Positions 1 to 24,649 of a stretch of DNA of 24,649 nucleotides are shown in pieces. Under the pieces are notes generated by a model, which was given only the letters and a program-made list of their open reading frames with translations, ran no database searches and was not told the DNA's origin. The first letter of the stretch is position 1. Every line of letters starts with the position of its first letter. Origin of the DNA: Ginkgo biloba (Eukaryota; Plantae; Ginkgophyta); assembly GCA_024626585.2 (NCBI GenBank), contig JANKJI020000002.1, forward strand, positions 50,457,394 to 50,482,042, in the 5' to 3' direction. The translations under genes and the position numbers were made by a program.

Positions 1-219
1 ACACTAACGATCAACATAAATAAGACAAGAGAAAGAATAAAAGAAAAGGGAAGATGTCTGATTGAGGAAGGATGACGTAGAAAATCGACAACCAATGCGA
101 AAGATAAGAGACAAATAAGTGACAAATACAATATGTGGAGGTCAATAAAAGATAGGGGGAAATGGAGAGATGATGGTTTGAACTAAAGTGAAGTAAAAGT
201 GGTAGGTGGTCATGTTGCA

Positions 220-1640
220 TAAATTATATATTTTACAGTGAGAGATTTTAGGGCTTGAGGAGCTAGAATAATTAAATGAGAGTCGTGACAACTTCACCAA
301 CTAGAAAAAGAAAGAGAGTTAGGTGGAGATTAGATGTAGGGAAGGAGGAACCTTCTAAAGACACATAATAACTAAGGGAGGATAAAATAAAGCTACCAAC
401 TTATTTTAGAGAAAAAATAGTGGTAGGTGAGAAGAAGGCTCAACACCTAAGAAAGCTAGGAGAAGTGGAAGAGAGGAGAATAGTCTAAGAGGAAGGAGAG
501 AGGAAATATTTAGGAGGGAGAAGGAGCTAAAGAGNNNNNNNNNNNNNNNNNNNNNNNNNNNNNNNNNNNNNNNNNNNNNNNNNNNNNNNNNAGAGAAGGC
601 TAAGAAAATATGCCAAACTTGAGGTAGCTTAGGAGGAAGATGAAATAAAGTAGCAAGAAGACTAGCTACCATGAGGAAAACTGGGATATAATCAAGGAGG
701 ACCAATAGTGGTGAGGAAATCAATGGTATAGGGACGACTATGTAACAACCACCTAGTAAGTGAAAGGAGAAGTAAGAAGAAGAAAGGAAGTAAGTATACC
801 ACTGACCATGAGGCAACTCGAGGAGATGAGTTTGGAGTACAAGGTGAAGTGTGCACTTTTAAGGTTCTAGTGTAGAGAAAAATGACCTCATTTATGATTC
901 CTCCTTTAAGGAGATGACTGTGTGAACCTCATCTATGGGAAATATATGCATGTAAGTTAGGAAATAGGCTAGTGGGAAGGATGCAATAAAATGCCACGGA
1001 ATCTAATATGAAGAATCTATTTATTTTGTAGATTTGAGTTCTCAAAGAATCCCTCCATATGCATATTTTTATTTTTGTATTTTTTCTTGAATTCTATGTG
1101 GTACGATGTAAAGATCCATGATAAAATAGGGTAAGGAAGGGAGAAGATCCTGGGAAGCAAGAAAACATCAGGTGATTTAGCAAGTCGACTATATCACCTT
1201 AAAGTGGATTCATGCAACCTTCTTTAATAGGATTGGGCATGTTAGATAGTATACTAATGACTACTTATTCCTATTAATGGGAAATAGGTGTGTGTGTGTG
1301 TGTGTGTAGACACAAAGAGAGAGTTATATCATTTTGTTAAACTCCATGTAGTATATTGTTCTTATTACCTCTTAGAGTTCGAATATATGTATGTCCTCAT
1401 TTTATATGAAGTTTATGCTTGTTATTTAAAATGGTAGGTCTTCTATGTATTTTTAATATATTTTATATATAGTAAGGTTATCTATACAGATTATAAGTTT
1501 CACTCCACCTTCTATTCAACTTACTCATCACACTCTATATGTTCCTCACTAATTATTCCAACTATCCTCACTCTTCCCTAAGTAATTCACTGTTAAATCC
1601 TTAATACCCCTATATTATACTCCATTAGTCTATTTATTAT
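220..1640. repeat. Dispersed repeat family A, copy 1 (unclassified TE fragment; probably extends to the window start and to ~2040)
   Basis: Colinear similarity by eye to 12600-14010, e.g. AATTAAATGAGAGTC, GTTAGGTGGAGAT, GTGGATTCATGCAACCTTCTTTA, TAATACCCCTATATTATA. Both copies carry related decayed minus-strand ORF pieces (LPPKLPQVWHIF versus LPPELPHVWHIF). Confidence 0.85.
1288..1307. repeat. (GT)10 microsatellite inside repeat A copy 1
   Basis: Read directly; the equivalent site in copy 2 (13685-13694) has (GT)5. Confidence 0.95.
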
Positions 1641-2039
1641 TTCTCTTTCATTATATATACCATACACGTTGCTCAATATGATCCATGTATTCCCTTCCAA
1701 TCATCCCAAATGTCCTTACCACTCCCTTTGAAACTCACTCCATTACTCCTTATTATTATATTTTATGATATAACACTTATATATTTTGTCCCACTAGCTC
1801 CCTTCATTATCATGTCACACTATTTCTCTCTACATACCTCATTCCCTACATTCTATATGTTCTCCTTATGGAAGAACATACATTTCATGTAAAATACACA
1901 ATGACAAAAGGGAAAAACTTATATTTTTTCTATGATATTTATGTGGGATCTTGACTATGTCTATTATAGGCTTATCTCTTTTCTCTTTCTATTTTTTATT
2001 TTCTAGACATGATTCTTATATGATCCTTTACTTACATTA

Positions 2040-2945
2040 AATCATAAACTAGGTGATCCTATATTTCCTTCTTACTCCATTACAAAGTGTAATCTATCAA
2101 ATTAGTATAGTTCATGCATCTCTTCTTCCCATTCTCTAACTAGATCATCAAAATTGACTANNNNNNNNNNNNNNNNNNNNNNNNNNNNNNNNNNNNNNNN
2201 NNNNNNNNNNNNNNNNNNNNNNTATTCATATATGTTCTTAATATCCTATTCAATATAGGATTCACTTTCATAATCCTCTTCAAATGAATATTTATCCTCT
2301 TTAATAATACCCCATGGTTGTTTACTCTGATTCAGTGGAACATATAGGCACGTCAAACCTTTTTTAAATTCTATCCAGTCCTTCTTGAGGCTAATGGATC
2401 CTATCATTACCTTGATCTAAGGTCTAATAAGTAATACCCTATAATTTCTTCCCTTTGTTATCAATTATATTACCTCAAAATTTTTCTTAGCTTCAAGAGT
2501 TCCACAATAATTGTTTACATGTAGTAGCATTCCTCTTAGAGTAACCTAATGTCGATCTTCCATTTGAATTATAATACTTGAATGTACCATTTAATATGCT
2601 CCCACATCCTTCCACACTTTCATGGATATGATATTTACCTTTGATCTAAAGTCTATGGAAATATCTTTAACATTTGTGCCTTGAACTATTGCCTACATAG
2701 ATGGCTTGATATTCTTCTATTTTACTTTGTGATATATCTTAACTTGGACCTTCTCAAAATTCTAATTATATAGAGTTTTACATAACTCTACAATTCTTAT
2801 TAAATCCATATTTTATGTCCTCAAACTCTTCACTAATTTTAGGATATCTTTTTTGTTTCTTTCCTCATTAAGATATTTCCCATATACATCTTTTAGTATC
2901 CCTAATACAGTATCAAACTTGAGGAATGTCAGCAATGGTGCTGCA
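2040..2945 (-). mobile_element. Decayed Ty3/gypsy gag-pol fragment (retropepsin/aspartic protease region)
   Basis: Minus-strand translation gives ISIDFRSKVNII (decayed IDxGSxVNII, Asp at 2653-2651), SSIIIQMEDRH*VTLRGML and YRVLLIRP*IKVM (decayed LLGRPWL). Multiple stops. Confidence 0.7.
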
Positions 2946-3499
2946 ANNNNNNNNNNNNNNNNNNNNNNNNNNNNNNNNNNNNNNNNNNNNNNNNNNNNNN
3001 NNNNNNNNNNNNNNNNNNNNNNNNNNNNNNNNNNNNNNNNNNNNNNATAAATTTCCCTTTTAAGAAAGAGGTTTTTTAAATTGTTCTCCTATACCTCCAA
3101 TCTTGTAATCCAACTCCACTTTTACTTAGAAACCCTCAATTAGAACAATACTCTCTTTTTTATGAAATAATCATGGAAATTACTTCTAAATATCTACAAA
3201 TAATTAGTAAATATACAAAAAATCAATTGATAGAATAGGATGATAGTGATCAAATGGCCTATATATAACTTGTAAATATCTAAGGGTATTTATGAAGAGT
3301 CACCTCTTCATCCTCTTACCCTTCATACATAATTAGTAATCTAATTAAGTACTCATTTATCAAATAAATAGTTATTAATGTATATTATCCTCAATAATTA
3401 GCTAATCAAAGTTACTACATGCCATCTCTTCCTAAATTTGCTTGTCCTTGTTGACTATATTTTGTGTATCCTAGGAAAATAAGTATTTGACCGCAAATA

Positions 3500-6400
3500 C
3501 CAATGTAAGGATCACACAAAATTGGGATAGACACAGGAGTCAAAATTCCTTCGCTATTGTTAGGGGTGGTTCCCTTGACTGTTTACAAATATACAAAAGA
3601 AAAAAATAAATAAATTGCATTCATAAATATATTCACAATGTACACTGAAATTATAATGAGTTGAGTATAATTCAAAATAAATAATAAAATAGGTAAAGAG
3701 GAATGTCAAAATAATCTACTACCCGAAGGAGGCAACAGAGCAAGGTTTAGGTTGGTGAGGAAAAGGAATGGAAAAGAGTCATGAGCACCCTCTTAGGGAT
3801 TCCTCTCAGTGTTATAAAGGAGGTCCCTCATGTCGTTATTGATGCGCTTAAAGAAGCCTAAAGTTTTAAGAGTTGGCAGTGCATGATCCCTTAATCAGTC
3901 AAACTTCTTAAATTATTACCTTTGTATTCTTCCAGCAGCGCTCGAAAGAAAGTCAAAATAAATAATTGAATACTATAATGTTTGGTTTCTTAAAGATATT
4001 ACTCCAGCAGCGCTTGAAGTAACCTTCCTAAAATACCTCAGGAGTATGTAAATTTAAATCCTTTTAGATCAATTCCTTAGGACACAGACAAGGAAGAAAA
4101 TGGGAAACATAAACCAGTGCAATTCAATCTTTCAATTCAGGAATAATTCTTAAAAATATGCCAGCATCACTCAACACAAATATTAAAAATAATACCTAAT
4201 GTACACATGTTATTTGTATCCACTAATAAGCACCAACAGCACTCGATGATTTCAAAGAAAATATAGTTCATAAAATACAACATCAACATAACCAACAACT
4301 CTCGATCATATCAATATTGAGGAAAAATAAACACATGTATATTTTATTCGAAAAGGTTGCTCAGATTACAAGTATAATACTTTGACCAATACGCAGAAGA
4401 ATTAAACTCTTAGACGATAATAACTATAAAGTATTATGTATTAATGATCAAGATAAACTCATTTGGGTGTACACAAGCTCTAAACAAAGGCAAGGGCATA
4501 GAAATCTACAAGACAATAACACCATTATTACCAACACAACAGAAAGAAAGGAAATGCAAAGAGGAATGACACAAGACGGGGGGTTTCCTCACCAGGCATT
4601 AGAAATTATTGACCCATTTTTCTTTTCCTTTCTCTTATCTTTATACATCTCATGTACCTTCTCATTCTGTTGTGACAATTATAGCGGTTGAGACCCCTGA
4701 TCAAAATTTGATGATTAACTACCCTAGGTGTCTGTGTTAATCACTTTTGCCTTCTTGATCTTCAACTCCTTCATTCATTGTAACTTTTCATGTATATCTC
4801 TCCTTTTTACCGTAATAAAATACTTATTTTTCAAATAGGTTCTCCTAAAATATCTTTCCATCAAGGCCACATCTTCATCCTCTTGTCTTAGAATAAATTC
4901 CTACTCCTGATTCTTCTTACATTTGTCCTTCAGTTCTTGGTTTAGCTAACCTAGATCAAAAATCTCTATATTTTACAATGCTTTGGTAATATTAATTTCT
5001 TCATAATGAAATAGAGCCATATGTTCACCCTTCAAGGCTAATTGGCCTTCTTGCTAAGGGGACAGAATAGAATTTTCCAATGCTACCATTTCTAAAGTGG
5101 CTTTCTTTCTAAAGAGGTTATGCTTCATAGTTGTAAACCTATCGTATGCCTCCTTATTTAATTCCCTCTTAAGGGAAAAATAATCCTTGAGGTCATTAAT
5201 GTCTACTATCCTGGGGTATGGATCTCCATTTCCCTAACCCACGAACTTACTATACTCGATAAATTCATTTCTCATGAATTCTTCTGATTCCTTCATAATC
5301 TCAGGATAAACTTCTAGACATGTAGAAGTATTTTTTATTAGTTCCTTGACCCTATCAGAAAATTTCTATAACTTTGATCCCTTTTCCACCACATCCACTG
5401 CTAAACCCTTTGTATATTGTAGAAAAACATTTTGATAGGTACTATCATTGTGAATCTTCCTCTATAATTTTATCTCAGCAAATGGTCTGACAGCTTGAAT
5501 TAGTTGTATCAAGAGAGGAGGGGAAAAAGTAGACTCATATTCCATTACTCTTTCTTCTAAATCAAAATTTTACTTTTTTAACTAGGTGTTCTCTAATATT
5601 AATTTATTGATTTTCAACTACAAAGCCTCAAATGAGACATTGTAAAAATGTATTGCCTCCTAAGTTGTCAACTACCTAATGTCTAGCTCAGTCTCTTATA
5701 TGACTACATCTATGGGGGTTACCTTTATCTTGGATCTTGAATCCCTTGGTCTCACAGACCTCACCTTAATAGTCTTCTTTTCAGAGTCAAAAGTGAATGA
5801 TGCATGCTTCCTGCTAAAATTGGATAAGGTGAATGTGCCCATCTCACTAGATCCCTATTGTAGATTCATGAATTCGACTAACCAAAGATTCTAGACTAAT
5901 TCCCCTTGAGGGACCTCTTCTTCTATTAAATTCAAATTGGTTGTCCCATTTTTCGTGTTTAGTTGAATTGACTCTGATAGAATGTTTGGCCTTAATCGAT
6001 GAATCTATGGAACTTACCATATTTCAATTTTGGGGAGTCCTCTTACTTTTGATGGGGATTGCTTCTTATTTGTGATATCTCTTCCACTTCTTATCTTTAT
6101 TAGGATCATTTTCTTCATCATCCCCCCTTCTCCAACACTATCATGTCGACTTGGGATATAGCTTCCCTCCTGGGCTTATTTTATGCCACCAGTTTTGGAT
6201 GCTTCTCATTTTCTTTCATAATTTTGTGTCATATTTATCAAGGCATGTTCATTTCGCCACCCTATGCATTAATTCCATATAATATGTACAATATTGCATT
6301 GACGGTTATACTGAGATTTACGAGCATGTGATTGGTCCAAACAATCTCCCATCTTATGTGCGCACGTGTCTTTACGTCAATGGGAAATTAGAATAAATGC

Positions 6401-6950
6401 AAATGAGCAAGCCTTATATTGAGAACCAAAAACTCGATTTAACCAATTTATATTTGTGGTCGGGTCTGCAAGGTTTGAGTTGTAGTCCATATATCGCTAT
6501 TTGATGCGCCAATTCTCAAAATCTGATTTTTTGAGCTCTAGACTTGAAAAGATTTTCAATGACTTTACATATTTTGGCAAGTCTATAGTATTAAGTGATA
6601 CACTACCTCTTGACATTTAATATGTCAACTCCCAAACTTTCATCTTTTGATTTTCTAACTTAAAAATAAACGAATGTATATATCTTTATTTCGTCGGGTC
6701 CATGACCTTTAGACGTTTTAACTGAAAAGACCTTAGAAACATAATCTCTGATATGCCACCCAGATCCAACATAGTTCATAATATCTTAAAGCGAAGAATC
6801 AGTTCCATAAGATACTCCAAGACTTCACTGAGGATACTATGTCACGGTGTCTTCTTATTGCTCTCAATCTTCTGGTTGAAATCAACTTTCTATTTTAGAC
6901 TGCTTTGTGTTTATATAGGCATTAGCTCATCTCAACAGAAAACCTAGGGT
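3500..6950 (-). mobile_element. Degenerate LTR-retrotransposon-like segment with a decayed coiled-coil-like accessory ORF (~4600-6300, minus strand)
   Basis: Minus-strand frames read as E/K-rich protein broken by CAA>TAA and CAG>TAG type stops (e.g. EEINITKAL*NIEIFDLG*LNQELKDKCKKNQE*EF). TATA-like CTATATAAAC on the minus strand at ~6909-6918. Boundaries uncertain. Confidence 0.4.
3932..4306 (+). repeat. Five spaced copies of a ~15-bp motif CCARCAGCGCTCGA
   Basis: Copies at 3932 (CCAGCAGCGCTCGAA), 4004 (CCAGCAGCGCTTGAA), 4161 (CCAGCATCACTCAA), 4233 (CCAACAGCACTCGAT) and 4292 (CCAACAACTCTCGAT). Confidence 0.7.
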
Positions 6951-7192
6951 AATCAATCCTCACATTTGCAGAAAGCCTTTCACCGTCCAACCTATAATAA
7001 TCTGAGAGGACAATTAACTAGAATAAAGATAATATTAATAAAAATTTTGTATTTGAACCTTTCAAACCAAAAATCACATGGTAAGATCTTTGCAACACTC
7101 GTAAAGGTAGTTTCCTTCAAGAGAGGCCCCATTTATGGGTTAACAACTTCTTGGGTTATTATGTAATGATCCACCACTTTAGGACATATAAT

Positions 7193-9296
7193 TGGTATTA
7201 GATTTCTTGTTCCAATCTTAAGCTATAAGTCCTTAAAAAATTTAGTATAATATTTTATTGATTTTACTAAATATTTTATAAAATTTGACTAAATTGGGGG
7301 GGATCATGGCTCCTAAGAAAGAAGTACCTCCAATATTCAATATCATTCCCTCTAGCTCTAGAGAGAATAATGATGAAGTCACTTAATAACAAGAAGTTAT
7401 CATTCAACAATAACATGTAGATATCATGAAACTTATTCAAGACATATACAAGAACAAAGTTCCTTGTAGGTGCAAGCTCGTTCTCCTTAGAATGTACAAT
7501 ATACTCCTTTGATCAAAATTGATACCGACATGCTAATCAATCCTTATAATGGGATGATAGATGCTAAAACCTTATATCATTGGATTTGTGATCTAGAGGT
7601 ATATTTTGAATTTAAAACTTACATTAGTTAATGAATAAAAGGTTATGCTCACTAAGACAAGAATGATAGGGGATTCTTTAATATCGTAGGACGTCCATTT
7701 TACTACAAACATAGCTTTTAAAATCCACCTATTATACATTAGAAAGAGTTAAAGATGAAGATCAGTGACTGATTTAATCCTAGTAATTACTTAGATTTCA
7801 TTTAAAGAAGAAATGGAATAAACTAAGATAGATCAAGGATTAAAGTGTACATTAATATAGAATTATCTTCCTTTGACTCAACATCAAAATTATAAGAGAA
7901 TATTTTAAGCAAAAGAAGATCTTAAAATTTATCAACAAATTCCATCCTTTAATACAATAAGTGTAGCAGTTTGAGGGCATTCCAACCCTAGACAAATATT
8001 TTAATTTTGCCTTGAAACTTGAAGTAAGAGTACAAAAGGTATCTCCTACTCTTAATAAAGGACCATCCTTCTAAAAAAGAAAATGTCAAGATTAAAACAA
8101 CATCAACAATTCTAAAGGGAATTTTCTTAAGGGTAAAGGTTCCTTTAATAGCTCCAAAAGTGATATGTTTTATGATTTTTATAATACTTATGGTCACATT
8201 AAAGAGGAGTATTAGTCCTATAAAAAGAAACAAAAGTTACAAGATAAATCCTTAGTGGTGAATAAGGAAAAGAATAAATAAAAAATAATTGATCTGCAAG
8301 GACAAAGAACATTGCATCCATGTCATGTTCTTGGAGCATATTCTATAATGAAAGGGCATAGTAAGAGATTATTCTTATAAGCATCTTAAGTAAAGAATTA
8401 GTTGGTTAATATAATATTTCACAATGGAAGCATGAAGAACCTCATTTCTTCTTATATAGTGATCACTCTCCAACTTCTTATGGAGAATCACCTAGCTCAT
8501 TACACCTTGGCAAGGACATCTACTAGTATATAGAAAGATAAAGTGAAAATGGTTTCCATAGTTAATTTTGTAAGCAATTCATATATAGATATAGTCAAAT
8601 CCAATGTTATAGATATGGATTGCAATGATACTATGTTTAGAAAAACTTATTAGATTAATAGATCTGTAATTTTATAACTATCAAACTAATACTTATAAAT
8701 TGAAGAAAGATAAGAAAATCTATTATTTTCATTCTCTCCCTCCCTCATAAAAAAATGTTCCACTAGCCACAAGCCCAATAATGGAGACATTATAGTTCTT
8801 GTAATCTTATAACATTACTTCTCTCATATTAATTTCTAAAAGAGATTTATGAGGATCATATAAATAAAGAGTATTTTACTCTTCCACCTTTATCACCTCT
8901 TCAAAAAAATTGGTCTATAGACATTAGATAGCATATAGTTCCTTAAGAAAAATCAAAGTCTCAAATTATGGATATTTCTACTCAATGGGATCTATCAACA
9001 ACATCTCCTATTGTGGCACCTAACCATGGAGATCCCATTAGAGATAAGGCCATAGTTTATCTTTCACATGACTCCTTCTCCACCTTTAGGAGAGAAATTC
9101 AGTTTCCTCAATACTTAGACAAAATAGGAGGAAAGGTACATACCTTTTTCCACTTTAGTATACTCTTCCTCAAGATCATACCTTTCACATCTTCTAGGAA
9201 GATAAATGATTGCATACTTCTTCCAAGACTACCTTGGGTCTACCATACCTTTTTGGTGTTAATAGAGACCGTCACAATCTAAGCAAGGGGGAATTG
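7193..9296 (+). mobile_element. Decayed Ty3/gypsy internal region: PBS, gag, protease, PPT; no RT or integrase recognised
   Basis: PBS-like TGGTATTAGA at 7193-7202 (C>T decay of tRNA-iMet TGGTATCAGA). ATG at 7306 (MAPKKE). Gag motif PYNGMIDAKTLYHWICDLEVYF (~7540-7610), decayed zinc knuckle at ~8160-8215, protease-like SMKNLISS and YIDIVKSNVIDMDC. PPT AAGCAAGGGGGAAT at 9281-9294, followed by TG. Confidence 0.7.
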
Positions 9297-11207
9297 ATAT
9301 GACTTTAATCACATAAGACACATATGACCAAAGTTCCTTTCAATATTTCTTAGAATTAAATAATTAATTAATAAATTACAAGCAAGATAATATAGAGCAA
9401 ATGACTACTATCGTTATATTTACTAAAATCACATAGCTATCTTAGGATAAGCATAATCATATATGAAAAAGCATGCATTTGCATGCATATCTAAATTATT
9501 TCTTTAAATAAACTTAAGCTATCTAAATCTTATGCAATCTTATAAATACCAAAGCAACTTGTGTTACGTGTTGCCTTTTTTGCTTATTTGCCTGCATGCC
9601 TTTTTTGTTTATTTTCCTACAAGGATTTTTGCCTTTTTACAACCAAAGTTAAAGAATTCTATTTATAAAGACTCTTCACTTGTTCATACTCTTGAATTAA
9701 TACTTTATATTAGATTCTTATATTACATTAAGATTCCAAAAGCTTGTGGGTTTGTAGCATATTCTAATTTATCACATGCATGAAAAGATTCACTATCAAT
9801 CACAAACTTAATTTTCTCAATTTATGACTTTTAGTGATAATAGGAAATGCCATCATACAAGTATGGAAAAATTACAATGCCTAAAAGAAAACTCGTATTG
9901 CCTTTAAGGAAAGTTACTACATAGATGAAAAAGGCATCTTGTCTTCAATGAAAGCCATCATGCGTATGGAATTTTCATTTCAAGAGTAATTTATTTTAGA
10001 ATTCCTCTGCACATATGCTTTTGATATATGTAGTTGCGTATGCTACTAACTGTACGAGACATCCAAAGGTTGGTATTCACTTCACTTAGTTTCAACTTTG
10101 GATCTTCTTATTGATTATACCTAAAGTTCATAAATCTTTTACCATCACTTCTTGTGTTGTTACTCAATGGTCCACTACTTGAAAATACATCATTATGATA
10201 TGTTACATAATTCTTAAATTCTTTGTGAGTTTGTTGGAGGATGTATAAATTTTCTTAATGTGAGTTCGTAGTGCCAATTCTATTATTTTTGTTGTTTACA
10301 AATTTATATGTTAGAAATTCTTATGAATAAATTTTGTTTCAATTTTAGCTATATGGTTTTAAAAAGGTAGATTATAGGTCATTTGATCATTCTTTTAAAT
10401 ACACAAAGACTAGTACTATGCATAAAGCATAAGCAATTACATGTCTAAGACAGTTAATGAGAACTACTAGTGCAAAAATAGTATAAGCATGATCATATTA
10501 GCTATTCATCTTCATAATTGGCAAACTACATGATTAGTAGAAAGTTGTTTGTCAAAGTATATTTTATTAATGATTTTATAGTTTATTGATGATTTTGAAT
10601 TAAACATTACCCTTTAGAGGATGTTTAATATTTTTTCTAATCTCTCATAGATTCTTATGGCTCCCATCTCTAAAATTGAATGTAGTGCATAAATCAATGG
10701 TATAATAAAATATACTTCTAGAGAAACTAATATACTAAGAGAGACTTCTATGGTTGTATGTTATTTTGAGATATTTTATTAGCATATAAACCTTTGTGGA
10801 TGGTGGCTACTTTTATTTTCTACTCTGATGCGATATTTGACAATAAAAAAGGGCCAAAAAGATCCATTCAAACCACAAATTATAAATGAATAGGGTGGTA
10901 ATTGTTGGAAAAGGAATAGATTTTTTTTTAATAATCCAAGAAATTCATTTAATGGGTACTCAAACTACAACATATATACATCGTCATAACCTTTCCTTTT
11001 TTTCTAGGTGAAACAATACGTTGAATGTATACACACAGCTCAAAGCTGACAACTGCACCATCTCCTTCCTATACAAAACACAAAAACCTATAAACACTGT
11101 TTTTAGAGTGTTTGATCAACAATTTTAGACAACAGCCCATAATTCTGAACTCTGAGCTGTAGTTTGTTCTGGACATTCAAAAAATCAGAGATATATATTT
11201 TTTTTTT

Positions 11208-11396
11208 CTAGGGTGAGATTTTAACAGGGCTGCCATTGTGATGCAGAGGATCAGGACCTGAGGGCGCCTGTCTCAGCTCTGATTCTAATAAGCTGGGTTT
11301 CCCCTGGGAGGTCGAGCGATTGAATCCTGTAATTTGATCGCCTTCCTCTTCATGGGCAACTCTGTTAAATCCCACCTTCATTGATTTTTGGAGCAG
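11208..11396 (-). CDS. CLV3: CLE gene coding exon 3 (62 aa plus stop) containing the CLE domain
   Basis: Acceptor GTGTGTTGCAG| (AG at 11398-11397). Encodes LLQKSMKVGF...ESELRQAPSGPDPLHHNGSPVKISP*. Corresponds to ORF-track entry 11208..11432. Confidence 0.92.
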   Translation of the reverse strand: MLQKSMKVGFNRVAHEEEGDQITGFNRSTSQGKPSLLESELRQAPSGPDPLHHNGSPVKISP

Positions 11397-12164
11397 CTGC
11401 AACACACCAACAGATAAAGTCCCTTTAATCATGATAACATTTAATCATGATAATACGTAATTAGAAGAAGGAAAACAATGCTGCTCACAGTCCCAGAGAA
11501 AATTTTAAGCATGGATTCTCTTTTATTAACTATCATTGATTGACAAATATTTCTAACTTCAATAATTTATACAGTACAGGCCAATGTTTTAGTAATTTCT
11601 GTTAAATTTTGGTGAAAATTTGTATTATTTTTTATTAAAATTAAAAAATAACAAATATTCTAGAAAAAAATTCCCCTATTGACGAATCTTATTTCACAGA
11701 ATTTGTAAACAAATCTCATTTGACTGTATATATAGCCCACAAGTTTATTTTACAAAATTTGTAAACAAATCTCATTTGACTGTCTATATAGCCCACGAGT
11801 TTTTCCCTGCACAATACACAAGTATAAAATAGAAAAACTCAAAAACAGAAAATAGAGTAAGCAGAAAAGAAAATATACCATTCTGTGTTTTATTACTGGC
11901 AATGCCAAGTCATTTTCAATCTCTAAGCTTTGCATCTCTGTAATTTTACATATTCCACATGCAGCAAAATCCCTTAGTAAGCACCTCAATACTAAACTGA
12001 CTCCAATTTTATATATATGAATGAAAGAAACTTAGCAGTGGCTACAAGTCAACTAATTCTTCACCTGCCACCAAAGCTGGACGAAATGCGTGCAGCCATG
12101 AAGAACAAATAAAGAGCATGGCCATCACTAGAGCTGTAGTAATAATAAGCAGCAATCTCGCCAT
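11208..12164 (-). CDS. CLV3: CLAVATA3-like CLE (CLV3/ESR-related) peptide precursor; 3 coding exons (12164-12065, 11937-11879, 11396-11208), 348 nt, 115 aa
   Basis: Spliced by hand. Both introns are GT-AG (127 and 482 nt) with compatible phases (1, then 0), giving one uninterrupted ORF. It has a hydrophobic N-terminal signal peptide and a C-terminal CLE motif RQAPSGPDPLHH (Arabidopsis CLV3: RTVPSGPDPLHH), preceded by EL and followed by NGSP. CLE family membership is very secure; CLV3 orthology is inferred. Confidence 0.9.
11238..11273 (-). other. Predicted mature CLE dodecapeptide RQAPSGPDPLHH
   Basis: Matches the CLE consensus R-x-x-P-x-G-P-D/N-P-x-H-H/N; 10 of 12 residues identical to CLV3 RTVPSGPDPLHH. 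Confidence 0.93.
11424..11453. repeat. Short direct repeat TTTAATCATGATAA x2 near the intron 2 branch-point region
   Basis: Copies at 11424-11437 and 11440-11453, each containing the palindrome ATCATGAT. Confidence 0.8.
11689..11802. repeat. 56-bp tandem duplication (2 copies) in CLE intron 2
   Basis: ATTTGTAAACAAATCTCATTTGACTGT(A/C)TATATAGCCCAC(A/G)AGTTT starts at 11701 and again at 11757; about 4 mismatches over the whole unit. Confidence 0.95.
11879..11937 (-). CDS. CLV3: CLE gene coding exon 2 (59 nt): (E)MQSLEIENDLALPVIKHRM
   Basis: Acceptor AAATTACAG| (AG at 11939-11938) and donor ATG|GTATAT (GT at 11878-11877). It bridges the phase-1 end of exon 1 to the phase-0 start of exon 3 exactly, and lies inside ORF-track entry 11750..11989. 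Confidence 0.85.
12065..12164 (-). CDS. CLV3: CLE gene coding exon 1: signal peptide MARLLLIITTALVMAMLFICSSWLHAFRPALVA plus 1 nt
   Basis: ATG at 12164 in ATAATGGC context (A at -3, G at +4). Basic Arg followed by a long hydrophobic core. Donor CAG|GTGAAG with GT at 12064-12063. Too short to appear in the ORF track. Confidence 0.88.
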
Positions 12165-12292
12165 TATAGCTGGACTTGAAAGAAGGAACAGCACCTGTAA
12201 CTTACCAGAATGTATAGAGCTGCCTGCAAATAAGAATAATATGTGGAAATATATACTGTGATTGAGGTTTTCTTATCACAGAAGATGGGCAT
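12164..12292 (-). promoter_or_regulatory. Putative 42-codon upstream ORF whose TAA overlaps the CLE start codon (TAATG)
   Basis: ATG at 12292, open for MPIFCDKKTSITVYISTYYSYLQAALYILVSYRCCSFFQVQL, stop TAA at 12166-12164. Whether it is transcribed depends on the unknown TSS. Confidence 0.35.
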
Positions 12293-12322
12293 ATATCTGA
12301 ATGAGTATATGATGAGTATTTG

Positions 12323-12330
12323 TATTTATA
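12323..12330 (-). promoter_or_regulatory. Candidate TATA box (TATAAATA) of the CLE gene
   Basis: Minus strand reads TTTCTCTCTCT-TATAAATA, about 160 nt upstream of the ATG, with a pyrimidine patch just 5' of it and YCAT/TCA initiator-like sequence about 25-30 nt downstream (~12300). Confidence 0.6.
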
Positions 12331-12490
12331 AGAGAGAGAAAGATATTAATGTGGACAAAATTCACACATTAGGAATATGCCACGGTATAGACTTGCAACA
12401 ATAGACTAGTTTATATCACAAAAGAGTTAGCTGAGTCAAGAGGGCCACTACACCACACACGACACCGCGACTCGAAGTTAATAGGAGTGA

Positions 12491-12590
12491 NNNNNNNNNN
12501 NNNNNNNNNNNNNNNNNNNNNNNNNNNNNNNNNNNNNNNNNNNNNNNNNNNNNNNNNNNNNNNNNNNNNNNNNNNNNNNNNNNNNNNNNN
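12491..12590. other. 100-N scaffold gap just upstream of the CLE promoter
   Basis: Exactly 100 Ns, a typical placeholder for a gap of unknown size. Confidence 0.95.
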
Positions 12591-14010
12591 GACCACATTT
12601 CCTGAAGTATATGTTTCAAAGAAAGAGATTTCAGGGATGAAGGAACCATAAGAATTAAATGAGAGTCATGAAGATTTCACCAACTAGGAAAGGTAGGAGA
12701 GTTAGGTGGAGATCAAATGTAGGGAAGGAGGAACCTTCTAGAGGAACACAGTAACTGAGGGAAGAGAAAATTAAGCTATTAACTTATTTTTGAGGGAAAA
12801 TAATGGTAGGTGAGAAGATGGCTTAGTGCCCAAGGCAACTGGGAGAAGTGGAATATATGAGAATAGTCCAAGATAAAGGAGAGAGGAAATATCTACGAGA
12901 GAGAAGGAGATAAAGAGGATACTCTGTGTGAGGAGAAAAGGAAGTGGACAAATACAGATCCAACCATAAGGGGAGAGAAGGCTGAGAAAATATGCCAAAC
13001 GTGAGGCAACTCAGGAGGAAGACAAAAGAAAGTAGTAGGAAGACCAGTTACCATGAGGCAAGCTAGGATATGGTCAAGGAGGACCAATAATAGTGATAGA
13101 ATCAATGGTATAGTTCCTATTGTGAGAGAACCACCTAGTAAGTGAAGGAGAAGGAAGGGGAAGCAAGCAGAAGAAAGGAATTAAGAAAACCACTGACTGT
13201 GAGGTAGCCTAAGGATATGAGTTTTGGGTACAAGGTGAAGTGTTCACTTATAGGGTTCTAATTATGGATAAAAGTGACCTCGCATGTATAATTCCTCCTT
13301 TAAGGAGATAATTGTGTAAACCCTATTTGTCGGGTGTATATGCATGTAAATCGAGAAATTGGCTAGTGGGAAGGATGTAATAAAATTTCATTGAATCCAA
13401 TGTGAAGATTCTATTTTTTTTCTAGATTTGAGTTCTGAAAGAATCCCTCCATACTCATGTTTGTATTTTTTTATTTATTATTGAATTATGAGTGGTACAA
13501 TGTAAATACCTATGAGAAAATAAGCTAAGGAGGAGTTAATATCCTGGGAAGTGGCCAAAATTAGGTGATTCATCAAATCAGTTGTATCACCCTAGAGTGG
13601 ATTCATGCAACCTTCTTTAGTATTATTGGGCATGTTAGATAGTATAGTAGTGACTACTTGTTCTTTTTATGAGAAAATAAGTTTGTGTGTGTGTAGACAC
13701 AGAGATAAAGTTATATCATTTTGTTAAACTCCATGTACTATATTATTGTTATTACCTCTTAGAATTATAATATATGTATTTCCTCATTTTCTATGTAGTT
13801 TATGTTTGTTATTTAAAATGGTAGGTCTTCTATGTATTTTTAATAGATTATATATATACTAAAGTTATCTATACAGATTATAGGTTTCACTTTACCTTCT
13901 ATTCACCTCGTTCATCACACTCTATATGTCCCTGACTAATTATTCTAACTCTCCTCACTCNNNNNNNNNNNNNNTAATACCCCTATATTATATTCCATTA
14001 TTCTATTTTA
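12591..14010. repeat. Dispersed repeat family A, copy 2 (same orientation as copy 1)
   Basis: See copy 1. It starts at a 100-N gap and ends on the right where the LINE fragment begins. Confidence 0.85.
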
Positions 14011-14014
14011 TCAT

Positions 14015-14524
14015 TCACATCCCATACCTTCTTACATAAGGGATATGCATCTTTGGTTGTTCTTGAGAGATTGTTTTTTCATCTTCATTTCTAGGATATT
14101 ATGTCTAAAATGAAGCTCTTTGATATGGTCATCAAACCCACAGTTCTCTATGCATCAGATGTTTGGTTTCCTTATTTGGGAGAGATAGGCTATCATCAGA
14201 TTGAGAGGGTCTATACTATAATGATTCAATATATTATATGTTGTAAGATAATTGTCCCCTAGAGTATTGTTTAGGCTAAGTTTGATGCCCAGCCTCTCCA
14301 TCTTGAGACTACCTTTAGGCTCATTACTTACTTGCACAAGATATAGGAGATGGAAGACTTAGCTATAGGTAGATGTAGATACCCATTTCTATCCATCTAT
14401 TCTTTAGATTGACTAGACACCCTTAATCATCATGGGTGGAGATAAGGTTGGTATTTAGAGATTTTCTCTTTCTTACAGACTATGGATATCTCCATTGATC
14501 GACTTCCCCCTACATATTTTCTCT
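14015..14524 (+). mobile_element. RTE-clade-like LINE fragment (region C-terminal to the reverse transcriptase)
   Basis: From 14101 it reads MSKMKLFDMVIKPTVLYASDVW, matching the LINE motif KLFxxxVxPxxLYGxExW; preceded by LHKGYASLVVLER. Stops present. Confidence 0.7.
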
Positions 14525-14699
14525 NNNNNNNNNNNNNNNNNNNNNNNNNNNNNNNNNNNNNNNNNNNNNNNNNNNNNNNNNNNNNNNNNNNNNNNNNNNN
14601 NNNNNNNNNNNNNNNNNNNNNNNNCAATTCAATCTCTTAAATAGTAAAATGTATATGTGTGATTACTTCCTTAATACTTTGGATTCTTAGGTTAGGTTG

Positions 14700-16900
14700 T
14701 TCTAATATTGATAACTTTCTTTCTCATATCAAGATCGAAAAAATCATGTAGTCTACTAAAGTCTAGAAAGGAGGACGAGCCCAATCCAACCAAAGTTGAT
14801 TGTTGATTCAAAAGTTCCACAAACCAATGATTTAGGGTAGGCACTTCCTCATCAATATTTCATGGAATTATCTCCTTATCCTTCTCTACCATTGTATTTT
14901 CTCGCATAGTTGGGGTAGAGGCAAGGCTAAGTGATTTTTATCTTGAGATGGGCTTCTCCTTCGATGTTGAATTTTCTATACTACAACTTATGGAATTTCT
15001 CTACCTTTTATGGCCATACCCACTTTCTTCATGATATGATTTCTAATTCTTTCCTTTGTCTAGATCATCTCCATCACCTATTCCTCTCTCTATCGCACTA
15101 TATTTTTTTCTTAATATTACAAATACTGATCTATTCAAAATTTGAAGGTCATTGATGGTTTCCTGCCTATGTATGATGCTCCTAGAGGGGGGTCATTTTC
15201 CCATCCATCGATTCCATATAATGTTGAATCTTTAGATCTTGTTCCTCTTTCTTATGAATTCCTTTATTCATGTGATATGTCACTATATTATGCAGTTTCA
15301 ATTTTAGCAAGACTAATCATAGGAGTGACACTTTCTCTCTTCTTCTATAATACCTAATCATAGTATATTGGGTTCCTAAAATTATCCTCCATGTATGGTA
15401 TATGATAGTGTCTCATCTTTCAATGGAGAGAAAATACACCTTCAATGTCATATGTCCTTTCCCAAACTTCTTCAAACCTAAAATCATGTATGCTATCATT
15501 ATATGACTTCACTTTCCCAGTATTCACAATAGTGAGTTCATTGAAATTGAAAGGATAAGAATGAAAAGTATCTTTCTTCCACTTTTGTGTTACCTTAAAG
15601 TATATTGACTGAATTTGTCTACACACTTCATATAGTAAGGTTCGATCATCCACGAACTTGGGGAGATGGTAGGTCCTTCCTTTAAAATCATACAGGTTGA
15701 CATATTTAAAATATTTTTCTAAATACCAATTTATAATACCTTTCAAGGAATACTAATCATCTTGACTGACCCTTGGTGGTTTTTGGTTCTCTAGGAGGGA
15801 AAAAACTCTGTATATAAAATTTTTGTTTAGTAGAAAGAAATACTTATGATTTTGTTTCCAAACTTTAGGATACTAGTATGTGGTTGGTAACCTTTTCTCC
15901 TCCCTACTTAGGTTATTACAAGGAAAATGAGGAAAACTCTAGGTAAACAATAGCATATATATTAGGTATGAATTCATATAAAAATGTCGAGACTAAGGCA
16001 AATCTACAAGTTAGTGGGAAATTGTCTCACTAATGACATTGGCCCAGTTAAAGGTGTGCCCCCTTCTATGATATGATTAATCAAGTATACCATATAATGA
16101 TATATTTCTCACCTAAAACCCTTCTCAATAAGGAAAAAACATCCTTGTATTCTCTATCTAACTTTCTCATTTCGACAGAATGGTTTTCTTACAGGTTTTA
16201 AAATTTATTTTTCTCCCCAAGAAATGATTAACTCGAGGATTTGATCATATTTCTAATAGAATCTCTCAATATTTTTGAAATAAAAATATTCCTCAGGGGT
16301 TGGAAGGATCAACATCTCTTGGAAAATATATGAATTAAGAAAACATAATACCTCTCCTATAATAGTGATTATAACTCTCCTATTAGGATCAAATATTTGA
16401 GAAGACCATTCTATCAGATCACAACATAACATAACTTTAGGAAGAACTACTACTTGTACTAGACCATACTTCCATAAAAAATATGATTCTCTCCTTTCTC
16501 TTTTTTTCTAGATAAAATAATAAAAAATGAGCCTGAAACCAACTCAATAAGTATCCAATGCATTAAAGTGATTTCAAAAGCTAGAGTAGTTCCTAAGGTT
16601 TGGGTCCCTGTCTCTCTTGAGACTCTATTTTCCATTTTCTTGAATTATTAAAATAGACAGAACTTACCTTATGGAAACACCACCTACTAAAAGTATGATT
16701 GAGGTACCAATCTTACTCACATACCTCTTGGAAATATAGATGATTCTTAATACTACTATAGCTATGACTAGTTCATCCTCCACTCATTGCCTTCATAATA
16801 ACTTATTCATCGGTGGGAAAGAATATATTTCTATGAGAAAAAGTATTGTACCTTATCTCATTAATGCAAAGTGAGAAAATATTAAATCAAAATGCACCAT
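14700..16900 (-). mobile_element. Decayed retrotransposon accessory ORF (non gag/pol)
   Basis: ORF 15420..15746 (YHLPKFVDDRTLLYEVCRQ) plus upstream fragments GHTFNWANVISETI (~16022-16063) and FYMNSYLIYMLLF, all broken by stops. Resembles extra ORFs of large plant gypsy elements (from recall, not searched). Confidence 0.5.
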
Positions 16901-18659
16901 ACAATGCATGATGCCACTCTGCATAATAAATTCACGTCTTGCAATTTAATTCACCGCATGCACCAAAATAAAAAATCATAAATTTAACCTTTAAAATTGA
17001 TCATTAATGTGAATGAAGTTCAATCTCATGATGCCACATATTAAATCCATGCCACACTCCCCACCACTTATTTTGAGATTTAGTATTTTTACATTTTTTG
17101 GTTTTATTTAATTAGAGTTTTTGAAATAGGTTGTATGTCATATCCTCTCCCTAATAATCAGGAAACCCAAAAACCCATATGGTTAGAAATCTTATAAACC
17201 ATATATTAGTGCTATCAAACTATTTGATTGGTCTACAAGTTGAGGGAAATATACCCTCTATTTTCTTGAGTCATTAGGAGCTCTTAACTCCCAAATTTTA
17301 ATCATCTCCTCTGACAAAAATATGGACATGAAGTCCTAATGGATTGTAATTTATTCTATAGTTTGATTCAATGGATTTCATTTCACTCCTTCATACTTTT
17401 GGGGTTTTTAAAAAGTGGACATCAAATCCNNNNNNNNNNNNNNNNNNNNNNNNNNGGTTTTCACTAAGATTGTGGGTAAATTCCTTTTACCTTTTTGAGT
17501 TATATCTTTTTAGAGTTTTGTGAGGCAAATGCCACATTCCTATCACCATTCACTATATTTCCCCAACATTTGAAACCCAAACTTATTTTAATGAAGTAAT
17601 ATGTGAACATATCATCATTGCAAATGCATATTCCACTCGGGTCCATGGTCCTTATAAACACAACTTGCCTTGTCTTCATCATAAGATTCCCAAACCCCAA
17701 ATTTTTTATCTTAAATAGTTAACTTTATAAGTGTGGGGTGTATTTTAGGACTTCATACCTACTATCCACTACTTCCTAAGACCTTTCAAACTACTAGCCT
17801 TTAAACTTCAAATTGCTCTAATTGTCAAGATGTGTTCCAGGCCTTCCTTATTCTTCCTTTTTGCTCAATGAACTCATCCAACCTTTTGACTCTAAATTTA
17901 ATCATAGAATCTTATTGGTTATATGCAATAAAAATTGTAAAGGGGGTCCCATTTATAGTTCAACAAGGCATCCTTACTTGGGGAAAATTTCCCCCTCATG
18001 GGGTGTAGAGATCCCATAATCTATGGTTTTATATATAGTAGTTCTTTATCATTCCAACTGTCATATCCTTCATATCAAGTGAATCATATGATTATCAAAA
18101 GTAAAATACTTCATCTTATATGAAATATTCTATTTATGATATCACATCTTCCTTGATTGCACTACACACTATAAACTCCTTGAAGAAACAAGTGAAAGGA
18201 TAGAATCATCATGGACAGAAGCTTCATGAACATCAAAATTTCTATAAATCCACAGGATGAGAAAGGGACAGATAACAATAGTGAGGTTGTTTGGGTAGAT
18301 ATCATATTAGTATAGGATTTATTAGGAATAGGAATGGGTAACCATAACCTTTAATATTTCACGATGATTAAGTTGAGTGAATAATGGCATAGGAGGTGTA
18401 GGAAAGAGGTGGGATAGTGGGTATGTTTAGGAAGTGGGGAATCTATTTCTTATAAGGAACATCATAAGATATAGTTAAACAAGGAAATATTAATCACCCC
18501 CATATATATTTATTTTTCATTTTTTGTGTTGGTAATGATGTTCCTCCCATAGAGTTATGAATGTGTAAACTTTCCAGGGAAACCTTATTTGGGAAAACCA
18601 AGTACTTGTCTAACAAAGGTGATATTAATATGGTTAAAATTATTGTAAGGAAAATTGAA

Positions 18660-18830
18660 TTTTGTAAGGGCCAACCCAAAGAGAATAAAAATTATGATGA
18701 GACCTAGTATTTTATTTGGATTTATTCCACATAAATAATAAATCATCCTATCATAATTCCTTATAGGAGACCCTTTTGTTGAAACCTTGCTTCACTTTGG
18801 CCTAATTTTTCTAGGATAAAAAAACCACTA
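18660..18830 (+). repeat. Dispersed repeat family B, copy 1 (possible LTR start, TGTAAG)
   Basis: Similar to 22960-23118: TTATGATGAG, ATC(A/G)TCCTATCA(T/A)AATTCCTTA, CCTTTTGTTGAAAC, TTTGGCCTAATTTTTCT. Confidence 0.65.
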
Positions 18831-18984
18831 CTTTTATTTTTTCTTCCAATTATAGTGCGTAAAATAATCACCTTTCAATTGTGTNNNNNNNNNNNNNNNN
18901 NNNNNNNNNNNNNNNNNNNNNNNNNNNNNNNNNNNNNNNNNNNNNNNNNNNNNNNNNNNNNNNNNNNNNNNNNNNNNNNNNNNN

Positions 18985-20283
18985 TGGGGTGGAAATAGGA
19001 GGGATCACACTTATTGGACTTATATACAAGGGGCTGGTTATGGTGGTTTTCTATAAAATATTAGGGTCCCTCTGACTCTCTTCTTGCAACTTCTGCCTCT
19101 AAGTGTCTTTGGGCTTCTATCTTTTTTTATCCCTTTCACTCATCCCTTGCTCAAAACTCAGTTTTAAATGCTTCCTTTTTGGGATTTATATCCCTTCATG
19201 ATGGATTGCTTCTTCTCTTTATCGATAACACCTTCCTTTTCTTGAACCTCAGGGAGAGGGATCCTTAGCAAAGTAGGTAGTGACCATGCTATATTTTAGG
19301 GTTCCTTAAAGAAATACCCATTATTAAATGTCTAGTAATGACATTGGGCCATTAGGGAAATTAGTGTATAATCCATAACTAATTGTCTCTTTGGTCTCAA
19401 TGTGGAACACTGGGTGTATTTTAAAGTAAAATCCAAGATGGTTTGTTTAATCCATGATAGGTGAGGCCATACTGGAATGGGTCTCCAATCCTTCAGTGCA
19501 ATCATAATGATCATAGAGGTGTATGTTTCCTTGTCATATTCTATCCATTGAACCTACCTCCATTGCTTATTGCTATATTCAGGTAGTTTCATGCTCGCTT
19601 TGGGCCCGTCGTTCAAATTCCATAAGGACAAATCTAAGTGGAGGATCATTGAAGGTGACAGAAAAGGATTCACTGTTAAAAGCGTTGTAGGTCAACGATC
19701 TATGTAATGAAGTGCCATCAAAGGGAAAAATAGGATTGACTTTTCTTTGAGCATGAATTTCACTTGATAACCACAGAGTTATAAAAGACTCACATGTTGT
19801 TATTGCATATATAATAGTTGCCCTAGCAAACCTTAGCATGAACAAGCACTCCAGATCAAAATTTGCTCACAATATCAAATATCCTTTGTGTTCATGTTTC
19901 ATTACAAAATAAATCCCAAAGCATCATGTGTTGCAAAGAAAGGTATAAAAATTTGCCAGTGCTCTTGCCAAATCATGCCACACAAGAAACTTAGAAATCC
20001 CAATCAACAAATTACAGCAACCAAGTTGATTCAATCAGAGCTGAGAGGCAACTTGAAGGTGGACAAGCACAACTCTGTATCTGGCGGCACCACTGTAGAT
20101 CTGGGTCAAGTGGATCCCCTTTGGCATACGGTCCTATGGGGACCTCACTTCCAGAGGATCACTTATCTTTCAAGGAATCCCTCACAGGGATCTCTCTAAA
20201 TGGCACTACAGACAAGCTACAGGCCTTGCTAGACACAAGATTCAAGAGGAGCTCTATTAGCTCCAACTTTCTGAAGGTACTTT
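18985..20283 (-). mobile_element. LTR 3' end, PBS and 5' internal region of a minus-strand LTR retrotransposon
   Basis: Minus strand reads ...GATCTACA-G-TGGTGCCGCCAG: LTR-terminal CA at 20095-20094, then a TGG-starting PBS-like tract at 20092-20081. The left boundary is uncertain. Confidence 0.45.
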
Positions 20284-20629
20284 NNNNNNNNNNNNNNNNN
20301 NNNNNNNNNNNNNNNNNNNNNNNNNNNNNNNNNNNNNNNNNNNNNNNNNNNNNNNNNNNNNNNNNNNNNNNNNNNNNNNNNNNNNNNNNNNNNNNNNNNN
20401 NNNNNNNNNNNNNNNNNNNNNNNNNNNNNNNNNNNNNNNNNNNNNNNNNNNNNNNNNNNNNNNNNNNNNNNNNNNNNNNNNNNNNNNNNNNNNNNNNNNN
20501 NNNNNNNNNNNNNNNNNNNNNNNNNNNNNNNNNNNNNNNNNNNNNNNNNNNNNNNNNNNNNNNNNNNNNNNNNNNNNNNNNNNNNNNNNNNNNNNNNNNN
20601 NNNNNNNNNNNNNNNNNNNNNNNNNNNNN

Positions 20630-21788
20630 CGGTGGATCAGTTTTATAAACTGGCATTTTCGATGAGTTTATGTCGCAAGATGACATTATTGGGCACCGAT
20701 ATCGATGGAGGAGCAAGGGACATTGGAGGTTGACATTGTTGGTGAACTATTTGAAGACTAACATGAGTTGATAGAGTGATAAGGGAAGATCAACTAACAT
20801 CGTCGATAAGGCACAACAATAAGGATGATCAAGATCCGTTAGGGAGGACAGACATCATCGAGCTAAGATAAACTGACACCGACATATATTTTGAGGAGTT
20901 GACCTCGTCGAATGAAAGAAGGTTCACCGACATAGGTTTAACATATGAAAGCTAGTGATGGGTAGCCATGTTGAATGGTTTTATGTTGAAGGTGGGTGTC
21001 AATGGAGAGGAGAGTTGGTGATTTCAACACCTACCAAAATAAATGCATATTCATGCACCTAAAATTCGAAGAAGATCATAATGCAGGAGAATGTTGAAGT
21101 GAAGTTAATGAGACACTATCAGGCATCTGTAGAAGATGATTAAGGGTGCAGAGAAGGATAATAAATAATTTAATTGTAGCATTAATGGTAGAAACCATTA
21201 GGGCATGGATTTCCACCTAATCTAGTCGTTGGAGCCAAAGCAAAAAGCATCCAGAATTGTTGAAGCTCAAGTATAAATAGCCTACAAATTGAAGAAGAAA
21301 GGGTTGGAGAGATTACTCATTGTTTATTGAGAAAACGTAGAGGGCGATATTCGTGGAACAACTCAGTGAGCGAGTGGCACCAATGTGTAGTAGTGGGCAA
21401 TTGGATTTTTAATAGGATTGAAAGAAAGGAAGCTGCAGGAGTTTGAGAGGTGGAGAACCTTGAGATGGGGACGTGAACTGTGAGGAAGATACTCGCCCCG
21501 TGATTTGGGGCGAACGGGCTGAACTTCAGCGATCGACGGTACCCAAGTCATGTAGTGGTGGAGACATAGACTAAAGCTTTTTGTATTCCAGGCTGCGACT
21601 TGAGCTGTGAATCTGGTTGAATGTAATCACCTCCAATAGGGGGGGGGTTGTGCGCTGCAGAGGCATATGTAAGAAGTGTTGAATGTAAGAATCTGTTGTG
21701 GCTAATAATGACCTGGAGTTTTATTCCTCGAGAGGGTTTCTCTAGTTGAAAGTCTGTGTGTTGATCTTTTGTCTTGGTTTCTGTGTGA
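20630..21788 (+). mobile_element. LTR-like segment, less decayed than its neighbours, both ends in gaps
   Basis: Repeated GACATY(G/A)TCG/CACCGAC-like motifs in a U3-like part, TATAAATA at 21272-21279, U5-like GTTTTATTCCTCGAGAGGGTTTCTC at ~21718-21742, and many CpGs retained. Confidence 0.55.
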
Positions 21789-22959
21789 NNNNNNNNNNNN
21801 NNNNNNNNNNNNNNNNNNNNNNNNNNNNNNNNNNNNNNNNNNNNNNNNNNNNNNNNNNNNNNNNNNNNNNNNNNNNNNNNNNNNNNNNTATCATTACCAT
21901 TGGTCAATCTGGTCAAAGTCATTATGTTCACTGGTACACAAAATCTAAGCAACAACAAGTGGGATAGTTATTTATGCTAAAGAAAGTTATAAGGTATAGT
22001 TGGCCATGAAAACCTTAATCACCCCTATATATCTTTATTTTATTCTTTATGAGTAGGTCATGTTGTACTTCCATAGAGATGTAAACATATAAAATTTCTA
22101 GTGAAACCTTACTTTGTATTGATGTAGGTGATAGTGATATTGTTAAAACTACTACAAAGAAAAGAGAATGGTATGGGTGGAATTAAAAAGAATGAAGAAT
22201 GAGAAGAGGTGTGATATGGGAATATACTCTTCTTCTCCTAGTGTTTTGCATGACATGAAGATTTCCATACAACATGCAAAGGTGGGTGGTGGTGAGAGAT
22301 CTATATAAAACCTCTTCTCAAGAATAAATCTTTCTCTGACACAACTTGGGTATAGCCTGGGTCTAGGGGATATGATGGATAGGTGATTATGGAAATATTG
22401 GATTACATGTTCCCTCCCATCACCTAAAGAATGAAATAAATCTATCCTAGGGATTAACTTTCCACTAGATATTCATAGTTGTCAGGACATGTGAAACCTG
22501 GCTCCATCTTCTTTACAATACAAATAATTATATCGATTGACCAACTAAAGGCAACAAAGAGAGGAAGTTTATGCAAGTTGAGATGAATTTGATTGGTAGA
22601 TGCACCTACCTATGATGGATCATAGNNNNNNNNNNNNNNNNNNNNNNNNNNNNNNNNNNNNNNNNNNNNNNNNNNNNNNNNNNNNNNNNNNNNNNNNNNN
22701 NNNGTCTTTGAACTTTGTTGTAACCACTTATTGATGAATAAAAGAAACTAAAACTTTTTGTTTGCATGATTTTGTAAATTTTTTACTGCAAAAATTTTAA
22801 ATAAAATCATCGGCATAATTATTTATATGATTTACAAAATTCTTCTTTTTTGACTCACACATAGAAGCATTTGAGTTATTTCCTATTAACTAGAATAGGC
22901 ATGATATTACCATTTTCTTGAGCGAGCTTGAATGCATTCTCTCCAATCAACTCGATAAT

Positions 22960-23118
22960 TTTATAAGGACCAAGGCAAAGTGAATCAAATTTATGATGAG
23001 CCCTAAGATTTTCTTTGGCTTTGTTCAACATTAAGACCAAATCGTCCTATCAAAATTCCTTACAAGAAGCCTTTTGTTGAAACTCAACTTCATTTTGGCC
23101 TAATTTTTCTGAGAAAAC
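22960..23118 (+). repeat. Dispersed repeat family B, copy 2 (runs into an N gap)
   Basis: See copy 1. Confidence 0.65.
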
Positions 23119-24001
23119 NNNNNNNNNNNNNNNNNNNNNNNNNNNNNNNNNNNNNNNNNNNNNNNNNNNNNNNNNNNNNNNNNNNNNNNNNNNNNNNNNN
23201 NNNNNNNNNNNNNNNNNNTGAAGTAAGCCTACATATTATTACAAGTGAAAATCTATTATAAGTATATTTGAACATAAATTGTAAGTGAAATCATTTTTGG
23301 ACTTCACCTTCATGGTGTAAGAGAGAACCATTTTTTCAAAAGTACTTGACCTATAGAAGGAAGTTGTCTGACAAGTATAAGTGAAGGTGAAAACAAATTG
23401 TAAGTGAATCAGTTGATGGTTTCACTTTTATAATGGTGTAAGTAAGATTATGTCACCCACACTTATACTTTACATGTCATCTATGCCTTGGTTTTAAGTG
23501 GAATATTCTTAAGTCATTTCTTTTATTTTTGAAATTATCTCATCATTAAGTTTTTTTTCCTACCAATGTTTGTTATGAAGACCATTTCATGAAAGAATAT
23601 GATTATACATTTAAAGACTAACATAGTTGGCATCCCACATATATGATAAAATAACCTTATTTGATATNNNNNNNNNNNNNNNNNNNNNNNNNNNNNNNNN
23701 NTATTCAAGTGTTTGAATTAGGAAAATGACTTCCCACATACTCTCTATAATCATGGAAACTTCACCCTCCTCAAGTATTTGTTTTTGCATCCATCTATAT
23801 TGAATACCCCCTCCATTGAAATATACGGGGGTCTTATCATTAAAGTTGGCAGGATTCATTGAGGGGGAGAGGCACAATGGTTAAAAGTACCTAGAATTAG
23901 CATAATTAGAAAGAATGGAAAAAGCGCCTAAACAATCAAGTAGGAAACCATTTAGAGAAGNNNNNNNNNNNNNNNNNNNNNNNNNNNNNNNNNNNNNNNN
24001 N

Positions 24002-24649
24002 GAATTACTAAGAAAATAAATTAGAGAGCTTACTAGATAGAATGGTAGGAGATAATTCACCTACATAAAAAATAGAGTATAGACTCATAATTTTCTATAA
24101 GGAACAACCTTTAACATCGAATACATCCATAGATAAATTTAGAGTTTGCATAGAGAAGGACCTGAGGAACTTGATCAAAAGGAATGAAATCCTTGAGTAT
24201 TTATTGAAGGAAAGTCACATGCATGATTTCTCTTACCAATATTCCATCCATAAGAATGCAAAGATTAAAGAGTTTGCAAAGAACTCTATAAAGGGAAATA
24301 TGAGAGTATAGGGAATATAAATTATGGTCAACAAATAAGTTATTTCAAAATATACCTATGTCCAAGGTACAAGTAAGGCTTAGAGAAAAGAGTGGGTGAA
24401 GGAAGAATATTTTGATAAGTTGGTATAATTTTTTAATAATCAGACTCCAAAAACCTTCATCATAAGTAAGGGTGTACCAATTTAGGCATTACAGTCTCCT
24501 TACAATGACATGGTGATAGTGATTACTAAAAATTTTCCTCTAAAGAAACACCCCTCCTACCTATTTACTCCTCATTTTTTTATTTATGACTACATGGAAG
24601 AAGGAGAGCATGTAGATGTAGCCCAATTTCTATATGACTCACAATATTG
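24002..24649 (+). mobile_element. Decayed retrotransposon accessory-ORF-like fragment
   Basis: Plus-strand frames with stops end in FIYDYMEEGEHVDVAQFL, loosely like the GHTFNWANVI segment at ~16040. Confidence 0.3.

What the first reader, a model, noticed from the sequence alone, without database searches (positions are those of the whole stretch)
11208..12164. Intact three-exon CLAVATA3-type CLE peptide-hormone gene hidden among transposons
Seen: three minus-strand exons splice via GT-AG introns (phase 1, then 0) into a 115-aa secreted precursor ending ...ESEL-RQAPSGPDPLHH-NGSPVKISP. Established: CLV3, the shoot stem-cell-limiting ligand of the CLV-WUS loop, has the motif RTVPSGPDPLHH preceded by EL, a short C-terminal extension and three exons, whereas most CLE genes have intronless coding regions. 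The KHRM|LL exon 2/3 junction also recalls the NRKMM segment of CLV3. Inference: this is a CLV3 orthologue. If the host is a gymnosperm, as the TE landscape suggests, it bears on when the CLV3 clade arose, since from recall CLV3 orthologues have been hard to identify outside angiosperms. Small spliced genes like this are easily missed by annotation; the ORF track shows only fragments.
Basis: partly seen in the sequence, partly recalled or inferred. Interest (0 to 1): 0.92.

Follow-up and report, generated by a model that had tools for sequence, protein, structure and literature searches.

The report
CLAVATA3-type peptide gene, probable gymnosperm
This is an intact-looking gene for a small plant signalling peptide that carries the sequence marks of CLAVATA3, the brake on shoot stem cells in flowering plants; if the host is Ginkgo, as other notes on this genome say, that gene lineage is older than flowering plants, against the published model.

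Summary
Observation confirmed: three minus-strand exons, GT-AG introns (phases 1, 0), 115 aa, hydrophobic N-terminus, one R-type CLE motif. The three-exon layout does not single out CLV3: CLE40 genes share it, and a three-exon spruce gene, CLE191/272, was described in 2014. What separates them is sequence. Against 112 angiosperm CLV3/CLE40 contexts the gene has all four CLV3-type states and scores +45 bits; its last exon falls on the CLV3 side of an unrooted tree (98/85). By eye, spruce CLE191 has CLE40 states and the same 12-mer as an Amborella CLE40-type gene, while this gene also matches an Amborella CLV3-type gene outside the motif. Best reading: a gymnosperm CLV3 orthologue, placing the CLV3/CLE40 split before the seed-plant crown; a review of Hirakawa 2022 places it in angiosperms. 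A fern 'CrCLV3' is already named by motif alone. The scan had not noted this before.

The parts
12325..12330 (-). TATA-like element, 166 nt upstream of the ATG
   Evidence: consensus match only
12065..12164 (-). Exon 1: start codon and putative signal peptide (residues 1 to about 26, 12164-12087)
   Evidence: hydropathy; cleavage site inferred from the -3/-1 rule, SignalP not available
11938..12064 (-). Intron 1, GT-AG, 127 nt, phase 1
   Evidence: same phase in CLV3 and CLE40 genes
11879..11937 (-). Exon 2: variable region, ends in the basic junction motif
11397..11878 (-). Intron 2, GT-AG, 482 nt, phase 0; holds a 56-nt tandem duplication (11689-11802) and a competing acceptor at 11807
11208..11396 (-). 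Exon 3: variable region, CLE motif, 9-residue tail, stop codon
11274..11279 (-). Glu-Leu directly before the motif: CLV3-type flank
   Evidence: E at -2 in 40/47 CLV3 vs 1/65 CLE40; L at -1 in 44/47 vs 0/65
11238..11273 (-). CLE dodecapeptide RQAPSGPDPLHH (predicted mature ligand)
   Evidence: Ser5 in 44/47 CLV3 vs 0/65 CLE40
11211..11237 (-). C-terminal tail of the NGSP.K..P type
   Evidence: G at +2 in 38/47 CLV3 vs 2/65 CLE40

Best explanation
An intact CLE precursor gene on the CLV3/FON2 side of the CLV3-CLE40 pair, in a gymnosperm (probably Ginkgo) genome. Shown: the reading frame, the motif, and the CLV3-type flanks. Inferred from Arabidopsis CLV3: the signal peptide sends the precursor into the secretory pathway; proteases cut before Arg1 and trim the tail to a 12-13-mer; Pro4 and Pro7 are hydroxylated and Hyp7 arabinosylated; the peptide binds a CLV1/BAM-type LRR kinase on neighbouring cells and lowers WUS/WOX5 activity, limiting the stem-cell pool of the shoot apex. 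Evolutionary inference: this gene pairs with CLV3 and spruce CLE191/272 pairs with CLE40, so the duplication preceded the gymnosperm-angiosperm split. My odds: real CLE gene 0.95, CLV3-side orthologue about 0.75, gymnosperm host about 0.9, restrictive role in the shoot apex about 0.5; the confidence given is for gene, orthology and host together.
For: Four of four CLV3-type states, where no CLE40 row has more than one. +45 bits; leave-one-out CLV3 5 to 77, CLE40 -58 to -8. The same split appears in loci found with a class-neutral DNA pattern. CLV3 side of the tree, 98/85. Intron phases as in named CLV3 genes. By eye from paper tables: spruce CLE191 has SA before R and Thr5 and the same 12-mer as Amborella scaffold00022.262; the window's junction region matches Amborella scaffold00030.123 at 10 of 20 positions with one gap; Selaginella Sm408679 has SD and Ser5, so EL looks derived on the CLV3 side and Thr5 on the CLE40 side. 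Ginkgo WUS rescues Arabidopsis wus-1 (PMC5400392). All motif residues that are invariant in both classes are kept.
Against: The signal rests on about 36 columns and the tree is unrooted, with no gymnosperm row. Gln2 is a CLE40/spruce state (1/47 vs 18/65). Single states can switch: P0099 looks CLE40-derived yet has L and Ser5, P0132 is CLV3 with Thr5. Exons 1, 2 and the start of exon 3 score no better than shuffles against either class. No gymnosperm relative turned up (best 120 of 407 hits listed), and the spruce tables list no such gene. No expression data. Zhang 2020 filed the Amborella gene in another group; calling it CLV3-type is my reading. CLE signalling promotes rather than limits division in Marchantia and fern.
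Confidence: 0.65

Rival explanations
1. Single gymnosperm pro-orthologue: this gene is the counterpart of spruce CLE191/272 and is equally related to CLV3 and CLE40, which split later in angiosperms. It would act through BAM-type receptors, possibly promoting stem cells as CLE40 does.
For: Published model (PMC10610496 citing Hirakawa 2022). Shares Arg-Gln, an NG[ST]P.K tail, three exons and an Arg-Pro after the predicted cleavage site with spruce CLE191. Spruce tables show only one such gene. In an unrooted tree of angiosperm rows both readings put the gene near the central branch.
Against: Needs three near-fixed characters (-2, -1, 5) to converge twice: this gene on CLV3, spruce on CLE40. The spruce 12-mer is identical to an Amborella CLE40-type one. 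The junction region matches the Amborella CLV3-type gene, not spruce (by eye).
Confidence: 0.2
2. The host is a flowering plant and this is an ordinary, divergent CLV3/FON2 orthologue.
For: I could not identify the host. All named relatives found are angiosperm.
Against: Several separate follow-ups on this genome name Ginkgo or a gymnosperm (unchecked). Best identity to any angiosperm row is only 67% over 33 columns.
Confidence: 0.07
3. A silent or mis-spliced copy: not expressed, or spliced mainly to the acceptor at 11807, giving a product without the CLE motif.
For: No reads could be examined. The acceptor at 11807 has a stronger pyrimidine tract (0.67) than the one at 11397 (0.50). A 42-codon upstream frame ends on the start codon. 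A repeat lies within about 430 nt upstream, across a gap.
Against: Open frame over three exons, canonical sites, conserved phases, intact motif and tail, TATA box; conservation on both sides of the exon 2/3 junction against the Amborella gene.
Confidence: 0.08

Closest known systems
CLV3/FON2 clade (Arabidopsis CLV3 in L022; poplar CLV3-type genes in L009 and L021; P0015, P0008, P0097)
   Same: Intron phases 1 and 0; EL before R; Ser5; NG(G)SP.K tail; basic junction at the end of exon 2; Ala3 occurs in 5/47; precursor length 115 vs median 103 aa.
   Different: Gln at position 2 (1/47); RM instead of RK at the junction; tail lacks the KP.TP ending; variable region not alignable to the eudicot/monocot set; host apparently a gymnosperm; function untested.
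CLE40/FCP1 clade (L008, L011, P0017, P0018, P0096)
   Same: Three exons, phases 1 and 0; GPDPLHH core; Gln2 common (18/65).
   Different: S[AE] before R, Thr5 and NNxP tail are all absent here; the log-odds falls far outside the CLE40 range.
Picea CLE191/CLE272 (MA_41364; PMC4016512)
   Same: Gymnosperm, three exons, starts Arg-Gln, NG[ST]P.K tail, 126 aa.
   Different: Spruce has SA before R, Val3 and Thr5 (CLE40 states, 1 of 4 CLV3-type states); this gene has EL, Ala3, Ser5 (4 of 4). Compared by eye only.
Amborella scaffold00030.123 (PMC7552357, supplement 12)
   Same: Acid-Leu before R, Ser5, NGSP tail, 10 of 20 identities around the junction.
   Different: Asn8 instead of Asp8, longer tail; filed in Group 3A by its authors; its introns are not given.
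Ceratopteris CrCLV3 and CrCLE40 (PMC11771683)
   Same: Non-angiosperm genes with CLV3-like and CLE40-like motifs.
   Different: Named by clustering of the 12-mer; I saw no flank or intron evidence; acts in the gametophyte and promotes division.

Membership tests
CLE family (R-type) | C-terminal 12-residue CLE motif starting with Arg, with Pro4, Gly6, Pro7, Pro9, His11 | tested here: met
   all 5 hits and the Atlas look-alikes (PF27922, lead only) are CLE proteins
CLE family (R-type) | N-terminal signal peptide on a precursor of about 100 aa | tested here: met
   hydropathy of exon 1 and 115-aa length; SignalP not run
CLE family (R-type) | Expressed, processed, secreted, bioactive peptide | not testable with these tools
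CLV3/CLE40 group | Two introns in the coding region, phases 1 and 0 | tested here: met
   predicted, not read-supported
CLV3/FON2 clade | Diagnostic flanks and motif: acid/amide-Leu before R, Ser5, Gly at +2 | tested here: met
CLV3/FON2 clade | RK plus hydrophobic pair at the exon 2/3 junction | tested here: inconclusive
   25/37 vs 0/64; the window has RM|LL, one base from RK; spruce CLE191 has a partial version, so it may be ancestral
CLV3/FON2 clade | Groups with CLV3 to the exclusion of CLE40 in a rooted tree with gymnosperm and fern genes | tested here: inconclusive
   unrooted exon-3 tree puts it on the CLV3 side; spruce, Amborella and outgroup rows had no reference and were left out
CLV3/FON2 clade | Expressed in the central zone; loss enlarges the meristem; WUS feedback | not testable with these tools
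   needs in situ work and genetics
CLE40/FCP1 clade | S[AE] before R, Thr5, NNxP tail | tested here: not met
CLE25/26, CLE1-7, TDIF and other CLE groups | Their motif types (PNG..IHN, SPGG..QHH, H-type SN) and the usual Lys-Arg entry | tested here: not met
   read against the motif tables

The most novel reading that the evidence does not exclude
This is an unreported true CLV3 orthologue in Ginkgo. Together with spruce CLE191 as the CLE40 orthologue it shows that the antagonistic CLV3/CLE40 pair arose before seed plants diverged, not in angiosperms, so the ligand side of the CLV3-WUS circuit is as old as mobile WUS, and CLV3 was lost, diverged or missed in spruce.
Probability: 0.5. Interest if true: 0.75.

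Novelty: new member of a known kind. Interest (0 to 1): 0.6.

Why it matters
The model summarised in PMC10610496 (from Hirakawa 2022) has gymnosperm R-type CLEs clustering with CLE40 and the CLV3-CLV1-WUS pathway arising by duplication within angiosperms. A gymnosperm gene with CLV3-specific flanks and the shared intron layout moves that date back and makes it testable: one can ask where the gene is expressed in the zoned Ginkgo apex, whether its peptide shrinks the meristem, and whether it acts on the Ginkgo WUS that already rescues wus-1 (PMC5400392). It adds no new mechanism; it is one more member of a well-studied family.

Tried and rejected
It did not call the stretch human-like, and I went on searching the exons by reference. 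The spliced model was searched exon by exon; the joined step was left out. Sequences seen only in paper tables (spruce CLE191/272, Amborella, Selaginella) have no reference, were left out of all scripts and alignments, and were compared by eye. Homologue search with exon 3 alone was blank; the hits suggest the word filter uses non-overlapping tiles, so that blank means nothing. Exact look-ups of window frames found nothing, so the host stayed unverified. Pfam (2025 copy) and PDB gave no useful hit for exon 3. Exon-wise profile and pairwise tests of the variable region were at shuffle level. Hirakawa 2022 is not held; a PMC id recalled for Whitewoods 2018 was wrong; Goad 2017 was not read. Rejected: three exons as proof of CLV3; CLE40 membership; chance motif.

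Full report
Observation. The gene model is in the sequence as described. Exons 12164-12065, 11937-11879 and 11396-11208 on the minus strand add up to 348 nt, 115 codons plus stop, with GT-AG introns of 127 nt (phase 1) and 482 nt (phase 0). Exon 1 encodes a short basic start and a hydrophobic stretch, as expected of a signal peptide (cleavage near residue 26 is my inference). The CLE motif at 11273-11238 is unique in the window and absent from 100 shuffles. A TATAAA lies 166 nt upstream. A second acceptor at 11807 with a stronger pyrimidine tract would end the frame after 18 codons. The model was searched exon by exon by reference; the joined step was left out.

Family. All five hits among 1.84 billion representatives are CLE proteins. 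One of them, P0005, comes from a three-exon gene with a CLV3-like tail, and a profile with it retrieved monocot and legume proteins, two of them named CLAVATA3.

[quoted passage not shown] A three-exon spruce gene, CLE191/CLE272, has been in print since 2014, listed next to CLV3 in a motif table (PMC4016512). So three exons place the gene in the CLV3/CLE40 group and no further.

CLV3 or CLE40. I collected plant loci with a class-neutral DNA pattern and 120 proteins with a mixed profile. Unsupervised clustering of 112 distinct motif contexts gave two classes that agree with all 16 source-named CLV3/FON2 and CLE40 proteins. Near-fixed differences are Glu at -2 (40/47 vs 1/65), Leu at -1 (44/47 vs 0/65), Ser5 (44/47 vs 0/65) and Gly at +2 (38/47 vs 2/65). 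The window gene has all four; no CLE40 row has more than one. Its log-odds is +45 bits, inside the leave-one-out CLV3 range (5 to 77) and far from CLE40 (-58 to -8). Gln2 is the main state that points the other way (1/47 vs 18/65). A maximum-likelihood tree of the C-terminal 36 columns puts exon 3 on the CLV3 side with 98/85 support, but it is unrooted, short, and has no gymnosperm row; a pro-orthologue with ancestral states could sit there too. Upstream of the motif, exon-wise tests show nothing above shuffles. RK plus two hydrophobic residues occurs in 25/37 CLV3 and 0/64 CLE40 precursors; the window has RM|LL at that junction.

The quartet, by eye. Sequences in paper tables have no reference and were left out of the scripts. 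Spruce CLE191 has Ser-Ala before the Arg and Thr5, the CLE40 states, and its 12-mer is identical to that of Amborella scaffold00022.262. Amborella scaffold00030.123 has Asp-Leu, Ser5 and an NGSP tail, and matches the window around the exon 2/3 junction at 10 of 20 aligned positions with one gap (pattern D..L...K.R.L.L..S.KVG). For a fixed alignment that is about 3e-7; since I chose the alignment, the true chance is some orders higher. Selaginella Sm408679 has Ser-Asp and Ser5, which suggests EL is derived on the CLV3 side and Thr5 on the CLE40 side. Three characters thus pair this gene with CLV3 and spruce with CLE40. The states it shares with spruce (Gln2, the NG[ST]P tail) also occur in one or other angiosperm class and are best read as ancestral. 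If the host is a gymnosperm, this quartet needs the duplication to predate the seed-plant crown, unless the characters converged, which does happen singly (P0099, P0132).

Host. Not established by me. Exact look-ups failed. Earlier AI notes on this genome name Ginkgo twice and a gymnosperm several times, and the index places another finding 220 Mb away on the same piece. I take gymnosperm at about 0.9.

Mechanism. From established CLV3 biology (Table 1 of PMC8462819; PMC9434304): secretion, cleavage to a 12-13-mer, hydroxylation of Pro4 and Pro7, arabinosylation of Hyp7, binding to CLV1/BAM receptors, repression of WUS. The gene has every sequence element needed, and Ginkgo WUS rescues Arabidopsis wus-1 (PMC5400392). 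None of these steps is shown here. The sign of the effect is open: CLEs promote division in Marchantia and Ceratopteris, and the one Gnetum WUS pattern reported differs from Arabidopsis.

Prior art and novelty. The review PMC10610496 states, citing Hirakawa 2022, that the CLE40 cluster holds the gymnosperm genes and that the CLV3 pathway arose in angiosperms. Ten full-text searches found no gymnosperm CLV3 (for example), the spruce lists hold no Ser5/HH gene of this type, and no database protein among the best 120 hits matches this exon closely. Against novelty: a fern CrCLV3 and CrCLE40 were named by motif clustering (PMC11771683), which already hints at an old split, and I could not read the key phylogeny papers. 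Verdict: a real, probably unannotated new member of a known family that bears directly on a stated evolutionary model; interest 0.6.

Noticed in passing
window 12292-12164 (-): A 42-codon upstream reading frame starts 38 nt after the TATA box and its stop overlaps the gene's start codon (TAATG). It could be a uORF if the transcript starts before 12292.
   Followed up: no
window 11807 and 11689-11802: A T-rich competing acceptor 72 nt into intron 2, followed at once by a 56-nt tandem duplication (93% alike). Use of it would drop the CLE motif unless a weak donor makes a 66-nt in-frame cassette.
   Followed up: partly
window 215-1635 and 12598-14008: Two copies of a repeat of about 1.4 kb, 80-90% alike, 12.4 kb apart in the same direction, with strong purine skew; the CLE gene lies between them and the second copy begins just beyond the 100-N gap upstream of the promoter.
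   Followed up: no
window 12491-12590: Assembly gap: only about 330 nt of sequence is contiguous with the start codon, so the promoter context beyond is uncertain.
   Followed up: no
window 22879-23046 (-): Fragment like the SH3 domain of Ty3/Gypsy (Tf2-type) integrase, PF24626, E 3e-5, below the curated cut-off.
   Followed up: partly
L001 1026-1482; L057 194-793: Two unnamed three-exon CLV3/FON2-type genes in Logan contigs, called only as last-exon fragments; probably monocots. P0097 is the nearest neighbour of the window's exon 3 in the tree (84/67, weak).
   Followed up: partly
P0099 (Dovyalis caffra): A CLE40-like precursor (poplar-type flank and tail) that has Leu at -1 and Ser5, a likely case of convergence on CLV3 states.
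   Followed up: no
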